Source: a virus
Taxonomy: Duplodnaviria > Caudoviricetes
Direction: 5' to 3' (one strand)
Virus record (IMG/VR): IMGVR_UViG_3300037504_001140
Coordinates: 1 to 27,128 of that record
DNA length: 27,128 bases
Part shown: positions 1 to 27,128 of the stretch, piece by piece
How the letters are laid out: every line of letters begins with the position of its first letter
How positions within the stretch are numbered: the stretch's first letter is position 1
Program-made: the position numbers and the translations under genes
The notes under the pieces: generated by a model
The model's database searches: none
Told to the model about the DNA's origin: nothing
What the model saw: the letters and a program-made list of their open reading frames with translations, nothing else

Positions 1-1
1 G

Positions 2-343
2 TGCAACCAGGATTCCGATTGGCAAAATTCCGACATCAACCTGGACGTTTCGGGCGGCTCCACGGATATCGCCCTCACCTATTCTTCCGGCAACGGCACT
101 GCTCAGTGGATTTTTTCCATCGGGGAGCTGATCTACGAGAACGAAACGGTGAATATCGACATGACGGATGGCACGGATGCCATAGACGACGATGCGGACA
201 ACAACATGGCGGCGTTTACGGATCAGTTCGTCACCAATGGATCCGGTGTCAGCGAAGGCGGCACGTCGCCTGGAGGATCAACGTCAGTGGGCGGTACGGG
301 GTCGGTAGTCCTCGACGGCCCCGGAAGCCTGAAGATTCAATAA
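2..343 (+). CDS. 5'-truncated protein with SwmB-like/Ig-like repeat
   Basis: Frame 2 is open from the window edge to TAA at 341-343 and reads CNQDSDWQNSDINLDVSGGSTDIALTYSSGNGTAQWIFSIGELIYENETVNIDMTDGTDAIDDDADNNMAAFTDQFVTNGS. The D-x-x-x-N-x-x-x-x-F...VTN ending resembles SwmB-type beta-sandwich repeats. Confidence 0.65.
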   Translation, partial: CNQDSDWQNSDINLDVSGGSTDIALTYSSGNGTAQWIFSIGELIYENETVNIDMTDGTDAIDDDADNNMAAFTDQFVTNGSGVSEGGTSPGGSTSVGGTGSVVLDGPGSLKIQ

Positions 344-355
344 GGAGAAAATAAC

Positions 356-679
356 ATGAAGAAATTGCTTGCTATCGTTATTATGCTTTCTCTTCCCGCG
401 ATGGCTTTGTCGGCGGACTTGACCCTGTCCTGGGACGCAATGGAAAACGCGAGCGGCTATACCGTCGAGCGCTCCATCGACTCCGGGGCGACCTGGGAGA
501 AGGTAGCGGACGTCACCGCCAATTCCGTTGCTCTCTCCGCGCAGCCCGACTCTGGCCTGGCGCTGTATCGAGTGGGCGCGTACAACGGCCAGGGAGAAGT
601 GACCAGAACTTACTCCGGTGCCTGGTATAACGGGGATTGGCTTTTGCCGGGGATGACGAGCGGGGTGGGGGTGGAGTGA
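356..679 (+). CDS. Secreted fibronectin type III-like protein
   Basis: AAGGAG RBS, signal peptide MKKLLAIVIMLSLPAMALSA, FN3 pattern LTLSWD...SGYTVERS...YRVGAYNGQGE. Confidence 0.8.
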   Translation: MKKLLAIVIMLSLPAMALSADLTLSWDAMENASGYTVERSIDSGATWEKVADVTANSVALSAQPDSGLALYRVGAYNGQGEVTRTYSGAWYNGDWLLPGMTSGVGVE

Positions 680-723
680 TGGAGGGGGCATACACGGTTT
701 TTGCACAATAAAAGGGGCGTAGC

Positions 724-1410
724 GTGGGCACGATAACCGCACAAAACATTGTCGACAGGGCCTCCAAGGTCCTACAGGACACTTTGGCCTCCCGGCGCTG
801 GGGCGAGGATGACCAGCTCGTCTGGCTGAACGAAGGGCAGCGAGAGATTGTAAGCCTCAAGCCCGACGCCAACACGCAAAACGCGGCGGCGCAGCTTACG
901 TCCGGCACCAAGCAGACGATTCCCACCGGGGGGTTGATGCTCTTTAACGTGACGAGAAACATGGGGACCGACGGGAGTACTGCGGGAAACGCCATCTTGC
1001 CGATCGACATGGAGGCGATGGACCTGATGCACCCTGGCTGGCACGCGGTGACGGCGACCACCGCCATAAGCTATTTCATGTTCGACCCCCGGGACCCTAA
1101 AAACTGGTACTGCTACCCGCCGTCGGACGGGACCGGCTATGCGGAACAGGTCTACTCGAAGGTGCCGACCGACGTATCCGCCATCGACAGCGCCATCGGT
1201 CTGGACGATATCTATGCTCCGGCCCTCCTTGATTATTTGCTCTATCGGGACTTCTCATACGATGCCGATTTCGCGGACAATGCGGCCAGGGCGCATGCAC
1301 ACTGGGCTGCATTTTTGCAAAAGATCGGAAGGCGCGACCTTGTAGAGGCGAAAAACAACCCGAACGTGCCTGGGCGAATACGCGCCCAGGCAGAACTTGC
1401 GGGGAGGTAG
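724..1410 (+). CDS. Phage head-tail adaptor protein (DUF6682-like)
   Basis: GTG start after AGGGG. Motifs IVDRASKVLQD..RW....LVWLNEGQREIV.LKPDA, WYCYPP and LDDIYAPALLDYLLYRDFSYDA are typical of podovirus adaptor proteins. Confidence 0.8.
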   Translation: MGTITAQNIVDRASKVLQDTLASRRWGEDDQLVWLNEGQREIVSLKPDANTQNAAAQLTSGTKQTIPTGGLMLFNVTRNMGTDGSTAGNAILPIDMEAMDLMHPGWHAVTATTAISYFMFDPRDPKNWYCYPPSDGTGYAEQVYSKVPTDVSAIDSAIGLDDIYAPALLDYLLYRDFSYDADFADNAARAHAHWAAFLQKIGRRDLVEAKNNPNVPGRIRAQAELAGR

Positions 1411-1413
1411 GGC

Positions 1414-1692
1414 ATGCCGGGCAGTACGACAATTGGCAGCGGGACAATCGGGGGTATCGGCGAGAGTGTATCCGCATCCGAATCGAGCACGGTCCCGTTT
1501 CTCGAGGTCTGTGTCCCGATCGAGGGGATGCGCACAAGGCGTGTCGAGACCGGGGTCGGATTCAAGACAGTCTCGCTCGGAATGGCCTTTGCCGTGGGCG
1601 CGGGCGCTGCGGGGAGCACTGCGAGCGGTGCGGCAGAGGCCCCGGACCTGACCGTGGGTGCCGGCACCATCGGCGGCGTGGGCGAAATATAA
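1414..1692 (+). CDS. Small Gly-rich hypothetical virion protein
   Basis: GGAGG RBS, tight packing, repeated T[IV]G[SA]GTIGG[IV]GE motif at both ends. Confidence 0.65.
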   Translation: MPGSTTIGSGTIGGIGESVSASESSTVPFLEVCVPIEGMRTRRVETGVGFKTVSLGMAFAVGAGAAGSTASGAAEAPDLTVGAGTIGGVGEI

Positions 1693-1707
1693 GAGAGGAG
1701 AGGCGCA

Positions 1708-2046
1708 ATGATTCCGATCCTGGACGGCGGGTACAAGACAAGCTACATGGCGGGACATCTCGAGGTCGACTTCACCACGCCCCTGGGGGCCGAAGACGTC
1801 GCCTCGATCGAGAGCGTTAAAATCTACAAGGAGTCGGATAGCACCGACATGACGAGCACCATGTACTCCTCCGCGAACAGCACCATTTCCGGGAAGAAGG
1901 CGTACCCGTGGATCATGGGCGGATCTGCGAGCACCACGCCGACCGCCTACATTGTACACGTCAAGATTGCAAGCAACTCCAGCCCGGCGAAGCAGTACGA
2001 TTGCTTTATACGGATACAGGTTGTTGACCCTTGGGTTGCGTCATAA
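1708..2046 (+). CDS. Putative fibre-tail adaptor protein
   Basis: GAGGAGAGG RBS. Pattern VDF...L...WIMGG...Y.VHVK...YDCFIRIQV resembles small beta-sandwich fibre adaptors. Confidence 0.55.
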   Translation: MIPILDGGYKTSYMAGHLEVDFTTPLGAEDVASIESVKIYKESDSTDMTSTMYSSANSTISGKKAYPWIMGGSASTTPTAYIVHVKIASNSSPAKQYDCFIRIQVVDPWVAS

Positions 2047-2049
2047 ACC

Positions 2050-2071
2050 AGCGTCCAGTCAGACGTTAAAC
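2050..2071 (+). promoter_or_regulatory. Small hairpin in the leader of the scaffold-like gene
   Basis: AGCGTC-CAGTCA-GACGTT stem-loop (one G-U pair) followed by AAAC, just upstream of the AAGGAG RBS. Confidence 0.35.
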
Positions 2072-2093
2072 GAGATGAAAAGGAGATGCAGAG

Positions 2094-3254
2094 ATGGGAG
2101 AGCAAGCGCAGGAAGCTACAGAGAGCAAGGGGACAGAGGCCCCGCAGGTATCGGCGATGCCGGAGGTGACAAGCCACGACCCGGAGACCGGTGGTGCCGA
2201 AAGTACCGGAGCAAGCGTTCTCGGAGGCGGCGACCTCCCTCCGGGGTTGTTCGATGATGAGGCATACCCTTCTGACGAGGACCTTCAGGGCGAGAGCGGG
2301 GAGGAAGCGGCGGAGGGCGCGGCGGAGAAAAGCGACGCCGATACCGAGAAGGCCGACGAAGCGAAGGCCGATGCCGAAGGGGAGAAGGAGGCCGCCAAGG
2401 AAGAGGGCGAGAAAAAAGACGACGAGAAAAAAGACGACGAGAAAAAGCCTCCCGAGGGGTTCGTCCCGCAGCAGGCGCTTCATGAGGAGCGCTCCCGGCG
2501 CAAGGAGATATCGGGGCAACTCTACAATGCGAACCAGCAAATCCGTCAATTGCAGGCGGAACTGCGGCAGGCCCAGGAATCCCCCGGGGGAAAAGACGAA
2601 TTTGCCGATCTTGAGGGCTTCAAGGTAAAGTCCAAAGAAGAAATAGAGGAAATGTCGGACTATGAACAAGGGGAGTATTTCTATAATCTTGACCGCTACC
2701 GGCAGAAGCAGGTTCGGGACCAGGAGGCGGAGCGGAGCAAGAGCCAGCAGGAGGCGGAGCGTCAAAGAATGGAGGAGGAGCGCACCGAGATCATCCGCGA
2801 GGCGTCGATGGCGATCCGGGAGCAGGTGCCCCAGTTGTTCGAGGAAGGGTCAGATTTGGACGCAAAGCTCGTCGCCCATGCCGAGGCGAACGGCCTGAAC
2901 CGAGAGGCGGCTGCAATCCTCACCAACCCGGCAACCCGGGTGATCGACCCCGCTTCCGGGCAGGAACTCCTCATGGGTCACGGGGCGCTCGAAATGCTGA
3001 GCCTCCTGAACAATACCTATGCCAACGGCAATGCGGAAAACCTTCGCAAGCAGATCGAAAACGAAATCCGGGAAGAAGTGAAGAAGGAGGTCACGGCAGA
3101 GCTTACGGCGAAATTCCGGGCCGGCGGAGAGCGGCCGACGTCCCTGGGCGAGGCGACTCCGGCGGCAGAGCGGCCCGTTGCGGGCGATGTCGGGTCAGAG
3201 GAGGACTGGTTGAGCAGAACACCGGAAGAGCGACGTCAGCTGTTGGGAGCGTAA
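2094..3254 (+). CDS. Capsid scaffolding-like protein
   Basis: Acidic disordered N-terminus, VPQQALHEERSRRKE motif followed by coiled coil, and a C-terminal helix (EDWLSRTPEERRQLLG). This architecture is typical of phage scaffolds. Confidence 0.7.
   Translation: MGEQAQEATESKGTEAPQVSAMPEVTSHDPETGGAESTGASVLGGGDLPPGLFDDEAYPSDEDLQGESGEEAAEGAAEKSDADTEKADEAKADAEGEKEAAKEEGEKKDDEKKDDEKKPPEGFVPQQALHEERSRRKEISGQLYNANQQIRQLQAELRQAQESPGGKDEFADLEGFKVKSKEEIEEMSDYEQGEYFYNLDRYRQKQVRDQEAERSKSQQEAERQRMEEERTEIIREASMAIREQVPQLFEEGSDLDAKLVAHAEANGLNREAAAILTNPATRVIDPASGQELLMGHGALEMLSLLNNTYANGNAENLRKQIENEIREEVKKEVTAELTAKFRAGGERPTSLGEATPAAERPVAGDVGSEEDWLSRTPEERRQLLGA
2408..2446 (+). repeat. 15-bp in-frame tandem repeat (EKKDD x2 plus partial copy)
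   Basis: CGAGAAAAAAGACGA twice, followed by CGAGAAAAA. Confidence 0.85.
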
Positions 3255-3257
3255 GAA

Positions 3258-4988
3258 ATGGCGTCTTTGCAGTTCAGGGATTTTCTGGGCGAGTTCCCGA
3301 TCCTCGACGTCATGCGCTTGCCGCAGATGGCGGCGCAGGAGGCGGAAAATATCAACCTGGAGACCGGTGCGGTGGGTCTTTTGAAAGCGCCGAGCGCCGC
3401 CCATACGATCGCCAAGTCGGGCGCCATGAGGAGCATATACCTGCTTGACGACACCTGGGTCTACTGGACTGCAACCATAAACGCCGTGAAGGCCCCGGTC
3501 GCATCAAGCGATGACCTCGTGCTGTTTACCGGCGACGGCTACCCGAAGCAGACGAACAAGACCTATGCCACTTCCGGGGCGGCCAGCACCTACCCGACCA
3601 CCACCCGCCGCCTCGGGGTGACACCCCCCACCACGATACCGACCATTACCGTCATGGGAACAGGGGACGGCGTGGTGCAGTCGAGTGTTGCCTACCTGTA
3701 CACATTTGTTGACGAGTTCGGAAACGAATCCGCGCCGTACGAGGCGACAGCCGTAACCGACGTAGAGGGCGACGAGTACGTCAAGCTGACCAACTTCTCC
3801 GTGCCGGATGTGGGAGACACGGGCAACGACATCGAATTCGTGCGGATTTACCGGACCAACACGGCGAACAGCGGCGAAACCGATTATCAACTAATAAAAG
3901 CGCGGCCCGGGACTCTCGGGGCAACCCCCGTCTACGACGTGCCGGCCGCATCCATTTCGGGGACCTCTTACGAAATCTTCGACGCCAACGACGGGTCAAG
4001 CCCCACCGGGGTCACCTCCGACATCTCGGACGTGCTCCCGTCCCAGTACGAGGTGGGCAATACGACCGTTACGTGGGACAAGCCGGTCGACACCCTGACC
4101 GGCCTGATGGAGGGCCCCCAGAAAATCCTGGCGGGCCACGTCGGCAACACCGTTTATCTGGGGGAGCCGGGCGTGTACTACGCGTTCCCGAGCGCTTACG
4201 CGATCACGCTTGACCATGACGCGGTTGCCATAGGCCAGCACAATGAGCAGTTCATCGTGGCAACGGAGGCGCACCCGTATGTGCTGCGCGGTATCGACCC
4301 GATTAGTATTGTCAAAAGCAAGCTTGACTACAAACTGCCGTGCCTCGCCGCAAGGGGGCTCGTCAATACGCCCGTGGGGGTCGTGTGGCCCTCTTACGAC
4401 GGTCTCGTCATCTGCGACGGCATCACCTGCCGGGTTCTTACCAGGCACATTATCAGCAAGGACGACTGGAGCGGCTACACCCTCGCCAACATGATCACGG
4501 TCTACTGGAAAGGGTCTATCCTAATGTTCTTCTCCGGTGCGGACACCGGCCTCGTGCTCGACCTGGAGGGGGAGAAGGGCCTCGTCGCCCTTGACATCGG
4601 CTATAATGTCTATGACGCCTTCGTGGCCCCGAGCGGAACGCTCTATCTGCTCGCCCTGGACGGTGCCGATTACAAGGTTTTCGAATGGGAGGGCGGGACA
4701 GCGAACCTGACGGCGATCTGGAAAAGCCGGACAGTGAAAACTCCGCCGATGTCATGGCCGCTTATCAGCGTTCTCGGAGACTTTTCGGCGGACGGGGCGA
4801 CGGCCGAGGTCGATGTCTACGCGGACGGCACTCTCCGGGAAGAATTCACGTTCACGGCCAGCGGAACAAAACGGTGCGGAGGCGGCTACCGGGCAGAGAA
4901 GTGGATTGTCCGGTGGGAGTCGGCAACAGCGGAGGTCCTGTCCATCGCTCTTGCAACGTCTGGCGGGGAGGTGAAAGGTGTCTCTTAA
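3258..4988 (+). CDS. Tail nozzle / tail tubular (stabilisation) protein
   Basis: N-terminal FLGEFP...RLP..AAQEAEN motif, YLYTFVDEFGNESAP, beta-rich propeller-like body, late AIWKSR motif; lies between adaptor and fibre genes. Confidence 0.7.
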   Translation: MASLQFRDFLGEFPILDVMRLPQMAAQEAENINLETGAVGLLKAPSAAHTIAKSGAMRSIYLLDDTWVYWTATINAVKAPVASSDDLVLFTGDGYPKQTNKTYATSGAASTYPTTTRRLGVTPPTTIPTITVMGTGDGVVQSSVAYLYTFVDEFGNESAPYEATAVTDVEGDEYVKLTNFSVPDVGDTGNDIEFVRIYRTNTANSGETDYQLIKARPGTLGATPVYDVPAASISGTSYEIFDANDGSSPTGVTSDISDVLPSQYEVGNTTVTWDKPVDTLTGLMEGPQKILAGHVGNTVYLGEPGVYYAFPSAYAITLDHDAVAIGQHNEQFIVATEAHPYVLRGIDPISIVKSKLDYKLPCLAARGLVNTPVGVVWPSYDGLVICDGITCRVLTRHIISKDDWSGYTLANMITVYWKGSILMFFSGADTGLVLDLEGEKGLVALDIGYNVYDAFVAPSGTLYLLALDGADYKVFEWEGGTANLTAIWKSRTVKTPPMSWPLISVLGDFSADGATAEVDVYADGTLREEFTFTASGTKRCGGGYRAEKWIVRWESATAEVLSIALATSGGEVKGVS

Positions 4989-6483
4989 TTTCCGCTCCCC
5001 GGCCATCCATGTAGGCGGCAGTCTTCCCGAAATTGCGGCGGCCCTGCGGGCGGTGAAGGCGACCCTGGATGTCAGGGAGGGGCGCATCCCCGGCAGGCCG
5101 GAAGAGCGCTTTGTCGAAAAGGGCGAGGTGGCGGAGATTCTCGCCGAGAAGGCCCGCCTCACCATATCGGACGTGATCGGCAATAGCGTGGGGGATGGCC
5201 CTGCGGCCCCTTCCAGCTTTGCGGTGACGGAAGGATCCGGAGGGTTCAAGTCGACACTTTCGTGGACGAACCCGGCCGACAGCGACCTCTGGGCCATCGA
5301 GATCATTGTCAACACGACCAACAACCGACCGACCGGGCAGTCCATTCTCGTCACCATCCCTTCGGGCGGAGCGGGCGAGAACTTCACTTACGAGCACATT
5401 CACGGAGAACCGACGCAAAATCATTATTACTGGGTCCGGGCGCTTGACTATGCCCTGAATCCGTCGGAGTGGGTGCCGAACGCAACGACCAGCACCTACC
5501 TGACACAGGGGCAAAGCTCCATCGACCAGGCGGTCTATGAACTGATCGATGTCTTGAAGGGAGGCTCGCCCCCGGCATACGACAACGGCACGGAGTACAC
5601 GGCGGGGCAGATTGTTACCAATGGCGGCACTCAGTATCAATGTTACGTCGGACCGGTCACCGGGGTGGAACCAGGGGTCACGGCGAACTGGGAGGACAAC
5701 TGGCGGGTTACCGGCATCCTGGTGCAGGGAAACATCGACGGCGTCTCCACCGTCGGCGTAAACGGCGATCTCATCGTTGACGGCACGATCCTGGCCCGAG
5801 CGATCGCGGCGGGGGAGATAACGGCAAACGAGATCAACGTGACGAGCGTTTCCGGCGCCATCAACTTCGACCAGGTGCCGAACGGTACGACATACGGCAA
5901 AGTGGCGCTCACCAACATCACCTCCGGCAACATCGTGCTCCAGACGAATCAGAACCTCGGCAGTCAGGGCATCAAGATCATGACCGCGTCCTCCGGGGCG
6001 AGGGTCGAGCTCCTGCCGGATGCAAACACCGGCATTCATGCGATCGACAACGCATCCAACACGGTTTTTAAGGTCCTGGTCGGCGGCACGGACGTGGGAG
6101 ACGTACAGATCGGGGATTACTCCGGCGGCCAGGGAATTCTCTACGACAAGAGCGCGGGCGTCATCTATTACAAAAACGTCAAGCTGACGGAACTCTCCCA
6201 GAACTGGGAGACGAAAACGAGCGACTTCACGGCCGCCCCCGGCGGACAATATCTTGTCGACACAAGTGGCGGGGCGGTCGCCATGACACTGCCCGCAAGC
6301 CCGGCGGCAAACGATTGGGTGCAGTGGGTTGACCTCTACGAATATTTCGGGACGAACAATTTCACGATCAACCCCGGCGCAAACAACTTTCACGGGTCGA
6401 CGGAGGATGTCGTGTGTCAAAACCCGAACGAAAACGCCCTGATCGAGTGGACCGGGGCGACAAGGGGATGGGTGATCAACTGA
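4978..6483 (+). CDS. Modular tail fibre / host-specificity protein
   Basis: GTG start after GGAGGTG. Contains an FN3-like segment (LSWTNP...HYYWVRALD), a CBM5/12-like segment (YDNGTEYTAGQIV...YQC...EPG...W), GDLIVDGTILARAIAAGEITA, and a C-terminal T4 gp34-like repeat (YLVDTSGGAVAMTLPASP). Confidence 0.75.
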   Translation: MSLNFRSPAIHVGGSLPEIAAALRAVKATLDVREGRIPGRPEERFVEKGEVAEILAEKARLTISDVIGNSVGDGPAAPSSFAVTEGSGGFKSTLSWTNPADSDLWAIEIIVNTTNNRPTGQSILVTIPSGGAGENFTYEHIHGEPTQNHYYWVRALDYALNPSEWVPNATTSTYLTQGQSSIDQAVYELIDVLKGGSPPAYDNGTEYTAGQIVTNGGTQYQCYVGPVTGVEPGVTANWEDNWRVTGILVQGNIDGVSTVGVNGDLIVDGTILARAIAAGEITANEINVTSVSGAINFDQVPNGTTYGKVALTNITSGNIVLQTNQNLGSQGIKIMTASSGARVELLPDANTGIHAIDNASNTVFKVLVGGTDVGDVQIGDYSGGQGILYDKSAGVIYYKNVKLTELSQNWETKTSDFTAAPGGQYLVDTSGGAVAMTLPASPAANDWVQWVDLYEYFGTNNFTINPGANNFHGSTEDVVCQNPNENALIEWTGATRGWVIN

Positions 6484-6484
6484 T

Positions 6485-7147
6485 ATGGCAAGACCTTTTT
6501 CAACCCTCGCAAAGACGGGCCGGTGGACGGCCGAGGAATTCACCTCATCCGGAACATGGACAAGGCCCGCGGGTGTCGATTTCGTTGTCATCACCCTGGT
6601 TGGCGGAGGGGCCGGGGGGGCAGCCGGCAACACCGGTACGGGTAATGGTGGTGGCGGTGGCGGCGGAGCCGAGGTCGTGCGTCGGATTGTCGCAGTTACC
6701 GGAAACCTCACCGTCACGATAGGCTCAGGTGGTGCGGGCGGCGCCAGCGACGGCGCGAACGGGGCGGCAGGAGGGGACAGCACGATCACCGGAAATCTCA
6801 GCGATACAGTCCGCGCGCTTGGCGGCGACGATCCGAGTTTTACAAACGGCGGTTCGGGCGGGGGTGAGTCTTCGTCCATGGCATCCGCGCAGGGCGGGGC
6901 CGGGGGTAATGTCGGCGTGGCCGGAAGTCCGTGCGCAGGTTTCGGTGAGGGGGGTGCGGGCGTTTCCGCGCAGGGCGGCGGCGGCGGCGGGAGTTTCGGC
7001 GACGGGGGCGACGCGGGCGCTGCGGGCGCTGCGGGCCAGAACGGGCAGGGTTACGGCAGCGGCGGCGGGGGCGGTTCCGAGAGCTCCGGATGGTACGCGG
7101 GGGGCGCAGGGCACGATGGCTATTGCCTCATCGAATACGTTTTGTAG
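6485..7147 (+). CDS. Glycine-rich tail fibre tip-type protein
   Basis: FTSSGTWTRPAGV..V.ITLVGGGAGG...GYGSGGGG...GGAGHDGYCLIEY is the common phage glycine-rich domain. Confidence 0.85.
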   Translation: MARPFSTLAKTGRWTAEEFTSSGTWTRPAGVDFVVITLVGGGAGGAAGNTGTGNGGGGGGGAEVVRRIVAVTGNLTVTIGSGGAGGASDGANGAAGGDSTITGNLSDTVRALGGDDPSFTNGGSGGGESSSMASAQGGAGGNVGVAGSPCAGFGEGGAGVSAQGGGGGGSFGDGGDAGAAGAAGQNGQGYGSGGGGGSESSGWYAGGAGHDGYCLIEYVL

Positions 7148-7156
7148 GGCGGTGAC

Positions 7157-7477
7157 ATGGGCATTTACGCACAAATAAGAAATTTTCGCGTAAGAAAGGT
7201 CGAGGAGATCGGCGCGACACCCGGAAAGGCTTACCCCGGAACAAGGGGATGGGTGGATGTGACCGACAGGGCGCAAATCCCGAAGGTGGGCGACTACTAT
7301 ATCGACGGCCAGTTTCTGAAGGAGCCGCCCGAGGATGTCCAGTCGCAGACGGCCCTTGCGAAAAAAGTGATCAGCTACGTTGACCTCAACCAGTTGAAGG
7401 CGACGAGCGAGGGCCTTGCTATCGGGGCCATACTGATATATCTCGGCCTGGTCAAAAAGGAGGACCTGCAAAAATGA
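7157..7477 (+). CDS. Tail-fibre-associated small protein
   Basis: YAQI...WVDVT....PKVGDYYIDGQF..PP pattern, commonly found directly after glycine-rich fibre genes. Confidence 0.65.
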   Translation: MGIYAQIRNFRVRKVEEIGATPGKAYPGTRGWVDVTDRAQIPKVGDYYIDGQFLKEPPEDVQSQTALAKKVISYVDLNQLKATSEGLAIGAILIYLGLVKKEDLQK

Positions 7478-7641
7478 TAGTTGACGTCACACAAGACCTT
7501 TGGGTCGCATACGGCGAAATCTGCTTCGAGAACCGACTTTTGAAGCGGAGCATCGACGAGCAGGCCAGAAAGATCAAGGCGCTGGAGAGGCAGGTGCAAG
7601 ACCTGTCCGGGGAGAAGCAGGATGTGCCGGCGGGAGAGTAA
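7474..7641 (+). CDS. 55-aa coiled-coil hypothetical protein (below ORF track cutoff)
   Basis: ATGA overlap with upstream stop and AAGGAGG RBS at 7457-7463. Reads MIVDVTQDLWVAYGEICFENRLLKRSIDEQARKIKALERQVQDLSGEKQDVPAGE. Confidence 0.75.
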   Translation: MIVDVTQDLWVAYGEICFENRLLKRSIDEQARKIKALERQVQDLSGEKQDVPAGE

Positions 7642-8203
7642 AGTTCATCGGGCGCACCTTCGCCCGTACTTTTTTGCCGAGGGCCGCCCGTCCATCAGCG
7701 ACGAGGAGTTGTACCTGGTGCATCGGCGCATGAAAAAGGACGGGACTCTCTGGGACGTTTTCTTTGACGGCTCGGTCAAAACGGCGTCCGACTTTATCCG
7801 CATGGTCAAGAGAGAGCACTTCTTCCTTGTCGAGTCAAACGCAGGGCTTATCGGCATGGTGCGGTTAAACCGGGTGGAGAAAAAGAAAGCGAACATCCAC
7901 TACTGCACGTTCTCGACCGCCTGGGGGGACCCGGGGCTCGTTCCGGTGGCAAAATGGACGGTGCAGCGCCTGCTGCGGATGCGCCAGGGCGAGTCGTATT
8001 TCTTCGATGTGTTCTGGGGGCTTTGCCCGGTTTCCAACGAGCGGGGCGTCCGGTTCAGCGGGAAGGTGGCGAGCGGCAGGCTCGGCGTTTTGCCGAACGG
8101 GCTGAGCGATGTTTACGGCGATAGCATGGACGCCGTCTTGGATTACCATATACGCGAAGAGGGGGAGGGGTACGATGAAAATATATACCAGAGTCGTGGT
8201 TGA
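7622..8203 (+). CDS. GNAT-fold protein (positional analogue of T7 gp13 / P22 gp14)
   Basis: LIGMVRLN...ANIHYCTFSTAWG...FWGLCPVSNERGVRF fits a RimJ/GNAT-type fold; immediately precedes the ejection genes. Confidence 0.6.
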   Translation: MCRRESKVHRAHLRPYFFAEGRPSISDEELYLVHRRMKKDGTLWDVFFDGSVKTASDFIRMVKREHFFLVESNAGLIGMVRLNRVEKKKANIHYCTFSTAWGDPGLVPVAKWTVQRLLRMRQGESYFFDVFWGLCPVSNERGVRFSGKVASGRLGVLPNGLSDVYGDSMDAVLDYHIREEGEGYDENIYQSRG

Positions 8204-8888
8204 CATGGCATCGGGCGAAACGCTCGAGGAGGAGCACTTCGACTATGACGGGCCGGTGGCCCTCTGCGGGGGCGGGGGCGGGGTTGACACGGTGGACGAG
8301 GAATACAATGCCCGCATGGCCAAGATCGCGGAGGAGCAGCACGAGATGGGAAAGCAGCTGTTCAACTTTTACAAATACGGGACGTTCGAGGCCCCTCCGG
8401 GTGCCGAGGTCGGCGCGCCGCCGGAATCAGGGGCTTCGCCGGGCCAGGAGGGACAGCCGGGAGGGGGCGGCCCGGTGTCGGATCCGAACCAGCCCTATTT
8501 CCCCGACGACAACTATCTCGGCGGCCCGTTCCCCGACTACTTCGATACCCCGGGAGGGGAGAGGCCGCCGCACGAAGGGACTCCACGATTTCCCGACGAC
8601 AGCTATCTCGGCGGCCCGTTCTGGGATTACGAGAAAAACCGGAACCAGCCGCCCTCGGAGCGGGGCGACGGCGGGGCACAGCCCCCGCCGCAAGCAAGCC
8701 CGTTTCCCGACAGCGAATATCTCGGCGGCCCGTTCCGCGACCATTTCCGTAGCTCCGGGCAACAGCAACCGGCCGGTGCGGAAGAACGGGGGGCGCAAAC
8801 ATTCATCGGCATTGGCGGCGGCAGAAAGGACTACCTGGACGCCGACCCGCTTACACAGGCACAGCGCATACTTGGGGGGAGGGTATAG
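8175..8888 (+). CDS. Ejection (internal virion) protein, N-terminal part, with Pro-rich repeats
   Basis: ATG at 8175 after GGAGGGG (the track start at 8109 is probably too early). MKIYTRVVVD...YDGPVALCGGGGG leader, then TVDEEYNARMAKIAEEQ. Confidence 0.7.
   Translation: MKIYTRVVVDMASGETLEEEHFDYDGPVALCGGGGGVDTVDEEYNARMAKIAEEQHEMGKQLFNFYKYGTFEAPPGAEVGAPPESGASPGQEGQPGGGGPVSDPNQPYFPDDNYLGGPFPDYFDTPGGERPPHEGTPRFPDDSYLGGPFWDYEKNRNQPPSERGDGGAQPPPQASPFPDSEYLGGPFRDHFRSSGQQQPAGAEERGAQTFIGIGGGRKDYLDADPLTQAQRILGGRV
8499..8747 (+). repeat. Three dispersed in-frame repeats FPDxxYLGGPFxD[YH]
   Basis: Exact 18-mer TATCTCGGCGGCCCGTTC at 8514-8531, 8604-8621 and 8718-8735. Confidence 0.95.
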
Positions 8889-8891
8889 GCG

Positions 8892-10580
8892 ATGGCAGAA
8901 AAGCAGATCGCGAGCTTTTGGGGCAAGACCGGCCTGAACAGGCAATACCAGGGCGACCCGAGAAAGCAGAAAATCATCCTGCCCTACTCTGTTCGCCGCA
9001 AGCACAAGGCCCTCCGCAACGTCGGATTTACCCTGGCCGACGCCCGGGCGCTCGGGCCGGATGCGACCGTTGAGGACCTGGTGCGCCATTTCGGGGGAGA
9101 TCCGAACAAGGACTACTCGAACGACACGGGCAATTGGGAATCCCAGGTGTGCGGGGAAACGGCGGTCAGCGCGAACTTCGGGCCCGGTCGGATGCCGTCT
9201 GGTCGGCCAAGGCCCATAGAGACGGGAGGCAGCTACGAGCAGTTTGGAAAATTCACACAGGGAGGAGGGGTTCCGCAAATGGCAACTAACACCCGCGTAA
9301 AAAGAGGGGCGCTCGGAGGCGGGGGGTCTTCGATGGGCCTCAACCAGATGCAACAGGACTGGGCGGACTACTTTGATTCCGCCAAGCCCGGCGACATTCG
9401 CCAGTGGGCGGGCGGGACGCTTGAGATGGGGCAAGACGGGCGGGCCGTCTACACGGATCCGCAAGGCGCCCGAATGGCGTTTAATCAGAACACATCTTTG
9501 AACGAGCTTGCCAATAACCCCTATATTCAAAGAGAGTGGATAGGCACATACAATATCAATCCCTCCGACCTTGGAATTGACGGCGGCGGCGGCAGCGGTT
9601 CATCCGGCGACTCCTATGGTGGTGACTACGGTGGTGGCTACGGCGGCCTTGGCGGTGGTGGCACCGGGTACAAAGCCGCTCCAGGGTGGGGCGGCCGGTG
9701 GCAGAACGTAGTGGATATCGCGAACCGGGACCCTTCGTTCGCGAATATGGAACTCGCCCAAACGGCGGGAAACATGGCCTTGATCCCGGACCAGGTACGG
9801 TTTCACCGGTCGCAACTCAACCAGGCCGGGAAAACGGGAATTGTAAGGGGGGAGAGGGACCGCACGGCGCTCGGCGAGGAAATAAAGACCCTGCCGTATC
9901 AGGGCGAGGCGGCCAGGACCGGTTACGAGTGGCAAGCCCGACTTACTCCGCAGCTTGGAAGGCGGCAAGAGGCGCAAATTGGCGAGGACATGCAGACCAT
10001 ACCGCTGCAGGGCGCCCTTGCCCGGGAACAGATTGGCAGCCAACGAGAAATTTTGCCGCACCAGACGCGCCTTTCGATTGCCGACTTGAACCGGCAGATC
10101 GACCTCATGCCGAACCTGACAGCCGCGCAAAGAGCGGAGTTGAAGGAGCGCGCGGCGGTTGCGCCGGAGCGCGCGGCGGCGATGGTGGCCGAATACCAGC
10201 AGGCGGCGAAGACCGCCCCGGTCGCCGGAAGAACGGAGCGGATGGGCCTTCGCGAACGACAACGGGCCTACCAGCACCGGGCGCCGATGATGGGCGAGAT
10301 TCGCAAGCAGGCGATGCAGGGCTACAACCCGGAGGATATGATGGCGGCGGCGACCGGGGACGTGGAACAGCAGTACGCGGACGCGAGCGGCCGGATGCGG
10401 CGAGAAATGGGACGTATGGGGGTTGACCCTTCGAGCGGTCGGATGGCGTCGCAAATGAGCACGATGGCAACGAGCCGGGCGGCCGATATTGCCGGAGCGC
10501 GAACGCAGGCCCGCAGGAGAGCGAAGGACCTGTCTTTTGACCGGCTGCAGGCCGGATATCACGCACTGGGGAGCTTGTAA
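8892..10580 (+). CDS. Ejection (internal virion) protein with 18-aa helical repeats
   Basis: GGAGGG RBS, G/Q/A-rich composition, C-terminal RREMGRMGVDPSSGR motif of podovirus ejection proteins. Possible second start at 9279. Confidence 0.7.
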   Translation: MAEKQIASFWGKTGLNRQYQGDPRKQKIILPYSVRRKHKALRNVGFTLADARALGPDATVEDLVRHFGGDPNKDYSNDTGNWESQVCGETAVSANFGPGRMPSGRPRPIETGGSYEQFGKFTQGGGVPQMATNTRVKRGALGGGGSSMGLNQMQQDWADYFDSAKPGDIRQWAGGTLEMGQDGRAVYTDPQGARMAFNQNTSLNELANNPYIQREWIGTYNINPSDLGIDGGGGSGSSGDSYGGDYGGGYGGLGGGGTGYKAAPGWGGRWQNVVDIANRDPSFANMELAQTAGNMALIPDQVRFHRSQLNQAGKTGIVRGERDRTALGEEIKTLPYQGEAARTGYEWQARLTPQLGRRQEAQIGEDMQTIPLQGALAREQIGSQREILPHQTRLSIADLNRQIDLMPNLTAAQRAELKERAAVAPERAAAMVAEYQQAAKTAPVAGRTERMGLRERQRAYQHRAPMMGEIRKQAMQGYNPEDMMAAATGDVEQQYADASGRMRREMGRMGVDPSSGRMASQMSTMATSRAADIAGARTQARRRAKDLSFDRLQAGYHALGSL

Positions 10581-10582
10581 CA

Positions 10583-10861
10583 ATGACACAGCTTGGACTC
10601 TACAACGTTCAAAGCCCGCTTGCCAACGCGCGCGCGTTTATGGGACAGGCGGCAAACAGCTACGGGGCGATGCAGCGAAAGGCCGAACGGCCCGACCCGA
10701 CCCTGGGCGGCGGAATGATGAGTGCCGCCGGCGGTGCGCTTACGGCGGCGAGCATTGGATCCGCTCTCGGCTCCACAACGGCGGCTGGCGCGGCTGTCGG
10801 CGGTCCGGCCGGCATGGCCGTCGGTGCGGGGCTTGGTGCGCTCAGCTACTTTTTGAGCTAA
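10583..10861 (+). CDS. Small glycine-zipper ejection protein
   Basis: Hydrophobic GxxxG-rich C-terminus (GGPAGMAVGAGLGALSYFLS) within the ejection cluster. Confidence 0.7.
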   Translation: MTQLGLYNVQSPLANARAFMGQAANSYGAMQRKAERPDPTLGGGMMSAAGGALTAASIGSALGSTTAAGAAVGGPAGMAVGAGLGALSYFLS

Positions 10862-10880
10862 TAAAAAGGGGGGACGGAAA

Positions 10881-12365
10881 ATGCCTGACAGAGCGGGACG
10901 GCCTACGTTTTCGGATTTTGCGCGGATGGCGAGCGCTTTCCAAGGGCTTGGAGAGACAAGGCGCAGAAGGGCGGAGGAGGACCGGCAGAAGCGGATTGCG
11001 GATGAGACCTACAAGGCCGCCATGGCCTACTCCCAAAACCCGGATGCCCTGCAGAAACCGGCAAAGGACGTGGCCCAAGAGCTTGGCATCGAGCCGGAGG
11101 CGGCGCTCAAGGGCCGGGTGCTGATGGCGAGCCACTTCAGGGACATGGAGGATTTCGAAGCGGAGCGGCTGCGCAACCAGAAGGCGAAAACGGGCGCTCT
11201 CTACCAGCAGGCGAGACAGGCGTTCGTTACGGCGGAGCAGGCGAGAGAGGCCGGGGATCCAAGGGCGTACGCGGTGGCCGGGGTGGAAGCCCTGAACGCG
11301 TACCCGGACGGCTACAAGTGGGAAGTGGTCGAGGGCGGCCTCAGCGAGGCGGAGCGCACCGCGATGGGCCCCGCGGCCGGGAGGGTGCTGGGAGGCGGGG
11401 GCGATGGCCAGGCCGGGCGCCTCATGGTCAAGGTGACGTCCCCTTTGGGCAAAACCAAAACGGTTGGGGTGGACGAGGTGGACAGGCGGCTCGATGCGGT
11501 ACGGCAAAACCCTTCCGCTTACGCCCCCGAGCAGTTTTTCCAACAGTCCATCGCAACGAACCGCACCCGGCGCGACCAGAACGCGGAATGGGCGCTCAAC
11601 CCGCGGGTCATGACCGACAAGAAGGGGAACAAGGTCTACGCCACCAAGCAGATCGACCCGGCAACCAACGAGCCCAGGGTGGTCTATTCCGACAAGCCGC
11701 TCTACGAGGAGGACGAGAAGATCCTCGATGTGACCGATCTCGACGGCTACCGCACGCCCGAGACGTGGAAGCGGATGGAGGAGGCGCGGCAGGCCAGGGC
11801 AGAGCTTGGGAAAACCCTGGCCGAGACCCGGAGCAAGGAGATGGAAACGGCGATCGATCAGTTCGAGTTAATGCTCGACCGGTTCGCGGGCGAATCCCCC
11901 CTCGACAACCTCGGCAAGCCGACGGAAGTGCCGCGAGAGCAGAAGCTGAAGCGGGCTTACGAGGTTTATAACAAGTACCGGCAGACCCCGCCGCAATCGC
12001 AGGACGAAGTGGACCTTGCCGAGGCGGCGCGGCAGGTGGTGCAGGTGCACCAGCGCCTCGGCAGCGACCCGGCCCGGGGAGGCGGGGGGAAGCGGAGCAA
12101 GGGGGGCGCGGGCAAAGGCCGCGGGATGAATGTTCAAAACTTCGATATCAACAGGCTGAACAGCCAGGAGCGCGAAGACCTCAAGGCGATCTTTACCAGG
12201 TTGCGGGAGGAAGAGGGGGTTCCGTTCGAGGAGGCGACGAGAAGGTCTATCCGGGAGTTCTTGAGAACCCGCAAACCCGGGCAGAGGGGGGCTGCTGCGA
12301 AGCGGGAAGGGCAGTCGACCGTTGCGGGAAAAGGGACAATGGACCCACGGTTTTGGGATCGGTAA
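10881..12365 (+). CDS. Ejection (internal virion) protein
   Basis: 494-aa helical, charged ORF between the glycine-zipper gene and the giant gene. Confidence 0.65.
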   Translation: MPDRAGRPTFSDFARMASAFQGLGETRRRRAEEDRQKRIADETYKAAMAYSQNPDALQKPAKDVAQELGIEPEAALKGRVLMASHFRDMEDFEAERLRNQKAKTGALYQQARQAFVTAEQAREAGDPRAYAVAGVEALNAYPDGYKWEVVEGGLSEAERTAMGPAAGRVLGGGGDGQAGRLMVKVTSPLGKTKTVGVDEVDRRLDAVRQNPSAYAPEQFFQQSIATNRTRRDQNAEWALNPRVMTDKKGNKVYATKQIDPATNEPRVVYSDKPLYEEDEKILDVTDLDGYRTPETWKRMEEARQARAELGKTLAETRSKEMETAIDQFELMLDRFAGESPLDNLGKPTEVPREQKLKRAYEVYNKYRQTPPQSQDEVDLAEAARQVVQVHQRLGSDPARGGGGKRSKGGAGKGRGMNVQNFDINRLNSQEREDLKAIFTRLREEEGVPFEEATRRSIREFLRTRKPGQRGAAAKREGQSTVAGKGTMDPRFWDR

Positions 12366-12377
12366 AGGGGAATGTGA

Positions 12378-15300
12378 ATGGCCAGTAACGACCTGTACGA
12401 CTTCTTTCTGCAGGCGGATGCGGAGAGAAGGGGTGTCGTACCCGAAAACGAAGACTTGGGGACGTCTCCCGAGGCGCACCAGTTTTTTCTCGAGGCGGAG
12501 AGGGAGCGCAGCGGCGGCGACTTCACGCGCGGGATCAAAAAGGGCGTCAACCAGTTGCAGGGCTCTCTTTACGGTGCCGCCGGCCTTGCCGCGTCTGCCG
12601 CCGACAAGGTGGGCCTCGACAATGTTGGCCTTGCCGGAATGCTGAAGGAGAAAACCGGCTTTAATGCGGCAGAGGCCGTGCGCGACTGGGGGCTCCGCAA
12701 TTACGAGCGCAACATGGAGGAGGCCGCCCGGTACCCGACCAAAACACTCAAGGACATCGGCGAGGCGGAGGGTTTTCTGGATACCGCGGGGACAGCCGTT
12801 GATTGGGTGCAGGGTGCCGCCGGACAGATTGCACCTTCCATGGTAGAGGCGGCTGTTGGTGCGATTGTCGGCTCCCTCATGGCCCCGGGCCCGGGAACGG
12901 CCGCCGGCGGGGTAGCTTCGCGGACGATCCTGCGTAAAGCCATAGACAAAATGACGGACCGGATTGTTCAAGACCAGGTTAAGAAGGGCTTGATCAAGGA
13001 GGGCGCGGAGGAGGCGGCCAAGAAGGAGGTCCGCGATCTCGCCACGAGGCAGGCCCTCAAAAAGCTCGGTGGCCGCGTCGGCATGGGGGCTGCCGTTTTC
13101 CCGATGGAGGCGGGCGGCAATTATGCGGAGGTTCTGTCCAGGCACGGCGTGGATGCGCCGGCAACGGCCGCGCTTACCGGAGCGCTCGCCACCTCTCTCG
13201 AGTTTCTTGGCGGCAACGTTAAGTTGGTGGATCAGTTCGTGGACGCTGTCGCAAAGGGCGTTCCGAGCAGCATCAAGCGCTCCGCCGTGGAGCTCTTGAA
13301 GAACATCCCGGCCGAAGCAATGCAGGAGGCGGGCCAGGAATCCCTGTCCATTCTGAACACGGTGGTAAACACCGACGAGAAATTTCTGACACCGGAGCAC
13401 GTGGAGCAGATCGTTGAATCGGCCGCCGTTGGTGGTGTTGGTGGCGGAATCGGTGCGGGGGCGCAGATAACAGGGCGCGTGCGGGGACGAAAGAAAGGCG
13501 AGGCGCCAGTCGATTTCAGTCAAATTGAGGACCAGTTGCTTGCCGACGAGACAGAAGGGGAGGCGATCGTCACGCCGGAAAAAAAGACCCCCACCGCCCC
13601 CGGGGCACGGCCCGGTCAGGCGCAGATGGACCTGTTCCGGCGGTGGGACGCGGAAAGAAAGCAAACCAGACAAGCGGAGGTGACACCGGATGCCGAAAGG
13701 TTACGAAAAGATGAGAGACGAATTCAAGGAGCAGGGCTTGAGCGACCGGGAGGCGAAGAAAAAGGCCGCCCGGATATGGAACAGCCAGCACAAGAAGCGC
13801 CCGGTGACAAGGAAGCGGGGAAAGTAGAGCCCGTTAGAGCAGAGGGTGAAGGGGCCGCTGTCCGTCGCGAGCGGAAGCCCATAAAAACCGGGGCCAGGGT
13901 CAAGACCTATTTGCCCGACAATACCGAGGTTGAGGCAGAGTACGCCGCTGTCGAGGCGGGAGATCTTGCCGCCTCCCACGATGAGGACTTGCGCATCAAC
14001 CCGACATTTCCTGCCGACCTTCAGCCACGAGATCGAGGCCGGGACGCCATGCGGCTGCAGGTGCAGCAGATGGCGCAGAAGCTGAACCCCGAGCGCCTGG
14101 GGGAATCCGCGAGCGTTACCGGGGGCGCCCCGATCATTGGCGAGGATATGGTTGTGGAGTCGGGCAACGGGCGTGTTATCGCCATTAGAAAGGCGTACCG
14201 GGGAGACAGGGGGAAAGAGTACAGGCAGTGGCTTGAGAAGAACGCGGAGCGCTTCGGCCTGGATGCCGCAGACATATCGGGCATGAGCAGTCCCGTTCTT
14301 GTAAGGGTGCGGAAAACCGACGTGGACCGGGCGGACTTTGCACGGCGGGCCAACCAGGGAGACGTTGCCTCCATGGGGCCTGCGGAAACCGCGAAAAGTG
14401 ACGCTGAGCGCATCCGCGACGAGGATATGACCATTTTCGCCCCGTCAGAGGAGGGCGATATCACCGCGGCATCGAACCGCCCCTTCATGGGGCGCTTTCT
14501 TGAGCGGATCGGACTGAACGAAGCGGCAGGCTTTGTCACCAGGGACGGACGCTACACCAAGCAGCTGGTGGACAGGGTCAAGGCGGCAATCTTTCACCGG
14601 GCATATGAGAACGACGACCTTGTCACCTTGATGGCCGAGGAGGCCGACCCGGGCGTCAAGAACGTGCTGAACGCCCTTACGGTGGCCGCGCCGCGCTTTG
14701 TCAAAGCCAAGGCGGCAGACCCTGAGGCGTATGCCAAGGCGCAGGTGCCCGGGCATATTGCGGGTGCCGTGAGGTTGATCAAGGAGGCGAAGGATGCGGG
14801 TTTTCAGATGGCGGACTACCTGCGGCAGACCCGGCTGTTTGGCGACGAGATTCCGCAAGCGACCAAGGAAATTGCCCTTTTCATCGACCAGAACAAGCGC
14901 AGCGCAAAGCGCATGGGCGAAATGTTCCGGGCGATGGCCGACGAATTACAGAAAAAAACTTCCGATCAGGGCTACAACGCCTTGCCGGGCATGAAAATCG
15001 ATGATATAAATATAGAGAAGATTGTCGAAAATTCTATCCAAAAGATGAAGGATTTCTACAATGAGCAACCTCAGGGCCAAATCCGACTTTTCGGAGCTGA
15101 GCGAGATGTTCAAGCGGGCCGTGGAGAAGGCGAATCAGCTGGACGTGGACGAGCCGCTTCTGGTGTGGCCGGAGCTCCCGCCCAGTCTGAAGAACCCGAA
15201 GCGGAAGCCGGAAGAGAAAAGCCAGCCGGAGAAGTAAGGGAGCCTGATTATGTCGAAGGTACTTTTCTTGGAGAACCATCGCGGGCGGACAGAAGGGCCT

Positions 15301-18300
15301 ACACCCAGGCATCGCTCCCGTTCGGAGAAGGGGCAAAAGGCAGAGGTGAGGCAGATCCCTCTATACCCCCTCCCCCAAGAAGAGTGGTTATGCGTCCCGT
15401 CGAAGGGGCCGGATCTGGAAAACACGTTCTACATCGAATAGACGACGCAGTATCCCTTCTTTCTTTTCTCCAGAAAGATCCGCAGGAAAGCGCCTACACT
15501 GTCGCCACGGACAAGGATGGCAACGTCCTTGAAATCCATCGCTATTCAAGAGGCACGAAATCCTCCGCCAAAATCTTCGTAAGCGAAATCGCGGGCCCCG
15601 TCTTTGACCTGAAAGACGCAGCCAATGTTTACTTTGTCCACAATCACCCGAGTGGCGGGCTGAATCCGAGCCAAGCCGACATGGCGATTGACGGATACCT
15701 TCGCGCAGCCCTTGACCTTGCCGATATCGAGGTTTCCTCTGCCGTTATGGGCAAAGGCAGGTTTCGGGAGTTTACCGCGACAAATGAAAACGCCGGCACG
15801 CGGTCGATCAGAGAGTCGGTTCGAAAACAAATTCCCGCGAAGGAGAGGGCTTTTGCGGAAAGGCTTGCAGAGCCGGGCGATCCTATCCCAAACGGGGATG
15901 TGGCCGCACAATACATTGCCGACAGGCATGGGAAGCGGGCAGACGGCTTTCTTTACATGGACACGCAAAACAGGCCCGTCGGCTTCTTGCCGTTTCCGAA
16001 GGGCAAGGGCGCCAACGAAATCGCAAAAGAAGTGATCCGAACGGCAAACAAGCTGAATGGATCCAACATTATTGTCGCATTCCCTTCCACGCAAAAGCTG
16101 CGGGACAGGTCTGAGTTTCTTGGCGACCTGAACGGGCTTCTCCACGAAAACCAAATCCTTGACATCATCGCCGGGGGCAAATCGCTGTCCAATAGCGGAC
16201 AGATGAAAAATATGTTCCCGCATGGAAAATACCCGCTGAACGCAGCATTGAGCTTGAAGCTGCTGGGGCCGGTGTATCAGCGCAAATCCGACCCCTTCTA
16301 CTCCGAACTGACCCGAACCGTCGAGGCAATGGACTTCAAGACCATGCCGCCGAAAGACTTGCTCAGCCGCATCAAGAAATCCCCTGGCGTGAAACAGGAG
16401 GAAATTGATTGGTCTGGAATTGAGTCTTGGCTGAATGAGCAAGAGGGCAAGGTCAGCAAGGATGATGTGCTGGAGTACTTGGCGGCGAACAACATCCAGA
16501 TCGAGGAGGTGGAAAAGAAGGATGCGGTTAGGCCAGATCCAGCATACCTTGATCTGTTTAAAACAGAAGACCAAGATGGCACGCCTGTTTTAAGGGTCCA
16601 GTGGTCTGACTTGGATCAAGTTTATGCCGACAGTTATGATGATGGTGAAACCTTTGATTTAATGGTTGATGGCGATTTTCAGGCCACTGCGCAAAGCGAA
16701 GATGAAGCAAGGCGATTTGTGTTACAAGAGGTGGGGGAAAATTATAGCCACCTGTTAAGTCGCCAAGAAATTGCCGACGCCAAATTCTCCCAATACCAAC
16801 TCCCCGGCGGCGAAAATTACCGAGAAGTGTTGCTGACGATGCCAGTAAACCGGCGCATGCCCTTTGAGGAATTCCTCTCTGCATATCGTAAGCGATTTCC
16901 GAGCGCCAAGGTTACAGACGAAGAAATTCGTGGGTTTTATAACGATGGGGTAGAAATACCTACGCCCAATCGACGCATCTCAAGCAAGACAGACGCTTTT
17001 TCGTCCCCCCACTGGGACGAACCCAACGTTCTCGCCCATGTCCGATTCAACGAGCGTACCGGGCCAAACGGTGAGCGGATTCTGTTCTTGGAGGAAATTC
17101 AGAGTGATTGGCATCAGGAGGGGCGGAAGAGGGGGTATAAGAGCAAAGAGCCAATGTATTCCAAAGAGGAAACAATGGCTTACCAAGAAGACATTTTCGC
17201 TCGTTTTGACCGGGGTGAAATTACGAGAGAGCAACGCAATGCTGAACTGGATCGACTGAGCGACATGAGAGCTGATAGGGTTGGCGTCCCCGACGCCCCC
17301 TTCAAAACCACATGGCCGCAACTCGTCATGAAGCGCATGGTGCGCTATGCCGCTGAAAACGGGTTTGATATGGTGGCTTGGACACCGGGGAGCGTGCAGG
17401 CTGAGCGGTATGATTTGAGCAAACAGGTTGGCAAAATTGTATATACCAAAGATGGCACATTAAGCGCGTATAAAGACGCTGGCGGCCCCTTGAATAGAGA
17501 AAACAGGGTTATCCAGGAGTCCAACATATCAATTGAAAAACTGTCTGATTATATTGGCAAGGAAGGCGCTGAAAAACTCCTAAACAACCCGACCCGGAAA
17601 ATCGGAGAAAACACTTTTGTACTTGAGGGCGACGACCTCAAGGTCGGTGGCGAAGGCATGAAAGCCTTCTATGACAAGATGTTGCCCGCTGCCGTCAACA
17701 AATTCTTCAACAAGGGCAAGTGGGGCAAGGCGAAGGTTGGGACGACAATTATCCCCAAGACGCAATTATCTCCCGGAGAGAAAATTGATGCTTCAAGCCC
17801 ATATGCAATTCCCGCCCACGCCCTCCCCATCACCCCTCAAATGCGCGAAAAAGCCTTGTCCGAGGGAATGCCGCTGTTTCAGCAGGGAGGTGTGGGCGAA
17901 CCTGAAGTAGCCCTGCCGCCCTTATCTGAAAAAGACAAGCACCGCTTATCCCGCATTGTTCGGCAAAAGGACAAAATCAAAACCCCTACCGATAATGACC
18001 TTGCAAATTATCTGTCAGACGCTATTTATGATAGTAGACTGAGAAGCAATTTTATCAACAAAATCCTTAAAAAAGCAGGAGTGACAGAAGATGCCCTGTA
18101 TATGGCTCAAAAGCGGAATCAAGCTGAATCTGAAAAAATCCGCGATGCAAGACAAGCGTTTCGTAAAGCGTTTACGCTCTGGGGAATTAGAGAGGAAGAT
18201 AATGTCCTTATTTCCGGCACTCCTGTCACCAAAGAAGAAAAGGCTGTTCAGAAAGTAGCAAAAACCTTTGGCGCAGACCTTTATTTTTTTAAGGGCAAAG

Positions 18301-21300
18301 GCACGTTTCTTGATAAAGTAAACGGTGTTACCCTACCTTGGGCACCCAAAAACATCTATATCAGCAAGCAGTCAGACCATCCCTTTATCCAAGTTGCCGG
18401 TCACGAATTAATCCATACCATTCGGCGAACAAACCCAGAACTGTATAAATTCCTCGATGAATCCCTGAGAAATGATGTGGTTGGTTTTGGGGAATACCTG
18501 GACAGCATTAATAAGCGCTACCGGGAAGATGAAAAGCTGTCGCCAAAGCAAGGACTTGAAGAACTGTACGCTGATTTTGTTGGCGATCAAATGATGAAGC
18601 CTGAGTTTTGGGACAATCTCGCTAACCAGAACCCAACCTTAACACAGCGGTTAGCCCAAGCCCTACATGAAATTTTTAAGCGCATTAAACGGGCGCTGAA
18701 GCGGCATGTGCCTGAATCTGAGCAATATTTTAAGGATGTGCAAAGAGCGCAGGATGTGGTGGTGAAGGTGTTGAATGAGGCGTCGGGGGTGCAGGGCAGT
18801 GATGTAAACCGATTCGCCCAACCCACCACCTTCAGCCTCAAGCAAGCCGTCAAGAAAATCACTGATAACCCCAATTTCAGAAAGTGGTTTGGCGATAGCA
18901 AGGTGGTGGACGAGAACGGGGAACCATTGGTGGTGTATCATGGGGCAAAAAAAGATTTTAGCAAATTCAAACAAAAAGGATTATCAAAAGGCTTTTTCTT
19001 TAGTGAGTCCCCGAATGAAGCATCGCAGTTGCACTCCAGGCTTTTCGACAGAGAAGCCCCCTACTCAGATGGCGCGAACGTCTTTCCTGTTTATTTGTCC
19101 ATAGAAAACCCAATGATGCTTGAGGGGATTGGCTGGGACCCGATGTTTGAAAATAGGGCCATAGAAAATGCAAAACAGCATGGGCATGATGGGTTAATCT
19201 TAAAGCGTGGAGATGTGACGGACTACGTCGCCTTTGAGCCCACCCAAATCAAATCCATCTTCAACACCGGCGCGTTTGACGCGGCGAACCCGGATATTAT
19301 GTACCAGCGCAGGCAACTCCTCGAAGAAAAGAAACTCCCCAGCGTCATCGAGGAAAACTTCGGCACCAAAGAGACCAGCGTCGGCGAGGCGGTCAAGGGC
19401 GCCCTCAACATCATGCGCAGCAAAGAGGGCCGGCGCGAACTCTCCGATGAAATGGTCGCAAACGTCTTCGATCAGCTGCACCCGATTAAAAAGCACGGGG
19501 GCGAAAAGGCTTATGTCCTGCACCGCCTTGAAACGGGAAGTCAGGCCGTGTTTGCAATGCTCCTGGAGCATGGAAAACTCGTCAAGGACAAGTCGGGCCT
19601 TCTCACCATGAAGACCCGGAACGAGGGCTTCCTCCCATTCCTGCAAAGCCTTGGCGATGACGGGCACAAATTTCTCTACTGGGTGGCGGCGAAACGGGCG
19701 GCAAGCCTCGAGGCCCAGGGCAGGGAGCGGCGCCTGGACGCGGCGACCAGAAAAAAGATTTTCGATTGGGCGGGCGGGGAGAACAACCCGAAGTGGATGG
19801 CGGCATCGAAAAAACTGCACGAGTTTAACAAGAGCGTGCTTGATGTGGCCGAGGCTTCGGGCCTGATTGACCCAGTGGCCAGAAAGACGTGGGAGCAGTT
19901 CTTTTACGTGCCGTTCTACCGGGTGTTCGAGGACGAGCAGGCCCGCAGCGAGTTCCTGGCCGGACCGCATCAGAGCAAAAAGTTTATCTCCTCGCAGATT
20001 CGGCAGCTGAAGGGCTCCGAAAAAAAACCCGGGGACCCGCTCGAAAACCTGCTCCGCAACTGGATGCACTTGATTTCCGAGAGCATGCGAAACGAGGCCC
20101 GGGCAGAGGCGGTCCGGTTCTCCGAGGAGCACGGCACGGGTATGATCGAGCGCCTTGACAAGGGCGACATTCTGCGGTTCCGCAGCTCCAGGGACAAAAA
20201 GGTCGTGTTCGTGACCAAAAAATCCGAGGACAACGTGCTGTCCTTCATGGAAGGCGGGCAGACGGTGTATTTCAAGGTGAACGACCCCGCCTTTTTTCAG
20301 GCGCTCGCAAATATCAACACGCCGCATTTCGACAACATCATGGTGCGGATGATGGGCAAGACGAAGCGGTGGCTGACCTATGGCGCAACCTTCGGCCCAG
20401 CCTTCCGGGTTGCCAACATGCTGCGGGACACCCTGCACACATCCTTGATGGAGGAAAGTTTCAAGCCCTTCATGGACACGGCCATCGGGTTCTGGAAGGC
20501 ATACCGGGAGGACCCGGACTTCGTCGCCTTCATGGCGGCTGGCGGCGGCTTCGGATCAAGCCACGTCGAGGCGGACAACCCCCAGGTGGCGGCAAAGTTC
20601 GTGCGCAAGATCGTGAAGAACGAGGGCAAGGATGCGCTCGACCGGATACTCGACACCCCGGCCAAGATGCTCAACTGGTGGGAGCGAGTGGGGGCTGCGT
20701 CCGAGAACGCAGCCCGCGTGAGGCTCTACCAGAAACTGCTGGGGGAGGGTCAGGATCACATGGAGGCGGCCTTTCGAGCCCGGGATCTGCTCGATTTCAC
20801 CATGCGGGGGCGGAGTCGGACCGTGCAGTTTCTGATACAGACCGTGCCGTTTCTGAACGCCCGCATGCAGGGCCTTTACAAACTGGGCAAGGCGGCATCG
20901 GGAAAAGAGACCCGAAGAAACTTTTTCCTCCGCGGCGCGCTCCTCGCCGTTGCCTCGATGGCTCTATGGGCGTGGAACAAAGACAAGGAGGAGTACAAAT
21001 CGCTCGAGGATTGGGATAAGTGGACATACTATCATTTTTGGGTGGGCGACAAGCACTTTCGCATCCCCAAGCCGTTCGAGGTCGGCGCCATCTTCTCATC
21101 CTTCCCGGAAACGCTCCTCGATGCCTTGAACGGCAACACCGAGACAAAAAAGATCGCCGAATTTATCGGGCACACCGCGACCGAGACGTTTTCAATCGGG
21201 CTGCCGCAAATATTTCGCCCCATGGTCGAGCAGTGGGCAAACCGCTCTGCCTTCACGGACCGGCCTATCGTGGGCCAGCGCCTCGAGGGGTTGCCTGCCT

Positions 21301-21869
21301 CGGAGCAGCACGATCCCTGGACATCCGAAACCCTGCAGGCGATCGGCGACATCTTCAACCTCTCTCCGAAGCGTGCAGAGCACCTGGTAAACGGATATTT
21401 TGCAACGCTTGGCCGCTTCGTTCTTGCCGGGCCGGACATCCTGCTTCATCACGCCTTGGATTTTCCCGAGGACCCGACCAAGCGGATAGAGGACTACCCG
21501 GCCATCGGACGGTTTGTCAAAGAGAAAACCCCGCAGCGTTATACCCGCTACCAAACCTGGTTTTACGACACCATGCAGGAAATGGACAAAACGGTGCGGG
21601 CGATCAATAAGCTTCGGTTCAGGGGTGAGACTGGGAGGGCCGTGGAAATGGCCAGGGACAAGCGCGACCTGCTGCTGGCGAGATCCGCCTTCAGCCAGGT
21701 CCGAGGCACGCTGAGCCGCGTCAACAGAGAGATGCGACGGGTGCTCTACGACAAGGAAATGGGCGCTGAGGAAAAAGCCGAGCGTATTAACGAGCTCTAT
21801 CAACTCCGAAATGATCTCGTGAAGCGAGCGTATGAGGCATATCGCAAACAATCGGACGGGGGGCGGTGA
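12378..21869 (+). CDS. Large polyvalent ejection protein (ddrB-ParB, JAB/RadC x2, EEIQSD domain, zincin peptidase, ART-PolyVal, LPD38-like)
   Basis: Hydrophobic Gly/Ala N-terminus; LQPRDR...GAPII...VESGNGR (~14020-14170); HNHPSG (15639); LEEIQSDWHQ (~17090); HELIH (18402); FRKWFGDSKVVDENGEPLVVYHG...GHDG...QIKS (18876-19257); FRIPKPFEVG (~21060). Confidence 0.9.
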   Translation: MASNDLYDFFLQADAERRGVVPENEDLGTSPEAHQFFLEAERERSGGDFTRGIKKGVNQLQGSLYGAAGLAASAADKVGLDNVGLAGMLKEKTGFNAAEAVRDWGLRNYERNMEEAARYPTKTLKDIGEAEGFLDTAGTAVDWVQGAAGQIAPSMVEAAVGAIVGSLMAPGPGTAAGGVASRTILRKAIDKMTDRIVQDQVKKGLIKEGAEEAAKKEVRDLATRQALKKLGGRVGMGAAVFPMEAGGNYAEVLSRHGVDAPATAALTGALATSLEFLGGNVKLVDQFVDAVAKGVPSSIKRSAVELLKNIPAEAMQEAGQESLSILNTVVNTDEKFLTPEHVEQIVESAAVGGVGGGIGAGAQITGRVRGRKKGEAPVDFSQIEDQLLADETEGEAIVTPEKKTPTAPGARPGQAQMDLFRRWDAERKQTRQAEVTPDAERLRKDERRIQGAGLERPGGEEKGRPDMEQPAQEAPGDKEAGKVEPVRAEGEGAAVRRERKPIKTGARVKTYLPDNTEVEAEYAAVEAGDLAASHDEDLRINPTFPADLQPRDRGRDAMRLQVQQMAQKLNPERLGESASVTGGAPIIGEDMVVESGNGRVIAIRKAYRGDRGKEYRQWLEKNAERFGLDAADISGMSSPVLVRVRKTDVDRADFARRANQGDVASMGPAETAKSDAERIRDEDMTIFAPSEEGDITAASNRPFMGRFLERIGLNEAAGFVTRDGRYTKQLVDRVKAAIFHRAYENDDLVTLMAEEADPGVKNVLNALTVAAPRFVKAKAADPEAYAKAQVPGHIAGAVRLIKEAKDAGFQMADYLRQTRLFGDEIPQATKEIALFIDQNKRSAKRMGEMFRAMADELQKKTSDQGYNALPGMKIDDINIEKIVENSIQKMKDFYNEQPQGQIRLFGAERDVQAGRGEGESAGRGRAASGVAGAPAQSEEPEAEAGREKPAGEVREPDYVEGTFLGEPSRADRRAYTQASLPFGEGAKGRGEADPSIPPPPRRVVMRPVEGAGSGKHVLHRIDDAVSLLSFLQKDPQESAYTVATDKDGNVLEIHRYSRGTKSSAKIFVSEIAGPVFDLKDAANVYFVHNHPSGGLNPSQADMAIDGYLRAALDLADIEVSSAVMGKGRFREFTATNENAGTRSIRESVRKQIPAKERAFAERLAEPGDPIPNGDVAAQYIADRHGKRADGFLYMDTQNRPVGFLPFPKGKGANEIAKEVIRTANKLNGSNIIVAFPSTQKLRDRSEFLGDLNGLLHENQILDIIAGGKSLSNSGQMKNMFPHGKYPLNAALSLKLLGPVYQRKSDPFYSELTRTVEAMDFKTMPPKDLLSRIKKSPGVKQEEIDWSGIESWLNEQEGKVSKDDVLEYLAANNIQIEEVEKKDAVRPDPAYLDLFKTEDQDGTPVLRVQWSDLDQVYADSYDDGETFDLMVDGDFQATAQSEDEARRFVLQEVGENYSHLLSRQEIADAKFSQYQLPGGENYREVLLTMPVNRRMPFEEFLSAYRKRFPSAKVTDEEIRGFYNDGVEIPTPNRRISSKTDAFSSPHWDEPNVLAHVRFNERTGPNGERILFLEEIQSDWHQEGRKRGYKSKEPMYSKEETMAYQEDIFARFDRGEITREQRNAELDRLSDMRADRVGVPDAPFKTTWPQLVMKRMVRYAAENGFDMVAWTPGSVQAERYDLSKQVGKIVYTKDGTLSAYKDAGGPLNRENRVIQESNISIEKLSDYIGKEGAEKLLNNPTRKIGENTFVLEGDDLKVGGEGMKAFYDKMLPAAVNKFFNKGKWGKAKVGTTIIPKTQLSPGEKIDASSPYAIPAHALPITPQMREKALSEGMPLFQQGGVGEPEVALPPLSEKDKHRLSRIVRQKDKIKTPTDNDLANYLSDAIYDSRLRSNFINKILKKAGVTEDALYMAQKRNQAESEKIRDARQAFRKAFTLWGIREEDNVLISGTPVTKEEKAVQKVAKTFGADLYFFKGKGTFLDKVNGVTLPWAPKNIYISKQSDHPFIQVAGHELIHTIRRTNPELYKFLDESLRNDVVGFGEYLDSINKRYREDEKLSPKQGLEELYADFVGDQMMKPEFWDNLANQNPTLTQRLAQALHEIFKRIKRALKRHVPESEQYFKDVQRAQDVVVKVLNEASGVQGSDVNRFAQPTTFSLKQAVKKITDNPNFRKWFGDSKVVDENGEPLVVYHGAKKDFSKFKQKGLSKGFFFSESPNEASQLHSRLFDREAPYSDGANVFPVYLSIENPMMLEGIGWDPMFENRAIENAKQHGHDGLILKRGDVTDYVAFEPTQIKSIFNTGAFDAANPDIMYQRRQLLEEKKLPSVIEENFGTKETSVGEAVKGALNIMRSKEGRRELSDEMVANVFDQLHPIKKHGGEKAYVLHRLETGSQAVFAMLLEHGKLVKDKSGLLTMKTRNEGFLPFLQSLGDDGHKFLYWVAAKRAASLEAQGRERRLDAATRKKIFDWAGGENNPKWMAASKKLHEFNKSVLDVAEASGLIDPVARKTWEQFFYVPFYRVFEDEQARSEFLAGPHQSKKFISSQIRQLKGSEKKPGDPLENLLRNWMHLISESMRNEARAEAVRFSEEHGTGMIERLDKGDILRFRSSRDKKVVFVTKKSEDNVLSFMEGGQTVYFKVNDPAFFQALANINTPHFDNIMVRMMGKTKRWLTYGATFGPAFRVANMLRDTLHTSLMEESFKPFMDTAIGFWKAYREDPDFVAFMAAGGGFGSSHVEADNPQVAAKFVRKIVKNEGKDALDRILDTPAKMLNWWERVGAASENAARVRLYQKLLGEGQDHMEAAFRARDLLDFTMRGRSRTVQFLIQTVPFLNARMQGLYKLGKAASGKETRRNFFLRGALLAVASMALWAWNKDKEEYKSLEDWDKWTYYHFWVGDKHFRIPKPFEVGAIFSSFPETLLDALNGNTETKKIAEFIGHTATETFSIGLPQIFRPMVEQWANRSAFTDRPIVGQRLEGLPASEQHDPWTSETLQAIGDIFNLSPKRAEHLVNGYFATLGRFVLAGPDILLHHALDFPEDPTKRIEDYPAIGRFVKEKTPQRYTRYQTWFYDTMQEMDKTVRAINKLRFRGETGRAVEMARDKRDLLLARSAFSQVRGTLSRVNREMRRVLYDKEMGAEEKAERINELYQLRNDLVKRAYEAYRKQSDGGR

Positions 21870-21870
21870 C

Positions 21871-22308
21871 ATGGGATGCGATGACAGGGCTTGCCAAAAG
21901 CAGTTGCTGGAGGTGTATCAAGAAATGTATGGACACGGCGAGGGCAACGGAGTGAAGGGCACCGTCAACTGCCTGCAGGGCGAGGTAAAGGACACGATCA
22001 AAAAGCGCCCGTTCTGGACGGCTATTATGTTTATCCTGGTGCCGGTTGGCCTTGCCGTTTCGGCGGTTGCCATGAACGTATGGGCGGTCCAGCGGGTTTA
22101 TCCACACCAGTTCGCGGACAAGGCCGCGATTAACAGGATGGAGAGAAGGGTGATCGTTCTCGAAGAGGGCTACAAAACCATTGGCCGCCAGCTTCGGGAC
22201 CTGGACAACATCAAAAAGACGAACCGCGAAATTCTGGAGCTTTTGCGCGAGATGCGGGGAGAAAGAAACGTTTCTTCGGAGGAGGGGTTTTTTTCTTACC
22301 CCCGATAA
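21871..22308 (+). CDS. Single-pass membrane protein with C-terminal coiled coil (possibly lysis-related)
   Basis: ATG at 21871, 1 nt after the upstream TGA; TM segment FWTAIMFILVPVGLAVSAVAMNVWAV. Confidence 0.7.
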   Translation: MGCDDRACQKQLLEVYQEMYGHGEGNGVKGTVNCLQGEVKDTIKKRPFWTAIMFILVPVGLAVSAVAMNVWAVQRVYPHQFADKAAINRMERRVIVLEEGYKTIGRQLRDLDNIKKTNREILELLREMRGERNVSSEEGFFSYPR

Positions 22309-22344
22309 TACCAAAACGGTATTTTTAAAAGAAAGGAGACCAAG

Positions 22345-22881
22345 ATGCGAAGACTTCTTTATTTGCTTGCAACCGCCCTGGTTTTTGTTGCCGTCGCACC
22401 GACGGCGTGGGGGGTCTGAGGCGGCCCCCGCCTGACCGTGGATGTCAGGCCAGAGGGGAGCGGCAGAATTGACATGGTGCAGCGCACGTGGCGCGGCGGC
22501 ACGGAGGACGCCGTCAACCCGGCCGATTTTCCATATTCATGCCAGTGTTACAGCATCTCCGACACCGTTGAGGCAACCGCGGCACCAACAGAGGGGTGGG
22601 AATTTGATCGATGGGAATTGGCTCCTTCGGACGGAACAAACTGGCGAACGCGCACCGATAGCGGCGAATTTGAGCCCGAAGCCAACCCCACCCGGTTCAG
22701 ACTGCGAAAAGAGCGGACGTTGACCGCCATATTCGAAAAGGCGAGCGCTCCTCCGCCCCCGATCGGGCCAGATGAGCCGGAGGACCCTTTCGTGCCAGAC
22801 CCCGTGCCCCCCGACGACTGCGACCGCGAAATGGAGGCGCTTGGCAGAAAACTGATGGAGTTGCTTCAACTGACCCGATAA
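22345..22881 (+). CDS. Putative secreted selenoprotein (Sec25) with InlB B-repeat-like domain, 178 aa
   Basis: AAAGGAG RBS, ATG at 22345, signal peptide MRRLLYLLATALVFVAVAPTAWG, then V-TGA(22417-22419)-GGPRLTVDVRPEGSG, in frame with track ORF 22438-22881; SECIS-like hairpin follows. Confidence 0.75.
22426..22458 (+). promoter_or_regulatory. Candidate bacterial SECIS element
   Basis: Perfect stem GCCTGAC (22430-36) / GTCAGGC (22444-50) with loop CGTGGAT (G at loop position 2); 17 nt between UGA and loop; lower CCCC/GGGG stem with a CAGA bulge. Confidence 0.75.
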
Positions 22882-22896
22882 AGGAGGGGGGCGCTG

Positions 22897-23985
22897 ATGG
22901 AAAAGCTTACATCCGAGGACATCCGACGGCGCCACGACGAGGAGGTGAAGGAGCTGCACCGACAGCTGCTGGAAAAGGACCAGGTGCTCGAATCGTACAA
23001 GAAAGACCGGGGGCAGCTTGATGTTTATTTGCGGAAAGTGCTGAAGGAGGTGGCGCAGCCCATACAACCCCTTAAATCGGAACTGAGCCGGATCAAGCAG
23101 AAGGCGTCCCGGGTTGACAGCGAGATCATCCCCGTAAAACACATTACGGACAGCCACATGGGGGCGCAGCAAAGGCCGGACGAGATCGAGGGGTTTAATG
23201 AGTTCAGCCCCGAAATTTGCGACAACAGAAACCTGGCCTTCACCAGCGCCTTTTTGGCGTGGATCAACCTGCACCGGGAGCTCTACAAAATCCGGCAGGC
23301 ATGCGTCATCTTGACCGGCGACCTGATCAGCGGCGACATCCACGACGAACTCCGCGTCACCAACGCCTTCCCCTCGCCCGTCCAGGTTCACCGGGCGGCC
23401 CTCATCCACTCCCGGCAAGTCGCGCTGATCGCGCCTTTTTTTGAAAGCGTCACGGTGCACTTCATCGTCGAGGACAACCATGCCCGGCTTACGAAAAAAC
23501 CCCAAGCCAAGGAGGCGGGATACAATACGCTCAATTACCTTGTTGGATCCCTGATGGAGGCGTACCTCGAAAAGCACCAGAACGTGATTTTCCATCTTTA
23601 CCCGATGCTTGAGAAAGTGATCCAGGTGGGGGCCAGGAACTATCTGATCCGACATGGCCACAATGTGCGGGGCTGGATGGGGATTCCCTGGTACGGGCTT
23701 GAGCGCTCTTCGGGTCGGGAGGCGGCGATCCGGCAAAACATTATCATGCAGGATGCCCGACAAGCCAAGCGCATTGGCTATCACAAAATCATCCAGGGCC
23801 ATTTTCACACCCCATTCGACACCCCCCTCTACTCCTGCGGCGGAAGCGTGAGCGGAACGGATGCATACGACCACAAGGAGGGGCGGCACTCCGAGCCCAG
23901 TCAATCCGCATGGATGATTCACCCGAAATATGGAGAGTTCAACCGGGTAAATTTTCAACTCAAACATTTTGACAAAGGAGTGTAG
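22897..23985 (+). CDS. Calcineurin-like metallophosphoesterase with N-terminal coiled coil
   Basis: AAGGAGG RBS; motifs DSH, GD(LISGDIH), DNH (variant of GNH), HGH and GHFH. Confidence 0.85.
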   Translation: MEKLTSEDIRRRHDEEVKELHRQLLEKDQVLESYKKDRGQLDVYLRKVLKEVAQPIQPLKSELSRIKQKASRVDSEIIPVKHITDSHMGAQQRPDEIEGFNEFSPEICDNRNLAFTSAFLAWINLHRELYKIRQACVILTGDLISGDIHDELRVTNAFPSPVQVHRAALIHSRQVALIAPFFESVTVHFIVEDNHARLTKKPQAKEAGYNTLNYLVGSLMEAYLEKHQNVIFHLYPMLEKVIQVGARNYLIRHGHNVRGWMGIPWYGLERSSGREAAIRQNIIMQDARQAKRIGYHKIIQGHFHTPFDTPLYSCGGSVSGTDAYDHKEGRHSEPSQSAWMIHPKYGEFNRVNFQLKHFDKGV

Positions 23986-23990
23986 CCATC

Positions 23991-24425
23991 ATGCACTGCC
24001 CTCAATGCGGCCATGAGCGCACGGTCAAGCGGAACGGAAAGAAGGGGAACAAGCAACTCTGGATGTGCGTGGACTGCCCGGCAAAGGACCCGGGGAGAAG
24101 CACGTTTTTTGAGACGGAGTTGCATCGGGAGGAGGAGGGAGAGGGAAGGGCGCCCGCGGCGAGCGGACGCTTCTCCGAGAGCGATCTCAGAGAAAAGCAC
24201 GACATGATGTTTCGCCTCAAGAAGTTTCTGCAGGCGCTGCCGCGAGGTGAATTTATCGAGGAGGTGGAGCTTTTGAAAGAGTTGTGCATGTTTCGCAAGC
24301 CGGGATACAAGCAAGCGGTCGAGCACCCGGACATCAAGCCGCACCGCGGGAAGGCAGACGGCACGATCTATTATGGGCATCCGGACTCGATCCGGACGCT
24401 CAAGCAAGAGGGGGTGCTGATGTGA
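23991..24425 (+). CDS. Zinc-ribbon protein
   Basis: AAGGAG RBS; CPQC...VKRNGKKGNKQLWMCVDC ribbon followed by an unrelated helical domain. Confidence 0.75.
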   Translation: MHCPQCGHERTVKRNGKKGNKQLWMCVDCPAKDPGRSTFFETELHREEEGEGRAPAASGRFSESDLREKHDMMFRLKKFLQALPRGEFIEEVELLKELCMFRKPGYKQAVEHPDIKPHRGKADGTIYYGHPDSIRTLKQEGVLM

Positions 24426-24934
24426 ATACGTCCGCCTTCCGTAAGCAGGTTCAGCACTTCCGGCCGAGTGAGTTCCCCGAAAGCGTGGAGTGGGGCGACC
24501 CGGTATTGTTTGGTCGCCTTGACGCCTTCCGGGGCGCCCTCGGCTGCAGGATTTTTCCGTCGCCCGCACGGGGAGGTCTGGCCCGCTTCGAATGGGCGGA
24601 CAGGTTTAGCTGGCACTATTGCGATCGGGAGGGTGAAATTCGATCCAGGGCCGTGGATGTATTCTGCGAGTGCTCTGCCATCCACGCCTACACCCAGGCC
24701 CTTGCCTCGCAGCTGTGGGGAGGTGTCGGGGTCTATTTCGATACCCGGTACAACCAGAAGCCATGGATCATGTTTCATCTCGACACCCGGCAGCCGGGCG
24801 ATAGGCACGCAAAACAGACGGCGCTGGTCTGGTTCCGCGACCGAACGGGGCAATACCATTATCCGCAATACAACCGGCGCATGGAGGCGACACTGCTTTC
24901 CCTGCTGCTGGAGGCCACCCACCAAAGAAAATAA
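24422..24934 (+). CDS. Peptidase M15-family endolysin
   Basis: GTGA overlap start. HFRPSEF...LDAFRGALG...SWHY...AVDVF...GGVGVY...FHLDTR gives the H, D, H zinc ligands of M15. Confidence 0.85.
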   Translation: MNTSAFRKQVQHFRPSEFPESVEWGDPVLFGRLDAFRGALGCRIFPSPARGGLARFEWADRFSWHYCDREGEIRSRAVDVFCECSAIHAYTQALASQLWGGVGVYFDTRYNQKPWIMFHLDTRQPGDRHAKQTALVWFRDRTGQYHYPQYNRRMEATLLSLLLEATHQRK

Positions 24935-24949
24935 AAAGGAGAGAGCATC

Positions 24950-25138
24950 ATGGAATTCATCGCAAAAAACGCAGAGGCAATCGCCTACATCGCATCCGGC
25001 CTGCTGGCCCTTGCCGTCCCGCTCGGAGGCGGCCTTGCGGTCAGGTTCTACAGGCGGATCAAAATCGCCGTCAAGGCGCTGGAAGATGGGAAGCTTACGG
25101 CCGAGGAAATCAAGCAGATCCTCAATGGGGGAAAATAA
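24950..25138 (+). CDS. Holin-like small membrane protein
   Basis: AAGGAG RBS, one TM helix, charged tail (ALEDGKLTAEEIKQI), adjacent to the endolysin. Confidence 0.6.
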   Translation: MEFIAKNAEAIAYIASGLLALAVPLGGGLAVRFYRRIKIAVKALEDGKLTAEEIKQILNGGK

Positions 25139-25154
25139 GAGGGGGGGCAAGGCC

Positions 25155-25463
25155 ATGAAAGAGCAAGGAGAAAGAAAATCGATTTGGCGGCGATTTCTCG
25201 GTTGGCTGAAAAAACTCTTCTCTCGACCGGACGTTCAGCAACTCATTGTCCAGATCGTCCGGGCGGTGATTCTGGAGCAATTCGGCAACCGGGTCACGTT
25301 GCGCGACCGAAGCCAGGTCAAAGAAACGGTGCTCGCCAGGGTGCGCCAGGACCCCAGGGTAAACGAGGTCAAACATGCGCGGACCATCTCTATTGCGCTG
25401 AACGACGAGATCAACCTCGCGGTAGCGCGAACCCGCAAATACAAAAAGGCATACACGGCATGA
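25155..25463 (+). CDS. Hypothetical protein with N-terminal amphipathic helix
   Basis: ATG at 25155 after GAGGGGGGG; SIWRRFLGWLKKLF; ATGA overlap with the next gene. Confidence 0.65.
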   Translation: MKEQGERKSIWRRFLGWLKKLFSRPDVQQLIVQIVRAVILEQFGNRVTLRDRSQVKETVLARVRQDPRVNEVKHARTISIALNDEINLAVARTRKYKKAYTA

Positions 25464-26023
25464 ATGATGTCGCCCAAGTGAGGCCCGGCGATCTGTTTTG
25501 CGTGACCTATGACCCCAAAGAAGACGTTCGGTTCGGCCTGTTCCAGCGGATCCTCGCATGGGGGATCCGCAATGCGGAGCGAATGAACGACTATGACGGC
25601 AAGGCCAAGTACACACACGTCGGTATCATTACGGACGAAAGGGGTTCCACGTTCGAGGCGCTGTGGCGTTACCGGGACGAAACCCTGTTCGAAACGTACC
25701 GGGGTTGCGAGGTCTTGATCGGCCGGCACGAGGACATGACCCTGGAACGGTTTGAGCTCTCCATGGCGGGCTTGAGAAGGGACTATGCGGGAAAGCTTTA
25801 TCCGGCCTGGAAGTTTCCGCTTTTTCTCTTTGCGCCGCGGGTGCTCAAATGGATGCCGGGAAAACCGGTTTGTTCTGAGATCGGCGCAAAGCTTTGGCAC
25901 GACGCAGCTTGTAGGCATGTGGACCACTGGAGGGGGTTGACGCCATCATACGTGGCCGACATGATCAGGCGGTGGAGGTGCATTCAAAAGGTGTTTGAAG
26001 GGAGGCTGTCGGGCAGAAGGTGA
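25460..26023 (+). CDS. Permuted papain-like NlpC/P60 (YiiX/YaeF-like) enzyme
   Basis: VRPGDLF...YTHVGI...FEA...GKLY...VCSEI...LTP, with His preceding Cys; ATG at 25460. Confidence 0.85.
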   Translation: MNDVAQVRPGDLFCVTYDPKEDVRFGLFQRILAWGIRNAERMNDYDGKAKYTHVGIITDERGSTFEALWRYRDETLFETYRGCEVLIGRHEDMTLERFELSMAGLRRDYAGKLYPAWKFPLFLFAPRVLKWMPGKPVCSEIGAKLWHDAACRHVDHWRGLTPSYVADMIRRWRCIQKVFEGRLSGRR

Positions 26024-26055
26024 TGGAGTTGATGGAGATATAATTTCGTCTATAT

Positions 26056-26238
26056 TCATCGCCCCTCGCTTTCTGTTAGGGTTAACGGTTTAAACGCCCA
26101 TGAACACGGGCCGCTTGTCATTTCTGCTTCCATTTCTTTCACAATTTTCTCGATCAAAGATGGGGTCAGGATTTGTCCGCAACGACTAATCAACGTGCTG
26201 CGCATTGCAAAAACTTGGGTTGCCTCTCTATCTGACAT
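26056..26238 (-). CDS. Hypothetical protein, 60 aa
   Basis: AGGAGG RBS before MSDREATQ, which is a better start than the track's 26280. Confidence 0.65.
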   Translation of the reverse strand: MSDREATQVFAMRSTLISRCGQILTPSLIEKIVKEMEAEMTSGPCSWAFKPLTLTESEGR

Positions 26239-26249
26239 TTTTATCCTCC

Positions 26250-26462
26250 TCACAGCCCCGGGTTGACCCTCCGGTTCCATTGCTCCTTGATGTCATCCAG
26301 AGTTTCGTCAGCATCATTTTCAACGCACGGGATTTTGCAGCCATCACACCAGATCGCCCAATTTTCCTCGTCACCGCCAAGGCTGCCAACAGACGGGGCT
26401 GTGTCGCAGAATGGGCAGGGCTTGAGAGTATCTTTGCCATAACTGGCCTTATCCTCGCTCAC
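26250..26462 (-). CDS. lar: Lar-family restriction alleviation-like protein
   Basis: LKPCPFC...WCDGC...WNRR signature. Confidence 0.8.
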   Translation of the reverse strand: MSEDKASYGKDTLKPCPFCDTAPSVGSLGGDEENWAIWCDGCKIPCVENDADETLDDIKEQWNRRVNPGL

Positions 26463-26881
26463 GATTCACCCCCCTCTATCGCCTTTCGGATTTCTCCGAA
26501 CGTGGTGCTTGCCTCATCATCAGCGCTTCCATACGCAATCTTTATTTTTGCCGTGTCTGGTATGTCATCGTAGCTATAGGTCGCCCATGCCATTACCAAG
26601 GCTTTTAATCTTTTATATGCCTCCCGCAGCCTGGCGTTTTCGATTACAAGCGCCCGGAGGCGGGAGGGGAGGGGAAGATCATGCTTTAAGACTTCTGCGC
26701 CTCGCCGTATTCCAGGCCCAACTCGGCAACCAACGCCATCCGGCACAATGGAAAGATCAAACCATATAGTATAAATCTCAGAAGGTAGATCCTCGGGCAA
26801 CTCGTCTTCATGAAGATTTTCGCTGAGAATAAGGCTGTATTCTGGTTTTTGTCCTCCGCCCGGCTTTTTGCGACACTTCAT
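26459..26881 (-). CDS. Hypothetical protein
   Basis: AAGGAGGGG RBS, TGATG coupling to the upstream gene and GTGA coupling to lar. Confidence 0.65.
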   Translation of the reverse strand: MKCRKKPGGGQKPEYSLILSENLHEDELPEDLPSEIYTIWFDLSIVPDGVGCRVGPGIRRGAEVLKHDLPLPSRLRALVIENARLREAYKRLKALVMAWATYSYDDIPDTAKIKIAYGSADDEASTTFGEIRKAIEGGES

Positions 26882-27027
26882 CACCAACCCCTCCTTATTC
26901 TTTCATCGCTTGTCGCTTCAACCCAACACCGTTTACACGGGCGACGGGGCCTGTCTGTTTCTCTGCCGCAAAACGGACAACATATGACGGTTCGTTTCTT
27001 CGGGCCTTTGTGGTCAGGGGTGGTCAT
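26881..27027 (-). CDS. 48-aa zinc-ribbon protein (below ORF track cutoff)
   Basis: AAAGGAG RBS; MTTPDHKGPKKRTVICCPFCGRETDRPRRPCKRCWVEATSDERIRRGW has two CxxC motifs. Confidence 0.7.
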   Translation of the reverse strand: MTTPDHKGPKKRTVICCPFCGRETDRPRRPCKRCWVEATSDERIRRGW

Positions 27028-27045
27028 GGGGCGCTCCTTTCGTGG

Positions 27046-27126
27046 TTAATATTCGACGGCATATGGAATGTCTTTCCACACTAACCACTCATAGTCGTCC
27101 TCAAATATCTTTTTCTGCTCCTCGCA
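27046..27126 (-). CDS. 3' end of a gene entering from the right edge
   Basis: Open frame CEEQKKIFEDDYEWLVWKDIPYAVEY* ends just before the next RBS. Confidence 0.4.
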   Translation of the reverse strand, partial: CEEQKKIFEDDYEWLVWKDIPYAVEY

Positions 27127-27128
27127 GA

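Follow-up and report, generated by a model that had tools for sequence, protein, structure and literature searches.

Introduction

The prototype of bacterial genes carrying a SECIS element within the open reading frame is E. coli fdhF. In such genes SelB binds a hairpin just past the UGA and delivers Sec-tRNA. Fig. 2 of PMC13188914 describes the bacterial SECIS by a loop of 3-9, a stem of 4-16, a G among the first two loop bases, a spacing of 16-37 and an energy of -7.5 or lower, and in hydrogenases the loop G distinguishes Sec forms (100%) from Cys forms (about 26%), according to the available part of PMC13582414. Among viruses, the poxvirus glutathione peroxidases of molluscum contagiosum and fowlpox are virus-encoded selenoproteins made on host machinery (available part of PMC8310308), as the gene described here would be, but they differ from it in their eukaryotic SECIS and hosts, and they are thioredoxin-type enzymes unrelated to it in sequence or fold. 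In ocean data, selenoprotein families contain no or very few viral sequences (PMC9402790, the part available). Our literature search, which most subscription papers lay outside, found no report of a phage selenoprotein or of the present protein family.

Here we describe a phage gene that is interrupted by an in-frame TGA and probably encodes a selenoprotein of a type that is uncatalogued and non-redox. The window, meaning the whole stretch of DNA that was analysed, is 27,128 nucleotides long and makes up positions 1 to 27,128 of the virus record IMGVR_UViG_3300037504_001140.

Results

The virus record is a linear, partial phage contig that is about 43% complete, and its DNA is carried by tidal-flat metagenomes. 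Its genes include an SU10-type adaptor, tail genes, an internal virion protein 28% identical to its counterpart in Burkholderia phage Bcep22 and related phages, and a polyvalent protein of 3163 residues. Upstream of the TGA gene (22345..22881) are the genes for this polyvalent protein and for a small membrane protein; downstream is a phosphoesterase-like gene. Neither selB nor a tRNA was found on the contig at its 43% completeness, a promoter scan of the stretch gave 0 sites, and no RNA runs carrying it were listed.

Several neighbours were noted in passing. The polyvalent gene (12378-21869, plus strand) encodes ddrB-ParB, RadC, ART-PolyVal and LPD38 domains; its mid-part is lower in GC, with variant contigs and joints in the runs, and a 28,702-base contig of run X2 (record 13, depth 34.5) has 375 bases in common with it at 15068-15442, with 11 differences, indicating a related phage in that second run. 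The phosphoesterase-like gene with its zinc-finger partner (22897-24425, plus strand) was found again in unrelated viral contigs (L001-L012), the partner lying before or after, and an open frame of about 170 codons without a family match (24392-24934, plus strand) overlaps the end of the zinc-finger gene. At 356-679 (plus strand) lies a second small exported protein, a leader followed by a fibronectin-III-like domain, whose PHROG match, to a Hoc-like protein, is weak (E 5e-5); its Atlas look-alikes are unnamed clusters at 0.90-0.93.

The TGA gene occupies 22345..22881 on the plus strand and comprises 178 codons plus TAA when TGA is translated as U, with codon usage supporting this frame upstream as well as downstream of the TGA. 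Its ribosome-binding site, AAAGGAG (22332..22338, plus strand), lies 6 nt upstream of ATG 22345 and gives an anti-Shine-Dalgarno duplex of -7.1 kcal/mol, the strongest of three candidate starts. Residues 1-23 (22345..22413) form a predicted signal peptide with a basic start and a hydrophobic core, whose 11-residue Kyte-Doolittle value of 2.86 is equalled by 3 of 2256 six-frame windows; it ends A-W-G, the cleavage site being judged by eye. The TGA itself (22417..22419, plus strand), a likely selenocysteine codon, is codon 25. It would encode the second residue of the predicted mature protein, directly after Val, and 153 sense codons separate it from the TAA ending at 22881. No second lesion was seen on translation. 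These elements, from the ribosome-binding site through the leader and Val to the TGA and the 153 codons behind it, had been listed in the preliminary description, and each was found in place.

The TGA gene might instead have encoded a bacterial lipoprotein with a B-repeat. A lipobox before Cys marks bacterial lipoproteins, and by eye we rejected this possibility, as codon 25 is preceded by W-G-V, unlike the lipoprotein-like starts among the protein matches.

The TGA was compared across the contigs of sequencing runs, and contigs of two runs show TGA and no other letter. Run X1 (depth 44), which may be the source of the record, holds the whole stretch in one piece, TGA included, and a run X2 contig over 22140-22462 (depth 4.2), spanning the TGA and the upper hairpin described below, has 0 other letters. 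Both are tidal-flat runs of 2020 that may belong to one campaign, and contigs drop rare variants. The same phage occurs in runs X1, X2, X3 and X5; of the 59 differences, 40 were listed, and the TGA gene contains none of these 40. Sequencing or assembly error at the TGA was rejected because the codon stands in the contigs of two runs.

Four codons past the TGA begins a divergent InlB B-repeat domain (residues 29-132; 22429..22740, plus strand), which places the TGA precisely at the border of leader and domain. The B-repeat-like domain with a CQC motif and a Pro-rich tail, proposed earlier from the letters, was borne out: Pfam PF18998 (Flg_new_2) scores 24.2 bits against a cut-off of 23.6, the profile alignment starts at residue 29, and the domain contains C66-Q-C68, with Cys68 encoded at 22546..22548. 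A Pro/acidic linker and a predicted C-terminal helix (residues 158-177) make up the remainder (22741..22878, plus strand), which includes Cys158, a fourth chalcogen residue. The structure model, built from a 27-row alignment, has a mean pLDDT of 80.6, places strands at residues 30-35 and 40-47 with pLDDT 85-94, and puts the helix after the Pro-rich linker.

Structure searches with the model returned five viral repeat proteins at E < 0.001, and viral predicted structures named 'bacterial repeat domain' match at E 1e-4 to 5e-4; pilin stalk domains show a weak likeness to the B-repeat model (best Z 7.0, rmsd 3.1, 94 aligned). Foldseek against the PDB gave none at E 0.001, and searching the PDB by sequence gave nothing meaningful. 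The phage protein differs from PF18998 repeats in being a single copy, in its two insertions, in a Cys before the conserved Tyr that 0 of 1220 other repeats have, and in the UGA before its first strand.

Two in-frame starts lie downstream of the TGA. The preliminary description had named GTG 22438, which does lie inside the hairpin loop, and had missed ATG 22474 (22474..22476, M44), the start used in the database gene call P0002 (135 aa). A 25-repeat profile made without the query gave 60.4 bits from codon 26, 56.5 from V32 (GTG 22438) and 52.2 from M44, the repeats having been picked for covering the query, which favours a higher score from codon 26. Judging by the model, starting at either position would truncate the fold and drop the leader. 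Because the first strands are placed upstream of both alternative starts, an intact product would need readthrough.

Protein searches of 1.84 billion representatives gave 285 matches at E 0.001, and among the 150 listed nearly all were tandem repeats of large surface proteins. The closest among the matches listed was MFP4533528.1 (P0087), a 'PKD domain-containing protein' from a Desulfobacterales MAG, with a single matching stretch of 43% over 84 columns of B-repeat. This protein differs from the phage product in its length of 786 aa and its rhodanese and PKD domains; it has a C-terminal G-G-C-F-I. Its annotated start falls mid-domain, without leader or first strands. A start inside a repeat was seen in 12 of 149 listed matches, 7 of them with Met, and is thus uncommon, not rare. 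The only near-length match was the phage protein itself, and other protein searches gave P0087 and generic repeats; an Atlas search with P0087 residues 1-75 gave leads under 0.9 only.

The two proteins have Cys68 in common (Cys12 of P0087, the sole Cys in its first 75 residues). In a profile alignment a Cys before the conserved Tyr occurred in 0/1220 repeats counted, the repeat of P0087 itself evidently beginning too late for counting; a rougher BLAST count aligned a Cys to position 68 in 5/306 pieces and to position 66 in 28/281. It had been suggested that Sec might pair with a Cys of CQC, and of the two the evidence favours Cys68, aligned in P0087 and seen in none of the 1220 other repeats, as the putative partner of Sec25. 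The partner of the corresponding Cys in P0087 may lie in its unannotated start, as codon 25 does in the phage gene. P0087 is in its own right a candidate mis-annotated host selenoprotein.

To learn whether homologues have Cys or TGA at the codon-25 column, viral, metagenome, genome, phage and plasmid DNA was searched and gave no homologous DNA, and the P0087 annotation omits the region. Viral contigs searched with the phage protein and with P0087 held no orthologue; a two-row alignment found one locus there, a generic repeat in a tail-like protein, and two DNA patterns found 35 and 58 loci, none homologous. Metagenome and genome contigs gave 2 and 3 generic repeat loci and no orthologue, phages and plasmids gave no match, and a Bacteroidota sample gave 0/301 genomes, which has no bearing on Desulfobacterota. 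Using giant-protein ends as a neighbour route gave no loci, and the TGA gene is absent from 12/12 loci with the neighbouring phosphoesterase. None of these scans found homologous DNA that could show a Cys/TGA column or hairpin covariation, and the case depends on a single allele plus one relative seen at the protein level.

Behind the TGA lies a SECIS-like element (22421..22464, plus strand) with an upper stem at 22430-22436/22444-22450, a loop at 22437-22443 and a weaker lower stem. The perfect 7-bp hairpin at +11 from the TGA, with a G among its first two loop bases, is present as claimed earlier: the upper stem begins 11 nt past the TGA, and its 7-nt loop contains GTG 22438. Folding gave -25.7 kcal/mol for the whole element, which is not unusual (z of -1.57 over 64 nt and -0.09 over 91 nt), and -10.3 kcal/mol for the upper hairpin, which alone stands out (z -2.91).

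Measured against the bacterial SelB/SECIS genes of Fig. 2 in PMC13188914, the phage gene has an in-frame UGA, an upper stem of 7 bp, a loop of 7 nt with G at position 2, a spacing of 17 nt and an energy under -7.5, so that all the values fall within the published ranges. Its loop, C-GU-G-G-AU, also fits the finer pattern N1-G[GU]-N-N2 given in the available part of that paper, and the C and the second-last G can pair. The available part of PMC13326102 reports a canonical element in 87.4% of BSepDB entries, and a SECIS fit is therefore expected if the gene is real. The differences from these bacterial genes are its location on a phage, its exported B-repeat protein, and a Sec outside any CxxU/UxxC motif. 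Rfam gave two chance-level matches only. As a separate observation, an alternative short stem (22410-22429) may enclose the UGA in the centroid structure with the upper hairpin intact, and it could tune readthrough.

The general SECIS model is loose, being passed by 226 of the 1500 in-frame codons sampled from 7686, 103/695 window TGAs and 1321/3000 synonymous recodings, and fitting it is by itself weak evidence for Sec. A strict form, defined once the hairpin had been seen (stem at least 7, spacing 16-22, loop N?G[GU]), was passed by 6/1500 in-frame codons, 3/695 window TGAs and 45/3000 synonymous recodings. Only TGA 22417 among those three precedes a long open frame, of 153 codons versus 34 and 15. 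Recodings folding as stably numbered 319 of 3000, and a perfect stem at such spacing occurred at 8/3866 sampled positions and at 1/354 plus-strand TGAs, namely TGA 22417 itself.

Discussion

We propose, with a probability of roughly three in four, that the phage acquired this gene from a Sec-using host and makes from it an exported selenoprotein in which Sec25 likely forms a bond with Cys68. The general SECIS model, cited when a selenoprotein was first suggested for this locus, is weak evidence alone given the 15% or so of ordinary codons that pass it (226/1500); the reading has gained from the position of the TGA at the domain boundary, from the N-truncated Desulfobacterales relative with Cys68, and from the published loop pattern. 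The predicted fold, non-redox and of adhesin type, counts against it.

An unlikely competitor is a recent nonsense mutation that broke an accessory gene, in which case the hairpin would be accidental and in part dictated by the encoded peptide L-T-V-D-V-R. Phages commonly carry broken accessory genes, and the present gene is dispensable in the sense that the 12 phosphoesterase loci are without it. We have a single allele, with no relatives found in the DNA searches, and the recodings that pass the loose (1321) and strict (45) models illustrate how far the peptide itself can supply a hairpin. Against such an accident, the strict hairpin arises at a rate of only 0.4 to 1.5%, and the TGA would have had to land exactly at the leader/domain junction. 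Moreover, the closest relative at the protein level is also cut at its start and has the same rare Cys, and the TGA stands in two runs, one at depth 44, in a gene with no second lesion.

That the gene in truth yields a cytoplasmic protein of 135 residues from ATG 22474 (or GTG 22438), the upstream part being a separate 24-residue peptide, is very improbable: M44 is used in the database call and a purine run ahead of it gives a -6.5 kcal/mol duplex, but that run ends 13 nt upstream and is base-paired as part of the lower stem, the alternative GTG is located in the hairpin loop, and the leader and the first one or two strands would be lost. UGA leakiness is known in bacteria and a stable 3' hairpin follows the codon, yet we give similarly scant credence to UGA being read as Trp, Cys or Gly, whether through leakiness that the hairpin promotes or under a reassigned code, as spacing and loop match the SelB type and TGA is an ordinary stop in 8/21 hand-picked window genes (none with the strict hairpin). 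Codes 4 and 25 were rejected on the same grounds, since with TGA ending these 8 genes, and a 3163-codon frame holding no TGA at all, the code is standard; long frames are open under table 11.

On the selenoprotein reading, the hairpin downstream of codon 25 would be bound by SelB of the host, which would bring about selenocysteine insertion at this UGA and thereby an exported protein of 178 residues. Cleavage of the leader after A-W-G would expose V-U-G-G-P as a flexible arm preceding the first strand. This arm may fold back, and a Sec25-Cys68 selenium-sulfur bond could then serve as a structural staple or as a redox-active surface site. With less confidence, we suggest that the head domain was acquired from a surface protein of Desulfobacterales type, and that the phage makes it as a small exported accessory protein that may act on the envelope of its host, in receptor masking for example. 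If selenium were lacking, ribosomes would terminate at codon 25, which would make the product dependent on a Sec-using host. The one relative and the habitat suggest a Desulfobacterota host; Desulfobacterales rank with the bacteria richest in selenoproteins (Table 2 of PMC13326102), which fits the tidal flat.

No described selenoprotein family was seen to resemble this one. There is no B-repeat entry among the 119 families in Table 1 of PMC13188914, the term 'InlB' has 0 occurrences in the available parts of the catalogue papers PMC13188914 and PMC13326102, and NCBIfam gave no match to E 0.1. A fuller scenario, which we put forward tentatively and at somewhat less than even odds, is that there exists an uncatalogued family of surface selenoproteins, with an N-terminal Sec bonded to a family-specific Cys of an adhesin-type domain, and that a phage infecting sulfate-reducing Desulfobacterales has captured the head domain of such a protein. 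The Sec-Cys staple would survive in sulfide-rich, reducing sediment, and the exported product would be non-enzymatic and gated by host selenium.

If the selenoprotein reading is true, this would be a bacterial virus using host selenocysteine decoding, which we did not find reported in the literature. The protein would also represent a new type of selenoprotein, adhesin-like and non-redox in its fold, that gene callers have cut short in phage and host, and the recoding signal would limit the host range of the phage to Sec users.
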